A stretch of 64,000 bases of DNA from a virus, in the IMG/VR virus record IMGVR_UViG_3300005683_000016, positions 32,001-96,000 of that record, one strand, 5' to 3'. Below are positions 1-64,000 of this stretch, one piece after another. Each line of letters opens with the position of its first letter. Position 1 is the first letter of the stretch. Made by a program: the position numbers and the translations under genes. Below the pieces are notes generated by a model. It was not told the origin of the DNA and did not search any database. It saw only the letters and a program-made list of their open reading frames with translations.

Positions 1-187
1 ATTCATAATCTTCTGGAAATTCGTAACAAAGTTCGTTACCCAACTGATTGACAACAAACCAATTATTCCCTTCGTTGTCGAATACGTCCCCATTTAGCAA
101 AAAAGTCAAATCCCTGTCCTCAAGCAAGGAAGGGTGTACATCGTAATTCAATTTTTGTCCAGCAGTTTGCTTAACAGAATCTACCAT
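1..187 (-). CDS. Partial (5' end) tail stabilisation/muzzle-like protein
   Basis: ATG at 187 overlaps the upstream stop and the frame is open to the window edge: MVDSVKQTAGQKLNYDVHPSLL...FLLNG...GNELC. This resembles the N-terminus of crAss-like tail stabilisation proteins and follows the ring genes. Confidence 0.5.
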   Translation of the reverse strand, partial: MVDSVKQTAGQKLNYDVHPSLLEDRDLTFLLNGDVFDNEGNNWFVVNQLGNELCYEFPEDYE

Positions 188-1092
188 CTATTATTTAAAG
201 GTCTTTTTGTAGGATGAGTTAATTGATTACCATGACCATATACAACTTGCTCAAACTTGGAATAACGATCATAAAAAGTTTTTCGAGCATCGTACATCTC
301 TTTGAAATCTACTTGTTTTACAAAAGATCTTGCGTTAGCCTCCAACACAGCAAGTTCGTTCTTTGAATCATGGTATCTTTGTTGTACATCTGCGTCATTG
401 TTCCAGTACATTACTTGAAATACTTTTTTGACACAAGCCCCCTTGATCCATTCTCTGATTCTTGCAAAGTCTGGAATTAACAAATCTTTCCCATCTATGG
501 TATCTTTTTCCAACTTCTGAAGATACTCCATATAAATGTAACCTGTTTCAAAACCTGCTACTAAAAGTTTACTTGACAGGTCTATTTGATGTTGATGCAA
601 AACACTTTTATTAAAGCAATTATTAGCACAGTAAGGTAAAGAAGAATTAGAAATAGATAAAGGAGCAAACTCCTTAAAAGTAACATCAAATGTTTCAAAT
701 CTCTGAACTATTCCCCACTGATCCCCGCACTCATCTGTACACAAAGTCGACTTACCTGTAACCATGAAGTCAGCAATGGTTGAATCGCTGACTTCATACA
801 ATTGAGGATTTTCTGTTGTAGTAGAGGTTATCTTGTAATCAAAACACGCTAATGCCAAGAGTAACTTATGAAAATCATCAGGTAAGGGAGACTTATAGTT
901 GTCTACGAAAAGAGTAGTTTTTCCTACAGGATAAATCTTGGAACCTAACTTGGAAAGACACTCTGCTATCACTGGATATAAGTGAGAATTATCTACTACT
1001 GCTCTTTCAAAATAGACTCGTAGATCGTTCTTTACTTCAGCGAGTAGATCTTCAGCAGTAATAAAATTTACGTTCTTATCGAGATTGGTCAT
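181..1092 (-). CDS. Virion tail ring / tubular-type structural protein
   Basis: 303 aa with an LPDDF motif and a C-terminal 'IPD..IREWI' helix pattern. Synteny matches crAss-like tail genes. Confidence 0.55.
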   Translation of the reverse strand: MTNLDKNVNFITAEDLLAEVKNDLRVYFERAVVDNSHLYPVIAECLSKLGSKIYPVGKTTLFVDNYKSPLPDDFHKLLLALACFDYKITSTTTENPQLYEVSDSTIADFMVTGKSTLCTDECGDQWGIVQRFETFDVTFKEFAPLSISNSSLPYCANNCFNKSVLHQHQIDLSSKLLVAGFETGYIYMEYLQKLEKDTIDGKDLLIPDFARIREWIKGACVKKVFQVMYWNNDADVQQRYHDSKNELAVLEANARSFVKQVDFKEMYDARKTFYDRYSKFEQVVYGHGNQLTHPTKRPLNNRW

Positions 1093-1097
1093 AAGCG

Positions 1098-1811
1098 TTA
1101 AGGTGAAATTTGTCTTTCAATAGTATTGGCATTAGGATGTTCATCCGGTTTCAATTGGGTAATTGGAACCAACTCAGATCTTGCCATTTTAATGGCAGCA
1201 TCTTCCAAATAATCAGGAAGTTGCACTTTAGATCTCAGTTTGGAACCACAATCTCCACTACTTGAATCTATTGGAGGGTTGGAAATAGAGTTGTTGTTAG
1301 AAGTGTTACAGTTGAAATCTGCAAGATCTCCTTCAAACAACGCTGACAAGGACAACCAAGGATATTCATGTTTAGGAGTATAAAGAAATCCGTTGTGAAT
1401 AAAAGCATAATTCTCTCTATTAAAACGGACTTTGCTTTTTACTTCATATTGAAAAGGACTAACTATTACAAAAGTTCTGCTTAAGTCTGGTGTAGCCAAC
1501 CATCTGTAAATAATTCCGTCGTTACTTTCTATGAATTTGGGAAGTTTTCTTTTGGAACGATACACTTCACAATTGGTAGGTAGCACAAGACAATTGCAAT
1601 AAATAGAATTAACTGCTTCCATTTCTATACAAATGGGTTCCCACACATCAGACATGGAATAAATGTTACCGGAAGCAGTATCTTGTTTAAGCAACTGTTT
1701 CATGGCAGTCAAATAAGTATTCCACAAATATCTGTTTGAGTAGATAGAATCATCAGATACTTCTTTTATTGAGGAACGAAGTCTTGCTACCACTTCACCT
1801 ATAGTTGTCAT
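1098..1811 (-). CDS. Virion tail ring structural protein
   Basis: 237 aa: MTTIGEVVARLRS..SDDS.YSNR N-terminus, Cys-rich middle, 'YAFIHNGFLY' motif; typical of crAss-like ring proteins. Confidence 0.6.
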   Translation of the reverse strand: MTTIGEVVARLRSSIKEVSDDSIYSNRYLWNTYLTAMKQLLKQDTASGNIYSMSDVWEPICIEMEAVNSIYCNCLVLPTNCEVYRSKRKLPKFIESNDGIIYRWLATPDLSRTFVIVSPFQYEVKSKVRFNRENYAFIHNGFLYTPKHEYPWLSLSALFEGDLADFNCNTSNNNSISNPPIDSSSGDCGSKLRSKVQLPDYLEDAAIKMARSELVPITQLKPDEHPNANTIERQISP

Positions 1812-1815
1812 TTTT

Positions 1816-2328
1816 CTATCTTAGAGATTTTATTAGATCAGTAGTTTCTTTTATTTTTTTGGGGTTTACTGCTTTTCGTTTAAAGAAGTCTAAGTCGTTT
1901 TCGTATTTAATCCAATGAAAAAATTTATCCTCCTTTATGCGACTGATAAGTTTATCTCTGAACAAACGAGCGGATTCAAACCTGTAACATAGTAACATTT
2001 GTAGTCTAAAACGTTCGAATTTTATATTCCACGCTAATTTATAATAAATGTTGTCTGTTCGTACCAACTTATGTTTTCTGTGTTTTTGTCTTTCAGTATC
2101 TATGTATTTAGCACCGATTATTTGAAGCCTACCCATTTTGTGAGGAAACTGAAAACCATCGGTAGTATCCAATATGACATCTTCTACGATTTCTCTAAAG
2201 GAAGATAGAATCTTTCTTATTGTCCAGTAATCAAATCCTTTCTCTTTAAGGTCAGGATGTCTTTTTTGAAACTCTCTCCATACTTCGTGAGAGATAGTTA
2301 TTTTATAATCATTGTATGCCTTGTACAT
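1816..2328 (-). CDS. HU/IHF-like basic DNA-binding protein
   Basis: Basic 170 aa with 'GFQFPHKMGRLQI' and 'YRFESAR' motifs resembling an HU arm; crAss-like tail regions carry IHF-like genes. Confidence 0.55.
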   Translation of the reverse strand: MYKAYNDYKITISHEVWREFQKRHPDLKEKGFDYWTIRKILSSFREIVEDVILDTTDGFQFPHKMGRLQIIGAKYIDTERQKHRKHKLVRTDNIYYKLAWNIKFERFRLQMLLCYRFESARLFRDKLISRIKEDKFFHWIKYENDLDFFKRKAVNPKKIKETTDLIKSLR

Positions 2329-2356
2329 AATATAACTAATTCAGACTAAATTTCAA
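2327..2356 (-). promoter_or_regulatory. Candidate late promoter TTGAAA-N13-AGTTATATTAT
   Basis: The same 11-mer and spacing recur in front of the portal gene (28695-28724). Confidence 0.45.
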
Positions 2357-2376
2357 AGAAATAGGTGTAATGTTTA

Positions 2377-3474
2377 TTATGTGTAAAACAAGTAATGTTC
2401 TTCAATTGCGTTGTTGGTAAGGATGTCCATGCATACACCCTTGGTGTTTTGCATGAAATTGGTCTGTGACCATTTGGAAGAACCGTACATAGAGAGAACG
2501 TTCTTATACCTGAAAAATTCTCCAAACTGACAAGATGCTTGATGTTGATCCCCCTTGACTACATGAATGTATTTAGAACTGATTTGATGGGCATCTATAT
2601 ATCTTTTAAAATAAAGTTCGGTCTTTAAGTCCAAGGTAGAAGGTAGGGGATTTTTTAAATCTTCTGCATCCTTACCATGACATAAGATAAAACAATGATT
2701 ATCTATCTCAAAATGCTCGATAAATTTATCTCCTATGTAAACCTCTACATCTGGATATTTAAGATTTATTGCTGTCTCTAATGACTTGTTGCATATCCAC
2801 TCAAAATCCCCTCCGTGATTGGATTCTCCTGCTGTGATATAGGAAAGATTACACTTACACTTTTCTTGAATCGTATGAACAAAGTCCAAATGAACCTTCA
2901 TAAAAACAGAATAAACCTCACGATTGGTCATGTTTTGAGGAAGGGTATGACCTCCTCTTGTAGTTTTTTTATCAAATCCGTCCACGGTGTCTAAAAGATC
3001 TATAAGAACTATAGCATCAAATTGACGATTGTTATGAAGATCAATGATATGCTTTGCCAAAACAGTCATCCTTCTCTCAAACTCTTCAGCATTGTACTCG
3101 TTATCAAAAAGAGAGTTTTCTTTGGTCTGTGCTCCTATATGCTTGTCAGACATATAAACAAGTAGTGCAGAAGAAACATCTTCATAAACAGGTACGGTTT
3201 CTTGAACAGGAGAATAGGTTTTTAAAAAAGATTCGAACTCTTCCTTGTAGTTAACTCCGTCTCCCTGTTTGACCATAAAAGTAGATCTTCCTTTCTCTTT
3301 GATCCATTGAGCCTTGACATCCCAACCTTCTTTGATTTGTTCAAGTGCTTTTTCTTTGGCTTCTCTTACGAGTTCTTCTTCTACTCCCAAAGATTTGGCT
3401 ATAGAAGGAACTCCTTTTTCCAAGTAGGAACGATGTGCAATAAAATGTTGAACAAGTGTTTCTAAAGTGTACAT
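2377..3474 (-). CDS. Calcineurin-like metallophosphoesterase
   Basis: Motifs SDKHIG, DTVDG, SNHGG, LCHG and GDQH appear in canonical order. Confidence 0.75.
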   Translation of the reverse strand: MYTLETLVQHFIAHRSYLEKGVPSIAKSLGVEEELVREAKEKALEQIKEGWDVKAQWIKEKGRSTFMVKQGDGVNYKEEFESFLKTYSPVQETVPVYEDVSSALLVYMSDKHIGAQTKENSLFDNEYNAEEFERRMTVLAKHIIDLHNNRQFDAIVLIDLLDTVDGFDKKTTRGGHTLPQNMTNREVYSVFMKVHLDFVHTIQEKCKCNLSYITAGESNHGGDFEWICNKSLETAINLKYPDVEVYIGDKFIEHFEIDNHCFILCHGKDAEDLKNPLPSTLDLKTELYFKRYIDAHQISSKYIHVVKGDQHQASCQFGEFFRYKNVLSMYGSSKWSQTNFMQNTKGVCMDILTNNAIEEHYLFYT

Positions 3475-3500
3475 TCAGTGTGTTTTTGTAAAAAGTTGAA

Positions 3501-3508
3501 CAAAGATA
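3501..3508 (-). promoter_or_regulatory. Bacteroidota sigma-A -7 element (TATCTTTG)
   Basis: Matches TAnnTTTG 26 nt upstream of the phosphoesterase start, just after a terminator. Confidence 0.6.
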
Positions 3509-3528
3509 TGTCAAATCTTTCAATTAAC

Positions 3529-3560
3529 AAAAAAGCCCCTCTCACTGTTGAGAAGAGCCT
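3529..3560 (-). terminator. Intrinsic terminator
   Basis: GCTCTTCTCA-loop-TGAGAGGGGC followed by TTTTTT on the minus strand. Confidence 0.7.
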
Positions 3561-3589
3561 GTTATAACCAACAATCGGATTTTGCATAT

Positions 3590-4510
3590 TTAAGTGATGA
3601 AATAACTTATTCCAGAGAAGTATACATTTCCGTCAAGATTCACTCCTCCTGCTATATCATCAGCAGCGACAGAAACTATACCACCTGTAGTAATCAGTAT
3701 GCTTGCCCATCCATTTGAATCTGCATCTGTGCATCTTACATAAAAAGTCATATTATATGAAGGTCTGTATTCTACTGGAAGAAGAAAAGTTTGAGTAGAA
3801 TTTTCCCCATTCTTTACCGCACCAGAGATTTTTACTTCATTTCCCTTACGATGTATCCGTATAGGATAGCCCAAAACATCTTCCCAATCATTTTCAAGAT
3901 CTACACTTTCTGTATAGGTGACAAGTTCTCCTGTAAAGTTGTTGCTTACCACAAGCCACTGATAAGAAACGTCATTTATTTGTACGAGTTTAAGTCTAAG
4001 TACTTTGTGAACAGGATCGGCAAGATCATAAAAAGAATTGGTCGTAAGAAGAGGATTCCAACTGTACTGAATCTGTACGTTGAACTTGTAATTCAAAAAA
4101 GCAATCTGATTGTCTGTAACACTACTTATGTCCTTTATCAGGATTTCTTTGTTTATAAAGGCAGAAGTGGTGGGAAGGACTAAAGTATTTTCATAAGTAC
4201 CAGATGCTTCATCATCGGTAAACGTAAGCAGTAGTATTTTGGTAACATCCTCTTCTACAATAGTATAAGAATCTCCATCATCTGTTTCTCCATCAGAATG
4301 AAACTTTATGATCTTGGATGCCATTTCATTGTTACATTCTATCAATTGCAACAAGTCTGTAAGGGTTCTTTTATCACCATCGTCCACACTGGAATTTTCA
4401 AAACAAAGGGGGTCTTTATCATAAATGACACAGTCTGCGTTTACCGTAGAAGCACATCCGGTAGAGCAAGGAGTAATGGTTTTGGTTTGAGAGCAATTTG
4501 TACAAGTCAT
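3590..4510 (-). CDS. Structural/fibre-like protein, paralogue 1 (Cys-rich N-terminus)
   Basis: N-terminal CxxC...NADCV.Y; C-terminal beta domain 'V.ISG...LPVEYRPS...FSGISY' common in tail fibre/baseplate proteins. Confidence 0.55.
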   Translation of the reverse strand: MTCTNCSQTKTITPCSTGCASTVNADCVIYDKDPLCFENSSVDDGDKRTLTDLLQLIECNNEMASKIIKFHSDGETDDGDSYTIVEEDVTKILLLTFTDDEASGTYENTLVLPTTSAFINKEILIKDISSVTDNQIAFLNYKFNVQIQYSWNPLLTTNSFYDLADPVHKVLRLKLVQINDVSYQWLVVSNNFTGELVTYTESVDLENDWEDVLGYPIRIHRKGNEVKISGAVKNGENSTQTFLLPVEYRPSYNMTFYVRCTDADSNGWASILITTGGIVSVAADDIAGGVNLDGNVYFSGISYFIT

Positions 4511-4546
4511 TTTATTTGTCTTAAGAGTTGAGATTTAATTAATTGA

Positions 4547-5395
4547 CTAATCAACATACCAACTTACACCGAACAAAGAAAGATTTTCTCCACTCGTAAG
4601 ATGGGTTCCTCCCGGAAAACTAACTGCAATAAAGGTATTGATCGTAAGAAGTGCTCGATAAGGAGAAGCATCTACCGCTACCAAAAAATAACCGGAAGAA
4701 GAAGGTCTGTCTTTGGCATCAAGATTCAAAAGAGTTGTAGGGACATTTCCTCCAGTGACCATACCCTGCAATTGTCTTAGTTTACCGAGTCTGATAAGTT
4801 TGAGTTCTTCTACTATTTCCCAATTGCCCTCAAGATCTTCATCTGTGAACACTTGAACAGAGGGAGTTCCTATAGAAGGACTTGTTACCACCCAAGAGTA
4901 GTTGATACCGTCTTTTTTCAGATAAGTCAAGTACAAGACTTTGTGAGGCTCCCATGCAAGTTTATCAAACTCGTTTGTTTCCTCTTCTTGATCAAATACA
5001 ATGTTTTCAGAAAACTCCCAATATACTGTACCAGAAGGATCATAATCTACCGAAATATCTTTTAGGATAAGAGTTTTATCTATAAATTCCGCAGACTCTG
5101 GTAATGTAATGGTATAAGTAACATCGTTTGCACTATTGATGTCTCCGTTTAAAAGAAGAATCTTACAAGCATCCTCTGTCAGAATTTCGTAATCTCCTGT
5201 TACAATTTTAGCACTCCTTTCGCACTTATCCTCTCCTATCAGTTCAAGTATCGAAGAAAGAGAACGAGAAGATCCGTTGTTTACATTTGTCTCAAAAGGA
5301 AGTTTGTCTCCCTTATACTCTACACAATCTGCGTTTACAGTATAAGGACAGTCACAGTTTTCCAGACTTACTTTTTTGCATGCTGTACAAGCCAT
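4547..5395 (-). CDS. Structural/fibre-like protein, paralogue 2
   Basis: Likely start MACTACKK at 5395. Collinear similarity to 3590-4510 (NADCV.Y, KILLL, KDIS, HKVL, RPS, G.S). Confidence 0.55.
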   Translation of the reverse strand: MACTACKKVSLENCDCPYTVNADCVEYKGDKLPFETNVNNGSSRSLSSILELIGEDKCERSAKIVTGDYEILTEDACKILLLNGDINSANDVTYTITLPESAEFIDKTLILKDISVDYDPSGTVYWEFSENIVFDQEEETNEFDKLAWEPHKVLYLTYLKKDGINYSWVVTSPSIGTPSVQVFTDEDLEGNWEIVEELKLIRLGKLRQLQGMVTGGNVPTTLLNLDAKDRPSSSGYFLVAVDASPYRALLTINTFIAVSFPGGTHLTSGENLSLFGVSWYVD

Positions 5396-5459
5396 TTTAA
5401 ATAGTTTTTTTAAAAAACACATAAATATAAGTTATAGATATATGAATAAAAGATAACAA

Positions 5460-5924
5460 TTATTCAACAAAGAAAGATATACCATCAAGGTATAATTTGG
5501 ATGATTCTCCAGTTGGAGCAGTACCTGTAAAATAAAGTCTCAGATTTCGATCTACTTCGATCTTTAAAAATACGTTATAGGTTGTTCCTGTAAACTCGTG
5601 TGCCAAGGGAACAATTCTTCTTTCGGTTATTTTGACGGGTAAAGTTGCAATAACTGATTGAACATCTCCACCGGAAAGTTCTCCAGAAAGGTGATAAAGT
5701 TTACCTTTTTTGAGAAGTTTGGGCTGTCGAACAATAGTCCATCCAGTTCCTACAACAATATCCTGAACAGAATCTAAAGTTTCTTCCTGACAGCATAGTT
5801 TTTCAGAAATTTCCTTAAGCCAATCATTAAGAGTGTTACCTTCAAATTCAAAACATTTTGGTTTACGAAGACCTACTTCTATTACTTGGTTAGAAGATAT
5901 GGGATTTGTGTTACAGTTGTCCAT
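5460..5924 (-). CDS. Short fibre-like protein, paralogue 3
   Basis: Shares the C-terminal domain (HLSGELSGG...LP...LYLDGISF) with the two neighbouring genes. Confidence 0.5.
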   Translation of the reverse strand: MDNCNTNPISSNQVIEVGLRKPKCFEFEGNTLNDWLKEISEKLCCQEETLDSVQDIVVGTGWTIVRQPKLLKKGKLYHLSGELSGGDVQSVIATLPVKITERRIVPLAHEFTGTTYNVFLKIEVDRNLRLYFTGTAPTGESSKLYLDGISFFVE

Positions 5925-5970
5925 GTTATTTAAGTTAATTAGTTGGTTAATAATTTAATAATTTAATAAT

Positions 5971-6909
5971 TTAATAATAAGAAGATACATTAGTATAAAT
6001 ACTACTTCTATTTGAAGATTGATTGGTCGGATAAACAATCAGTTCTTGAATTGATTCTGAGGAGTCAGCACTATCCGACCCAACCCATGCTGTAAACGTT
6101 CCCGATCTTGAAAAAGAAGCAAGACCTGAAGCAGACTCACTCTGAACTGAACCATCAATACGAATTTCAGCAGTTGACGCGTTTTGTACGATAGTTTCGC
6201 AAATATGCTGAGAATTGTCTGATACTGTTGTGTTCTTGTACATATATGACGAAACACCTTCAAACAAGGCATAAGAATTTGAAAAATCAGATCCAAAAAG
6301 AAGAAAATCGAGAGCAGTGTTATCACAGAGCGTATTTATAAAAGTGCTGGCAGACACTACCGAAATCCCGTATAATTGTGAAGAACCAGATACATCTGCA
6401 AAATCAACTGTTTCTGAAAGCGGAGTATCGTCCAATGAAAAAAGAGCAGGACGACTATTTTTTTCAAGAACAGAACCATTGTCAACTATTTGCCACTTAC
6501 TCATTGCGACATCAAACTCATATCCATTACCAGACTGGTCATACCATTTTATTACATATCCGTCTGTCCCGGAACAAAAAGTGGTCAACGCTGATTCATC
6601 GAGATCACCATCTGCTTCAAATCCTATGTCTTGGGTAGTGTTGTCTGAAGATCTTTGAACCCTGAGACAATTTCCCATATAAGAAGTAGAAAGTTTTCTA
6701 ACCGATAAAGCAAGTCCTGCTCCGGGATAATCATCAAGTATCCCTGTAAAGGTAGCCAGAGTAACACCGTTAACTTTTTTAATGTTTGAGTCAGAAACAG
6801 TAGATACTTTCTTAATGTCGGTATCTGTTACTCCATCTACTTTTTTGATGTCTTGAGAAGATAGAGGAAAAGAAATTAACAACAACAACAAAAACAACAA
6901 TCTTTTCAT
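5971..6909 (-). CDS. Signal-peptide-bearing ConA/LamG-like lectin (arabinofuranosidase-B catalytic-like) protein
   Basis: MKRLLFLLLLLISFPLSS|Q signal peptide, three IKKVxxV repeats, and 'LSVRKLSTSY.G..LRVQRSSDNT.QDIGF...WYDQSGNG' typical of phage AbfB-like domains. Confidence 0.7.
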   Translation of the reverse strand: MKRLLFLLLLLISFPLSSQDIKKVDGVTDTDIKKVSTVSDSNIKKVNGVTLATFTGILDDYPGAGLALSVRKLSTSYMGNCLRVQRSSDNTTQDIGFEADGDLDESALTTFCSGTDGYVIKWYDQSGNGYEFDVAMSKWQIVDNGSVLEKNSRPALFSLDDTPLSETVDFADVSGSSQLYGISVVSASTFINTLCDNTALDFLLFGSDFSNSYALFEGVSSYMYKNTTVSDNSQHICETIVQNASTAEIRIDGSVQSESASGLASFSRSGTFTAWVGSDSADSSESIQELIVYPTNQSSNRSSIYTNVSSYY

Positions 6910-6922
6910 AGTGTGTTTATAA

Positions 6923-7618
6923 TTATTTTACTTCAACAATAGTTTGAGAAGGATTTAAAAATTCTTTTACCTGAATGTCATTATTGTTCTTTTTACTGAA
7001 CAAAGTATGAAAAAGAACATGGCATTCTTTACAAAAAGTAATTCCGTTATTTATATCTGTCCTTAATTCAACATGAGAAGCATAATTAAATATATGATGA
7101 GCATTCAATTCTCCACCTCTTTGTTTACATTTTTGACATGTATAATTATCTCTTTTAAATACTTCCTTTCTCCAAACTGTATCTGCTGTATATCTTTTTT
7201 GTTTTACAGGTGTTTTATAATTACCATCGACCCAATTAGGATGTTCCGAACCATAATATGTAGGTGGTTTATTACCGTTTAATAATGATTTTTGTCTTAT
7301 TTTGTTTTTATGGTCTTCTGATAAACTACCTGTTTTTAATCCTTTGTTCCAAGATTTACGTCCTTTATTAAAACTATTACAAAGCATTCTCGTACTTACT
7401 GCTTTGTTGTAACATTCTCTACAGCAGTATTTTCTTGGTCGTTTGTGCCATCTTCCTTTAGGTGTAAACTCTTTATTACATATTAAACAGTTTTGAACTA
7501 TTTTGTTTTTCTCTTTTAGAGACTTAGATTTTTCGTATCTAAGTTTTGCTTTCTCTCTAAGTTTTTCCCTGTTTAATATATAATACTCTTTTTGTTTGTT
7601 TTTATCTTTATAAGGCAT
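6923..7618 (-). CDS. HNH homing endonuclease with NUMOD3-like motif
   Basis: 'WRKEVFKRDNYTCQKC...LNAHHI...NGITFCKECH..FH' HNH core plus 'SEDHKNKI' NUMOD3. Confidence 0.9.
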   Translation of the reverse strand: MPYKDKNKQKEYYILNREKLREKAKLRYEKSKSLKEKNKIVQNCLICNKEFTPKGRWHKRPRKYCCRECYNKAVSTRMLCNSFNKGRKSWNKGLKTGSLSEDHKNKIRQKSLLNGNKPPTYYGSEHPNWVDGNYKTPVKQKRYTADTVWRKEVFKRDNYTCQKCKQRGGELNAHHIFNYASHVELRTDINNGITFCKECHVLFHTLFSKKNNNDIQVKEFLNPSQTIVEVK

Positions 7619-7624
7619 AATAAA

Positions 7625-10600
7625 TTATTTTATTTCTACAATGGTCTTGTCTGGATCAACTAATATTCTATCAGGATGTACTGCAATACCTACAATCACC
7701 ACACAATCATCAGTACCACTTGGAGCAGTTTGAGTAAGAGTATTTCCTGTTGTTCCCGTAGTAGAAAGATAGACATAACCTCCTACTGTCCAGTTCCAAG
7801 AGTCATTTCTTGCAATACCCTTAAGTAAATAGGTTGCTGAGTTACCAGTAGTAACGGTAGCGGTACACATAGCAACTACTTTTGCTGTTGCTATGCCATC
7901 TGCATCAGCAAGGGTTGCATCACCATCAGAACCTATATATACTACGTCACCAAATGCTTGGTTTTCATTAGCAGTAAAAGTTATTTTTTCACCACTTACT
8001 GTTGTGTTAGAAGAAGGTGCAGCAGTAATTACCATTGAGTTTAAGGTGGTTGTCGTAAAGGACAAACCGTCTCCCAAAGTTACACCAGAAAAATCACCAT
8101 CACCATCGGCACCAACCAGTATCGTCGGGTTATCTGTTGTAAGATCTGAAACCCTTAACTCACCTGTAATGTCTACTGTTCTTGCTGGAGCAGAGGTAGA
8201 ACCAAAACGAGTTGCACCAGCAAAGTTGTTTGTAGTGGAAGAACCAGACTGATAAATACCTTTTGCAGATGAATTTGAATAAGCGATTTCTAATCCTCTA
8301 AAATCTGCAATTGTCGTAAGGGTCGGATTTAAGTAGATTCCTCTGGTAATACCACTTGCTCCACCTGTCTGATTAATCGTAGAAGTAAGATTTAGAGATG
8401 CATATGCTTGAGTACCTGAAGTCGGATTAAAAGTATCATCTAACAGAATAGTATGATCTCCTAAAGTAGTTACACTATAAGTAGAGGGAGAATAGACATA
8501 AATTTCTTCTGCCGAATCATCAAATCCCCACAAAGGATTATTATCGTTCCAAGCAAAAAAGAAAGTTCCGTTGGAAGATGCTTTTGCTACCGTAGCATCT
8601 GGAATAACATCCGAACCTCCATAAATACCATTTCCTGCACCTGCTGTAGCAGTAAGAGTTGTTCCTGTAAGACTTAATCCACTTCCTACTGTAATACTGG
8701 ACAACACACCGTTAGCATCTGCTCCTACTATACTGGCAGGATTAGTAGTAGACAAATCTCGTATTCTTACTTCTCCTCCAACATCAAGAGTTCTACTTGG
8801 ACTTGATGTGGAAGACCCTATTCCTAACTTACCTCTTAGATAAGATCTTACAGTATCACCTTCTGGTTGCCACAAAAACGTGTGAGTAGAAGGTTTATAG
8901 TTGATTCCTCTAAAATCATTGGGAGCAGCAGTAAGAGTAGGATCTATGAACAAACCGTTCATGGGTTGATTTGCACCACTGGTTTGATTTATAGTAGTTC
9001 CCAACCTGAGCAAAGAAGGGTATCCTGTGAGAGTACTTGCCAAAGTAGGTGAGTAAGTACCTTCAATGTTTAAAAAGGTGCTTCCTACAAACGTATCTGT
9101 TTTAGCAGCAGTTGGTACTATAGTTACCCCTTGAATAAAAGAATTACCACCCGGAGGTTCTAATTTTATGGTACCGCCCGATGTTTTCAAGGTCATGTTT
9201 CCAGATCCACTGATATAAGACGCATCGTCTTGATAAAGAGAAAATCCAGTAGAGGAAGAAGATCTTTCAATAAATATACCATCAGCAGTGGTGGATTGTT
9301 TTAAATAAAGTCTATAACTTGAAGAGGGACTTGCTCCAATTCCAACTTGAGCACCATTAAAAGTAAAGTCTGCATCACTAGTAACAGTTTGAGTTCCGTT
9401 AAAATAAGCAACCCTACCGGATACTCCACTACCTGTAATGTCGTCACTTGCATTAGTATCTCCCGTGTTTGTTAAAGTGATAGTGGATCCAGATTCGTTA
9501 ATAGAAAGTCCTGTAGAAGCCTCAATTGTAACAGCAGTAGAACCACTGGTATTACTTACAATAGTAGAGGTGGTTCCGCTTCCAGCACCTACTGTTAAAC
9601 TTCCTTCATTGGTTACACTTCCATCCACTTCAGTTGCTGTCACAGTAACGGCACCTGCGGTTTGAGAAATTACAGCAATCCCCGCTCCTGTAATAGACCA
9701 CGAACCACCACCATTAGATAAAGTATTGGTATAAGTAGTAGTACCTCCGTGAGAATATGTTTGTAGTTCATTTGAAGTACTACCGTCTACCTCGGTAGTA
9801 GTGATACGAAGTACATTGGACGATGGTTCACTAAGTACACTTATTCCTGCTGCTTCAATGGTGATGTCGTTAGAAGAACCAGAAATGTCAAATACATAAG
9901 GATTGCTTCCAGTAAGAGACAAATCTTGTATTTCGTTGGTAGTTGAACCGTCAACTTCAGTTGCACCAATAGTTATGGTTGATCCACTTTCACTTACAGT
10001 GACTATTCCTGATCCTTCTATAGTTACTGCTGTGGAACCAGATGTGTTACTCACAATTGTAGAACTATTTCCACCTCCTGTTCCAACAGTTAAACTACCT
10101 TCATTACTAACACTTGCGTCAGTAGCAGTAAAGACAAGAGTATTTGCCGGAGATTCCGACAAAGTTATACCGCTTCCAGAAATTGTAACGTCTGTCCCTG
10201 TTGACGATTCAATTGTATAAGTAGGCCCTGCACCACCAATTGTAAGATCGGTTGCTCCACCAGTTGCGGTTAAAGTGGTTCCAGACAATGACAATCCTGT
10301 TCCTACTGTAATACCGGCAAAATCACCATCGCCGTCTGCACCTACTAAAACAGTTGGGTTGTCTGTTACCAAGTCGCTGACCCTCAGTTCTCCAGTAACA
10401 TCTAATGTGCGTGCAGGAGTAGAGGTAGATCCTATTCTTGTATTACCTGCAAAGTTGTTTGTAGTACTTGTTCCAGACTGATAAATACCTTTTGCTGTGG
10501 CACTTGAATAAGGTATGTCTATTCCTCTATAGTCTGCTACAGCAGTAAGAGTTGGATTGATATAAATAGATCTGATTATACCGTTTGCTCCACCTGTCTG

Positions 10601-13600
10601 ATTAAATGTTCCATCAAAAATAAGTTGATTGTGGATAGCATTCCCGGACGTGGGGTTGAGTCCGTAAGCAAACCTCATATAGTTTCGTGTACCAGATGTT
10701 TGTCCGAGATTAGCAATGTTTCCTATAATTATACCAGCAGTAGAGTTTGCTGCGTTCGCACTGGCTGTTATATCTATTGCACTTGCAGATGTTGCTGTAT
10801 TCGAAACACTTACTAAACCAGTACTGCCTCCAAGAGTTATATTTTGAGCAGAATTTCCTACAGTATAAGTAGTAGCGACAGTAATGGCAGAGTTGGAAAT
10901 AGTAACTGGTGTGGTAGATCCTATGGATAAAATACCTGTAGAAGTGGTTCTATCTAACTTCATTATCTCTGCCAATGCTCCTGCATTGTCTCCCAACTGA
11001 AAAGACAGTGCTGCTTCCCTATTTGCGTGCGTGGCATTAGTCCAATAAGAAGCGATTCGAGCCATATCTTGATTGGTCGTTGTAGAAGAGTGACCCTGAA
11101 ATAAAAGAGCGTTACCAAACAATGTACCACCAGCAGTAGTCGAGTTAGTACGGAGTGTGAGTATATCAGAAACCGTAACAGTGTTTGCAGTAACCTCTGT
11201 CAGGGTCATTTGTCCTCCGGTGGAAGCACCTGTTGAAATAGATGCTCTTGTTACTCCGTTTGTTTCAAAAGATAAAGTGTTGTTGTCATTTGTACCTATA
11301 ATCATTGCTGCACTGAACGAATTACCATTTTGTAAAACATCTCCCGTACCTATCGGTGTAGCCCACGTTCCATCACCCCTCCAAAAAGTAGAAGAAGATG
11401 CTCCAGAACCACTATTTAAGTTGGCAACGGGAAGGTTTCCTGTAATGGCATCCCCATCGGCTAAATCTAAAGCACCCCAAGCATAAGTAGAGGCTCCAGT
11501 TACTCTTAAAACTTGACCAACTGTAGAAGAGTTTGTGATGGCAGTTACAGCAGAGGTTCCGTTACCCTGTAAAATACCAGTTAAAGAACCTGCTCCAGTA
11601 CCACCACGAGATACCGCTAATTGTCCTGTCCAACCTAAAGTCAAACTTGCGTCTCTCAAAAGAGAAGTGGAGGGGTTTCCTCCTAGAGTTAAAGTAACAT
11701 TGGTGTCGTCTACCTTAGTTAAAGCACCTGCTGCGGTATAAGAAGGTGCTGCTGTAGAACCTGTAGCATTACCAAAGTAAGTATTTGCTCCTGCATTAGA
11801 AAGAGAAAAGGTCAAAGCAGGAGTAGTGGTAGTAGTGGCTTCACTCGTAGTAAACAAAGGAGACAAATCACCCGCACTAAAGTTTGTTACAGTACCATTA
11901 TTTGTTGCTGCAATGGTCACCACACCTGCTCCACTTGTACCAGTAGTAGTTAAGGTAATACCACTTCCTTCGGAAAATTGTATAGACCCGCCAGAATTTG
12001 ACAGGGTTAAAGTGTGTGTAGTAGCATCACTTGTATTAGCAAGTGTTTGAAGTTCGTTGGTAGCAGATTCGTCCTGAAATACTCTGGAAAATACCAAATT
12101 TGTAGTTCCTAAAGTGAAAGGCCCCTTAGTATCTAATTTCCAATAAGTAGCACCATAAGTAGCACCTAATTTTACTGCTACTAAAATACCGGGATCCAAT
12201 TTAGATGCTCCATCAGCATCCGTAGAGCGCGTCCACGATCCTGCTGCACAATCCCAAATGCCGTTTTCTTTAGGATCTGTTTGACCTGCCACTAATACTC
12301 GTTGACCGGCACTAATTGAAACACCATCGATTGTTTCAGTACCACTCAAGTCAAGATTGGAAGTGGCAACTGCTTGAACAAATAATTTAGAAGTAGCAGT
12401 ATGATTGTTAAACGTAAAAGTAGGATTACCAGAAACCCCGTTTGTGTTTGCACTACCAATACCTATGTAGGAGGAGGATAAAGAAGAAGCGGAAATAGAT
12501 CTGGTTGCCCAAGTACCATCTCCTGTTCTTACTGCTAATCCTGTAGTTGATAGTCCTTCAACTCCTGCCAGATCATTTGCAAGAGCAAGGGTCATGTTTC
12601 CACTTGAAGTAACAGGAGAACCCGATACAGTAATACCAGCAGCAGGTTGAGTAATTCCTACACTTGTAACTGTTCCTACAGTGTTAGTTACATCAAAACT
12701 AACGGAGGGACTGTTTGTAAGACTAATAGTAAATCGTTCTATTCCTCCTACAGTAGTAGAGTCTATGGAGAGGTCTTGAGTATCAGTATCAGTAATAGTT
12801 GAGGCTATAGTTACGGTTCCAGCAGAACCAGTACCACCTGTGGTTAAGGTGATTCCAGTACCTTCAATAAATTGAACTGTTCCTCCACTATTAGACAGAG
12901 TTACAGTGTGACTTGTAGCATCAGAAGAATTAGTTATGGTCTGAAGTTCGTTCGTGGTAGAGCCATCTACTTCGGTAGCAGTTATTGTTAAAGTGTTAGA
13001 AGTAGCATTATAAGAAGTAGAAGCAATACCAGCACCAGCAAATAATAAAGTTTGGTTGCTAATAACCTCAGTATCTCCTGCGTCACCATCTACTGTCCAA
13101 GCCTCATTAGTAGTACTACCATCTGTTTCAGTTGCTGTAATAGTAAAGTTTGGGTATGTTCCAGTTATGTCTACTATTCCACCTTCAGTAAGAGAAACAG
13201 TTTGATCAGGAGCACTGTTAGTAATAGTTATAGCGTCTGTACCTGCATTTGTGGTAATGGTAATTCCAGTACCGTTTACTAATGTTAAAGCGTCTGTAGT
13301 ACCGTCTGCAACTACATCAGATTGTCCAGAAACTGAAACTGTCTGAAAGATATTTTGAAGTTCGTTGGTTGTGCTACCATCTACCTCTGTAGTAGTGATT
13401 CTAAGAACATTAGCAGAAGGCTCACTAAGTACAGAAATACCAGACGCTTCTATTGTAATGTCATTAGAAGAAGTAGAGATGTCAAAAACATACGGATTGG
13501 TTCCTGTTAAAGAAAGATCTTGAATCTCATTAGAGGTAGAAGCATCTACAGCAGCAATAGTTAATTCGTTAGAACTGCGACTAAGAGTAATACCAGATCC

Positions 13601-16600
13601 TTCAGCGAAAGTTACATCTGTACCTGTGTTTGAATTAAGAGTATAGGGAGAACTGGAACCTGAAAAGGTTAAATCAGTTACCCCTGCACCCGGAGTAGCA
13701 GCAATAGTAATAGTAGAACCAGATTCAGTAATAGTAACGTTAGAACCGCCCTCTATAGTTACTGCGGTAGATCCACTTGTATTACTAACTATGGTTGAAG
13801 AGTTACCTCCACCAGCACCTACAGTGAGTGAACCTTCATTAGTTACGCTCCCGTCTACCTCAGTAGAAGTAATTAAGAGCACATCAGTAGAAGTATTATA
13901 GTCAGTAGTAGTTATACCTGCACCCTGAAACTTTACAGTCTGATTACTAATAACTTCAGTATCAGCATCGTCAGCATCAATAGTCCATGCTTCATTTGTA
14001 GTGGAACCATCGACTTCAGTAGAAGTTATTGTAAAATTTGGATAAGTACCTGTCACTACAGTAATTCCACCATTATTTAATACAACAGTTTGATCGGGAG
14101 AAGAGTTAGTAATAACCAAAGTGTTAGCAGGACTCTCTGAAAGTGAAATTCCAGTACCGGCAGAGAAATTAACATCGTTGGAAGAACCACTAATATCTAA
14201 GGTGTAAGGAGAAGAAGAACCTGTAATAGTTAAGTCTTGAATCTCATTTGAAGTGCTTCCATCCACCTCCGTAGCAGTAAGAGTAATAGAACCACCATTA
14301 GAAGAAGTAGACTCACTAATCGCAAGAATACCAGCAGCATTTATAGTTACAGCGTTTCCAGTAGAAGTTGTAGTTAACAAAGTAGCAGATGTACCACTAC
14401 CTGCACCAACTCCTAAAATACCTTCGTTGGATATACTACCATCAACTTCAGTCCCTGTAATGATTAAAGTATTAGCAGGAGACTCGGAGAGTGTAATTAT
14501 ACCGGCACCAGAAATAGTTATATCTGTTCCTGTAGAAGACTCTACTGTGTAAGTAGGCCCGCTTCCTCCGATAGTTAAATCAGTAGATGCAGAAGGAGGT
14601 ACAGCCCAAGTTCCATCTTCTCTTAAAAACTCATCAGTACCACTTCCGTCTCCATCTGGAACCAAACCTCTTAAAGAGGAAGTCATTATTGGAATAGTAG
14701 TACCTGTTCCACCACTAATACCCAAAGCCCCGGTAGATTGAGTATAACTTAAATTTTGAGCATCGGTGTTATCTAAGTAGGAAGAGAGATCAACTGTTTT
14801 GAAAGGAACCCCATCAGAACTAAGAGAAGCACGAAGTATATTACTTACAATTTCAAATGTATCAATTTGTTGAATTTCATTTGTCGTGCTACCGTCTACT
14901 TCAGTACTCGTAATAGTAATGGTGTTTCCAGATTCGTTTACAGTAGTAATTCCAGATCCAGTAAGTGTAATAGTTGCGCTACCAGAACTGTTAGATTGGA
15001 TTAAAGAAGTGGTTCCAGTACCTGCTCCTACTGATAATACACCTTCATTTGTAACAGATCCATCTACCTCTGTTGCAGTTAAAATTAAAGTATTTGCAGG
15101 TGATTCACTTAAAGTTAAGATACCTGCCCCTTGAATAGTTACATCAGAACCCCCACTGATAGCAATATCGTAAGTAGGCCCCGATCCTTCTATGGTAAGA
15201 TTTTGAGCATCTGTATTAGTGACAGTACTCGCTATAGTAAAATTGGGATAAGTCCCTGTTACATCAATCCCTGTTCCTTCAGAAAGACTAACCGTTTGGT
15301 CTGGAGAACTATTAGTAATAGTTAACTCATTAGAAGAACGAGACAATGAAATTCCTGTGCCAGCAGCAATGGTCACATCTGTTCCAGAAGACGAGTTTAA
15401 TGTAAACGGAGTAGATGCTCCGGTAAAAGTAAGGTCGGTAGCTCCTCCCGAAGGAGCATCACCCCAATATATCTGCGAACCAGATGAATACAGTATTTGT
15501 CCAGCATCACCATAAGTTCCTGCTGATTTTATCGCAATGCTGTCCGGCGTGACCTGGATCAGATTGTTAGCACTGTTTGCCAACTGAACAACATCATTGT
15601 CAATATATACTTGTGCTTGTGCATTTGGACTGTAAAATCCTACGTGCCCATCTGTGGCAAGCGAATCTTCGCCAGAGTAGAAATCTGCCATGATCTCGCT
15701 GTTCGGATACATGAACTGAATGCTTGCAACACTGTCAAAATTTACGAGCCTAACGGTATCGGCCAAAATATTTCCATTTGAGTTGTAGATATTCTGACCA
15801 CCGGCAGTATTAATGTCAAAATAAATTGAATTGCCATCTTCAATACTGATTTCAAATCTTTCAATGTCTCCGATCATTGCGGAGTCAATCGAAAGGTTTT
15901 GGTTGTCTGTGTCAGTAATGGTGCTTGCGATGGTGAAATTCGGGTATGTGCCCGTCACATCAATTCCCGTACCCTCGGAAAGGCTCACTGTTTGGTCAGG
16001 CGCCGAGTTGGTGATGGTAAAATTGGGATAGGTGCCACTCACGCTGATCCCCGTTCCGTTGTTCAGAACAACCGTCTGATCGGGCGCTGAGTTGGTAATC
16101 ACCAAGGTATTTGCCGGGGACTCCGACAATGTGACCCCTGTTCCAGAAGCAAAATTCACATCGTTTGCCGAACCTGAAATGTCCAGGGTGAATGGGGAAG
16201 AAGACCCTGTGATGCTCAAGTCCTGTGCGTCGGTATTGACGTATGAAGAAAGATCAACGCTGGAAAAAGGAAGTCCGTCGTTTAACAGCGAAAGCCTGAG
16301 GGTATTTGACACGATCTCAAATGTATCAATGGTCTGGATTTCGTTAGTAGTAGACCCATCCACTTCGGATTGGAGATACCTTCCATCGAGATCTACTGTA
16401 TTACCTCCACTGATTGAGAGTTCTCCATTAGACCCATTCCAAGAGAGTGTTTGAGCATCAGTATTCGTAGAGGTATTAGTAATGGTAAAGTTGGGATAAG
16501 TTCCAGTAACTGAGATACCTGTACCATTATTAAGCACTACTGTCTGATCAGGAGCAGAGTTTACTAAAGTAGTTCCACTGAAATTTAACCCTGTTCCTAA

Positions 16601-18055
16601 GGTAATTTCACTTACATTAGCAGTAGATCCTGTAGGATTTCCTAACAATGTTTGAGCAGTGGCTTGCTGCATCTTAGCGTAAGTAATTTGATTATTACCT
16701 ACATGGATAGTCAAAACATTCAAGGTGTCTAAGAAAAGACCTCCCGGAATCCAGTTAGAACCATCGGATGCGTAGAAGTATTTAGATCCGTTAACATCTA
16801 CTGTTTTTAGAATAATAGACCCCTCTATATCTACAGAGGGTAAAGGAGTTATAATATCTAAATTATAAACTTGAGGACTGCTTCCACTTACTCCCGGAAG
16901 AACTACAAAGTCTTCGGGAATAGAATCATTAAATAGAGAGATGTAAAGAGTATCATTAGAAACTCTAAACGTGTCTACATACTGAAGATATGTATCGTCG
17001 TTATAATCTTTATGAGTAATACTTAAGGAGTCAAACGTAGCCCTGTGATCTGAGTAGTAACGAGCATCATTACCTCTGATAGTAACTCGATCTGGAGAAG
17101 TAGTAAATAAATTAATCCCATTACCACTTATGTCTAATCTATTAGTTCCTCCTATGTCGTTTTGTTTAAGAGTTAAACTATCAGGAGTAAATCTTGCTTG
17201 TGCTCCATATACTGTAAGATCGTAAAGGATGTCAAAATAAGCAGAATCTTTATCTGACAAAAAGGTGATACCGGAATCAATTACTGCTTCGTGATGATAA
17301 GTTACAGTGTCAGAAACTCCATAAATACCACCTCCTTGACTTGCAGAAAGTCCAGTAAGAACTACAAATTTTTTAGGAACTCCATCACTTGACAGTGAGA
17401 GATAAAGAGTGTCGTTAGATAGAACGAAGGAATCTATCTGTTGAATTTCATTAGTAGTAGATCCATCAACCTCTGTTGAGGTTATAGTAAAGTTAGGATA
17501 CGTTCCACTAATAGCACTAATACCTGCTCCAGTTAAAGTCACAGTCTGGTCAGGAGAACTATTTGTGATAGTAAAATTAGGATAAGTTCCACTTGTAGTT
17601 ATTCCTGTACCAGAGTTTAAAACTACAGTTTGATCAGGTGCTGTGTTAGTGATTATGTTACTACCTATGCTAATTCCTGTTCCTGCTGTGTAAGGTACTG
17701 AAGCACAGTTAAGACAATTCCAAGTAGAACTGTTGTACCAATAAATTAAGTTAGAGTTGTTAATAATAAAGTCTGGTTCCCCATACTTGGGAGACACAGT
17801 AGGAGCAGCATTGGAGTTTAGTTTACCAATCATAGATCCTGCTAAAACCCACACACTATTAGTGCGGTTAAATCTCCAAATCTTCGAAGTGGTAATATCT
17901 ATGGCCCATTCACTGTCATATTGAACTCTTGGTGTACCTGTAGGTTGACCATTAGTATAAATAACAGCAGCACCTTTACTCACGTTAGTAACCTGAGAAT
18001 AGAGGGAAATAGTAGAAATTAAAAGCAAAAGAGTAAAAATAATTTTATTCAACAT
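7625..18055 (-). CDS. Giant (~3,476 aa) Ser/Thr/Gly-rich repeat fibre/adhesin protein with N-terminal signal peptide
   Basis: Probable start [20 protein letters not shown]|Q at 18055 (the tracked start at 18163 lies inside the upstream gene). Many EVDGSTTNE(I/L)Q and PDQTV...GTYPNFTI repeats, a phage-fibre 'TIDGV...RVLV..QT..ENGIW...WTR' domain, and a C-terminal cement-like domain. Confidence 0.8.
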
Positions 18056-18419
18056 CTTCAACAAGGAGTTTAGGTGAACCATAAGGTAATCCATAAGTAT
18101 TATTTTCTGAAAGATAATAGATTTTGTCTTTTTGTACTCCGTTATCAAAGGCTTCTTGGTCATTAATAAAGAATTTAATAACGGTAGTTTCTCCGGGTAA
18201 AAGAGTACCGTCAGAAGTTACTATTCCCACATATCGAGTAGTTACCGAGAAAATTTCCGTAACTTCTTGGGGAAAGAATGAATTATTAAGTAAAAGATAA
18301 CTGTGTAGTAATTCAGACCAATCAATATCTTTTTGTCCTATTCCAAGATACCTTGAGAGGACATATTTATATTGTTGATTGAATAGTTTACATTTGGATT
18401 TATCGAGAGAAAACCGCAT
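18045..18419 (-). CDS. Hypothetical structural-module protein
   Basis: 124-aa ORF tightly packed in the operon. Confidence 0.6.
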
Positions 18420-18672
18420 ATAAGTTTTTTAAATATTTGTTACAGTTTGTATCATAATTCTTAATTGCTCTGTTAACTACTGAAAGGTCATAAGTAATTC
18501 GAGTAAGTTGAGTAGGAGTAGCACTAATTTTTTGATTTAAAAGAGACTCCTTTTTAGACTGAAGTTCTTCTAAAGTAAAGTGACATTCATCACTCTGTAC
18601 AGGTTCTTCTACAAAACGAGCATAAATCATTCCAGCATATTGCTGTTTTTGAGCACAAGATGCACAAGCCAT
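18400..18672 (-). CDS. Small Cys-containing hypothetical protein
   Basis: Likely start MACASCAQ at 18672, just after the upstream stop. Confidence 0.6.
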   Translation of the reverse strand: MACASCAQKQQYAGMIYARFVEEPVQSDECHFTLEELQSKKESLLNQKISATPTQLTRITYDLSVVNRAIKNYDTNCNKYLKNLYAVFSR

Positions 18673-18682
18673 AGTATTTTTA

Positions 18683-19228
18683 TTAACAGTCTCCTTGACA
18701 ATTATATTTTTTAAACGCTCTATCCACTTGGTTATAAATAATTGTAGCCTCTTCATGTTTTCCACAACACTCTGCCAAAAATTTTGCAGAGTCAAGGAGT
18801 TGGAGTAAGACAAAAATATCTTTAGACCAATTAGAAATATCAAGAGTGCAATTATTAATACCATCAAGTGTTGAACTAACATAACACATTATTTTCTTCT
18901 TAAGATTAACAATTCTAAAGTGATAATAATCTCTATAAAGACAATCATTGGGATAAACTGATTGTGTAAACTTCCAAAGTCCATCTGGAAGAATTAACAT
19001 AGAATCAAAAGAAGTAGTATCTGTCCACCCCAAAGCATTACTATTGATATAAATAGTGGAAAGCGTAGGGTAAATTAAAGAATAAACAGTAGAAAAATTA
19101 GGAGGACTAACTTTAAGCAGGGGTTGATCCACTTCTACGTCAGGGTTATATTCAGATACATCCTGAAGATAAATTAACTTTTCATTAGGGGTATCTATAA
19201 ACAATAATTCTAATTGAGTCTGGTTCAT
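18683..19228 (-). CDS. Conserved crAss-like structural protein
   Basis: 'QDVSEY', 'LPDGLW..T.SV.P' and C-terminal Cys motifs typical of crAss-like tail hub/fibre-attachment proteins. Confidence 0.55.
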   Translation of the reverse strand: MNQTQLELLFIDTPNEKLIYLQDVSEYNPDVEVDQPLLKVSPPNFSTVYSLIYPTLSTIYINSNALGWTDTTSFDSMLILPDGLWKFTQSVYPNDCLYRDYYHFRIVNLKKKIMCYVSSTLDGINNCTLDISNWSKDIFVLLQLLDSAKFLAECCGKHEEATIIYNQVDRAFKKYNCQGDC

Positions 19229-19237
19229 TTTTTAAAT

Positions 19238-19903
19238 TTAAGTATGTTTAATTCCTCTCTCTTGAGTTGTTTTATAATTCCACTGATCTGAAGTATCTGC
19301 CGATAAAAGATTGCAAGTATCGTTTAAAATTTCAATTAAAGACGGCCCTTGAAACTCTGGATGTACGTCAGTGGTGATTACTCCATTTACATCACTAAAC
19401 CCGTCACTCATGTTGATTGAGATTGGATACCTATAATATACTAAAACTATGTCAGATATTTGAAAAGAATTTTCTAAATCTGAATAAACTCTTAATTTAT
19501 TACCTATTAAGGTACACAGAGTTTCTCCCCATTCTATAGAAGGTTTCCAAAACTCATCTCTTAACAAAAGATTGATGTCCCCTTCTTTTTTAAGAATGTT
19601 TCTTATTTCACAAGGAGTATAAGAGACAGATCTTTTATAGTGAAAATAATCCAAGGGAAGATCTATTTCGTAATAGTTGTTGGTTGAAGTAGGTTTTAAT
19701 AGGTCGGTTTCTTTTAGCAACTGTTGAACTTCATCTTTACGAATAATGTTAGTTTCTGCTAATTTTATTCTATCTTCTGCCCATTGAAGTTGAACACTGT
19801 TGAACGCTAATACAAAAGCGTGTTTTGGAATGTTGTCTCCAAAGTTTGAACCAAGACGATTCAACCTTTCCTGCATATATTTATAAGCCTCGTTAACCGT
19901 CAT
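19238..19903 (-). CDS. Ring/head-tail connector protein
   Basis: Likely start MTVNEAY at 19903; LPLDYFHY, FWKPS.EWGET and YYRYP motifs of the crAss-like ring protein. Confidence 0.65.
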   Translation of the reverse strand: MTVNEAYKYMQERLNRLGSNFGDNIPKHAFVLAFNSVQLQWAEDRIKLAETNIIRKDEVQQLLKETDLLKPTSTNNYYEIDLPLDYFHYKRSVSYTPCEIRNILKKEGDINLLLRDEFWKPSIEWGETLCTLIGNKLRVYSDLENSFQISDIVLVYYRYPISINMSDGFSDVNGVITTDVHPEFQGPSLIEILNDTCNLLSADTSDQWNYKTTQERGIKHT

Positions 19904-19923
19904 CGTTTTAAGTTTAAGAAAAG

Positions 19924-19957
19924 AAAAAAAGGGAGTAGGAGTAATACCCCCACTCCC
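19924..19957 (-). terminator. Intrinsic terminator
   Basis: GGGAGTGGGGGT-ATT-ACTCCTACTCCC plus T7 after the 672-aa gene. Confidence 0.75.
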
Positions 19958-19979
19958 CCGGTTATTTAGCAATTAAAGG

Positions 19980-21998
19980 TTAAACCCAATTCTCCAATTT
20001 TGCTTCAGGGAAAGCACTACCAACGAGTTGTTTAACACTTGTTACTGTAGCACTATCTTTTTGGTTGACAAAAAGAGTTACACAGTGACGACGGTTAGAA
20101 TGACTGGTAGTAGTATTTTGAGCGTAATCTTCATTGAAGTAGATGTCTACTGCATAGTAGAAGTCATCTGTATTTACACCCAACTTAATTCCTTCACGCT
20201 GCAAGAACAACTGATTGGTTTTATCAGTTTGGTTAACCCAAGGCTCTTGATTGTAGTAACGATCAGTGATAATACGTTTGATAACATCATCTCCTCTCAG
20301 TTGACGGAAAGTAGCACGTTGAGCATGTAACCAAGTAGGACTTGTGTAATTACAAATACGAGTGTCTTGATCATCACGATAAACGGTTACTACCAGTTCA
20401 ACGGGTTCTTTTTCTAAATAGGTTGCAAAGTCATATCCTGCAAAGTTGTCCAAAAGTTGAGTGGTGGGTAATGTTTCAAACTTGATACCACATTGGCAAC
20501 AATTGTCATCTGCTACAGGAGGTACGGGACAACCAGTATCTTCATCATAAGTCCAACCTACGCAAGGACAGACAGCCCAATGAGAACCTTTAAAGGGAGG
20601 AAGAGGATCAAAGCGCGGTGCTGGTTCAGTATCACAATCTGCTGTCAAATAAGCATTATTGTACTGACTAATAGTAAGTTGCATTACACAACCAGAGGGA
20701 TCATTTTGATCACCCAAAGCAAGAGAATCTGCAACCACATCAGAAAGATTACCAAAAAATGCTGCTGCTTCAGCAAGAAGAACTGCTTGAGTATCTTCAG
20801 GATCATCACCACATACATCAGCACCCAAGGAAAGACACAAATCACGTTGAACCTTATACGTAGTTCCGGCAGTTAACCAAGAAGTTGTAGTAGAACCACC
20901 AGAACATTGATCGGGAACTGTACCCAAAGCAGTAAGAACCTTGTAGTTATTTACCAAGGAATCCGTGAGTTCTGTATCACTGATCAAGTGCCAGATAGCA
21001 CCATTTGCAGTGGTAGATACTTTAGTTCCACTGGTTACATCAGTCCAGATACCTTGAATTGTACTAAGAGTTGTCAAAGGCCCATCTTCCCCACCGATTT
21101 CAACAAGGTAAGCGTAACCACCATCTACCGAAGAATAACCAGAAGGACAATCACCACATTCGTTTACAAAGATTACTGTTTGTTGAGTAAAACTGGAGGG
21201 AGCACCACCAGTTTTAATAATTTCGTAAGTAGTGTAAGGAGCCTTACGTTCTACTACAGTTACTTTGTTACTGGTGTACTGATTTTGAACAGCAGAGAGA
21301 GCGAGTTCATCACCATTGTCACATACGGTAAGACGATACTTATTGAAAGTAGTCTTGGTCAAACCAGTAGGTTCTTCTGCGCATTTAACAACTTTGGAAG
21401 CCTTGAAAAAACGAGATACCCACAAACCGTTGTTGAAACGGTCTACCAGATCATCAATATACTTGTAACAATCTTCACCTGTATTGCAACCTACTTGAGT
21501 GCAGGTATCACAACAATCAGTGGAAAATTCAATAATCTCTCGCATTTCACCGGGAAAGATGTTGCGAACAGGACGACCTTTTACTTCTACATGAAACATG
21601 TAAGTTTTACCACACTCAAAATTGAGTGATTGGCAAGGCGCAAGTGTACCGTTGTAACCCAAGTAATATACGTTGGGTTTTTCAGTTTCTTTAGGAACCT
21701 GATAACGAAGTACATCTACGTTTTTTACGGGAATCAATTCTGTACGAAAATTGAGATCAGAATTGTTCAAATTGGAAAGACGCTCCGGTTTGGAGTTTTG
21801 TGTGAATTGACGAATGTTGGGAGAACCCACAGCCATATAAACCTTGCGATGTTTAACAACATCACCTGCACTCAAGGTTTTGTGTGTGTCCTCGTTGAAG
21901 ATGCCCAACTCAAAAGGCAACAGATTTTCAATGCTTTTGTTAGCACTGGCAACGCTTCGTACAATCCAGGAAGTTGGAATGTGTTTTGGAAAAGACAT
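19980..21998 (-). CDS. Abundant Cys-rich capsid-associated (auxiliary/decoration) protein
   Basis: 672 aa, two genes downstream of MCP, with strong codon bias and its own terminator. Confidence 0.6.
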   Translation of the reverse strand: MSFPKHIPTSWIVRSVASANKSIENLLPFELGIFNEDTHKTLSAGDVVKHRKVYMAVGSPNIRQFTQNSKPERLSNLNNSDLNFRTELIPVKNVDVLRYQVPKETEKPNVYYLGYNGTLAPCQSLNFECGKTYMFHVEVKGRPVRNIFPGEMREIIEFSTDCCDTCTQVGCNTGEDCYKYIDDLVDRFNNGLWVSRFFKASKVVKCAEEPTGLTKTTFNKYRLTVCDNGDELALSAVQNQYTSNKVTVVERKAPYTTYEIIKTGGAPSSFTQQTVIFVNECGDCPSGYSSVDGGYAYLVEIGGEDGPLTTLSTIQGIWTDVTSGTKVSTTANGAIWHLISDTELTDSLVNNYKVLTALGTVPDQCSGGSTTTSWLTAGTTYKVQRDLCLSLGADVCGDDPEDTQAVLLAEAAAFFGNLSDVVADSLALGDQNDPSGCVMQLTISQYNNAYLTADCDTEPAPRFDPLPPFKGSHWAVCPCVGWTYDEDTGCPVPPVADDNCCQCGIKFETLPTTQLLDNFAGYDFATYLEKEPVELVVTVYRDDQDTRICNYTSPTWLHAQRATFRQLRGDDVIKRIITDRYYNQEPWVNQTDKTNQLFLQREGIKLGVNTDDFYYAVDIYFNEDYAQNTTTSHSNRRHCVTLFVNQKDSATVTSVKQLVGSAFPEAKLENWV

Positions 21999-22038
21999 TT
22001 TTAATTAGTTTGTTTGTTAAAGTTAAATAGTTAGTTAA

Positions 22039-22899
22039 TTAATCTGTATACTGTTTGAGTTGAGCCATAATTGAAGTTGGAGAATCGTTTTTACTACCTG
22101 TTCCCATAATATCCTGATTAGCAGGATCAGTACAGAAACGGATAATTTCTTCTTCATTTCTCCCTAATGGGGTTTGTGTTGCAAACAACACATATTGACC
22201 ATTTGTATTTCTAATAATGTTACGATAAATTGCTTCACGAACACTTACTACAGTTTGAAGGTATTCAGGTTCAATCTTCATAATATCTAAAAACTGAATA
22301 GCGTTTTTAGAAGACTTGTCTACATAGTCGTAGAGTTTATCAAAAGAGGTGTCTTTATTGTTACCTACTCCAATACTTACTCCGAAGATATATTTAGCCA
22401 AAAGATTAATACGATTGGAAGAAGCAGACTTAAGTTTACCCAATTCAATAAATGCTTGAGTTTTAGATTCCTTACCTTTTACCCTTTCTTCTACTTCAGC
22501 ATATTCATCGCTGGCTATAAACTTAAAAGTATCAACAGGAGAGTTCTCAATTTCTATTTCACTTGTTGCTACAATACCCATCCCACCGTTTACTTTAAGA
22601 ACGTGAAGATCAAAAGCATCCTTAGGGTTTTTAATGTCGTAAGCAGAAATGTCGTGATTAATTTTAATCTCGTAAGTGCTTAAAAATTGTTCTCCTTCAG
22701 GAGAATCAAAAGTTACACCAAAATGTTTTTCAAACCTCTCTCGAAGTTTTTTATCTTCAAGACCAATATTGTAACGATTATTAACAATAGGGATTTCCAT
22801 TGTAGTTACACAATTAGGAAATACCGACATGTTGTATCGTTCCAAACCCATCAAATTTGTACCCTCTTTAGGAGGACGTTGTTTAACAAAGATTGCCAT
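22039..22899 (-). CDS. Conserved crAss-like protein downstream of MCP
   Basis: 286 aa; position and the C-terminal 'LGRNEEEII.F...NQD' pattern fit the conserved gene after MCP. Confidence 0.6.
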   Translation of the reverse strand: MAIFVKQRPPKEGTNLMGLERYNMSVFPNCVTTMEIPIVNNRYNIGLEDKKLRERFEKHFGVTFDSPEGEQFLSTYEIKINHDISAYDIKNPKDAFDLHVLKVNGGMGIVATSEIEIENSPVDTFKFIASDEYAEVEERVKGKESKTQAFIELGKLKSASSNRINLLAKYIFGVSIGVGNNKDTSFDKLYDYVDKSSKNAIQFLDIMKIEPEYLQTVVSVREAIYRNIIRNTNGQYVLFATQTPLGRNEEEIIRFCTDPANQDIMGTGSKNDSPTSIMAQLKQYTD

Positions 22900-22952
22900 T
22901 TTAATTATATTGTTGATTGTTAGTTAATTATAAGATTAAAAGTTTAAAATTT

Positions 22953-22988
22953 AAAAAAACCCGGCAGTTTGAATCAGGGACTGCCGGG
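22953..22988 (-). terminator. Intrinsic terminator after MCP
   Basis: CCCGGCAGT...ACTGCCGGG plus T7. Confidence 0.8.
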
Positions 22989-23002
22989 AATAAGGTTCCA
23001 AA

Positions 23003-24688
23003 TTACCCGAAATAGGGTTCAAAGATAGGACGACCTGTACGGGGATTGTAAGGTTTAATCAAAAGGGATTTGGTGGGATCTTTTACCCAATAAGCCTTGT
23101 GACGTTTTTCAATATAAACTTCAAAACCTGGAACACCGGGGCCACTGGATTGATAAGGGCCAGAACGAGAAGTACCAAGGTTAGGATTATCCATGTAATT
23201 CATACGACCATTTACATAAAAGTGATTGAAATCACGATCAGGGCCATACACAATTTCATAGATGTTGTCATTTTGAGCAGTCAAGTCATCAATGATAAAT
23301 ACATAAGAACTCAAACGGTGCCCATCAACCATCGGATTTTCGAGATCATTAGCATGGATAGGATCAAGTGCAGGAACATGCACAAACTCTACCACACCAA
23401 AAGACATACGATATTTGATAAAGTTGGGAGCATCCAGATAAAGTTTCTGATTATCGTTACCAGAGATGTACTTGTCGGAATCCCAAGTAAGACCCAAAGA
23501 TTGAGCAACATCCAACATTTGACCTCTTACCAACTTAAGACCTGCAAGACCAGTACCAATACGAATTACATTTTGACCATAGGGATCAATTTTGTCTTTG
23601 AGACGACTGGTAATCCAACTTTCGAGTTTACGAAGTTGGAACTTGGGAATATTGTAATTGTAAGTAGGGCCAAGATTCATTTGTTGGAAAAGACCAACAG
23701 GAAGACGTACTTGAGTTCTACCTTCTACATCAAGAGTACCACCAGCACCCCACATAGCGTAGAATTCAACGTCACGTTCTACCATTGTCATAGCAAGTGC
23801 TTCAACTTCAGGAATCCATGTACGTTTCACAATGTCACGTGCAAGGGCTTTTTCATCACCTTTGTAAGCCTGAACAAGTGTAGAATAGTCACCTTGTCCA
23901 CTACGAGATACATCCCAAGCAGCACTGCCGGGACGAAGTTGATACATCTCAATTACTTTACGATACTCTTTAAGACCAAGAACACACTTCTGACTAATAG
24001 TAGAAAGGGCTGCATCACGAGTTACAGTAAAGTGTACGTTAGCAATACCCTGACCTACATAGTTGTAGTATTCGGTGTAACCAGTCTTAATTGTACCAAA
24101 GTCGTTGTAAGTCTGACCGTATTCACCCAAGAGAGAACCAATTTGAAAGAAGATAGTACCTGCTTGCAAGTACTCTTTGGGGAACCACTTGAGTTTTTTG
24201 TTGGTCGAGTTAAGTTTAACAGTGTAAATTACACCATCACCGTCGTTACGAATTTCATCAGCAGTAACATAAAGTTCAATACCACTGAATTTATCCGGGG
24301 TGATAATAGCACTATTACCAAAAGAACGTTTGTTAAGTTTCAACTTAAAAGTAGTTCCTTCAATACCGGGTTTGTCTACACCACTTACATCTTCTACGAC
24401 ATAAGTAGGTTGATCTGCAATTGGGGTTTTCCAAGTAAAAATGTGTCCGTCCATTTGGAGAACACGATTTTGACCTTTACCAATCAAATCCCACATGCCC
24501 GGACGTTCCATATAACCTGTGGTTATCCAAGGAGTAATCATACCGAGATCTGTGGCATCTTGAGCCTTACCTGCTTCCATTTGCATCAGGTGGGCTTTGT
24601 CAAGGTGTACATGGTAATCATACTCCCTCTGTTGGAGGTAGATACCATTTACAAGTGTTTTTGGAATCGTTTGAACATTGGTTGTCAT
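23003..24688 (-). CDS. Major capsid protein
   Basis: 561 aa in the order portal - scaffold-like - MCP. Motifs 'PG..G.TF.LKL', 'GLFQQ', 'TG..G', 'FVH.PALD' and C-terminal 'WVKDPTKS' typical of crAss-like MCP. Confidence 0.85.
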   Translation of the reverse strand: MTTNVQTIPKTLVNGIYLQQREYDYHVHLDKAHLMQMEAGKAQDATDLGMITPWITTGYMERPGMWDLIGKGQNRVLQMDGHIFTWKTPIADQPTYVVEDVSGVDKPGIEGTTFKLKLNKRSFGNSAIITPDKFSGIELYVTADEIRNDGDGVIYTVKLNSTNKKLKWFPKEYLQAGTIFFQIGSLLGEYGQTYNDFGTIKTGYTEYYNYVGQGIANVHFTVTRDAALSTISQKCVLGLKEYRKVIEMYQLRPGSAAWDVSRSGQGDYSTLVQAYKGDEKALARDIVKRTWIPEVEALAMTMVERDVEFYAMWGAGGTLDVEGRTQVRLPVGLFQQMNLGPTYNYNIPKFQLRKLESWITSRLKDKIDPYGQNVIRIGTGLAGLKLVRGQMLDVAQSLGLTWDSDKYISGNDNQKLYLDAPNFIKYRMSFGVVEFVHVPALDPIHANDLENPMVDGHRLSSYVFIIDDLTAQNDNIYEIVYGPDRDFNHFYVNGRMNYMDNPNLGTSRSGPYQSSGPGVPGFEVYIEKRHKAYWVKDPTKSLLIKPYNPRTGRPIFEPYFG

Positions 24689-24739
24689 TTTTTCTTTTTT
24701 TAATTTAATTTAATTAAAGTGTTAGTTGTTAGTTAATTA

Positions 24740-25873
24740 TTACAGTGAAAGAGGCCATTTATAGTATTTTTCTTTGACCGGAGTTTCTTTTCGAGAAGAG
24801 TCCGGTTTAGAAACACCTCCACCTATTTTTAATCCGTTACTTTTTTTGATGTCTTTTACTACTTCGTTAGTTACTTGAGTAACTGCTCGTTTAGTGTAGA
24901 CATCTTCGAACTTTTCAGGATTAGTAAGCAAAAGAGTTGCAAGAGCAAGATTTTCAAGCGAACCCTTTTTATCGTACTTGTTAAAGAAGATGATTGCTTC
25001 AAGTGGAGTCATAGTTACTTTCTTACCTCCGTGAATAGTTACTTCCATTTCATCATTGGTTAAGAAAGAATAGACTTGACTCAAATCTTCTTTGTTAAGT
25101 TTTACTCCTTTGATTTGTCCTTCTTTTAGGACATTGATAACTCTTTGGGTATAGTCTTCGGAAACCTTTTTTTCCAACTCTCGAAGATTTTTTTGTTCTT
25201 CTTCCTTTTGTCGAGCAATATTTTCTGCTTCGAGATCCAGTTTAGGTTTAATTCGTTTTGCTTCTTTTTCCATCAAACCAGCGTCTTTTAACTCGCTAAT
25301 TTTCTCATCTATTTCTTCAGAGGTAAACTTGTCTTCATTTTTGTACCACTGACGAAGAATTTTTTCCTGATCGTATTCGTTTTCTGCGTTTAGAGATTTG
25401 ATCTGATTTTCTTCGACCAAAGTTCTAAGAAACTGATCTACATTTTCTCCCTTAGCGTTTACGTCATACTTAATAAGACGCTGAGAGTAGTCTGACAAGG
25501 AGGTGAAAAAAGAGTCAAAAGATTCTTCTACTTTTTTATTAATGTTTACTTCTAAAAACTTGGTCAGTGTTTCTTTAGTTACAGGAGCGTTTTCATCAAA
25601 GTCTTCCCAAACTTCACTATAACCAAGATCTACGAGTTCATTAATTGCAGTAACGTAAACTTTTTCATCGGTTTCTACTTCTTCCTCTTCTTCTTCTTTT
25701 ACAGAAACACCTTTTACAGGTTCTTTTTCTTCTTCCTCTTTAACAGGAGGTTCATCTTTTTTTGGTTCTTCTTTCTTTCCGAAGTCTAAACCAATGATGT
25801 CGGAGAATTCTTCGTCGTTAATTACTTCAGGATTACTAAATTCAAGACCGATTGATGTACTGTCGATTTGCAT
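24740..25873 (-). CDS. Acidic coiled-coil protein (putative scaffold)
   Basis: Glu-rich 377 aa between portal and MCP. Confidence 0.6.
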   Translation of the reverse strand: MQIDSTSIGLEFSNPEVINDEEFSDIIGLDFGKKEEPKKDEPPVKEEEEKEPVKGVSVKEEEEEEVETDEKVYVTAINELVDLGYSEVWEDFDENAPVTKETLTKFLEVNINKKVEESFDSFFTSLSDYSQRLIKYDVNAKGENVDQFLRTLVEENQIKSLNAENEYDQEKILRQWYKNEDKFTSEEIDEKISELKDAGLMEKEAKRIKPKLDLEAENIARQKEEEQKNLRELEKKVSEDYTQRVINVLKEGQIKGVKLNKEDLSQVYSFLTNDEMEVTIHGGKKVTMTPLEAIIFFNKYDKKGSLENLALATLLLTNPEKFEDVYTKRAVTQVTNEVVKDIKKSNGLKIGGGVSKPDSSRKETPVKEKYYKWPLSL

Positions 25874-25973
25874 AATTGTTGGTTTAAGATAATGATAATA
25901 TTAATTTTCTACAAGTATAACTTACTAATAACGTTTGTTACGATAAATTAGATTAGTAGTCATCTTAATGATT

Positions 25974-28691
25974 CTACTTTGAATATTTGTTTTTGTTTGT
26001 TTTTGCAATTAATAGATCGTTTTGAGATTTCTTTAAATCTGCTAATATTTTCTCTCTGCTAACATTTATTTTTTCTCTTTCGAGATCTAACTTGGATTGG
26101 TTAAGATTTCTATCTTCTACCGCTTTTTGCTTGTTCATATCAGCAGTAATCCTGTCTCTGTTAAGAGAAGTTAAAAGAGAATTATAGGTTGCTTTTTCTT
26201 TATCTTGAATTTGTTTAAGTTTAAGAAGTTCCTCATAACCGTCTCCTTCACTGAATTGAGACTGACCTATTACTCTGATTTCAGCAATTCTTTCTTCAGA
26301 TTCTCTATCAAGTTGTTTTTGGCGTGCTTCTTCTTCAAGTTTGGTTTGAAGCATTCTTTCTTGTGATTCTATTTGTTGTTGAACTAAGGATTGTTCTTGT
26401 TGATATTTTTGAGTTTCTTCTATTTGTTTTTTTAAGTTGATGTCTTTAAGTTTAGTATGGAGTTCAGAAACGCTTTTAGTACTTAAAGCAGTCACTTTTT
26501 CGTACAGATCTGCTCCCATTGTGTTATCTTGAAGAACCAGAGTTTTAATAGTCTGAATCAGAGAGTTGTCATCTATGCTTGAAGAGACGTAAACCCCTAA
26601 AAGATGAAGACTTAAATCTTCAGGAATAGAAAATATTTGACGTTCTCCTTCATCAGTGATGTACATTTTGGTTGGGTTGTTACCTCGAATGTCGTGGTAT
26701 TTAGCACATTCCAACATGGTTTGTCTAACAGACTCAAAGAGGGAGAAGTGTTCATCATACAAAGGTTTTAGTTGAGTTACACTTCTTTCAATTCCTTGTT
26801 GGATTCCTGTAGCAGTCTCGGAGGGTGAGATGTCTCCAAGAATCTGAGGAGAAAGTCCTACTTGAAGTAAGCATTCGTTCTTACATATTTCGGCAAGTTT
26901 TGCTTTTTCTAAAATCTGAGTAGTTACAGTGAGGTCTACTTCTTGTCCATAACCTCCAGTTGCAGCAAGCCCTGACTGTCCTGTATTTCCTAAAGAAGAA
27001 TCAACAGGGCCTACCTGTGTATCCCTTGCTGTGAGAATCCACTTCATGTAATTTTGTCTTCCCCACTCTTCTCCCATTGATTCTTGGGGGATGACATTTT
27101 GATTCATCAAAAAGAACTTACCTATTTCTCCCTTGATTAGTTGGTCGTTTCTATTCCATAAATAATTATAGAAAACCTGCCAAGGTTTACACTTATCTAC
27201 TAAGGTGATAGGATCATTATACTTGTTGGTTCTTGGGCCACCGTGAACAGGAATATAAGAACCGTATCTATATTCAGGTTTGGAAAGTTGAAAGGGATAT
27301 TTTTCTAAGGTAATCCAAATATCATCGTTGTTATCCGGGTTGGGATTTGTAGAGAGGTTGATCTTAAGAACCCTCCACAACTCATTGGTGTAGAACCAGT
27401 CTATGTGTTCACCATAAACCAAGGTTCTTTCTGTCTTTTCTTTTAAGATTGTAGTGTCATAAACAGGGTCTATGGTAGGTTTATAATACTCGTCCACTAT
27501 AGAGGAGACTTTTTCTCCTCCATTGGTCATTGTTAACTTTCCTAACTTACGGGGAATTTGGAGATACATGTGACAAATCTCCACAAGTCTTTCTTTATAC
27601 TCACCTCCTCTGTATCTATCATCTGTGTATTTAGAACCTCCTATTTCTCTGAACGCTAAGTAGTTTTGAGCAGCCTCTATATCTCCAGGAGTGTCAAGAT
27701 TGTATCTTTCGTTCGTGTTAATGTTAAGAAGAGTTCGATAGTGAATATGAAGGCTCTCCAACTTTTCCATACTCTCTTCGTCCAGTTTGGAACCAAAGCG
27801 AGTAATTAAGTTAAGAGGAGATTCGTATTCGTGCCACATGAACATTATCCCTTCACTTACATCGTCTATATAGGGACTCTTAAGATAAGCACAATAACGA
27901 GGATCTAAGACTTGAACAGAATAATCTGACTCAGAAAGGTTTACATGAACAAAAGGATGGTCTGTTACCAACTTATTAAAGAAGGCTTGTTTTTCTATGT
28001 CGTGTAACTTATATCTTCTTTGATCCATTTGAAGAGTATGATTGGCCCAATTCTCTGTTTCCAATCGAAACTCTTTTGCCATATATTTTTGGATTTTTGG
28101 CATCTGTTGAAACATTTCCATTTGTTGTTGGTAGACATCTGGGTGTGTTTCAGGTGTTACTCCTTGACTTTCAAGATCAGCGTTAAACTGTTCTTGGAGG
28201 GGTTGAATCAACATTTTTCGTAGAAGATTGTTTTTTTCTTCTACTATCATGTTTACTGCTTCTGGATTAACTGCTATTGCGGAGTAGTTAGTGTAGTTTT
28301 TGGACAACTCTCCTACTAACGTATTTATGATGTTAGGAATAATGGGGTAGAATTTAAGATCAAAATCTAAACTCTCTCCGTCCATTAATTCTAATTCTGC
28401 TTTATACTCAGAGTCTTGTTTAACGTAATCACTTGTATCAATTATCCCATAGGCTAAGTTAAACTTTTTATTAATAGCATCTCTGTGACGATTAATCTGT
28501 TGTCTACCTATCCATTCATAGTGATAAACTAATTGTTTAATCTTAGCAAAGTCATCCTTTTCTTTTTCTTCCTCAGAAAGAACAAAGGAATAGTCCATTG
28601 TTCCGTCTGTGTTCTGTTTGGTTCCCGGAATTACCTTCTTGGGTAATTTGGGTTTCATTCCTAATTGTGGTCTTTGATTTGAAGTAGTCAT
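25974..28691 (-). CDS. Portal protein
   Basis: 905 aa with FYPIIPNIINTLVGE, 'KPWQ..YN..WN', 'ETATG..Q' and a C-terminal coiled-coil barrel; follows the terminase. Confidence 0.85.
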   Translation of the reverse strand: MTTSNQRPQLGMKPKLPKKVIPGTKQNTDGTMDYSFVLSEEEKEKDDFAKIKQLVYHYEWIGRQQINRHRDAINKKFNLAYGIIDTSDYVKQDSEYKAELELMDGESLDFDLKFYPIIPNIINTLVGELSKNYTNYSAIAVNPEAVNMIVEEKNNLLRKMLIQPLQEQFNADLESQGVTPETHPDVYQQQMEMFQQMPKIQKYMAKEFRLETENWANHTLQMDQRRYKLHDIEKQAFFNKLVTDHPFVHVNLSESDYSVQVLDPRYCAYLKSPYIDDVSEGIMFMWHEYESPLNLITRFGSKLDEESMEKLESLHIHYRTLLNINTNERYNLDTPGDIEAAQNYLAFREIGGSKYTDDRYRGGEYKERLVEICHMYLQIPRKLGKLTMTNGGEKVSSIVDEYYKPTIDPVYDTTILKEKTERTLVYGEHIDWFYTNELWRVLKINLSTNPNPDNNDDIWITLEKYPFQLSKPEYRYGSYIPVHGGPRTNKYNDPITLVDKCKPWQVFYNYLWNRNDQLIKGEIGKFFLMNQNVIPQESMGEEWGRQNYMKWILTARDTQVGPVDSSLGNTGQSGLAATGGYGQEVDLTVTTQILEKAKLAEICKNECLLQVGLSPQILGDISPSETATGIQQGIERSVTQLKPLYDEHFSLFESVRQTMLECAKYHDIRGNNPTKMYITDEGERQIFSIPEDLSLHLLGVYVSSSIDDNSLIQTIKTLVLQDNTMGADLYEKVTALSTKSVSELHTKLKDINLKKQIEETQKYQQEQSLVQQQIESQERMLQTKLEEEARQKQLDRESEERIAEIRVIGQSQFSEGDGYEELLKLKQIQDKEKATYNSLLTSLNRDRITADMNKQKAVEDRNLNQSKLDLEREKINVSREKILADLKKSQNDLLIAKTNKNKYSK

Positions 28692-28694
28692 CCT

Positions 28695-28724
28695 ATAATA
28701 TAACTCTTTTTAAGAGTATGTCAA
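28695..28724 (-). promoter_or_regulatory. Candidate late promoter TTGACA-N13-AGTTATATTAT
   Basis: Identical 11-mer and spacing to the element at 2327-2356. Confidence 0.5.
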
Positions 28725-28745
28725 ATTTTTTGTTCAATTATTTTA

Positions 28746-30890
28746 CTATTTTACAAAGGGAGATCTTACTCTTTTAAATTGAGTAGGTACTTTAGATCTA
28801 AAAGCACTTGGTAATTTGGTACTAATACTTTTAGGTGTATCTTTAAAAGGATTTTTAACTCCTGTTATAATGTGACGATTGGTATCTGATTGTACTGCTA
28901 TAATTGCCAAAAGAGTTGCTACAATTCTATCGGTGTTTAACTTGGGGGTAAATTTGAGCATCTCTTTGATTAACATTGGATCTCTTAGTTTAGACACGTT
29001 GTAAATGTCGTGAGATTCTCCTGTTTCCATATCAAAAGCAGTAGATATAGGAGTTTGTAACCAAGCAATTAATTTCTCTAAGGCCCTTTGTTTAAAGTTT
29101 GCTTCCATTCGTACTCCTATCTCATCTCTAATCGTAGTGTTGGGACTTAACTCGTTAATTACTGTAAGTTCTCTTCTTCTCATTAAAAATCTGGATTTAC
29201 CTTGTCTGATCATCCATTCAGTAAAGTCTTTAACGTTAGATTCTACTGCTGTTCGAGCGTTGTACCATTCAATAATTAGGGAGCATTGTTCGTAGGTATC
29301 TCTTACGTTTTTATGTCTTCCTATATACTGACATACGGGGTAGGGTTCTACTATTTTACCGTCTCTTTCGTGAGTTCCTATCCAAACAGTTATTGCCATC
29401 AAAGAACCTGACGTTGAAGTATCTAAGTTATAAATAGGGTCTACTCCTGCATAATAAAGACCAAAGGGAGGTTTATCTATTGGAAATTCATAGACTATAA
29501 TTGCTCCCCTATTATCTTCGTTGGGGTTGGGTTTTAGTTTCTGAATGGGTACATTATCAGAAAACTTGTGGATTATTTTTCCATGAAAATCTTTTTCCAA
29601 AGAAACTATGATAGGCTTTTCTCCTATTAGAAGTTGTTCTTGCTTTTTTAAGAGTTCAGTGGGGAAACGATTATCTTCTCGTTGGTCAAAAGCATCTTGT
29701 AAGGTTAAAGGGTGTTGAGACTTGTACATTTTAAGTTCGGCCTCACCCGCTTGTTTTGCTTTTGCTGCTTCTAACTCAATATACTTAAGGGCGAGTTGAA
29801 TATTTGAGTTTCCGTGTTCATCGTAACACTTAACAATCTCTCCAGTTTCTTCATTCTTATAAGTGTAATTCCAGTAATCAGGATAAAAAAAAGCAACAGG
29901 TTCTAAAGTACCTGAGAAAGTATCTTGTACAGGTCTAATATTATACGCAGTAGGGTTGAAACAGAAGTCTTGTAAATCAGCAGCATCTCGTAGTTCACCT
30001 ACACTACCCATTGCAATAAACATCCCTGTTTTTACACCACCCATTTTTAAGTTATCTTTTACATATCCAAAAACTTTTTTAAGGTTATTATAGATACCTG
30101 CTTCAGTAGCATAAATATATCTGGCAGCACCACCCACAGATTTTGCAATATTCTTTTTAGTAGTTGCTCCTTTAATACGAGTTTTATTTCCTTTAAAAAA
30201 GGCTCTTTTATTTATTGTTCCTTCAGTGACTAAAACTTTTTGTTCCCAATTTAAAGACTCATTAGGTGTAAACTGACGATACCAACCTGTGTTTGAGTTT
30301 AACCAATCTCTGTATCCTTCCATAATAGCCCACTCCATTAACACGTATTCTTCTTCCATCCCTACTATTTTTGTAGTACTTTTTTTACCAAACCATACCT
30401 CTTTGGTTAAAAGCGCCATTAAAAATAGTGAAATCCCGCGCTGACGACATTTTGTACCAGCAGCGTCTTGATCTTCTAATTCGCACAAATCTAAATATAA
30501 TGCAAGATGGTATTGTCCATCAAACAAATCAGGAAATGTTTCACACATTTCTAACTTGTTATAGATAGGAGTATAATTAATAAACCAATAATAACTTCCG
30601 GGTATAAATACTCCATCTACAATAATTCCCTGCTCACACTTTCTCCTTTCTATTAACCAAAAATCTTTATATTCTTTGGACTTTTGGTGATAAGGAGTAT
30701 ACCGTTTTTCTTTTTTATAATAAAGAGCAGGTTGTCTCCAATTTTCTGTTCCGGTAAAATTGTATTCTCCGGGTAATTTCCAGTTAGATTTGACAAAAGC
30801 GAGGTAAGTTTGATAAGTTTCAAACCTTCTTTTTGTCCATTCTTTTGTTTTAGAATCGTATTCTAATATAGATTTTGGTTTCCAGATCAT
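28746..30890 (-). CDS. terL: Terminase large subunit
   Basis: K.RQRG.S Walker A-like motif, TEAG Walker B, and nuclease motifs YYAGVDP and 'NTDRI'. Confidence 0.88.
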   Translation of the reverse strand: MIWKPKSILEYDSKTKEWTKRRFETYQTYLAFVKSNWKLPGEYNFTGTENWRQPALYYKKEKRYTPYHQKSKEYKDFWLIERRKCEQGIIVDGVFIPGSYYWFINYTPIYNKLEMCETFPDLFDGQYHLALYLDLCELEDQDAAGTKCRQRGISLFLMALLTKEVWFGKKSTTKIVGMEEEYVLMEWAIMEGYRDWLNSNTGWYRQFTPNESLNWEQKVLVTEGTINKRAFFKGNKTRIKGATTKKNIAKSVGGAARYIYATEAGIYNNLKKVFGYVKDNLKMGGVKTGMFIAMGSVGELRDAADLQDFCFNPTAYNIRPVQDTFSGTLEPVAFFYPDYWNYTYKNEETGEIVKCYDEHGNSNIQLALKYIELEAAKAKQAGEAELKMYKSQHPLTLQDAFDQREDNRFPTELLKKQEQLLIGEKPIIVSLEKDFHGKIIHKFSDNVPIQKLKPNPNEDNRGAIIVYEFPIDKPPFGLYYAGVDPIYNLDTSTSGSLMAITVWIGTHERDGKIVEPYPVCQYIGRHKNVRDTYEQCSLIIEWYNARTAVESNVKDFTEWMIRQGKSRFLMRRRELTVINELSPNTTIRDEIGVRMEANFKQRALEKLIAWLQTPISTAFDMETGESHDIYNVSKLRDPMLIKEMLKFTPKLNTDRIVATLLAIIAVQSDTNRHIITGVKNPFKDTPKSISTKLPSAFRSKVPTQFKRVRSPFVK

Positions 30891-31666
30891 TTATATTTCC
30901 ATTTAAATCCCGCTGATTTATGCGTTTTACCTCTGAGACAAGATATTACAGAAGTCTTACTTACTCCACAAAATTCAGCAGCATCTTTTATACAATTCCA
31001 CTCCTTAATAAAGTTTCCATCTAAATCATATTGTAATATAGACTTAGAGTGTTTACTACTACCTCTTGAAGGCCACGTTCCAGGACGTTTGTAGGATTCA
31101 ATTTGTAGTCCTTTATATTCAAAAAACCACATCGTATTTTTAAATTTCTTTAAATGTCCTTTTAAACATTTTCGTAAAGTATTATACGGTATTCCTGTGC
31201 CTTCGGAAGCAAGAATAATTGAATCCCATTTCTTTATAAAATCTCCCTGAGTAGAATATTCAAATACACATTTTACAGTATGATGATTACTTCTACCTTT
31301 ACTTTTAAAAAACTCTTTTATTTTTTCTACTCTTTGACTTTTAACTTTATCTGGTAGTTTAAATCCAGACGTTCCTCCCGGAACTACGTTATATCCATGT
31401 GTAACACTTTGATAATAATTTATCCAAAAAATTTCTCGTTTGTTCAAATTTTTCGCAGAACAATACTCTATAACATAGAAGAATAAATTTTCTTTTCCAT
31501 ATTTATTATATGCTCTTTGTAGTTTAGTGCAATTACTTTGATTTTTACTAAGATCTCTATAATGACTATTTTTTCTTGTTTGTAAATTTGTAGTTAACCC
31601 TATATATCGCTTTCCGTTAACTATATTAAATATACAGTATATTCCTGATTTATTTGTTAATTTCAT
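30887..31666 (-). CDS. GIY-YIG homing endonuclease with NUMOD1 repeats
   Basis: SGIYCI...RYIG...RE..WI..Y...GYN and 'QYDLDGNFIKEW' repeats. Confidence 0.9.
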   Translation of the reverse strand: MKLTNKSGIYCIFNIVNGKRYIGLTTNLQTRKNSHYRDLSKNQSNCTKLQRAYNKYGKENLFFYVIEYCSAKNLNKREIFWINYYQSVTHGYNVVPGGTSGFKLPDKVKSQRVEKIKEFFKSKGRSNHHTVKCVFEYSTQGDFIKKWDSIILASEGTGIPYNTLRKCLKGHLKKFKNTMWFFEYKGLQIESYKRPGTWPSRGSSKHSKSILQYDLDGNFIKEWNCIKDAAEFCGVSKTSVISCLRGKTHKSAGFKWKYK

Positions 31667-31676
31667 ATTTTAATGA

Positions 31677-32201
31677 TTAATCGTCATAATCGCTTTCATA
31701 ATCTTCATCTACTGCGTTTTGAGCATCTCCTCTGTTTCTTTGAAGTTCTTGCTTGTAAGCATTTTCTGCTTCTTGATAAGCCTTGAGAATTTGAGGTAAA
31801 GATTTAATAGTCTGGACTATCTGAGATAAGTTGCCGTCTCTACCATCAGAGATTTCAGTCTCACTTAAGAAGGACGAGATGTTTTCTACTGCTCTCTTTG
31901 CTCCTGCGAGAATCTTTCTTAAGGGAGAAAAGTAAAGACGTTCTGCTTTATCTATAGCCTCAGACATTTCAATAGACTGGAGATACTTTTGTACAGGAAA
32001 GTCTTTAAGTACTTGAGCCTCTCTCTCATGTTCTTCAAAGTTCATATAAGGACTTTGTGGATCGTACATCCCCCAAATGTACATGAAGGGAAGAGTGTCT
32101 CCTTGAAAGAACTCTAAGAGAGCATTAAATTCAGGTATGGCAAATATAGTCTCATCCAGAATTATTTTATTCTGACTGACCGTTAGTATTCTTGGAAGCA
32201 T
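31677..32201 (-). CDS. Conserved protein upstream of terminase (possible small subunit)
   Basis: 174-aa helical protein with 'DPQSPY' and 'DGRDGN..Q' motifs and an acidic tail; position upstream of terL. Confidence 0.5.
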   Translation of the reverse strand: MLPRILTVSQNKIILDETIFAIPEFNALLEFFQGDTLPFMYIWGMYDPQSPYMNFEEHEREAQVLKDFPVQKYLQSIEMSEAIDKAERLYFSPLRKILAGAKRAVENISSFLSETEISDGRDGNLSQIVQTIKSLPQILKAYQEAENAYKQELQRNRGDAQNAVDEDYESDYDD

Positions 32202-32625
32202 TAACGGGAATTAGTTTAGTATGAACGGCTCCAAATTGCTCCAAAAGATTCATCCATTGAGTTTCGGTAGCCTTAATGTGATATTGCATAAATTCAGAAT
32301 TGACACGAGAATAACAATCCACCACTACAATTTGGCATTCGTTATCTTCATCCCATTCTTCTACCCAATTAGAAAAAACTTTGTCACACAAGTTAAAGTT
32401 CATTCTTTTGTAACCTGTTTTGTATTTAGGTTCTACAGGTCGCTTAAGATTTCCAGTTAAACCTAAACGAGATGCTTCTTCAAAGTCATTTTCATATTCT
32501 TCTAAAGCCTCGTTGTATTCATCTATTTCTCTTTTGGTTATTTTACCACTTAGGATGTTCAGTTGTACAAAAATGTGATCATCCAAGACTTTAGTGATGT
32601 CTGTGTTATTAACAGTATCCTGCAT
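32167..32625 (-). CDS. Hypothetical protein
   Basis: Likely start MQDTVNN at 32625. Confidence 0.6.
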   Translation of the reverse strand: MQDTVNNTDITKVLDDHIFVQLNILSGKITKREIDEYNEALEEYENDFEEASRLGLTGNLKRPVEPKYKTGYKRMNFNLCDKVFSNWVEEWDEDNECQIVVVDCYSRVNSEFMQYHIKATETQWMNLLEQFGAVHTKLIPVNASKNTNGQSE

Positions 32626-33355
32626 TTGAATTAAATTCTGTTGGTGAATAATTAGATGTGTTTCTTCCTTGCCAGTTAGATCCCCATTTAGCATCGTGAG
32701 ACTCTAAATGAATACCTACTATTTCAGGGATTAAAATTCGTTTTTCTCGTGACCATTGATTAGTAAAAACCAAATCACAGTGATCTGCTCCTACACAATC
32801 ATTGGGGTATTCTTTGAATTGACTCTTGTGAGCAAGTTGAAAAAACCCTAAAGGTTTCCATCCTGTGAACTTTCCGTTTTCTCCCTGTTGTCCATAATAG
32901 TGAGAGATTCTTGCTCCTACTTCATACTCAGAGAGATTCATCAACCAATTGTCTAAAATCAGGGAAGGGTTATTACAATAATTAAACCACTGCTCAAAAG
33001 ATTTTAAGTTAATTCGATCTGTACCATAAAGACACTCTTTGTCTAATTTAAGAGAATCCAGTACTCTTTTGGTAATGTTAGGTAAAGCAATGTCTACGTC
33101 TAAAAATAAAACCCAATCTGTTGAAGATTTTTCCAAACCTACGTTGATTCCGTTGAACTTTTTAAATGTATCTCCTTCGTAAAAAGCATCTGTTTGAACT
33201 ACAGTGTAACCTTGAGACAAGGCTATATTTTTAGTTTTGAAATCTTTAGTGTCAGTTACTATGATCCACTTGGAAAATAGTCCTTTGTTTGCTAATGCTG
33301 TCCAAGCGAAAAAATCTGAATAGTTTACACAGACACTAATTGCTGTAAGATTCAT
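32609..33355 (-). CDS. GT-A fold (family 2-like) glycosyltransferase
   Basis: 'TAISVCVNY', 'IN.GL', DxD motif in 'WVLFLDVDI', 'GFFQL', 'HL' near the C-terminus. Confidence 0.75.
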   Translation of the reverse strand: MNLTAISVCVNYSDFFAWTALANKGLFSKWIIVTDTKDFKTKNIALSQGYTVVQTDAFYEGDTFKKFNGINVGLEKSSTDWVLFLDVDIALPNITKRVLDSLKLDKECLYGTDRINLKSFEQWFNYCNNPSLILDNWLMNLSEYEVGARISHYYGQQGENGKFTGWKPLGFFQLAHKSQFKEYPNDCVGADHCDLVFTNQWSREKRILIPEIVGIHLESHDAKWGSNWQGRNTSNYSPTEFNSNAGYC

Positions 33356-33357
33356 AT

Positions 33358-33612
33358 TTAATTTTCAAACGTTATTAGTTGTGAAATTTGTGATGCGTAA
33401 TATGGCATTCTTGATAGTTTGATTATATCGTTTTTTTGTGCTTGAAGATGTACATATTGTTTACCAAATTCTTTTTGCACATTAATAATTACAAGAATGT
33501 CATCCTTTTGAAACATGTTAGAGATCAATACTCTTTGAAATCCTAATAAACTCAAAATGTGTATTACTTTATCTTCAGATAACCCAATCCATTCTGTTAA
33601 GTAATTATCCAT
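33358..33612 (-). CDS. Hypothetical protein
   Basis: 84-aa ORF packed in the operon. Confidence 0.55.
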   Translation of the reverse strand: MDNYLTEWIGLSEDKVIHILSLLGFQRVLISNMFQKDDILVIINVQKEFGKQYVHLQAQKNDIIKLSRMPYYASQISQLITFEN

Positions 33613-34351
33613 TCTTCTTTTTAAAGTGATTAAGTAAAGTGTGAACTTCTTTTTTTAGATAGTCTATAGGGTAGTCTTGGGTATTTATTACTTTTCCATT
33701 CTCCATAATAAGATGTTCTATTACCATTTCTCCAGGTTTCATTTCAGGGTTAGATCTAAGTAGCAAATAAAGATAAAGTGAAAGTTGTAAAGAATAATGA
33801 TTAAAGTTACAATCTTCAAGGTGGCTAAGAGGTGGAGACATTTTTTTATATGTCCCGTCCCAAGACTTAAATCCTCGCATAACTATTTTTTCAGAAGTCT
33901 TGTAATCATATATATTAATAGTATTGTTTATTACCTCTATTCTATCGGCTTGCCCTGCTACTTTATAGTAAAGATCAAAGATTAATTTCTCTATATAAAT
34001 AGTATTGTTGTCAAGTTTTAATGATGTCGCACATTTATTATTACAATCATTAGCACTGTCCCATTTGATTAAAAGTTCACAATTATCTTTTGTAATTTTA
34101 CCAAGGGATTTATAGAAATTCTCTTTTTCAAGATGAACAGCAGTGCCTTGAATCTGACTGTTAAGTTTTTTATCAGCCCATTCTTTCAGTAATTCTTCCT
34201 TACTAATACCAATTTTTTTGGCCTTTTTTTCTGCTTCTAAGTCCCAATTTACAATTGGTTTTACTGTGTTTATTAATGAAGTACATGAAGTAAGTATTGT
34301 GTTTGTAGTTGTTTCTCTGTATGTATGGGTATTTTCAATAAATTCAACCAT
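33605..34351 (-). CDS. PD-(D/E)XK (RecB/Cas4-like) nuclease
   Basis: GTAVH, E, AGQAD, IYDYKT and Y.LQLSLY motifs. Confidence 0.85.
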   Translation of the reverse strand: MVEFIENTHTYRETTTNTILTSCTSLINTVKPIVNWDLEAEKKAKKIGISKEELLKEWADKKLNSQIQGTAVHLEKENFYKSLGKITKDNCELLIKWDSANDCNNKCATSLKLDNNTIYIEKLIFDLYYKVAGQADRIEVINNTINIYDYKTSEKIVMRGFKSWDGTYKKMSPPLSHLEDCNFNHYSLQLSLYLYLLLRSNPEMKPGEMVIEHLIMENGKVINTQDYPIDYLKKEVHTLLNHFKKKNG

Positions 34352-34353
34352 TT

Positions 34354-35109
34354 TTAAATATATTTAAAATAATATTTATTTACACGATAACCAAGGTTAA
34401 TTGATTTTTCAATTCCTCTTCTTAATATATTTAAATCTTCTACTGCATATTTTATAGAAAAATAACACATAATAGGAGTTTTATTTAAATCCATACATAA
34501 AATCCTTTTTCCATATAAAAAGGCAGTATTCCAGCGAAAAGGATTTATTTTATCTCCCTTATATTCTTTATACCATCTAAACCCGGCAGATGTTTTTGTT
34601 CTAAGTGAAATACGTTTGTTTAGTATTTTAACTGCGTCTGAATGACTTTCCCACTTTTTTATGAAATCACCTGCTAAACTATATTGATATATAGGAATTT
34701 TTGTGTGAGATTTGTCTCTAAACTTTGTATTTTTTAATTTTTTGTATTTTTCAATATCTATTTTTACTCCCTTCAAACTGTCTCCACCATTTGTTAAATT
34801 TGCAAGAATTCCTGTTTTATTATCTATTCTACCATAAAGTTTAATAAATTCGATTTCCTTTTGTAAAATAAACTCATAATCATTGGACTCTAATATTATT
34901 TCTACTCTGTAGTCATTGTTATTTTTTTTAACAATCTTTTTCCAAAGATCTGATTTATTGTATAAAGAGTGTGCTCTCGTATATTCTGATTTAAAATACG
35001 CATGTTTTATCTTTTTGAAAGATTTTGTACCTACTCCAATATAAAAGGGAGTTCCTTTATCTAATCTAATATGCCGATAAAGGTAATATTTGCCAATGTC
35101 TGTTATCAT
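34354..35109 (-). CDS. GIY-YIG-superfamily homing endonuclease with NUMOD1
   Basis: YLYRHIR...FYIGVG...E.EFIKLYGR....GILANLT.GG and QYSL.G.FIK.W. Confidence 0.85.
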   Translation of the reverse strand: MITDIGKYYLYRHIRLDKGTPFYIGVGTKSFKKIKHAYFKSEYTRAHSLYNKSDLWKKIVKKNNNDYRVEIILESNDYEFILQKEIEFIKLYGRIDNKTGILANLTNGGDSLKGVKIDIEKYKKLKNTKFRDKSHTKIPIYQYSLAGDFIKKWESHSDAVKILNKRISLRTKTSAGFRWYKEYKGDKINPFRWNTAFLYGKRILCMDLNKTPIMCYFSIKYAVEDLNILRRGIEKSINLGYRVNKYYFKYI

Positions 35110-35119
35110 TATTTTTTTA

Positions 35120-35302
35120 TTATTTATTATTTACCAAAACTTCCTCCTTAGTTATTCCTCTTTCTTTAGCCTTCTTAGTTGCTATACCATCAGAATCAAA
35201 AGGTTGTTTAACCAATTCAAGAAGTTTAGATACTGAGGTAAAAGAGATTTCGGAATTATTTTGTAAAACATACTGGTGTGATTCTGGAATAAAAATGATC
35301 AT
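35120..35302 (-). pseudogene. Orphaned N-terminal fragment of the PD-(D/E)XK nuclease
   Basis: 60 aa aligning with the first ~57 aa of 33605-34351 (F...H.Y...TS...L...VK...KKAK..GI.KEE.L). Confidence 0.75.
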
Positions 35303-35655
35303 TTCTTAGTTTTAGTGTATATTAAAATTGAATCTATTCGATCTATTATGTATTGGTCGTTTGATAAATAAGTTTGATCAGTCGTTTCCTTTTGAAACTC
35401 TATTCCTAAATTATAAGCCCTTTCAACTTGAAAAGAAACTGATTTAGAAAGCATATAATAAGCAAACATATAACCTATTAAAGCCCCTCCTATTAAGAAT
35501 AAGAGTTGGGATTGATGAGGTTTAGTATTTGATTGCTCTCCATACCTTTTATTGTAACCGTATTTAATTCCAAGGCCAAAGGTAAGAAATAAAAGTAATA
35601 TTACTGTTAAGCCAGAAATAACAATTAAGAATAGGTCAGGGTTTAAGTTCTCCAT
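35299..35655 (-). CDS. Two-TM membrane protein
   Basis: Two hydrophobic stretches. Confidence 0.6.
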   Translation of the reverse strand: MENLNPDLFLIVISGLTVILLLFLTFGLGIKYGYNKRYGEQSNTKPHQSQLLFLIGGALIGYMFAYYMLSKSVSFQVERAYNLGIEFQKETTDQTYLSNDQYIIDRIDSILIYTKTKK

Positions 35656-35932
35656 TTACTTTGAGTTTTTCTGTTTGACCGTTGTCAAATTCAAGAGTTA
35701 AAGAAGCACCAAAATATCCAGTCTGACCTGTTTTATCTACTGTCATAGAAACTTCAAAAGGAACTCCGGGATAAACTTCAGTGGGAGTTACTGAAGAAGT
35801 ACAAGTACAACTTTTTAGCACTTTCGTAATTCTGACGTTTGAGTGTCCATTATTAACTCCTTTGAAAATGTGAGTATAAGGAGTTTTATTAGAGATAGAA
35901 ATTCTTACGGTAGGTTGTTCAAACACTATCAT
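35636..35932 (-). CDS. DUF1573-like Ig-fold protein
   Basis: 'N.G...V.I..V..SCTCT.....V.PG' signature. Confidence 0.65.
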   Translation of the reverse strand: MIVFEQPTVRISISNKTPYTHIFKGVNNGHSNVRITKVLKSCTCTSSVTPTEVYPGVPFEVSMTVDKTGQTGYFGASLTLEFDNGQTEKLKVNGELKP

Positions 35933-35938
35933 ATTTAA

Positions 35939-36163
35939 TTAAAGTTCAATTGATTTAATTATACGTTCAAGGCTTTCTTTTGAATCTGGTTTACCATGAT
36001 ATAAAACGTTAGCAGAATCATCATAGATTAATAAAATGTTTTCTATACAATCTAAAGAAAGAGTTAAGATTTTTGTAGGTGTTTCTTTCTGGTAGTCTAG
36101 ATATTTACCTGACGCGTTGATTTGTTGGAGTCCTAAAGATTCTAAATCATCTTGTGTTATCAT
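35939..36163 (-). CDS. Hypothetical protein
   Basis: 74-aa ORF in the operon. Confidence 0.55.
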   Translation of the reverse strand: MITQDDLESLGLQQINASGKYLDYQKETPTKILTLSLDCIENILLIYDDSANVLYHGKPDSKESLERIIKSIEL

Positions 36164-36536
36164 GTTGTTTAAATTTTAATATGTCTTTTTCTGTTAGAAA
36201 CTGATATTCATTTAAAGATCCTGGAACAGGTACAAAAAATAAAGCCTCGTAAGAACCATTGTCATATAGAGAAAAAGATGCGTTTACATACTCTATAACC
36301 AATTCATCGTTGTATTTATACGCAATCGTTCCTTTTGTATAAATTTTTGTAAGAAGTACAGGCTCATTTACTATCGAATCCCCAGGATTAAATCCTATTA
36401 TTGTAAGTAGTCCTGATGTGTCATGCATCAAAGTTACATCAGGGCCTGATATTATTTGATTCCAATTTGGAGTTTGCGCTTTACTGATAATAGTACTCAG
36501 TAAACTAAGCAGGAAAAAGAATGTCTTTACGTTCAT
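36147..36536 (-). CDS. Secreted hypothetical protein
   Basis: Signal peptide ending SKA|Q. Confidence 0.6.
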   Translation of the reverse strand: MNVKTFFFLLSLLSTIISKAQTPNWNQIISGPDVTLMHDTSGLLTIIGFNPGDSIVNEPVLLTKIYTKGTIAYKYNDELVIEYVNASFSLYDNGSYEALFFVPVPGSLNEYQFLTEKDILKFKQHDNTR

Positions 36537-36559
36537 ATAATTTTTGATTAATTATGTTT

Positions 36560-37705
36560 TTAGTAATATTGTTTTAGTTGTTCGCCTTGATAAGCGTAAG
36601 TAAAAATATAATCATCTGCTTTTTTAGTTTTTCCTATTACATTACTCCTTACCTTAGACCCTTTAACACCAAACTCTCTTGCAGCACTTTGAGTTGAGAC
36701 ACACGATTTGATATAAAGTTTTGTTACAGCATCATACACAAACGTAGTCTTAGCGGTTTTTGGTAAATTAGAGTTATAAAAACCCACAGTTCCTTCTCCG
36801 CCTTTTGTGAGGTTACTTAATGTACCTAACTTGTTACTCTTTTGTCCATATAAGGCAATGAATTCAATTTCTTTCTTTTTTATAAACGCATAATTATCAG
36901 ATTCCATGATAATTTCTACTTGATATACACCGTTGTTTTTATTGACTATATCATTCCATATTTTGTTTCTCTTTCCTTTTGTAAAGGCTCTTTTATAGTC
37001 ATTTGAGTAACATTCAAGGCTATATGTATAATTAATTTTTTTACCAATTCCTATATAAAATACTTCATTTTTGTCAGGGCGAATATGTCGATATAAATAA
37101 TATTCTCCATTTTCCATTTCATAATTACCTTCAACTTTATGTATTTCCAAGTTAGACAATTTTGGAACATATCTATTCAGAGTCTTTCTTTGTATATTTA
37201 TGTTTTCATCTTGTCCTTCACGGATATAGAAACCAAAACAAGTACCGTTTGTTTTTAAACACTGAGTAACTGAAGAACAGGTACAATTTAAATAAATTCT
37301 ACACTGTTTGACTGACGTAAATGTTTTTTCTTTAATTCCATTTTTATTATAAATACTAATAATTTTTCGTTTTTCTTTCCTTTCATAAGGAAGTATAGAT
37401 ACTCCTTCAAATTTATCTTTCCAAATAAAACCTCCTATACTTTTTTTATTTTTTAAACCGCCTACTTTTATATTAAGTATTTTCTTAACGTCTGACCTTT
37501 TTTCCCAATACTTAATAAACGTTCCGTCTAAACCATACTGATAAACATCTTTGCTCCATACATCTATACAAGTCCATCTTGGATTTTTTGTTTTTAGTCT
37601 TTCTGAGGCTTTTGGATTAGACCTGCCTTTAGAAACACGTCCGTCTTTATTTGGATTATTCAACTTCATCCTTTCTGAAAGTTTCTTTCTCTGTTCGTTT
37701 GTCAT
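36560..37705 (-). CDS. Homing endonuclease (NUMOD repeats plus GIY-YIG-like domain)
   Basis: N-terminal NUMOD3/NUMOD1-like motifs; C-terminal YLYRHIR..FYIGIG..NLTKGGEG related to 34354-35109. Confidence 0.8.
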   Translation of the reverse strand: MTNEQRKKLSERMKLNNPNKDGRVSKGRSNPKASERLKTKNPRWTCIDVWSKDVYQYGLDGTFIKYWEKRSDVKKILNIKVGGLKNKKSIGGFIWKDKFEGVSILPYERKEKRKIISIYNKNGIKEKTFTSVKQCRIYLNCTCSSVTQCLKTNGTCFGFYIREGQDENINIQRKTLNRYVPKLSNLEIHKVEGNYEMENGEYYLYRHIRPDKNEVFYIGIGKKINYTYSLECYSNDYKRAFTKGKRNKIWNDIVNKNNGVYQVEIIMESDNYAFIKKKEIEFIALYGQKSNKLGTLSNLTKGGEGTVGFYNSNLPKTAKTTFVYDAVTKLYIKSCVSTQSAAREFGVKGSKVRSNVIGKTKKADDYIFTYAYQGEQLKQYY

Positions 37706-37991
37706 AGTGATTTAAATTTTTCCATTCTTCTTTTGAAAGCATTTTACCATAACAAGGAGGGTCGTTTTCACAAGCATCGTCACTTAGAAATTTTTCAGGG
37801 GTGGAACAGCCACAATGTTTACATTCTCCTAACTCCAAGCATTCTTTAGCCATCTCACATCTATAAATAAACTGTTCTTCAATGTGAGCAGGAAGAGCAC
37901 CTGGATATATTTCTTTTAGTAAGGTTCTATAGTGTCCTTGAATAAATCCTTTAATGTTCTTTAGTGTAAAATTTTTTGATGTAATCTTCAT
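37656..37991 (-). CDS. Cys-rich (Zn-binding) conserved protein
   Basis: C..G.C..CGC...C....C pattern. Confidence 0.6.
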   Translation of the reverse strand: MKITSKNFTLKNIKGFIQGHYRTLLKEIYPGALPAHIEEQFIYRCEMAKECLELGECKHCGCSTPEKFLSDDACENDPPCYGKMLSKEEWKNLNHYDKRTEKETFRKDEVE

Positions 37992-38400
37992 AATCTTCTT
38001 TTAATAGGAATTTTAAAATTTCATCCTTTCTTGAATCAGAGTTGTGTTTGTCGTAATATTCAGTCTTTCTTATTACTGTTTGTTTTCTTTTTTCAGACTT
38101 TATCCTCGGTCTTGTTTTTGCAAACTCTAAAAGGGATTCGAGATTGGTTTTCTTCTCTTCTAACTTAGGTAAGGGATTAGACCTTAATTTTTTGTTGATT
38201 TTATTAATCTCTCGTTGGACTAAGTTTTCAGAAAGTACAAACGTTCCCCATAATGATGCTATTTCTGGTTTAGATGGAGTTTGAATTTGTTTTAAAAGAG
38301 ACTCCCAATAAATATCTACCAACTCTTTGATTAAGTCTGAATTTTTCTCTGGATATTTATCTATGAGATTTTGAATAACATCTTCTGTTTTTAGTACCAT
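37951..38400 (-). CDS. HU/IHF-like hypothetical protein
   Basis: Two N-terminal helices then 'WGTF'; basic composition. Confidence 0.45.
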   Translation of the reverse strand: MVLKTEDVIQNLIDKYPEKNSDLIKELVDIYWESLLKQIQTPSKPEIASLWGTFVLSENLVQREINKINKKLRSNPLPKLEEKKTNLESLLEFAKTRPRIKSEKRKQTVIRKTEYYDKHNSDSRKDEILKFLLKEDYEDYIKKFYTKEH

Positions 38401-38401
38401 T

Positions 38402-38779
38402 TTATTTACGATAATACTTGTGATAAACTTCGTCTGAGTTGGGGTCGAGAGTAACTATAGAAATTTGAATAAAATCTTCCGTTAGAAGTTTGATGTTCGG
38501 GTTTAAAGTAAGAGTGTATTTACCCTTTTCTATTTGAGTTTTAATAATATATCCTCTTTGGACTAAAGAGGAGATAGCGTTAGTTACTGATTTGGGATGA
38601 GTGAAGATTCTATCAGTTAATAATAGGTGTTGAGAATCTATCCCGTGAATATAAATATACGCTAAAATAGTGATGTCTGTTTGAGACAGAGTAGGAAGTC
38701 CACCATTAATAATGTTGTTTAGTTGAAACCGATAGAACTCGATTGGTGATAGTTTGTATTCTCTTTTTATTTTCTGCAT
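38402..38779 (-). CDS. Winged-helix DNA-binding protein
   Basis: 'SVTNAISSLVQRGYIIK...LNP' wHTH pattern. Confidence 0.55.
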   Translation of the reverse strand: MQKIKREYKLSPIEFYRFQLNNIINGGLPTLSQTDITILAYIYIHGIDSQHLLLTDRIFTHPKSVTNAISSLVQRGYIIKTQIEKGKYTLTLNPNIKLLTEDFIQISIVTLDPNSDEVYHKYYRK

Positions 38780-38784
38780 ATATC

Positions 38785-39066
38785 TTAGAAGTAGTCTTGT
38801 TTGTTTTTACGTTGAGTCTTAAGTGCTTTTTTAGTCTTGGAGTCTACGTTAAGAATGTTTAAGTCTTCAGCAGAGAACAAGATTCTAACCATGTTTACAT
38901 TAAATTTAGTAGAAAGGTGTTCTGCTTGTTTTAGGTTAAGGTTCCATTTTTTTCTTTTAATCTCGCTTAGAACATAAGTATAGGTGAGATCTTTTTCGAG
39001 GGCTTGATTAATAAGAGTATCTAAATCTTGCATTTTGTTATTTTTAATTTGGATAAAGTAAATCAA
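38785..39066 (-). CDS. Hypothetical protein (possible HTH)
   Basis: ORF in the operon; the real start may be MQDLD. Confidence 0.5.
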   Translation of the reverse strand: MIYFIQIKNNKMQDLDTLINQALEKDLTYTYVLSEIKRKKWNLNLKQAEHLSTKFNVNMVRILFSAEDLNILNVDSKTKKALKTQRKNKQDYF

Positions 39067-39382
39067 TGTATTCTACGTTATTTCCCAAGATGTCTGTTTC
39101 ATCATCTTCTTCTTTTAGTTCTGCTATGATAGGACAAAGATAAGGTAAGTCTGATTTAGGAAAGTCTGAGTAGAGATAGTTCATTAAATAATGAGCGTCT
39201 TTGTAAGACTTGGATAAAATATCTTGTGCCATAACTGCTATTTTTAAATCTTTGGTGGGACTCCACCAACCTATCTGAATAGCGTATTTATAGTAACCGT
39301 TTACTTGAATTGGGTTTTCCATCTGTTTTATTAAGAGCCTGTTGAAAAATATAACTTGATAGATAGGCAAGAGGTTCGTCAT
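39044..39382 (-). CDS. Hypothetical protein
   Basis: ORF in the operon; the real start is probably MENPIQ. Confidence 0.5.
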   Translation of the reverse strand: MTNLLPIYQVIFFNRLLIKQMENPIQVNGYYKYAIQIGWWSPTKDLKIAVMAQDILSKSYKDAHYLMNYLYSDFPKSDLPYLCPIIAELKEEDDETDILGNNVEYIDLLYPN

Positions 39383-39671
39383 TTCCTCTTTGAATCCCTA
39401 CTCCTACTTCACCGAGAATCCAATTGGCGGCGTGGATACATTCGTGATGTAGATGTTGAAGAAAAGTCTTGTTTCTTTCTAAGAGAATTATAGCAGATTG
39501 ATAACTACTGTATTCATTTGGGAGCAGGGTAAGTGCTCCAAACTTTGACATATCAAGGTCTACTTTTGTTTTTAATAACTTTTCGCATTCTTCTTTAGAT
39601 TCTTGAAGAGTTTTATTAACAAAAAAATATACCGTGTACGGATAAATATGACATTTTACATTAAAATTCAT
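39288..39671 (-). CDS. HExxH metallopeptidase-like protein
   Basis: HHECIHA...DEPLAY. Confidence 0.6.
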   Translation of the reverse strand: MNFNVKCHIYPYTVYFFVNKTLQESKEECEKLLKTKVDLDMSKFGALTLLPNEYSSYQSAIILLERNKTFLQHLHHECIHAANWILGEVGVGIQRGNDEPLAYLSSYIFQQALNKTDGKPNSSKRLL

Positions 39672-39987
39672 TAGATAGTTGTTTTGCTTTCTCTTCTAAC
39701 TCGATTAACAGTAGAGGAGATATATTAGTTTTTAACAGATCAAGAAGGATTTCATTGTAAGACTTTTTAGTTTTTAAGTAGTTAATTCGAGACTGTATTT
39801 GTTGTTTGAGAATGATTTGAAGTTTTCTTGCTGACTTGGTTTTAGAGTCAGGAACCCTTTCTATGGCTATAGAGAGGGTGATTAGATTTTCTTCCACTTT
39901 AAGAAGCCACTCTTTTAGTTTAAAGATGTCGTACTCTTTATTGACATCTTCGGTTGAAATGTTTAGAAATTTATTATAGATGTTCAT
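39661..39987 (-). CDS. Hypothetical helical protein
   Basis: 108-aa ORF. Confidence 0.55.
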   Translation of the reverse strand: MNIYNKFLNISTEDVNKEYDIFKLKEWLLKVEENLITLSIAIERVPDSKTKSARKLQIILKQQIQSRINYLKTKKSYNEILLDLLKTNISPLLLIELEEKAKQLSNEF

Positions 39988-40001
39988 TCTATGGGTTTAG
40001 A

Positions 40002-40460
40002 TTAACAGTTAGGACACTCCACTTCTAAAATGTATTTTAACATTTTATCTCTTTCAGATTGGGATCGTTTCCAAACATAACGAGGATTAACTCTGTATAG
40101 TCCAGTAGCAACTCTAATGACAATTCCTTTCTTTGTAAGTGTGGTTAAACAGTTATTAATAGTCTGAATATGTAAGGTGGAGGATTTTGCAATCTCTTCT
40201 TTAACGTATAGAGGAAGAGCAATTTTATTCTCACCATCACACATCATGGATAAATGAAGAAGGAGACGAGACTCTGCTAAAGAGAGTTTATCTATAATAC
40301 CATTGATTGAGTAGTAGAGTTGATAGAATTCTTTTTCGTTATTAACGAGAATTGTTCTGGATTTAGAATCAGATTTAGTTTCTATTAATTCTCCTGTCTC
40401 TGAATCTATAACTTGTAGAGACTCTTTGGTTGTTTCTACTTTTTTTAGATAGGGTTTCAT
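40002..40460 (-). CDS. RepL-like winged-helix protein
   Basis: 'IDSETGE' N-terminus and 'TINNCLTTL.KKG....G.YRVNP.YVW'. Confidence 0.7.
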   Translation of the reverse strand: MKPYLKKVETTKESLQVIDSETGELIETKSDSKSRTILVNNEKEFYQLYYSINGIIDKLSLAESRLLLHLSMMCDGENKIALPLYVKEEIAKSSTLHIQTINNCLTTLTKKGIVIRVATGLYRVNPRYVWKRSQSERDKMLKYILEVECPNC

Positions 40461-40495
40461 TACTTATTTAGAGTAGTTAAATTACTTGAACGATG

Positions 40496-40503
40496 CAAAT
40501 ATA
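40496..40503 (-). promoter_or_regulatory. Bacteroidota -7 element (TATATTTG)
   Basis: TAnnTTTG upstream of the RepL-like gene. Confidence 0.65.
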
Positions 40504-40563
40504 AGTAATGAAATTAATTTTACAAAGTAATCTTAGGTATATTTTTCGTAAAATCACTAAATC

Positions 40564-40623
40564 ATTACTTGGGAAAGTAATCCCGTATAGTCTGAGACAT
40601 AATGGGATTACTTGGGAAAGTAA
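40564..40623. repeat. Two exact 17-bp quasi-palindromic direct repeats ATTACTTGGGAAAGTAA
   Basis: Copies at 40564-40580 and 40607-40623; half-sites ATTACTT/AAGTAAT also occur near 40481, 40503 and 40526. Confidence 0.85.
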
Positions 40624-40729
40624 CCCTAACACTGCTTTTACAGAGACAGATATTTGGTTGTCAGTTAGTTAAAACAATTTTCCCCGTATTTGTTCTTATA
40701 TATGTATTACACCTATTTTTCTAACTAAA

Positions 40730-41941
40730 TTACAAAACGTGTTTAACCGTTTTAAACTTAAGACCTTTGTAATGTTTTTTACCTTCGTAAAGAACCTTTT
40801 CGATTGCTTTTCTTTTGAACTCTGGATGTTTAGATATAAAATCATTGATGGAAGGATATTCAGTTTCGGTATCTCCATTTATTACAATTAGTTTTACTTT
40901 AGGCGCATTTGATGTATTTACCCTAAACTTAACTGACTCTAATTTATCTTCATAAGCAAAAGGATATTGAAGAGTGGGAAGTCCTTTACATAAAATAGTC
41001 CGCAAAGAACTTTCGTTTAAATCGTGCTCTATAAGTAAATGCTTAACCGAAGCATATCTTTTTAAAATATTTTTATCTTGATCTATGTGAAGAACGTTGG
41101 TGGTTTTTTTTCTTATTGTATATAGTTCATTAGGATCATATTCTTTTTCTGGAACAAAGATTAATCCTTTAGTAGATCGCTGTCCTTCTTTACCATATAG
41201 AATTCTTTCTAAAGCATTTACAGATACTTGGGGATAAGTGTCTCTAATCTCTTTAGGAGAAGTAAAGGTTTTAATTATTTCTGAAGAATCAGGTTTGATC
41301 TGGAAAATGTTTCCTAATGAAGTAAAAAGTTGAACTTCAAATTCTTCTTTAGTGACTATTCTATAAGGGTTGAGAAAAAGATATACGTCTTTCACTAAAC
41401 CTGTTTCTTTAGATGTTAAGATTATTTTGAGTTTATTGTTACTCTTTCTATCTAAGAAAATAGAATGAGTGTCTTTGAATTTTAAAGTACGTTCTATAAT
41501 ATTGGTTTTAATAGAATCTTCTATGCCATCGAGTGTTTTTAACTTTGAATAATGTTCAAAGTTTTTCTCAGACATTCTCTTCTGCTTACGTTCTCTTTCT
41601 TGTATATGCCATTCTGCATTAAAAGTACCCTGGATAGCCGATTGAAAATTATACCCCCCACCCACTTTTAAGGACTCATAATAATCCATCCAGTAATCTT
41701 CTCTTTCGTTTAAGAGAGATTTATTATTAGGGTCAATAAGTTCTAATATCCTAAACACAAATGCTTGTTCTCCATACTTATTCCAAGAAGATTGTAAATA
41801 AGTATTACCGTGTATTCCTTTTCTTAGAGAAGATCTATGTTGTGACCACCTCGAAGTAATATTTACACTTTGACCAATGTAACGTTTGTTGTTTTCTAAA
41901 TTAAGAATTTCGTAGATACCTGATTTTGCTTTGTGTGTCAT
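40730..41941 (-). CDS. GIY-YIG homing endonuclease
   Basis: Likely start MTHKAKSGIYEI...RYIGQS...RW.QH...LQ.SWNKYG. Confidence 0.88.
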   Translation of the reverse strand: MTHKAKSGIYEILNLENNKRYIGQSVNITSRWSQHRSSLRKGIHGNTYLQSSWNKYGEQAFVFRILELIDPNNKSLLNEREDYWMDYYESLKVGGGYNFQSAIQGTFNAEWHIQERERKQKRMSEKNFEHYSKLKTLDGIEDSIKTNIIERTLKFKDTHSIFLDRKSNNKLKIILTSKETGLVKDVYLFLNPYRIVTKEEFEVQLFTSLGNIFQIKPDSSEIIKTFTSPKEIRDTYPQVSVNALERILYGKEGQRSTKGLIFVPEKEYDPNELYTIRKKTTNVLHIDQDKNILKRYASVKHLLIEHDLNESSLRTILCKGLPTLQYPFAYEDKLESVKFRVNTSNAPKVKLIVINGDTETEYPSINDFISKHPEFKRKAIEKVLYEGKKHYKGLKFKTVKHVL

Positions 41942-42132
41942 GTTATATGTTTTTGATTGCGGGGGTAAAGGTACAAAAAAATAAGAAGGGTGTATGGATT
42001 TTAACATTTTGTTATGCTTGTAAGATAGCATAAGTTTAGCCTCATCCCCCTCACCCATCCTCAATTTGATCTCCTACGCCCCCTATGGGTTATTTGGAGA
42101 TCATATTTTTTCACATGAAAATTTCCAGCAAC

Positions 42133-42468
42133 ATGGCTGCTAAAAATGAAAAGTGGAATGTCCTCACTCGTGGTGAAGTGTTCCAAAAACCAATCCTGTC
42201 AGTAAAACCTGTTGAAGTCAACGGTGTTCCCAAATACGTCATCAATGAGATGTATTGGAGCACTGTAAGGCCCGCAGAAGATGTGGCCTTTGTATGTCTT
42301 CAGCATGTCACTTTGGAACGCGGTGAAGGTGACAAGAAGGAAACACAGACTACGGTCAATGTGGTGTCCTACGCACGTCAATCCGCACAGATGTCCGTGC
42401 AGGACAAAATCAAGACCATCACAGAAAATCCCGATGTTGCAATGGCTCTTGCAACCCTTTTGAAATAG
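42133..42468 (+). CDS. First plus-strand (early) gene, hypothetical
   Basis: Likely start MAAKNEK; codon usage is more GC-rich than its neighbours; followed by a strong terminator. Confidence 0.7.
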   Translation: MAAKNEKWNVLTRGEVFQKPILSVKPVEVNGVPKYVINEMYWSTVRPAEDVAFVCLQHVTLERGEGDKKETQTTVNVVSYARQSAQMSVQDKIKTITENPDVAMALATLLK

Positions 42469-42491
42469 GAGGTAATCCGGGATTAGATCTC

Positions 42492-42535
42492 ACCTTCGTC
42501 CTGTCGTACAATCGTATGATGGGACGAAGGTTTTT
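42492..42535 (+). terminator. Intrinsic terminator
   Basis: ACCTTCGTCCTGTCGTAC-AATC-GTATGATGGGACGAAGGT plus T-run. Confidence 0.8.
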
Positions 42536-42560
42536 ATTTACCTATATTATATATAGGTGT

Positions 42561-42613
42561 AACTGTCCAGAGATATGTATCTCTGCTGATGAGTCCTAAA
42601 GGACGAAACAGTT
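42561..42613 (+). ncRNA. Type III hammerhead ribozyme
   Basis: AACTGT-C | CAGAGAT-ATGT-ATCTCTG | CTGATGA | GTCC-TAAA-GGAC | GAA-ACAGTT: complete core with a GUC cleavage triplet (cut after 42567). Confidence 0.93.
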
Positions 42614-42741
42614 TTATTTACTATTGGACATCATTAAGGTGCTCCGATAGTATTTAGACCAGAAGGATGGTTTATTAATAATCATTTAATGGTCTTAGTT
42701 ACTTAATTAAGTAAATAGTACAATTAATATTGGTATCAAGC

Positions 42742-43155
42742 CTATTTGTTGTAGTATTGTAATATCTTTTGAATATGAGATATAAACTCATCTATTGTGT
42801 GAGTATATTTCATCATGTTACAGGTATTACAAGAAGGTTGCACATTTTCAAGAGTATATCCTTTTTTAGAATCCACTCGATCAAGACAGTTTGCTTTATC
42901 TCCACAATAAACACAAGGAGTATTTAGCAATGTATCTATTTGATCAACTGTTAAGGAGAACTCAATTCCTTTTCTATTTGCTCGTTTAATATAACCTTCT
43001 GCTTTTCTTTCAGCAGGTGTAAGGTCTTTTAAAGGTTTATTACGAGACGAAATAGATTTAGGTTTTTTCTTTTTCTTGATTTCATGTTGTTGTAACTGCT
43101 GTTTTAATTCAGCAAGTTCTAAAGCAAGTTCGTATCCAGTTTTAATCTGTATCAT
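42742..43155 (-). CDS. HNH endonuclease
   Basis: CVYCG...LDRVDS.KGY...NV.PSCNTCN.MK; likely start MIQIK right after TACCTTTG. Confidence 0.85.
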   Translation of the reverse strand: MIQIKTGYELALELAELKQQLQQHEIKKKKKPKSISSRNKPLKDLTPAERKAEGYIKRANRKGIEFSLTVDQIDTLLNTPCVYCGDKANCLDRVDSKKGYTLENVQPSCNTCNMMKYTHTIDEFISHIQKILQYYNK

Positions 43156-43160
43156 AAATA

Positions 43161-43168
43161 CAAAGGTA
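43161..43168 (-). promoter_or_regulatory. Bacteroidota -7 element (TACCTTTG)
   Basis: TAnnTTTG 5 nt upstream of the HNH start. Confidence 0.6.
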
Positions 43169-43735
43169 ATGTTTAAACTGGAATTATCCAAATATAATTT
43201 GATCTCCACGCTGGAGGTTGTGTCATATTGAACCCATAAAAACATGGGTTGACCAAATTATATATTTTGAACTGTTCATTAACTCATCATACCATGACAC
43301 TCATTTTGAATCCGTCAGGTTCCCTGTCCACTGCTGGTGGATATGATTGGGACAAAAAGTAATGAGTAAAACCTTTCTAACAGTCAAGGGTGATTTGTGA
43401 GAGACTGTTATTTTAGTTTTCATTTGGTTAATATTATCTATTTGTTTGGTTAACTGTTTGTTAATTTAAACAAGTGATTTAACCAAGTGGTTAACTGTAA
43501 GTCATTGATTGTCAGGGGTAAATAAGAACACAAACCCCAACAAAATAGCAACAAATCCTCTCAAATATTCAAGAGAGGACAACTATAGAAGTAATAAGCA
43601 AATATTCGGTGCCCAATCGGTGCATCAAGAGATGGTACTCTCCAGTAAAACTCTACGCTGTTCTCAGACTCACCACCTGAAGCAATGCAGATATGGAAGA
43701 ATTAACAATTTTTTCATTTGTAAAATCAAAAAATT

Positions 43736-44068
43736 ATGATACTACTTGGGAAGAGAATTAACCAGACCAACCACCGTCTTGATACGTGGTTGAATGAAAA
43801 CCAGATCCAAAAAGCCATCAATAATGGTGGTAAAGTAGATCTTGGGCCTTGTACGATTGAAATCATCAACAACAATCTCGCTCGTGCTACTTATGAAGAC
43901 GGTGGTTACGAAGAGTATTCGTTTGTTCGTAAGATGTGGGCAGTCTACTTTAATGTAGATGGAATAATGCCCAAATTCTTTTCAACTTCAGAAAAGGCAG
44001 TAGATTTCTTTATATCGGATAAGGAAACAAGTTTTCCGCTTCTTGGTATTCAAGAAATCTGGCGATAA
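43736..44068 (+). CDS. Hypothetical early protein
   Basis: 110 aa with an A-rich upstream region. Confidence 0.65.
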   Translation: MILLGKRINQTNHRLDTWLNENQIQKAINNGGKVDLGPCTIEIINNNLARATYEDGGYEEYSFVRKMWAVYFNVDGIMPKFFSTSEKAVDFFISDKETSFPLLGIQEIWR

Positions 44069-44173
44069 TAGTGGTGCAAATCAGGAGTAACAGTTAAGTT
44101 ACTCCTAATTGTTCTATTTTTTAGATAGGATTAGGCTCTTAGCAGCGCTCAAACCATTAAATAAGAAAAAAAA

Positions 44174-44587
44174 ATGCTTTACCTATTCAACACTACAATC
44201 ATGCCTAATGAAGGCGTGTTTGTAAATCGCAAAGTATCCAAAGAACAAGCCTGGGAGATTATTGCAAACGCACCAGCGTTTACATCTGCGTTGGGCCATC
44301 AAGGCTCAGCAGATGTATTTAATGCTGTGTTTCCAACATTTGAAGTATCTGTAAATCGCATCCAAGCACAAATGCAACCCAAAGATGAGGCAGTATGTCT
44401 CAAAGTGTTGGGTCGTCTTCCAGAAGGACAAATCCTTTCTCTTGAACAATTGCAAGAGATTGGTTTCGAATTTTTCCATGTCCAAATGGTCATGGGAATT
44501 ACAGAAAACCCAATCGCATTTACTTGCGAGATGGGAGGGTCAAAAAACGAAAAAACATTCACCGCGTTTGGTGAGTGTAAATTTTAA
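44174..44587 (+). CDS. acrIII-1: DUF1874 / AcrIII-1 family viral ring nuclease
   Basis: YLFN N-terminus, FTSALGH (catalytic His), VNRI and GRLPEGQIL: the signature motifs of the STIV B116/YddF family. Confidence 0.88.
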   Translation: MLYLFNTTIMPNEGVFVNRKVSKEQAWEIIANAPAFTSALGHQGSADVFNAVFPTFEVSVNRIQAQMQPKDEAVCLKVLGRLPEGQILSLEQLQEIGFEFFHVQMVMGITENPIAFTCEMGGSKNEKTFTAFGECKF

Positions 44588-44598
44588 AAAAAACTATT

Positions 44599-44838
44599 AT
44601 GAAAAAACTTTTGCATCCAGTTACCCTTTTCCTGATCGGATATGTAATATCCGTGATTTGGATTTTTTGGGGCACTCCAGTTCCTAAATACTTTAATTGG
44701 CTTCCATTTGGAAACGCCAATGCTGGTATTTTCGTTATTGGAGGAACGGTTCTGATTGCAGCAATAGGAATATTGCTGTTGTTTACAGGATTTAAATATG
44801 TTGATTGGTACGAAAAAAAATATCAATCAAAAGATTAA
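44599..44838 (+). CDS. Two-TM membrane protein
   Basis: Two hydrophobic segments. Confidence 0.65.
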   Translation: MKKLLHPVTLFLIGYVISVIWIFWGTPVPKYFNWLPFGNANAGIFVIGGTVLIAAIGILLLFTGFKYVDWYEKKYQSKD

Positions 44839-44966
44839 ACAAATCTACCACGACTGTTAAATGCGCCAGAGGGCTAACAGGTGAAAAGGTAATGCGTAAT
44901 TCAAAGATTTATATCTTTGACGCGGTAATTTGTTTATTTTAATAAATAAAAAAAAAACAAAAAATT

Positions 44967-45599
44967 ATGAAAAATAAAAAAATCCTGTCTATTGATGCCG
45001 AAACCGATGGACTTTGGGGCAATCCGTTTGTAGTTGCCGCTATCGTATATGAGTGGCAACCAGAAAAATTCATCCCAGGTATGGATCGTGGTGTAGATGG
45101 GTACAGACCTGAACACATCCTTCAAGGATATTGGAAAGAAACCAACAAAATTCTGTTAAAACTACCTGATACAGTGGTTTCTAACCAATGGGTAATCGAG
45201 AACGTATTACCTACATTGAGCAATATCCGCCAACACTCTGGCGGTGCTGGTAGTGAATATGTGAACCATACTCACGAATCTTATGAAGACATGCTGCGTG
45301 ATTTTGCAGCATTTTATCTTGCTCACAAACAAAATGCAGATTGCATCTGCCACATGGGCTACATTGTAGAGGCCCATTTGTTTCGGGAAATGCACCACCT
45401 TGGTCACATAGGAGAATGGGATGCACCATACCCGTTGCTTGATGTGTCAGGCAATCTCCAGCAAGTTGGAGAAGATCCTACAAGTGTAGATAATTATGCT
45501 AAAAAACATCGGTTACCAATCACGGATTATGGTTCAACCCATAATCCCCTGTACGACTGCGAAGTTGCCGCCAAAGTGTATATGCACTTAACACGGTAA
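44967..45599 (+). CDS. DEDDh 3'-5' exonuclease
   Basis: SIDAETDGL (ExoI) ... HNPLYDC (ExoIII). Confidence 0.8.
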   Translation: MKNKKILSIDAETDGLWGNPFVVAAIVYEWQPEKFIPGMDRGVDGYRPEHILQGYWKETNKILLKLPDTVVSNQWVIENVLPTLSNIRQHSGGAGSEYVNHTHESYEDMLRDFAAFYLAHKQNADCICHMGYIVEAHLFREMHHLGHIGEWDAPYPLLDVSGNLQQVGEDPTSVDNYAKKHRLPITDYGSTHNPLYDCEVAAKVYMHLTR

Positions 45600-45605
45600 A
45601 CAATC

Positions 45606-45773
45606 AAAATCAAAAGTGAAGTGAAATATATCCATAATGTAATAGACGGTAAGCAGTCCGTTGAGCATATTTGGTTAATCGTGAATGTACTATGTACAAT
45701 GCGAGTATTAAGACCTTTAACGGGTTGCAAGGAGATAATATAATTATCAAATTGTAGGACGGCTTTTGATTTT
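45606..45773 (+). ncRNA. Unidentified multibranched structured RNA
   Basis: Closing stem AAAATCAAAAGT/GCTTTTGATTTT encloses TCCATAAT/ATTGTAGGA and four hairpins. Confidence 0.5.
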
Positions 45774-45897
45774 TTTTAATAAGATTACGGTGAGAATCCG
45801 TCTCTCAGCAAAGTAGTAATACTTGAACTAATAGAGAGTGTAATAAGATGTTCAGTAGCGAAGAAATTAATTTTTCTTAGCGAGAATGGAGAAATCC

Positions 45898-46041
45898 TCT
45901 GAAGTTATTACAGATAACCATGTGGGGCTTATGTCTTGAAATTCTTAAAAAGTGGCGCACTTTTTATTAATAAGTTATAATTCTGTATTAGTACAGCGTA
46001 ACTTAGATTATCAAGCATTAGTGCAGACTTAAAAATCATGG
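45898..46041 (+). ncRNA. Hatchet ribozyme with expanded P4
   Basis: P1 TCTG/CAGA, then CCATG-TGGGGCTTATG-T-CTTGA...TCAAG-CATTAGTGCAGAC-TTAAAAAT-CATGG. This matches the hatchet core as I recall it (CAUGUGGGGCUUAU...AUUAGUGCAGAC...CAUG), with compensatory changes. Confidence 0.85.
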
Positions 46042-46163
46042 AGTGGTACGACCTCAACTCGTATAATCTTTGTTGCAGATATTGATGAAAACATGAAAAG
46101 ATGTTCTGAGAGTCTTTTAAAAAGGTATCAAAAAGCAAAAGAAATTTTATTAAAAATATAAAA

Positions 46164-46594
46164 CATTCACTCCGTAAAGTCTCAGTCTTTAACAGGACTC
46201 ATCACAATTCCTTTAACGTAACATAAGTTGGTGGAACAACAGGCTTAGGTCTGTCTCACAAGTATGGTGGAAGTTTGGTTGGTAAAGACAGGAGATAATG
46301 TAATCCGAAAGGATTGGCAGCAGATGGACATTGTGTTCTTAGAACATAAATAGGTCAATACAAGATGAACAGATTAAATGCTGTTATGCTTGGACGTTTC
46401 CTTATCTGCCTTTTCAAGGTAACACTTTCAAACCAGTAATGGTGAGATAATGAAGAGTATACATGTGGCAAAAGTGTTCCAGTAAGAGCATACCCACCTG
46501 ACAGGGTAATTCCAGTTTCCAAATTGTATAAGGAAACAAACGGGTTAGGATATAATTGTGCAGACGCCCTAATAGTTAGGCTAAGGGTGTAACA
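46164..46594 (+). ncRNA. Unidentified large structured RNA, copy A
   Basis: Shares conserved blocks and covarying stems with 47241-47677. Confidence 0.75.
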
Positions 46595-46599
46595 ACTCC

Positions 46600-47230
46600 C
46601 AATCATTGGGTTAAATGGTAGTTATCAGTTACTTTAACTGATTTAGTTTACCTGTTTGTATAAATTTAACAGGAGTTCTTGTACATACAAGTGTTGTTAC
46701 TTTTTCCAGCAGTCAGAAAAAAGCGTGTAATCTACGAGATAAGATTAACCTACTGTACTTAGGTTTGAGGGTAGTTCCATGTACAACATTGAACCGAAAG
46801 GTATCATGTAAGCCCTTAAGTGGGATAAATTGAGTTAAATTGTGTTAGGTTGAAAATATACCTGTAAGAAATAATACATTTTTCGCATTTGTGAGATTTG
46901 TTAAGGTTCTTCCACAATAATATCCTACACTCAACGATGGCAGCCGGGTTGGAACCCACAGTAGATAAATAACTATACTCTTTTAGGGAGTGAAGTCAGT
47001 GTAGTTTTACTGAAAAAGTTAGTATTTATTAGACTGTTTAATAGGCGTTTTGTATATTGTAAAGTTGAATTTGTATCATAGAGAATCTGTGGGTGGATTT
47101 GCCTAATGTTAGGTGAGAGTAAGTTCGATCCTTACCGTTGATATAAATTTAACAGATATACAATCCTATACTATATAAGTCTGATCAACTTATGTAGTAA
47201 TTGTGCGACCCACATTATTGTGGGTGACAT
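46600..47230 (+). ncRNA. Unidentified ~630-nt ornate RNA (ROOL/GOLLD size class)
   Basis: No ORF; many hairpins and long-range stems; ends in the same 3' module as copies A and B. Confidence 0.6.
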
Positions 47231-47240
47231 TTTTTAAAAA

Positions 47241-47677
47241 CATCCACTCTGTAAAGTCTTGTAATTCGCGGAAGGTTTAACCAAATATTCTCTCTTTGGG
47301 GATAAAAAAGGTGAGAATCCTTTTTCTGTGTATAGACAGGAGATGATGTAAACCAATAATATGGTTTGGCAGCAGATGGACATTGTTATTTCTTAAATGA
47401 ACTAATAAATAGGTTACTGTTCAACTTATATAAGTTGAAAGAGATTTCCTTATCTGCCTCTTCACGTTAATAGCGTTCAAGATACACTATGACCGTTGTG
47501 AAATTCAACAGGAACTACTGATTCTATACCAATCAGAGTAGTGTACATCCAGTAATGGTGAGATAATGAAGAGTATACTAAGGGTAGTCCGTAATTCAGA
47601 AATGAATTAGAGTGGGAAAATAGACTTATAAAAATCCTACCTTAGTAATTGTGCGGCATCCCAAGTGGATGCAACAT
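47241..47677 (+). ncRNA. Unidentified large structured RNA, copy B
   Basis: Conserved blocks and covarying stems shared with copy A. Confidence 0.75.
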
Positions 47678-47689
47678 TTATTAACAAAA

Positions 47690-47724
47690 TTTTAACTTTT
47701 AACTTTTAACTTTTAACTTTTAAA
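47690..47724. repeat. Tandem heptamer (TTTTAAC)x4 plus TTTTAAA
   Basis: Read directly; lies immediately upstream of the ATG at 47737. Confidence 0.9.
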
Positions 47725-47736
47725 ATTGTAACGGAC

Positions 47737-48114
47737 ATGCAATTTACATTAGATCACAAAGTAGGAACAAACTATGTAACTGTCACTTTAAGTGGAAAAG
47801 TATCTCCACTTATATGGTGTGAGTTTTTCACAAAACTCCAATATCTTGGAGGAAAACAAGCAGTAGAAGGACAGTCGGATATTTGGCTGTTACCTACTTT
47901 TGTTACATCACAAGTCATTGAAGAAATCATCCATAACACATGTTTCGTGTGTGGTGGATTGATGAAAGATTCTACTGCATTTTTGAATGACTGTGTATCA
48001 TTCGATGATTTTGGTAATGATGCTGGACAACGAGGTACAACACAATCACGTGTTGGAGAAGCAAAACAAGTCAAAGTTCGCAAGTGCTCTTCTTGCGGAC
48101 ACTCACACACTTAA
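47737..48114 (+). CDS. Hypothetical protein with Zn ribbon
   Basis: CFVCGG ... KCSSCGHS. Confidence 0.7.
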   Translation: MQFTLDHKVGTNYVTVTLSGKVSPLIWCEFFTKLQYLGGKQAVEGQSDIWLLPTFVTSQVIEEIIHNTCFVCGGLMKDSTAFLNDCVSFDDFGNDAGQRGTTQSRVGEAKQVKVRKCSSCGHSHT

Positions 48115-48118
48115 AAAC

Positions 48119-48285
48119 AAAACAGGTGTAAGGGGGTGGAACCTTACTTTAAATGCTACCAACATTGGTTGGCCTCCAGGCATGGATGGGTCTAAAGTTC
48201 TTAAAGAACAGGGGTGAATAATGCTTAGAAGTCTGTTAAAAGACAACTTATAGTAGAATATCTCCCATGAAGGCATTACTGTTTT
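48119..48285 (+). ncRNA. Unidentified structured intergenic RNA
   Basis: AAAACAG/CTGTTTT closing stem, AATGCT/GGCATT inner stem, several GC-rich hairpins. Confidence 0.45.
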
Positions 48286-48300
48286 TAAAACAAGCAAACT

Positions 48301-48468
48301 ATGAACAAGATATTGGGAGCATTTAATATAACACGAGAGTATGATGGACGTGAAGTAGACTATATTGGATTTTTATCTTGTACAGACGGAGAATGGGTCG
48401 GATCAGGAGAATCTACATGTATACGATATGTAGAATGGTTGATCCACACCAATCAGATTCCAAATTAA
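48301..48468 (+). CDS. Small hypothetical protein (55 aa, not in the ORF track)
   Basis: ATG to TAA open frame, MNKILGAFNITREYDGREV... Confidence 0.5.
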   Translation: MNKILGAFNITREYDGREVDYIGFLSCTDGEWVGSGESTCIRYVEWLIHTNQIPN

Positions 48469-48482
48469 AAAAACAATAAAAT

Positions 48483-48866
48483 ATGAATCAACCAATCATT
48501 TTCAACAAAAATAACCCAACAGAAAAATACATTATTACCGAAAAATGGGAGTTTAACCCCAACGGTATAACCGTCTTTGATATGGAAGTTGGAGGAATCA
48601 CAGATAACGGATTTTACCATTTTTCAGAAATCGAAAATTGGAAAAATTTAGTTAAGCAGGATTTAAAACCTAAAGTCGTAGAAGCAATTCAATCACAAAA
48701 CCTTGAAAAGGTATTATCGTTGCTTCATTTTATGTCAGATAACGGTGTATTATATCAAGGAAGATATAACGCTCTAAAGAAACAGTATACTATGGGCATG
48801 ATTGAATCCTCAGAATATACAAGAGGAATTGCTCAAATAGGTTACGACATTTTGAAAAAATTTTAA
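48483..48866 (+). CDS. Protein with C-terminal EAD11-like helical domain
   Basis: 'EAIQSQNLEKVLSLL...LYQGRYNALKKQYTMGMIESSEYTRGIAQIGYDIL' follows the EAD11 pattern (L..R...L......G.I.........I...L). Confidence 0.6.
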   Translation: MNQPIIFNKNNPTEKYIITEKWEFNPNGITVFDMEVGGITDNGFYHFSEIENWKNLVKQDLKPKVVEAIQSQNLEKVLSLLHFMSDNGVLYQGRYNALKKQYTMGMIESSEYTRGIAQIGYDILKKF

Positions 48867-48944
48867 AAACCATTGTTAAACACCCACCCCAAAATTCCAA
48901 ATGATTTATTAGTTATTGAGGAGCGGGTTTATTAAAAAAATTGT

Positions 48945-49379
48945 ATGAAAATACCAGAACAATTTATCAATAAAAATCAACTTAAAAACCTTCCTATAGG
49001 TGCTATAGGCTATGCTGTTCCTTGGGTAATGTGGGTAGATATGGAAGGGAATGCTTTTCTTAATGAGAATTACGATTTACACCCTTCAAAAGGAGGTACA
49101 GTAAATCTTCAGATTACAAAAGTACCTGAAGGATATGTTGTGCATTTAGATAAATTCAGGTATTATGACAGAGAATATACTTGGACAAAACAAGAAAGTC
49201 CAGGATTTGCTTCCCCAAACGAAGTTTGCTATGGTAGAGTAGTTGCTTTTTCAGATAAAGAATATCAAGCATTGCAAAAAGATCCTGAGAGAATTAGGAA
49301 TCTTATTAACGAATGTATTCTTAACGAGAATTATGAACAAGCAAGAGAGTACCAAAACATTCTCGATCAATTGAATTAA
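48945..49379 (+). CDS. Hypothetical protein with C-terminal UVR-like motif
   Basis: 'INECILNENYEQAREYQNIL'. Confidence 0.65.
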   Translation: MKIPEQFINKNQLKNLPIGAIGYAVPWVMWVDMEGNAFLNENYDLHPSKGGTVNLQITKVPEGYVVHLDKFRYYDREYTWTKQESPGFASPNEVCYGRVVAFSDKEYQALQKDPERIRNLINECILNENYEQAREYQNILDQLN

Positions 49380-49386
49380 CTGGTTT

Positions 49387-49472
49387 GCTCCTGTGGCGAA
49401 ATTGGCAGCACGCTGCGGTCTTAAACACCGTTGGAGAAATCCGTAAGGGTTCAAGTCCCTTCAGGAGCACCA
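49387..49472 (+). tRNA. tRNA-Leu (anticodon TAA)
   Basis: GCTCCTG/CAGGAGC acceptor, GCGGT-CTTAAAC-ACCGT anticodon arm, long variable arm, TTCAAGT T-loop, encoded ACCA. Confidence 0.93.
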
Positions 49473-49606
49473 AACATTATTTTATGAACATTTACAACCG
49501 CATCAGAAAACGTACATCTTGGAAAACCAAATTAAAAGTTTGGGTCAAGATGCGTATTTTATTAATTTATAATTACTTTAAACAATGAGAACTTAGAACT
49601 TATAAA

Positions 49607-49694
49607 GGCCCCGTAACACATCATCGTTCTAAGGTGACGCTTAAAAGAGTGTAATTGGAAACAGCGTTTGGGAGTTCGAGTCTCTCCGGGGTCA
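49607..49694 (+). ncRNA. Aberrant tRNA-like element
   Basis: Acceptor GGCCCCG/CGGGGTC-A and T-arm GGGAG-TTCGAGT-CTCTC are intact, but the D/anticodon region is non-canonical. Confidence 0.65.
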
Positions 49695-49707
49695 CGCTAT
49701 TTGTTTT

Positions 49708-49739
49708 ATCCGTTTGTTGTAAAATGAACGGATTTTTTT
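49708..49739 (+). terminator. Intrinsic terminator after the tRNA cluster
   Basis: ATCCGTTTGTT-loop-AATGAACGGAT plus T-run. Confidence 0.75.
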
Positions 49740-49760
49740 GTTTTACAAACATCAGATTAA

Positions 49761-50006
49761 ATGAACAATTCTCAATTTGCAATCCTCCTATTAATTATAG
49801 TAGGAGGGTTGTTTTTCTTTCTCACAAAGCATCGTTCAGAAGATGCTGAACTCAAAATCGCCAAGGAAGTACTTGGCTCTGACAAAAGAATGTGGAATCT
49901 ATTTAATGTTTCCTATTCTAATTATAAACGTGGCAAAATAGTAGCACTTCTTGTTGCTGCTATCTTTGCTATTATCGTTGTATATGTAATTTTACCTGCA
50001 AAATAG
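49761..50006 (+). CDS. Two-TM membrane protein
   Basis: N- and C-terminal hydrophobic helices. Confidence 0.65.
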   Translation: MNNSQFAILLLIIVGGLFFFLTKHRSEDAELKIAKEVLGSDKRMWNLFNVSYSNYKRGKIVALLVAAIFAIIVVYVILPAK

Positions 50007-50016
50007 AAAATATGAA

Positions 50017-50832
50017 ATGAATAAAGTAAGTCGTCAAATCAGTTACGTTCCTGTTGTATACAGGAATAAAGAAATCAAAATCAAATTAATCCCATCAATA
50101 ACTCTATTGGTGGGATTTTTTATTTTATCTATAGGATGTGGAAAGGCATTGTTTTCTACTCATACAGTAATTAAAGAAGCAGTTCCTTATAAAGTGGTGG
50201 AACGAGATACTGTTATCAAAACAGTAACCAAAATTAAAGTAGTAGAAAAACCAGATCCTCTTAGCAAGAGAATTGTTAGGGATTTTACTAAAAGTTACAA
50301 AAGCCTCCCAATTGAGAATAAAAATACTGCTGCTAAGTATAAAGGATATACTCCTTACCAAATTATGATGTGGCACTTAAAAGCACACGAAAGTTTTAGA
50401 CCTCATCAATATCCTGATGGAGATTATCCTTCTAAAGGATTCGGTTTAAATCTTAGTCCAGAACACATTGCGTGGGCCAAATCTCAATTAGGATTTCATC
50501 CTAAAAAAAGAGACTGGACATTTGAAGAGGGTCAGAAATTGTTAATTGCGTACTGTAAAGAACATACGCTCGACCCACTTAGGAAACAATATCCTAAATT
50601 AAATCAGTTTCAAATTGTTGCTTATGCTTGTCATAAATACAACACAGGTAACACAAGAAACTTTGGATTTTGTTGTGGAGGTAAGTCTACAAAAATGAGA
50701 TGTGGAAGGAAAAGTAAAGCACATCATGCTCGTAGAGTATTTGAAGTGCAATTATTTAACGGAACATTACCTGCTTCTAAGATTGAAGCAGATCGTGTTA
50801 AAGCAATAAATCTACAACAAACATATCAATAA
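50017..50832 (+). CDS. Membrane-anchored GH24-like lysozyme
   Basis: TM segment, then 'LKAHESFR...YPDG...GFG', 'YNTG' and 'RR..E..LF'. Confidence 0.7.
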   Translation: MNKVSRQISYVPVVYRNKEIKIKLIPSITLLVGFFILSIGCGKALFSTHTVIKEAVPYKVVERDTVIKTVTKIKVVEKPDPLSKRIVRDFTKSYKSLPIENKNTAAKYKGYTPYQIMMWHLKAHESFRPHQYPDGDYPSKGFGLNLSPEHIAWAKSQLGFHPKKRDWTFEEGQKLLIAYCKEHTLDPLRKQYPKLNQFQIVAYACHKYNTGNTRNFGFCCGGKSTKMRCGRKSKAHHARRVFEVQLFNGTLPASKIEADRVKAINLQQTYQ

Positions 50833-50836
50833 TATT

Positions 50837-51103
50837 ATGGGAGGAATCGAAGTATTTGAATTTGAAGGAAATATGAAACTTGTTTATAAAGTGGCATTAT
50901 ATTTTCCTCAAGACATAACCGCTTTAAATGAAATGGCAACCAATTTAGAAAAAATAGCACAGTGGAACGGGTTTGTTCTGAAAAGTACTGTACAAGTAAA
51001 CTATGGTGTCAAACCTCGTAGAGATGGTTTAATTACTCTGTATATAGACGTAGAATATAAAGAAAATCATCCTTTTAGAACCACTACTTCTTTGTTAGGA
51101 TGA
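50837..51103 (+). CDS. Hypothetical protein
   Basis: 88-aa ORF in the operon. Confidence 0.55.
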   Translation: MGGIEVFEFEGNMKLVYKVALYFPQDITALNEMATNLEKIAQWNGFVLKSTVQVNYGVKPRRDGLITLYIDVEYKENHPFRTTTSLLG

Positions 51104-51435
51104 AAATTTTTCTTATATTAAGTGTTATTGGTATCTGTTTATGGGAATCTTATTCACCTCTCCCTGATTTTAGTAAGAAAGAGTTCGAATATTATTATCC
51201 CATTTGTTCACAATTTAAATCAAACGTACCTGTATCTATTTTGATTCTTTACAAGATTCAATCTAAAGATCAGGTACGTTTGTTTAAGAAAAAACATTTA
51301 CTTAGATCAAAATCTTTAAAGGACTGGATTCAATATATGAATCTTTCTGACGAAGAAATTGAAAAATTACTAAAATATGAGAATTACGAAAACAGTCTTC
51401 GTAGTCGTAGTTCTTCTATTAGGATATACCGTTAA
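51100..51435 (+). CDS. Signal-anchored hypothetical protein (degenerate glucosaminidase-like?)
   Basis: N-terminal hydrophobic stretch; 'VPVSILIL..IQS' weakly recalls GH73 but lacks the catalytic Glu. Confidence 0.4.
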   Translation: MKIFLILSVIGICLWESYSPLPDFSKKEFEYYYPICSQFKSNVPVSILILYKIQSKDQVRLFKKKHLLRSKSLKDWIQYMNLSDEEIEKLLKYENYENSLRSRSSSIRIYR

Positions 51436-51961
51436 CTCTTATACTGTTGAGTTGGGTTCTCCTCGAATAGAAGAACCTGAAACAATCGAAGAGAAATACA
51501 AAGTGATACAAGAATGGAGTCACGGGCTAAAAGAAAAAGGATTGATTTCGATTAGTCCTGATTCTTTTGCTAAGGCTGCAATTATTGTAATGTGGTGCGA
51601 AAGTAGACTTGAAACTAAATCTCAAGATAAGTTGGGAAGTCAAGGATTAAATCAACTGCTTCCTTCTACAAGAAAGTTGATTGGTGCTCCTAATGATATT
51701 CGAAATAAATCATTTAGAGAACATCTTGAATACTTTGAGGCCTACCTTGTATTAACTGGAAAGAGCAATCAAATCGAGTGTAGTATAGATCTCCACGCAC
51801 TTAATTTTGCACCATCAAGATTTCACAAAGAAGTGTTTTGCAAGACTTCTAAAGGGTTAAAGGCCCTTGACAAGAATCAAGACGGTGTAATCAGTCGTCA
51901 AGATTTACACTTGTTTCAACAAAAGAAAATTATAAAAAATTCTTTTTTAAAATCTCTATAA
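51377..51961 (+). CDS. Lytic transglycosylase (SLT-like) with signal anchor
   Basis: 'MWCES', 'QGLNQLLPST' and a C-terminal 'LDKNQDGVIS' EF-hand-like motif. Confidence 0.75.
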   Translation: MRITKTVFVVVVLLLGYTVNSYTVELGSPRIEEPETIEEKYKVIQEWSHGLKEKGLISISPDSFAKAAIIVMWCESRLETKSQDKLGSQGLNQLLPSTRKLIGAPNDIRNKSFREHLEYFEAYLVLTGKSNQIECSIDLHALNFAPSRFHKEVFCKTSKGLKALDKNQDGVISRQDLHLFQQKKIIKNSFLKSL

Positions 51962-52017
51962 CAAACCAAATGGAAAGGCCCGTAGCATATTAATAACTAC
52001 ATTAAAGGTCAGGAAAA

Positions 52018-52191
52018 ATGACAATAGAAGAAAAAGTTCAGTTTCTTAAGTCTTATACAAATGAAGCATGGTATTATGAATACATGCTACAAAATGAAAA
52101 AGACGAGAAAAGAAAAGAGTTGATCATCAAAAAAATTAACGACACTTATGCGTATATTGTCGCACAAGATTCTAACTTACACCAACTATGA
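52018..52191 (+). CDS. Small hypothetical protein (57 aa, not in the ORF track)
   Basis: MTIEEKVQFLKSY... open frame. Confidence 0.5.
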   Translation: MTIEEKVQFLKSYTNEAWYYEYMLQNEKDEKRKELIIKKINDTYAYIVAQDSNLHQL

Positions 52192-52261
52192 AGTACAGTT
52201 TTTTAACTAAGATACAAGTCTATCTTGTGTCTCTATTTTCAATCTTTAAATTGTTTAAAAA

Positions 52262-52455
52262 ATGACTATCCTTACAATAATACTACTTATAGCAGGTATA
52301 ATTGGTTTGTTTGGAGGACTCCTTTCTTTCCTCGGTATATTTGATTATACCGATGATTGACCCACACTATTGTCACCTATCAAAAGCAAGGAACGATAAT
52401 GATGGTAGTAGGTTTTATTCTACTAATATTATCGTTTGGAAATATTTATCACTAA
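52262..52455 (+). pseudogene. Frameshifted two-TM membrane gene
   Basis: TM1 (MTILTIILLIAGIIG...) and TM2 (GTIMMVVGFILLILSFG) lie in different frames; one added base near 52357 would join them. Confidence 0.45.
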
Positions 52456-52475
52456 TCTTGTTTAATTTAATTAAT

Positions 52476-52835
52476 ATGAAACGTATTTTTAGTATCGTCT
52501 TTTTTTTGACAGTGTGGTTTACCTGTCAGAGTCAAAATTTTAGTTTGGTTTCCCCATCATTCCAAGATGAACCTCTTGTAATGATTGATAACAACGGAGA
52601 GTTTTTGTTTGAAAAACCTTACCAAACTTCAAACAGTGAGTATCTTCCGTACACTCGAATTGTACATCAAAATAATGAGATCGAGATCAACCTTGGTGGT
52701 AGTTATGTAATGTGTATTTCATTGACAGAAGACTGTCAGTGGATTTCCAAATATGATCTCTACCAAGATTGGAATTGGATTGAAGGGTTTGTTTTCGTAA
52801 TCGCGGAAGATGTTATTATGTATGGAAAAGATTAA
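52476..52835 (+). CDS. Secreted hypothetical protein
   Basis: MKRIFSIVFFLTVWFTCQS|Q signal peptide. Confidence 0.65.
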   Translation: MKRIFSIVFFLTVWFTCQSQNFSLVSPSFQDEPLVMIDNNGEFLFEKPYQTSNSEYLPYTRIVHQNNEIEINLGGSYVMCISLTEDCQWISKYDLYQDWNWIEGFVFVIAEDVIMYGKD

Positions 52836-53010
52836 TGCTTTAACAGCAATGAAAGCAATAACAGCCATAGTATGTGTATTGTATACTTTGGCTTATTTCG
52901 AAGAAGGATGGACAATTCTACAGTTGGTAGAAAAAGTTCTCTCTTCTTTGTGTGTAATATGGGTGTCATATTCGCTTGGTTGGTTCCAAGCGATGTCGCA
53001 GATAAAATAA
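52810..53010 (+). CDS. Small two-TM protein
   Basis: Two hydrophobic segments. Confidence 0.55.
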   Translation: MLLCMEKINALTAMKAITAIVCVLYTLAYFEEGWTILQLVEKVLSSLCVIWVSYSLGWFQAMSQIK

Positions 53011-53036
53011 ATTTTTTCATGTGAATAATTTTGTTG

Positions 53037-53068
53037 AACCTCCTTGATGAAAATCAAGGAGGTTTTTT
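53037..53068 (+). terminator. Intrinsic terminator
   Basis: AACCTCCTTGAT-GAAA-ATCAAGGAGGTT plus T-run. Confidence 0.85.
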
Positions 53069-53101
53069 CTTTTGAACTTTTCACTTTTAAATAGTATAAA
53101 A

Positions 53102-53473
53102 ATGTTCTTTGTAGTTAAAGTAAACATGTTTAACGGTACTACCGACAATCCTGCTCGTCCTGACAAAAACGGACTTTATCCAGTGCTTTTGACCTCTTAT
53201 AACGGTACAATTCCTTCTAACACAAGAGTTATCGCAGGTACAGTTGCACATAGGGCTGGGCTGGAACCTGGTAAAAACTTTGCAATCCAATTGACTAAAA
53301 CGAGTGTTGATCCTCAATACGGAGATCGGTATCAAATTGATGTAATCGGTGAAGTAACTACACTGGAAATTGTTACCAAGATTCGTGAATTTGGTCAAGG
53401 TCAGGTTCAAGTTGCTCCCGGAGTAAAATCTGAAACACGGGTGTTGGATACCGTAACAGTTGAAGAAGACTAA
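53102..53473 (+). CDS. Hypothetical beta-rich protein (possible OB-fold)
   Basis: Biased codon usage, acidic C-terminal tail, downstream hairpin at 53493-53514. Confidence 0.65.
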   Translation: MFFVVKVNMFNGTTDNPARPDKNGLYPVLLTSYNGTIPSNTRVIAGTVAHRAGLEPGKNFAIQLTKTSVDPQYGDRYQIDVIGEVTTLEIVTKIREFGQGQVQVAPGVKSETRVLDTVTVEED

Positions 53474-53527
53474 TTTAATTTCTAATTTAACCGGGAGGAG
53501 GTAACACTCCTCCCAAAACTTTCTTAT

Positions 53528-54031
53528 ATGATAATGACACCTATGAGCAAAGTACTGCTCAATCTTTTGGTATCTCATCAATACTTTATTAAAAAGGGAA
53601 AAACCGAGGCTGCTAAGTTTGTAGAGTCGCAAATCCTTGCTTTCTATAATAGTAAATGCGGAGAAATTTCCAGCCAAGTATATTGGCTTGAAACTGAAGG
53701 GTATATCTTGAGAGATGGGAAGATCACTAAAAAAGGACGGCAGGTAATTGCACCTGTTGAGCAAGTGATTCAACAAGAGTCTTTTCTTGATACTCTTTAC
53801 GAACTTCCATCAAACACTTTGATTAAATTGATGTCCGATGTCCTCACAATTTCAGCAGATAGAATTCGAGAAGAAGGGATTGAGATTGTAAGTCAAGACT
53901 GCGTAGATGCCCTTAATAATATGAACGAAGTGTACAACCGTTGTATCACTCCGTTTGTACTTGACGACAGTGTTGTAGAAGACGAAGATATGTTCCATGA
54001 AGAAGTTGTCACTCAACTGCAAATGGCATAG
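53528..54031 (+). CDS. Hypothetical protein with wHTH-like N-terminus
   Basis: 'WLETEGYI...ITKKGR'. Confidence 0.6.
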   Translation: MIMTPMSKVLLNLLVSHQYFIKKGKTEAAKFVESQILAFYNSKCGEISSQVYWLETEGYILRDGKITKKGRQVIAPVEQVIQQESFLDTLYELPSNTLIKLMSDVLTISADRIREEGIEIVSQDCVDALNNMNEVYNRCITPFVLDDSVVEDEDMFHEEVVTQLQMA

Positions 54032-54053
54032 GGTTATTTTGGTGAAAATTGAT

Positions 54054-54091
54054 AGGAAGGTAAGTAGCAATATTTACCTTCCTTATTTTTT
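54054..54091 (+). terminator. Intrinsic terminator
   Basis: AGGAAGGTAAGTA-GCAA-TATTTACCTTCCT plus T-rich tail. Confidence 0.75.
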
Positions 54092-54109
54092 AATTTCTAA
54101 AACAAAAAA

Positions 54110-54475
54110 ATGAAATATATCATTTTTCTATTATTTTTGCCTCTTACCTTAAGAAGTCAAAATACGACTTCTTATGAGTCCTACTTTCAGACTATTACTG
54201 ACAACGAATCTGTAAACATCTATCACGTTAAAATGGTAATTAAAGTGACAGATGATTACGTAGAAGTTCTTAGTGATGTAGAAAGCGAGTTTATGTCACT
54301 TGCTAAAGTTGAAGTAGAATGGCAATTAGGAACAGGATTTTTAATGTCTGCTAATAAAGAACATACTGTGTTCTATTATCCTAAAATTAATAAACTTGTA
54401 ATTATCAATTTAAACAATCAAACAGAAAGTATATTTTATGGAAATATCCCAAAGTCCGTTGAAATCTCAAAATAA
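54110..54475 (+). CDS. Secreted hypothetical protein
   Basis: MKYIIFLLFLPLTLRS|Q signal peptide. Confidence 0.65.
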   Translation: MKYIIFLLFLPLTLRSQNTTSYESYFQTITDNESVNIYHVKMVIKVTDDYVEVLSDVESEFMSLAKVEVEWQLGTGFLMSANKEHTVFYYPKINKLVIINLNNQTESIFYGNIPKSVEISK

Positions 54476-54503
54476 TAAATTTAGAATTTATTAAAAATTG
54501 TCA

Positions 54504-54608
54504 TACTTTTGTTCTGCTTTTGTAATATCAGTAACACAAAATAATAATTATATAGCCACACTCAAGGTATTACCAGGCTGGTATTACAAAAGCACTTGAG
54601 ATGTGGCT
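54504..54608 (+). promoter_or_regulatory. -7 promoter element plus structured leader of the LAGLIDADG gene
   Basis: TACTTTTG at 54504; inverted pairs 54515-54532/54577-54594 and 54554-54566/54595-54608. Confidence 0.55.
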
Positions 54609-54619
54609 TTTTATTTATT

Positions 54620-55561
54620 ATGAAGATTAAAAGTTGGACAGTAGAACAGTTAAAGTTATTAAAAAATCATTATGCGGACTCTAATATAAGTATAAAGGAG
54701 TTAAGCAAACTCATTGGTAGATCAGAACAGGCTATTATCCAAAAGGCTTGTAAATTAAAAATTCATAGATTTAGTCAAATTAAGGATAGTAGTATAGAAT
54801 TTTTAAAAAATAATTATCATAATTTACAAATACCTCATAAAATCTTTGAAGCAGAGATTGGAAGGAGTTGGCCCACCATATTACTGCTTGCAAAAAGTTT
54901 AGGATTAAAGCGGACTATTTCTTATACACCCAACTCTAATTATTTTAATAGTATTGACTGTTGGGAAAAATCTTACATAATAGGATTATTTTGGGCTGAT
55001 GCGCATAATAGTATTATAGAAAATAGAATTTCAATAGGATTACAGGAGCAAGATAAGCATATTCTCGAATCAATCAATAATATCATACAAAAAGATACAC
55101 CTTTAATGTTTAAACCTGGTAGAATAGCGAAAGGTTATAGACAAAAAAGTAAAAATCAATATGTTCTTAGAATAAGAGACAAAACAATTTCTCAGAAACT
55201 GTTAGAATATGGAATGACTTCGAATAAAACTAAAACTTTAAAATTTCCAACTTGTATCCCTGATCAATTTCTTTCTGCTTTTATCTTAGGTTATTTTGAT
55301 GGAGATGGGTGTATTTATTTAGGTAAGAAATGTAGTAATAAAGTATCTATTTGTGGGACTCTAAGTATGTTAACGGAAATAAAGAGGATATTAATTGAAA
55401 ACTGTAATGTATCTGATGTTAAAATCAGACAAGTAGGAAATATATACGACATTGCTTGGAGTAAAAAAGAAGATTTAAAAAATATTAGAAGTTTTTTATA
55501 CTCAAATGCTACTTTATATTTACAACGAAAATATAATAAATTTCATTCTATAGAAAATTAA
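54620..55561 (+). CDS. LAGLIDADG homing endonuclease
   Basis: YIIGLFWADA and FILGYFDGDG motifs; C-terminal LQRKY. Confidence 0.9.
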   Translation: MKIKSWTVEQLKLLKNHYADSNISIKELSKLIGRSEQAIIQKACKLKIHRFSQIKDSSIEFLKNNYHNLQIPHKIFEAEIGRSWPTILLLAKSLGLKRTISYTPNSNYFNSIDCWEKSYIIGLFWADAHNSIIENRISIGLQEQDKHILESINNIIQKDTPLMFKPGRIAKGYRQKSKNQYVLRIRDKTISQKLLEYGMTSNKTKTLKFPTCIPDQFLSAFILGYFDGDGCIYLGKKCSNKVSICGTLSMLTEIKRILIENCNVSDVKIRQVGNIYDIAWSKKEDLKNIRSFLYSNATLYLQRKYNKFHSIEN

Positions 55562-55565
55562 CTAT

Positions 55566-56288
55566 ATGAATAATCTAATAACAATCAACGTTATCACATA
55601 TAATGAGTCTGTAATGATTCAGTTTTTTATTGACCATTACAGAAAAATGTTTCCTGATTGCAGAATCAGAGTATACGATAATTATTCTACAGATAATACG
55701 GTAGAGATTGCTTTAGCCAATAATTGCGAAGTAATACCTTATGATTCTGGTAATGAAATTAGAGATGATATTTATATTGATATAAAAAATAATTGTCACA
55801 AGTATTGTAATACTCCTTTTGTCTTTATTGGAGATTGTGACGAAATAGTATTTATAACTCAAGAACAGTTATTAAAAGAGCAAGAAAAAGGTACAACTGT
55901 TATTTCTTTTGAGGGGTGGAATATGATAACTATGAGTGATGATCCAGACATTATTGATTTAGATTTACATTGGGCCTCTCGTGCTTCGCAGTATGACAAA
56001 ATTTACATATACAATAGAGAAGAGATTTCTCATGTAAGTTATAGTGCGGGAGCACATTTTTGTGCTTTAACTGGTAATGTAAAATATAGTGAACACTTTT
56101 ATTTAATGTGTCATTTTAAAGCCCTTGGTTTAAATTATATGATTAATCGTCACACAGAATTCGGTAAGAGACTTAGTAAACAAAATTTAGTTGCTGGACA
56201 TGGTATACACTACCTTGATAGCGAACAACAGATTAGGAACAATTGGAAGTTTTATCAAACTCATCCAGATTTAGTTAAAGTGCTATGA
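55566..56288 (+). CDS. Family 2-like glycosyltransferase
   Basis: ITYNE, YDNYSTDNT, GDCDE. Confidence 0.85.
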   Translation: MNNLITINVITYNESVMIQFFIDHYRKMFPDCRIRVYDNYSTDNTVEIALANNCEVIPYDSGNEIRDDIYIDIKNNCHKYCNTPFVFIGDCDEIVFITQEQLLKEQEKGTTVISFEGWNMITMSDDPDIIDLDLHWASRASQYDKIYIYNREEISHVSYSAGAHFCALTGNVKYSEHFYLMCHFKALGLNYMINRHTEFGKRLSKQNLVAGHGIHYLDSEQQIRNNWKFYQTHPDLVKVL

Positions 56289-56932
56289 TAACTTTTTGTA
56301 TTACTTCTTGCGGAAGATGGAAATTACTCGAACAAACTTTAGATTCGTTTTTAAAGTTAAATATGTTTCCTATCGAGAAATTTATCCTCAATGAAGATAG
56401 TGGAGACACAGGAATTGTAAAGAGGATTTTGGATAAATATGGGGATAAATTTCACATTATTCGAAGTCCTAAAAACCAAGGACTACTTAAATCTGCTGAC
56501 AATCTAATGTCCTTGGTAGATACACCGTATGTATTTTGGGCAGAAGATGATTGGTTATTTCAAGGAAACTCTAATTTCATTCAGGAATCTTTGCAAATCT
56601 TATCTACAAGAGAAGACATTCATCAGGTATGGATAAGATCAGGTATTCCTAAAGACTGGCTTGAAACAGAGGATTTAGGAGGGTTTAGAATGGTTAAAGA
56701 TTGTCATTTTGGAGATTGGTGCGGATTTAGTTTCAATCCCGGTCTTCGAAGACTTAGAGATTACAAAATAATGTTTCCTCAAGGATATAATGCTTTAAAC
56801 ACTCATGGAACAAACTCTGCTCTTAATGAACACGAATGTAACCAAGTAGCATCTACTTTTGGTTACAGAGCAGCAATTTTAAACAATCCTTCTTGCCAAC
56901 ACATAGGAGAAGGTAAATCAACGTACAAATGA
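56285..56932 (+). CDS. Family 2-like glycosyltransferase
   Basis: TSCGR..LL..TL.SF, EDS, AEDDW, FSFNP.L, HIG. Confidence 0.85.
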   Translation: MITFCITSCGRWKLLEQTLDSFLKLNMFPIEKFILNEDSGDTGIVKRILDKYGDKFHIIRSPKNQGLLKSADNLMSLVDTPYVFWAEDDWLFQGNSNFIQESLQILSTREDIHQVWIRSGIPKDWLETEDLGGFRMVKDCHFGDWCGFSFNPGLRRLRDYKIMFPQGYNALNTHGTNSALNEHECNQVASTFGYRAAILNNPSCQHIGEGKSTYK

Positions 56933-57459
56933 TTGATATACATAATGCCTATGTAATGAAGCATGGAAACAAAGTCTGTATTGTTACTTTTATGGATGCA
57001 GATAGATTTCCTGTTAATTTTAGTCACGGGTTTGTAGAATGTACTACTCAGACAAATATTTATTCAAATATGCTTCCATACATTACAGTTAATGTAGACA
57101 CTTTAATTGATGCAGATGAATGGGGACTTAAAACAGATGGAATGCCGTGTAAAGGAGCAGGTCTTATTGGAATTGTTACCCGTGCGTTATTTTATATGAA
57201 ACGAGTAAAAGGATTTCTTGGAGGAATTTTGTATGAAGAAAAAATTATCAATATGATTGATACAAATATCAAAGAGTTTTGTCGGGTAGTAATTCGAATA
57301 AATGAGATAAATGAATACTTAGATAAAGAAAAAGAATCTTTTTATGACGGAAGACACTCATTTGAAGAGGTTTATTCAAATTCGATTAATGAATTAAAAG
57401 ATTTACAAAAAGAGTTTCTTTTTGTATTTACAGTGCTTAAAATAAAGACAGCAAATTAA
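56929..57459 (+). CDS. Hypothetical protein
   Basis: 176-aa ORF overlapping its neighbours. Confidence 0.6.
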   Translation: MIDIHNAYVMKHGNKVCIVTFMDADRFPVNFSHGFVECTTQTNIYSNMLPYITVNVDTLIDADEWGLKTDGMPCKGAGLIGIVTRALFYMKRVKGFLGGILYEEKIINMIDTNIKEFCRVVIRINEINEYLDKEKESFYDGRHSFEEVYSNSINELKDLQKEFLFVFTVLKIKTAN

Positions 57460-57815
57460 TGACTGAATTAAAATTTTATAGATACGACTCTGTAGAATAT
57501 GCTTCATTAGACTTTGATGGAGACGCTATAGTTCCTCCTTTTCCAAATCCTACAATAGAATTGCGTACATTTGATCTATTTAAAGAAACTTCAAAAGGAT
57601 ATTGGATTATTTCAAGTGGTTTAAAATTTTTCTCTCGATACAAGAAATGGGTATCTAAAACTGCTAAAAAAAGATATGCTTATCCTTCTAAAAAAGAAGC
57701 ATTGAACAGTTTTATTAAACGAAATCAAAGAAGATTAGAAATACTTGAAAGACAACTTGAATTGTGTAAGGCAAACTTAGCAAAAGCAGAACTCATAAAA
57801 ACGGACGATAATTAA
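57459..57815 (+). CDS. Hypothetical phage protein
   Basis: 'KET.KGYWI...KWVSK..KKRYAYP.K.EAL.SF..R'. Confidence 0.65.
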   Translation: MTELKFYRYDSVEYASLDFDGDAIVPPFPNPTIELRTFDLFKETSKGYWIISSGLKFFSRYKKWVSKTAKKRYAYPSKKEALNSFIKRNQRRLEILERQLELCKANLAKAELIKTDDN

Positions 57816-57843
57816 TGTTTAAAGTAAAAATCTATTATGAAAA

Positions 57844-58026
57844 ATGAGCAATAAAAAAATATTTATTATTCTATTTATAACCCTACTTGTAATAGGACTC
57901 TGGTTTGTTCCTTTACTTGGATTTAAAGTTGTTTACGGTACATGGGGATTACTGTATGTTCCTATTTTTATAATTAATATGATGTGGTTTTCATACCTAA
58001 CAGAAGTCTTAAAGCAAGTAGAATGA
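57844..58026 (+). CDS. Small two-TM protein
   Basis: Hydrophobic 60 aa. Confidence 0.55.
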   Translation: MSNKKIFIILFITLLVIGLWFVPLLGFKVVYGTWGLLYVPIFIINMMWFSYLTEVLKQVE

Positions 58027-58973
58027 AAGATAAACGAGTATTAGTTACTGGAATAGGATCTATAGGATCTGAGGTTGTTCGACAAATTTGTTTTAATGGA
58101 GCAGATACTGTTATTCTATTTGATAGAAACGAGGAGAAAATCTTTTACCTTGAAAGAGAGATCAATAAAGACTATCCTAATATCAAAGTAATCCCTCGAA
58201 TAGGATCAATTACTGACAAGAAGAGAGTGGATATGATATTTGAGGAAACTCGGCCTCAAATAGTTATTCACACAGCAGCAATGAAACACGTTCCCCTTTG
58301 TGAGGAAAACCCTCACGAATGTATTATTAATAACGTAGGAGGAACTAAAAACTTAGTTGAAGTTTCAGTTAAATACAATGTGGAGCAATTCTTTTTCATC
58401 TCTACAGATAAGGCAGTGCAACCCATATCTGTAATGGGTATGAGTAAACGGTTATGTGAGTTATTTATTATGTCTATTTGGGACAGATACTTAACTAAAT
58501 TTACTATTGTAAGATTTGGTAATGTATATGGATCAAGTGGTAGTGTAATTGAAATATTTAAAAAACAACTTCCCACAGGAGTTCTTACAGTAACTCATCC
58601 AGAAATGGAACGTTACTTTATTAGTGTAGAAGAAGCAGTTTACAAGTTGATTAGAATTAAAGAGTCTGGACTATATGTTCTCAATATGGGAAAACCAGTA
58701 AATATTTTCAATCTTGCTAATCAACTAATAGAAGCATCTGGTAAACCCTGTAAAATAGAAATTACTGGAATAAGGCCCGGTGAAAAACTTAAAGAAAAAC
58801 TTTTGTATAATTATGAAGTTTCCAACAATAATAAAGATGTAATGCGAATAGCAAACACATATCCTTTTAATAAAGGAGATGATTATTTAAACATCTGTCT
58901 TCTAATAAATGATTGTGATAATATGAGTAAAGAAAACCTATTGATTGAAATAGACGAGATTATCAATGGATAA
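58023..58973 (+). CDS. CapD/PglF-like UDP-sugar 4,6-dehydratase (Polysacc_synt_2)
   Basis: VLVTG.GSIGSE, HTAAMKHVP, ISTDKAV.P...MG.SK, VRFGNV.GSSGSV, G.RPGEKL.E. Confidence 0.92.
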   Translation: MKDKRVLVTGIGSIGSEVVRQICFNGADTVILFDRNEEKIFYLEREINKDYPNIKVIPRIGSITDKKRVDMIFEETRPQIVIHTAAMKHVPLCEENPHECIINNVGGTKNLVEVSVKYNVEQFFFISTDKAVQPISVMGMSKRLCELFIMSIWDRYLTKFTIVRFGNVYGSSGSVIEIFKKQLPTGVLTVTHPEMERYFISVEEAVYKLIRIKESGLYVLNMGKPVNIFNLANQLIEASGKPCKIEITGIRPGEKLKEKLLYNYEVSNNNKDVMRIANTYPFNKGDDYLNICLLINDCDNMSKENLLIEIDEIING

Positions 58974-59110
58974 AGAAATTTTAATTCTGGCTGAAAGATT
59001 AGCAACAGTGACCCAACGTGTATTATCTGCTAATATATGTAACTTAAGTTACAGATTATTTGAATTAGAACAAGCATTAAACGAATACAATAAAATAATA
59101 GAAATAAGTA

Positions 59111-59683
59111 ATGAAAGCAAAAATCAGTAAAACTGGATATTGGGAAGGAGATAAAGCCCATATTCACCATGCGCATTCTAAAGAATTGGCAGAGTACATT
59201 ACCACTATTTTACGAGGTGCAGAAAACGATCCTATTTATGATTTAGGTTGTGGACAAGGATATTATCTTAAACACCTTGAAGACAACGGGTTTAAATATC
59301 TCCTCGGATTTGAGGGAGAAGTTCCTGCTAAAAAATTCTTTATCAATATTATTCAGCAAGATCTTGCTCAAGACTTAGATATTCCTGTTAAAGGACATGT
59401 CATTTGTCTTGAAGTTCTTGAGCATATTCCTCAAGAATATGAAAAAAAAGTCGTTAACAACATTAAAGATGCAATAGGATTAGATTGTCTGTTAATTCTT
59501 TCTTGGGCTGTAGAAGGTCAAGAGGGTTATGGACACGTTAACTGTCGTAACAATGATTATGTTATTGATTTGTTTGAGCGTAAAGGATTTAAATACTTAC
59601 CCTATCTTTCTAACAAAGCACGAGAATCAGTAGGTGATGATACTCCTTGGTTTCGTAACACTCTAATGATTTTTAAAAAATGA
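59111..59683 (+). CDS. Class I SAM-dependent methyltransferase
   Basis: YDLGCGQG, CLEVLEHI, GQ.G.GHVN, WF. Confidence 0.88.
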   Translation: MKAKISKTGYWEGDKAHIHHAHSKELAEYITTILRGAENDPIYDLGCGQGYYLKHLEDNGFKYLLGFEGEVPAKKFFINIIQQDLAQDLDIPVKGHVICLEVLEHIPQEYEKKVVNNIKDAIGLDCLLILSWAVEGQEGYGHVNCRNNDYVIDLFERKGFKYLPYLSNKARESVGDDTPWFRNTLMIFKK

Positions 59684-60267
59684 GATATTTAGCAAGACTG
59701 TTTAAGTTTCATTGGATGCTTTTTAGAAAGCATAATAAAAGCATCTGGAGTAGGGAGAGTGTTTCGGAGTTGAACATACCTATTCCTTGGTATACTTATG
59801 GAGCCATTTACTTCTTAATGAGGATAAATGCCGAGAATATATTTGAATACGGCTGTGGAAACTCTACTCTTTTTTGGAGTAAAAGATGTAAAAATCTTTA
59901 CTTTGTAGAGCACGATTCCAAATGGTTTGAAAAAATCATAGAAAAGTGTCCAAAAAACGTAGAGGGATACGAAACCTCTAATTTGAGTGTGGCTTATCCA
60001 AACTCGATCTCTATACCAGAGAAAAAGTTTGACATGATAATAATTGACGGAGAAGAAAGAATGAGATGTGCAGCGGTCTGTATTCCTTACCTTTCTGAAA
60101 ATGGAGTAATCGTTCTTGACAACTCCGACAGATTTCTCGAAGTATCTTTTTTCCTACAAGGAGAAGGATTTGTAGAAATTCCTTTTAAGGGTATTGGGCC
60201 TATCAATGAGTATGAGTGGACTACCAGTGTGTTTGTTAAGAACCTTAATTTATGGAAGATAGCATAA
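59680..60267 (+). CDS. Class I SAM-dependent methyltransferase
   Basis: PWYTY, FEYGCGNST, VEHD..W, IIIDG, IVLDNSDR. Confidence 0.88.
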   Translation: MRYLARLFKFHWMLFRKHNKSIWSRESVSELNIPIPWYTYGAIYFLMRINAENIFEYGCGNSTLFWSKRCKNLYFVEHDSKWFEKIIEKCPKNVEGYETSNLSVAYPNSISIPEKKFDMIIIDGEERMRCAAVCIPYLSENGVIVLDNSDRFLEVSFFLQGEGFVEIPFKGIGPINEYEWTTSVFVKNLNLWKIA

Positions 60268-60268
60268 T

Positions 60269-61912
60269 ATGTACAGAATTCTTGCTATAGGAAAGATGAA
60301 AGGAGGTTCGGTTTATCACAGACTGAACCTTCTAAAGTATTCTAACTATTCGGTAGACTTTGTTGATCAAATGGATATACAACTGGTTCAAAAGTATGAC
60401 CTTTTGTATATCCGTCAAAGTAATGTAAAGGCTGCTACTTTAAGTATGTGGCAGTCTTTGTTTGGACTTAAGATAATTGTAGATAGGGACGATTCTTTTA
60501 TTATTCCTAAAGATTACCCTAACAAACACTTGTTTAAAGATCAAGAAGATCTCAAAGATTTACTTAGAGTAGCAGATTGTGTAACTACTACTACGGAGTT
60601 CTTAAAGAAAGAATTCTTAGAATACAACGAGAACGTACAAGTGATTCCTAATCGAATCCCTTATGGGAGGGAACAGTTTCAGATTAACCCTGAAACCAAA
60701 GAGCAATTTATGTCTCGTAAGATTCGAGTAGGATTGGTGGGATCATTCTATCACCATCAAGATTGGTTTTCAATTAAGGGTTGGTTGATGACCCTTACGC
60801 GAAATCAGTGGTTTCGAGAAAATTGTGAGTTTTTGTTGTGTGGATATGACGAATCTACCAAACTATTCTGGAAAGATCTTGAATCTTTGGGAAGATTAGT
60901 TAACGCAAGAAAAGATGTTACTGACTATATAAGTCTTTATAACAATCTGGACATAATTCTCTGCCCTCTTAAAGATAATCACTTTAACAGAGCCAAGTCT
61001 TCACTTAGAATAATGGAGGCAGGAGTTTCTAACTCTTTGTGTCTATTGAGTCCTTTATACAAAGAGAAGGGAGATTTTCCTGACTGTGGACACATTTACA
61101 TTAACGAAGAGAAAGAATGGTTTACCAAAACTCTTGAAGTCTGTCAGAATAAAGAGTTGTTGTGGAACCTAAAGAGCGAAACTGGTGTAAAAGCAAGGGA
61201 AGTCCTTTTTACTAATACAATAGAATTGAGAGATTCTCTTATTGACTTTGTTATTTATCTTCCAAAAGATGAAATAACCAACAACCTTTACACTATCAGA
61301 TATTCTCAAGAACAACCTTATGAGTACATCCCCGTACTCAATAAGATCAAAACCGTTGAACAAAAGAGTTGGAGATTTGAGTACAATATTATCATCAACT
61401 TAATCAATGATGTTGATAATAACAAACAATGGACAGGGTTTTTCTCTTGGAAGTTTCCTATCAAGACTCATCTTTTTAGAAAGAAGGTAGAGAAAATCTT
61501 AGATGAGAAATACGACTGTATCAATTTTTGTAGACCTTTAAAAGATCCTTACTTAAAGTTTACAGAAAGAGCACATCCTGGATTTATGAATCTTTTTAAA
61601 TTGATTTGTAAAGACTTGAACCTTCCTGTGAGTGAACCTAAGAACATAATTTATTCTAATTTTTTTGTACTTAAAACTCCATTATATAAAAGGTACGTCC
61701 AAGAAGTTTTAATTCCTGCTCTCTATCTCTTAGAAGGTAAGTATTGGAACTGGGCAAACAAAGATGCTCAGTATAAATCAGGACTTCCTTCCGATAAACT
61801 TAAAATGTACACAGGGTTAGAATATTATAATTTTGTAACTTTTATCTGTGAACGTCTTATAGGACAGTGGATTGAGAAAAATAATATCAAAACATTAAAC
61901 TGTTTTAAATGA
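60269..61912 (+). CDS. GT-B (family 4-like) glycosyltransferase fused to a DUF4422-like domain
   Basis: DRDD, VTTTT..L, VIPN, PL.DN.FN.AKS.L...EAG; C-terminal GFFSWKF...YSNFFV...F..ERL. Confidence 0.8.
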   Translation: MYRILAIGKMKGGSVYHRLNLLKYSNYSVDFVDQMDIQLVQKYDLLYIRQSNVKAATLSMWQSLFGLKIIVDRDDSFIIPKDYPNKHLFKDQEDLKDLLRVADCVTTTTEFLKKEFLEYNENVQVIPNRIPYGREQFQINPETKEQFMSRKIRVGLVGSFYHHQDWFSIKGWLMTLTRNQWFRENCEFLLCGYDESTKLFWKDLESLGRLVNARKDVTDYISLYNNLDIILCPLKDNHFNRAKSSLRIMEAGVSNSLCLLSPLYKEKGDFPDCGHIYINEEKEWFTKTLEVCQNKELLWNLKSETGVKAREVLFTNTIELRDSLIDFVIYLPKDEITNNLYTIRYSQEQPYEYIPVLNKIKTVEQKSWRFEYNIIINLINDVDNNKQWTGFFSWKFPIKTHLFRKKVEKILDEKYDCINFCRPLKDPYLKFTERAHPGFMNLFKLICKDLNLPVSEPKNIIYSNFFVLKTPLYKRYVQEVLIPALYLLEGKYWNWANKDAQYKSGLPSDKLKMYTGLEYYNFVTFICERLIGQWIEKNNIKTLNCFK

Positions 61913-62554
61913 TAGGTAAATATACTGATGTTGAGTTTACATCTATATGTCAAAAAGCACCTTGGTATCATATAGATTACATTAAAAAAACTGCTGTTGT
62001 TCAATATGGGAAAAACACTTTAAACTATTATAAACAAGAATCGGATTATAATTGGACTAATTATGCGTGTAGAACAAAGTAAATTTACTATAAAAAAGAT
62101 AATTGAAGAGTTAGAAAAAAGACCCACCTTTTATCAGAAAAAAAAATTTTTAAAAGAACACAATTTTAAAATTTATCAAGGTTATAGTAGAGCAGTTATT
62201 CAGGTAAGTAAACATAAGGTTTTAAAAATAGCAAAAGACAACGAAGATGTTTTTCAGAATAGACAAGAAGTAGAAAATTGGGTTTACGGTACTAAAAAAC
62301 AACGCAAATATTTAGCAACAATTTATAGTTATGATAATAATTATAAATGGTTACTTATGGAGAAAGTAAAACCTTGTAAACGCAGTACTTCGGAAAAACT
62401 TATAAGAGAAAATAATAACTTACATAACATTTTTTGGCATGAATTAGACGCAGACCCTTGGGAAACAGTGCGTCAATGTGGTTTTAACAAAAGAGGAAAA
62501 CTAAAAGTATATGATTACGGTTATTAACTAACATATTAAACTGTTTTAAATGAT
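61894..62554. repeat. 20-bp direct repeat ATTAAACTGTTTTAAATGAT flanking a two-gene cassette
   Basis: Exact copies at 61894-61913 and 62535-62554. Confidence 0.85.
62063..62527 (+). CDS. Protein kinase-like protein
   Basis: G.SRAV, VLKIA, QN..E, LLMEK and a C-terminal DYG (DFG-like). Confidence 0.65.
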   Translation: MRVEQSKFTIKKIIEELEKRPTFYQKKKFLKEHNFKIYQGYSRAVIQVSKHKVLKIAKDNEDVFQNRQEVENWVYGTKKQRKYLATIYSYDNNYKWLLMEKVKPCKRSTSEKLIRENNNLHNIFWHELDADPWETVRQCGFNKRGKLKVYDYGY

Positions 62555-62777
62555 TGAACAAAAATTAGATTTTGAGCGCATCACTTTTTCTGATGAATTC
62601 AACACAGAAATAGCTGTTGGAATTGATTACCTTAGTAAAGAGGCTGAATTCATAACATCCAAAACGACATATAGAATACCTACTCACACAGGTACAATCT
62701 TAGCATTTAAACAAGAAATATCATTACTTTTAGTAGTAATCAAAACTGTTGAACAAAAATTAAATAATGTAGAATGA
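62550..62777 (+). CDS. Hypothetical protein
   Basis: 75-aa ORF. Confidence 0.55.
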   Translation: MIEQKLDFERITFSDEFNTEIAVGIDYLSKEAEFITSKTTYRIPTHTGTILAFKQEISLLLVVIKTVEQKLNNVE

Positions 62778-63253
62778 AAAAACTTTTCTTTTTAGTATTG
62801 CTCGTACCTTTTATTTCGTGTCAACCAGATACGATTTCTCGTCAAGTTGTAGTTCCTGCTACTCTTGAAACAGTTAAAACCCATCAAGAAGGGTTTAACG
62901 TAGTAACCACTCTACAACTTCTTAAAGATAGTGTATCTGTTTGGAGTAACTGTAAGATCGTTCAAGATGAGGTTATGTCTGATAAGACAGACTTCATTCA
63001 TAAAGTAGATCGTACAGTATGCTCTAAGTACGAAGGAATTTATTACGCTTACAAAGGTGTTCTTATTGCTGAAATGAACGGTACTCAGACTCCTTTGGAA
63101 ATCGTATTTATTTCCAAGTCCTTGCTCGGTAAAGAAGATTTGATTGATGACGGTATCGGAACTTATGTTAAAGTTCGTGCTGTTCAAGATTTTGAACTAA
63201 CAAATTGGCCTTCTAATACCAGTGATAAAATCTTTGTATATGAAGAAAATTAA
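62774..63253 (+). CDS. Putative lipoprotein
   Basis: MKKLFFLVLLVPFIS|C lipobox. Confidence 0.7.
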   Translation: MKKLFFLVLLVPFISCQPDTISRQVVVPATLETVKTHQEGFNVVTTLQLLKDSVSVWSNCKIVQDEVMSDKTDFIHKVDRTVCSKYEGIYYAYKGVLIAEMNGTQTPLEIVFISKSLLGKEDLIDDGIGTYVKVRAVQDFELTNWPSNTSDKIFVYEEN

Positions 63254-63416
63254 TTGGTTAAGAGTAAGTGCTTGGTGTATTGGATTGCTGTTGGTAGGAA
63301 TTTATATCAATGGCTGCACCAAGAAATACAAAGCAGAGAAAGAGCATCAAACTATTGATGCTAAAAAAGCATACAGAATTACTATTAAAAGGGCTATGAA
63401 TATGGCTCGAAAATAA
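63222..63416 (+). CDS. Small membrane/lipoprotein
   Basis: Hydrophobic stretch ending ING|C. Confidence 0.5.
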   Translation: MIKSLYMKKINWLRVSAWCIGLLLVGIYINGCTKKYKAEKEHQTIDAKKAYRITIKRAMNMARK

Positions 63417-63433
63417 AAAACAATTTTAATCCG

Positions 63434-64000
63434 ATGAAGAAACAGTTAATTGATATAGAGGTGTTTAGAAATTATTTCCTTTTAGGAATTAAAGATTACA
63501 ACACCAAACAATTAATAAGCATTGAGGTTTCTCCTTGGAAAGACGAGCGAGAAACCTTAATTAACTGGTTAAATACCAACAATGGATTTGTGATCTCATT
63601 TAACGGGATACATTATGATAACATGGTTCTTGCTTATATAAAGCAAGATTGGGATTTAATCAAATATCTGGATGCAGAAAATTTTTGCAATCAAATTAAA
63701 ATATTTTCTGATAAAGTAATTAATTCAGATTCTTATTGGGAAGAACTTAAGCCTTATAAGTATGTATTTTCTAAGCAATGGACAGATATAGACCTATATT
63801 TATATTGGGCACAGATGCTTAGAATGAGTAAAAAAATATCTCTTAAAGGTTTAGGAATTCAAATGGGTTATCCTGTTGTAATGGAACTTCCTTACGAACC
63901 AGAAACAATTCTAACTCAATCAGAATCTGAAGAGATTAAAATTTATAACCTTCAACACGATTTAGGTATTCTTGATTTACTTACTCTTCAATTTGAAGGT
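63434..64000 (+). CDS. Family B DNA polymerase, N-terminal exonuclease domain (partial)
   Basis: Open to the window end: IDIEVF.NYF (ExoI), SFNGIHYD (ExoII), SLK.L.I...ELPY, YN..D (ExoIII), as in crAss-like PolB. Confidence 0.8.
   Translation, partial: MKKQLIDIEVFRNYFLLGIKDYNTKQLISIEVSPWKDERETLINWLNTNNGFVISFNGIHYDNMVLAYIKQDWDLIKYLDAENFCNQIKIFSDKVINSDSYWEELKPYKYVFSKQWTDIDLYLYWAQMLRMSKKISLKGLGIQMGYPVVMELPYEPETILTQSESEEIKIYNLQHDLGILDLLTLQFEG

Follow-up and report, generated by a model that had tools for sequence, protein, structure and literature searches.

The window analysed here is a stretch of 64,000 nucleotides corresponding to bases 32001-96000 of a 142,038-bp IMG/VR virus record, which is rated 100% complete by CheckV. 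The portal, TerL and MCP-like genes are found on the minus strand, at 23-31 kb, and all of the nearest cultured relatives of TerL, which share 24-27% identity with it, are crAss-like phages infecting Bacteroides, Flavobacterium and Cellulophaga. On the basis of these similarities the genome is assigned to the large crAss-like phages, and, since the TerL relatives are crAss-like phages of Bacteroidota, a host of this phylum is to be expected independently of the domain described below. The virion block also contains a single ORF of 3512 aa (7625-18163, minus strand), whose GC content of ~40% is above that of the rest of the window. A GIY-YIG-type homing endonuclease (40730-42064, minus strand; PHROG 7168, E 3.8e-24) is located at the junction of the divergent gene blocks.

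The gene under study lies close to where the plus-strand block begins, with an RNA-rich stretch devoid of ORFs on one side and a tRNA-Leu gene on the other. It encodes a protein in which a beta-rich N-terminal part precedes the EAD11 domain at the C-terminus. The features of the locus are:

48301..48468, plus strand: upstream ORF of 55 aa, ending 14 nt before the EAD11 gene; no family match
48483..48866 (including the stop codon), plus strand: phage EAD11 gene, 127 aa, ATG start (ORF listing, Pfam)
48483..48629, plus strand: N-terminal part of the protein, residues 1-49, with predicted short beta strands (AlphaFold2, ESM Atlas model)
48630..48857, plus strand: EAD11 (PF19964) adaptor domain, residues 50-125, four helices (Pfam, AlphaFold2, alignment)
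48945..49379, plus strand: downstream ORF of 144 aa, 62% identical to its copy in the phage fragment L083
49387..49472, plus strand: tRNA-Leu(TAA), just 3' of the EAD11 gene region

The 55-aa ORF is probably co-transcribed with the EAD11 gene, because of the 14-nt gap between them. In fragment L083 the downstream gene is kept and preceded by other small ORFs, with no EAD11 on the record, so the EAD11 gene can be regarded as accessory. No neighbouring ORF reached a curated cut-off in Pfam. Only two had a match in PHROGs, 44174-44587 (phrog_5063, function unknown) and 44967-45599 (a weak RNase H match); no known anti-defence gene was found among the neighbours by either collection. The order of the genes would place the EAD11 gene in an early region, while scans for sigma-70-type and Bacteroidota-type promoters performed no better than on shuffled sequences. 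Two other elements were observed upstream. The ORF-free, RNA-rich stretch (45600-47730) contains a Hatchet ribozyme (45894-46041, plus strand; Rfam RF02678, E 1.2e-12, scoring 67 bits where the gathering score is 51), and a zinc-ribbon-like ORF of 125 aa with two CxxC pairs (CFVCGG ... CSSCGH) but no family match is located two genes upstream of EAD11 (47737-48114, plus strand).

In a Pfam hmmscan of the 127-aa protein, EAD11 (PF19964) was the single family found, with an E-value of 4.4e-8 and a score of 33.4 bits, over the gathering score (the curated cut-off) of 26 bits. The match aligns residues 50-125 of the protein with positions 3-74 of the 80-position profile, and agrees with the sequence-only reading, in which an EAD11-like C-terminal domain had been proposed from a helical pattern seen at residues ~66-125. 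The AlphaFold2 model, built with 46 aligned sequences, shows four helices (53-70, 75-84, 87-103 and 109-126) in a block with pLDDT values of 74-95. The domain is thus small, all-alpha, non-enzymatic and C-terminal, and scores above the family cut-off: the C-terminal half of the phage protein is a genuine copy of EAD11.

Residues 1-46 are modelled by AlphaFold2 as four short strands with pLDDT below 50, and the N-terminal ~50 residues match no family in Pfam or PHROGs. In the ESM Atlas model ~50 residues of this part resemble LSM and viral DUF6561 clusters, with TM values of 0.63-0.70; the part is possibly a small Sm/SH3-like barrel, which is to be taken as a lead only, and could carry another function. 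The protein had also been described as a stand-alone copy of the domain. This is correct in that EAD11 was the only domain found, with no effector domain beside it, but the N-terminal extension of ~50 aa makes it more than a bare domain.

The fold of the domain was compared with known structures by two methods. Foldseek gave nothing at E<=1e-3 against the PDB, with no Death-fold chain among its matches, and the top 50 results of a wide VIA-align search (best Z 7.3) were generic helical bundles, again with no Death-fold chain. By both methods, the nearest structural matches of the model are helical bundles of a generic kind, and many of these are designed oligomers. As far as the models can tell, the relation between EAD11 and Death domains is one of analogy only, with no detectable similarity of fold.

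In order to identify relatives of the phage protein, several sequence collections were searched. A protein identical to it is on record on a 142-kb contig; a near-length word search recovered only the protein itself, and a tblastn search against 50,697 GenBank phage records returned no match. One PHROG family, phrog_30519, aligned across the EAD11 region at E 0.068, and was discarded as a phage EAD11 family on finding that 0 of 42 host EAD11 domains matched it. When 1.84 billion cluster representatives were searched exhaustively with phmmer (E<=1e-3), 20 matches besides the protein itself were obtained. Seventeen of them score over the EAD11 gathering score and one, P0014, matches the profile weakly (18.1 bits); two, P0005 and P0006, do not contain EAD11 and were rejected as repeat or compositional matches. 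All 18 EAD11-bearing sequences align through residues ~56-126 of the query; they include six EAD11-TIR proteins, one EAD11-CHAT protein, five proteins with multiple EAD11 repeats and several short proteins. Identity to the EAD11-TIR and EAD11-CHAT proteins is 38-43% over the domain, with preservation of the motif RYN..KKQY.MG.I..SE[WY].R..AQI.Y.

In a scan of prokaryotic genomes, one for each species, 49 loci were found, nearly all from metagenome-assembled genomes (MAGs) of Saprospiraceae, Lewinellaceae or Chitinophagales, with 29-56% identity (mostly 35-47%) over residues ~60-125. The suggestion that the domain hints at the family of the host is therefore supported by its nearest genomic homologues. 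Full ORFs could be established for 46 of these loci: 41 are EAD11-TIR and two EAD11-CHAT proteins. In a tree of the domain, which rests on 80 columns and is to be used as a rough guide only, the phage EAD11 has a long branch (1.23) and groups with P0014 as its sister (SH-aLRT 88); both are nested in a clade made up mainly of TIR-type EAD11 (SH-aLRT 96). The phage domain is 35-47% identical to the host domains, which in turn are 54-93% identical to a reference host domain (L008), and keeps 21 of the 37 strongly conserved host positions. The conserved columns are kept in all four helices (H1 2/5, H2 4/5, H3 7/11, loop and H4 8/16), with no clear asymmetry towards one face. A cap-type decoy, in which one face of the domain would be selectively kept, was considered and set aside for lack of such an asymmetry across H1-H4, and no claim is made for it.

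The base composition of the gene is that of the phage. Its GC content is 31.5% (30% at third codon positions, GC3), compared to 33.6% for the phage genome and a GC3 of 21-27% for the neighbour genes, whereas the host EAD11 segments have 53.5% GC and 67% GC3; no nucleotide similarity to host genes was detected. Since its composition is ameliorated, and frame and domain are intact, the gene has been resident for long in an AT-rich phage lineage. P0014, a protein of 136 aa from a short contig rich in AT, is laid out in the same way, and its EAD11 part is also low in GC. It aligns with residues 33-124 of the phage protein (BLASTP E 5e-12, 29% identity), from the last N-terminal strands through EAD11.

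The number of EAD11 copies in the phage was assessed by six-frame searches of the whole 142-kb genome. The EAD11 model identified a single locus (E 2.7e-9, 34.2 bits), and none in 14 control genomes; when an HMM derived from 76 diverse EAD11 domains was used instead, the next-best match in the phage had an E-value of 0.06. As no second EAD11 is encoded by the phage, any EAD11 partner of the protein must be a host protein or the 127-aa protein itself.

EAD11 is one of the effector-associated domains of Kaur, Burroughs, Iyer and Aravind (eLife 2020, PMC7159879; eLife 2021, PMC8195603). Homotypic coupling through EADs is a published prediction, not a measured property (PMC7159879, PMC8195603). 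Like its bacterial counterparts, the phage domain is small, all-helical, non-enzymatic and found at a protein terminus, and its closest kin are EAD11-TIR and EAD11-CHAT proteins. It differs from them in being phage-encoded, in having no effector, sensor or hub fused to it, and in the long branch that it forms in the tree. The paired copies expected from the EAD principle are not found within the phage, which has one EAD11 only, but are present in the presumed host family.

The expansion of EAD11 in Saprospiraceae, mentioned as background in the sequence-only reading, could be verified by counting. Matches over the cut-off were found in 59 of 101 genomes of the Saprospiraceae-type family, with up to 32 per genome, compared to 4 of 301 genomes in an even sample of the phylum. 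Five Saprospiraceae/Lewinellaceae genomes contain 19-26 matches each, scattered over the chromosome. The fusion partners in these hosts are nSTAND1 NTPase, FGE-sulfatase/FGS, protein kinase, SIR2, NUDIX, TPR, CHAT/caspase-like and TIR domains; a receiver (REC)-trypsin protein of 1606 aa is a further one, and three SIR2-EAD11 fusions occur in one genome. By comparing the coordinates of the matches, 17 cases were found in the five genomes of an EAD11 match followed on the same strand, at a distance of 15-138 nt, by an nSTAND1 match. In the three cases inspected, EAD11 is the C-terminus of one gene and a STAND NTPase gene follows directly. Such two-gene modules were drawn from host genomes G002 and G004 (L164, L166, L187 and L190): the upstream gene is SIR2-EAD11 in L164 and L187, and in L166 the EAD11-ending gene and the nSTAND1 gene overlap by one base. 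In L190 the upstream gene is itself of the nSTAND1-EAD11 type, and the nSTAND1 NTPase gene comes directly after it on that strand. The association of EAD11-bearing genes with adjacent STAND genes is the architecture named the EAD principle by Kaur et al.

From the kinship of its EAD11, and from its crAss-like lineage, the likely hosts of the phage are inferred to be Saprospiraceae/Lewinellaceae, within Bacteroidota. When 20 kb of phage DNA were compared with 201 genomes of the family, only chance-level matches of 24-70 nt and no CRISPR array were found. For an uncultured phage of 142 kb, EAD11 kinship provides a hint to the host group.

Other phage copies of the domain were sought in viral contigs. 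A first scan, with another alignment (A1), found nothing; a scan with an alignment of host EAD11 domains (A5) identified three contigs. One of them, L196, is a phage fragment of 16.6 kb (GC 35%, ~10% complete according to CheckV), carrying the following gene:

L196:2450-2815: short EAD11 gene, 121 aa, with EAD11 at residues 3-67 (47.1 bits)

L196 and the phage described here share three collinear non-coding blocks with 84-88% identity, which are a conserved phage RNA element with no match in Rfam. The blocks are located at 46795-47066 in the window and at L196:877-1142, ~1.3-1.5 kb upstream of the EAD11 gene in both. Downstream of its EAD11 gene, L196 has tRNA genes and a homologue, 34% identical, of the ORF at 51377-51961, so that the order RNA, EAD11 gene, tRNA, ORF is common to the two. 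To judge from these similarities, L196 is a distant relative of this phage.

The layout of the 121-aa protein is opposite to that of the 127-aa one: EAD11 is N-terminal, and is followed by an unrelated AT-rich tail with no other domain. The 200 nt coding for EAD11 form a GC island of 53% (GC3 63%) in a background of 31-35% GC, and are 71-75% identical at the nucleotide level to host EAD11-TIR genes; this similarity begins at the host start codon and stops where the domain ends. Because of this host-like GC island, L196 looks like a phage that has recently captured the adaptor part, but not the TIR part, of a host gene. A weaker island is present in P0010, a protein of 132 aa, where the EAD11 part has 50% GC and the contig 38% outside the gene. 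Given an identity of only ~34% between the EAD11 domains of this phage and of L196, and their opposite architectures, the two were probably acquired separately. EAD11 ORFs of 268 aa were also observed on two viral contigs with a GC content of 48% (L194:3246-4049 and L195:5001-5804). The L194 ORF has an in-frame stop inside the EAD11 domain; this copy is a pseudogene, is recoded, or is host DNA in a viral bin.

Viral FLIPs, as well as cellular CARD-only and pyrin-only proteins, are adaptor-only inhibitors of Death-fold signalling. They would share with the phage protein a common logic, an adaptor without effector competing in homotypic assemblies, by analogy and not by homology. A closer precedent is pCARD, a CARD-only protein of Acinetobacter phage 133, which reduces gasdermin cleavage and defence of a CARD-dependent system, and which its authors compare with poxvirus pyrin-only proteins (Wein et al., 10.1101/2023.05.28.542683). 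Like pCARD (141 aa), the 127-aa protein is essentially an effector-recruiting adaptor domain without the effector, with the caveat of the unassigned part of ~50 aa beside the domain. The adaptor family (EAD11 versus CARD-like), the host phylum and the immune system differ. Finally, pCARD was recognized by its predicted structure and then tested, whereas the phage EAD11 protein is known from sequence alone.

The best reading of these data is that the 127-aa protein is a decoy, or dominant-negative adaptor, an interpretation that is given an even chance of being right. The protein would be made during infection and would bind the EAD11 domains of the host, or the site at which these dock on the NTPase hub, competing with effector-borne EAD11s (TIR, SIR2, CHAT) for assembly with the STAND sensor; the killing enzymes would then be neither recruited nor activated. 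Host identity, expression, binding and inhibition are all predicted in this scheme. It is supported indirectly by the fact that EAD11 is an orphan in the phage, in a gene that is old and retained, by the independent capture of the adaptor part alone in L196, and by the experimentally tested pCARD precedent. A decoy function is therefore plausible in the light of the comparative evidence. On the other hand, with only 21 of 37 conserved positions kept, the phage EAD11 is divergent enough that it may no longer fit host partners.

Other explanations were weighed against the same data. The protein might be an active adaptor or hijacker, whose N-terminal part binds a phage or host factor, while EAD11 links this factor to the EAD11/STAND network or removes the effectors; these could be retargeted or degraded, or used against competing phages (superinfection exclusion). 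The conservation of part of the extension in P0014, where the alignment starts from residue 33, the small beta barrel suggested by the ESM Atlas model, and the fact that host EADs normally tether a second functional module are in keeping with this proposal. The extension, however, matches no family and is poorly modelled, and in L196 an N-terminal EAD11 is joined to an unrelated tail, so that the common denominator of the phage proteins is EAD11 and not the extension; a hijacker is considered unlikely. A possible use of EAD11 within the phage's own biology, for instance in the self-association of a small regulatory or assembly protein that leaves host EAD11 untouched, was judged distinctly unlikely. 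Small helical domains do often oligomerize, the phage domain has strongly diverged from the host versions, and its nearest structural matches include many designed oligomers, as expected in such a case; but the phage has no second EAD11, the gene is dispensable, being absent from the related L083, and the recent capture in L196 from a host gene of EAD11-TIR type would be difficult to account for if the host network were not targeted.

The gene could also be a functionless leftover of a captured host fragment. Phages do pick up host fragments, and the EAD11 ORFs on the viral contigs L194 and L195, the former with its in-frame stop, can be read in this way. A long residence, with fully ameliorated composition and an intact frame, argues against it, as do the open frame kept by P0014, which has the same layout at 29% identity, the Pfam score above the gathering cut-off in spite of the divergence, and the repeated capture of the same domain in L196 and P0010. 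A leftover is accordingly thought to be very unlikely.

The decoy interpretation can be extended to a more general proposal, which is possible but doubtful at present: crAss-like phages of Saprospiraceae-type bacteria would repeatedly excise EAD11 from effector genes, keeping it as a small protein in one variable region, and one such plug could disable a STAND-linked network of ~20 effectors with a single adaptor in common. This would be the first counter-defence directed against the EAD layer. No description of a phage-encoded EAD was found in the literature, nor an EAD11 system with experimentally shown anti-phage defence. An adaptor-only counter-defence protein whose adaptor family, phage and host group all differ from those of the CARD precedent is plausibly new.

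EAD-coupled, NTPase-centred systems are predicted to make up a large layer of immunity and programmed death in bacteria, almost all of which is known by prediction only. An adaptor-only protein in a phage would represent independent evidence, based on evolution, that this layer matters during infection. If the decoy interpretation is true, the CARD-decoy principle would hold for an unrelated adaptor family as well, in another phylum and in crAss-like phages, and the GC island of L196 illustrates how such inhibitors may arise. It would also provide a recipe for finding anti-defence genes, as orphan adaptor domains in phages, sometimes within islands of host-like composition. The phage EAD11 protein could in addition be used as a small and easily expressed probe, for pull-down of the hub, for mapping of the EAD11 interface and for switching the systems off.

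Short proteins with EAD11 also occur in the presumed hosts, as in the case of a 90-aa EAD11-only protein encoded by host genome G002 (L185:4992-5261). By analogy with animal CARD-only and pyrin-only proteins, it may be an endogenous regulator. The phage protein resembles host proteins of this kind in being short and little more than an EAD11 domain; these are chromosomal and of host-like composition, whereas the phage protein has an extra N-terminal part and falls within the TIR-type clade.
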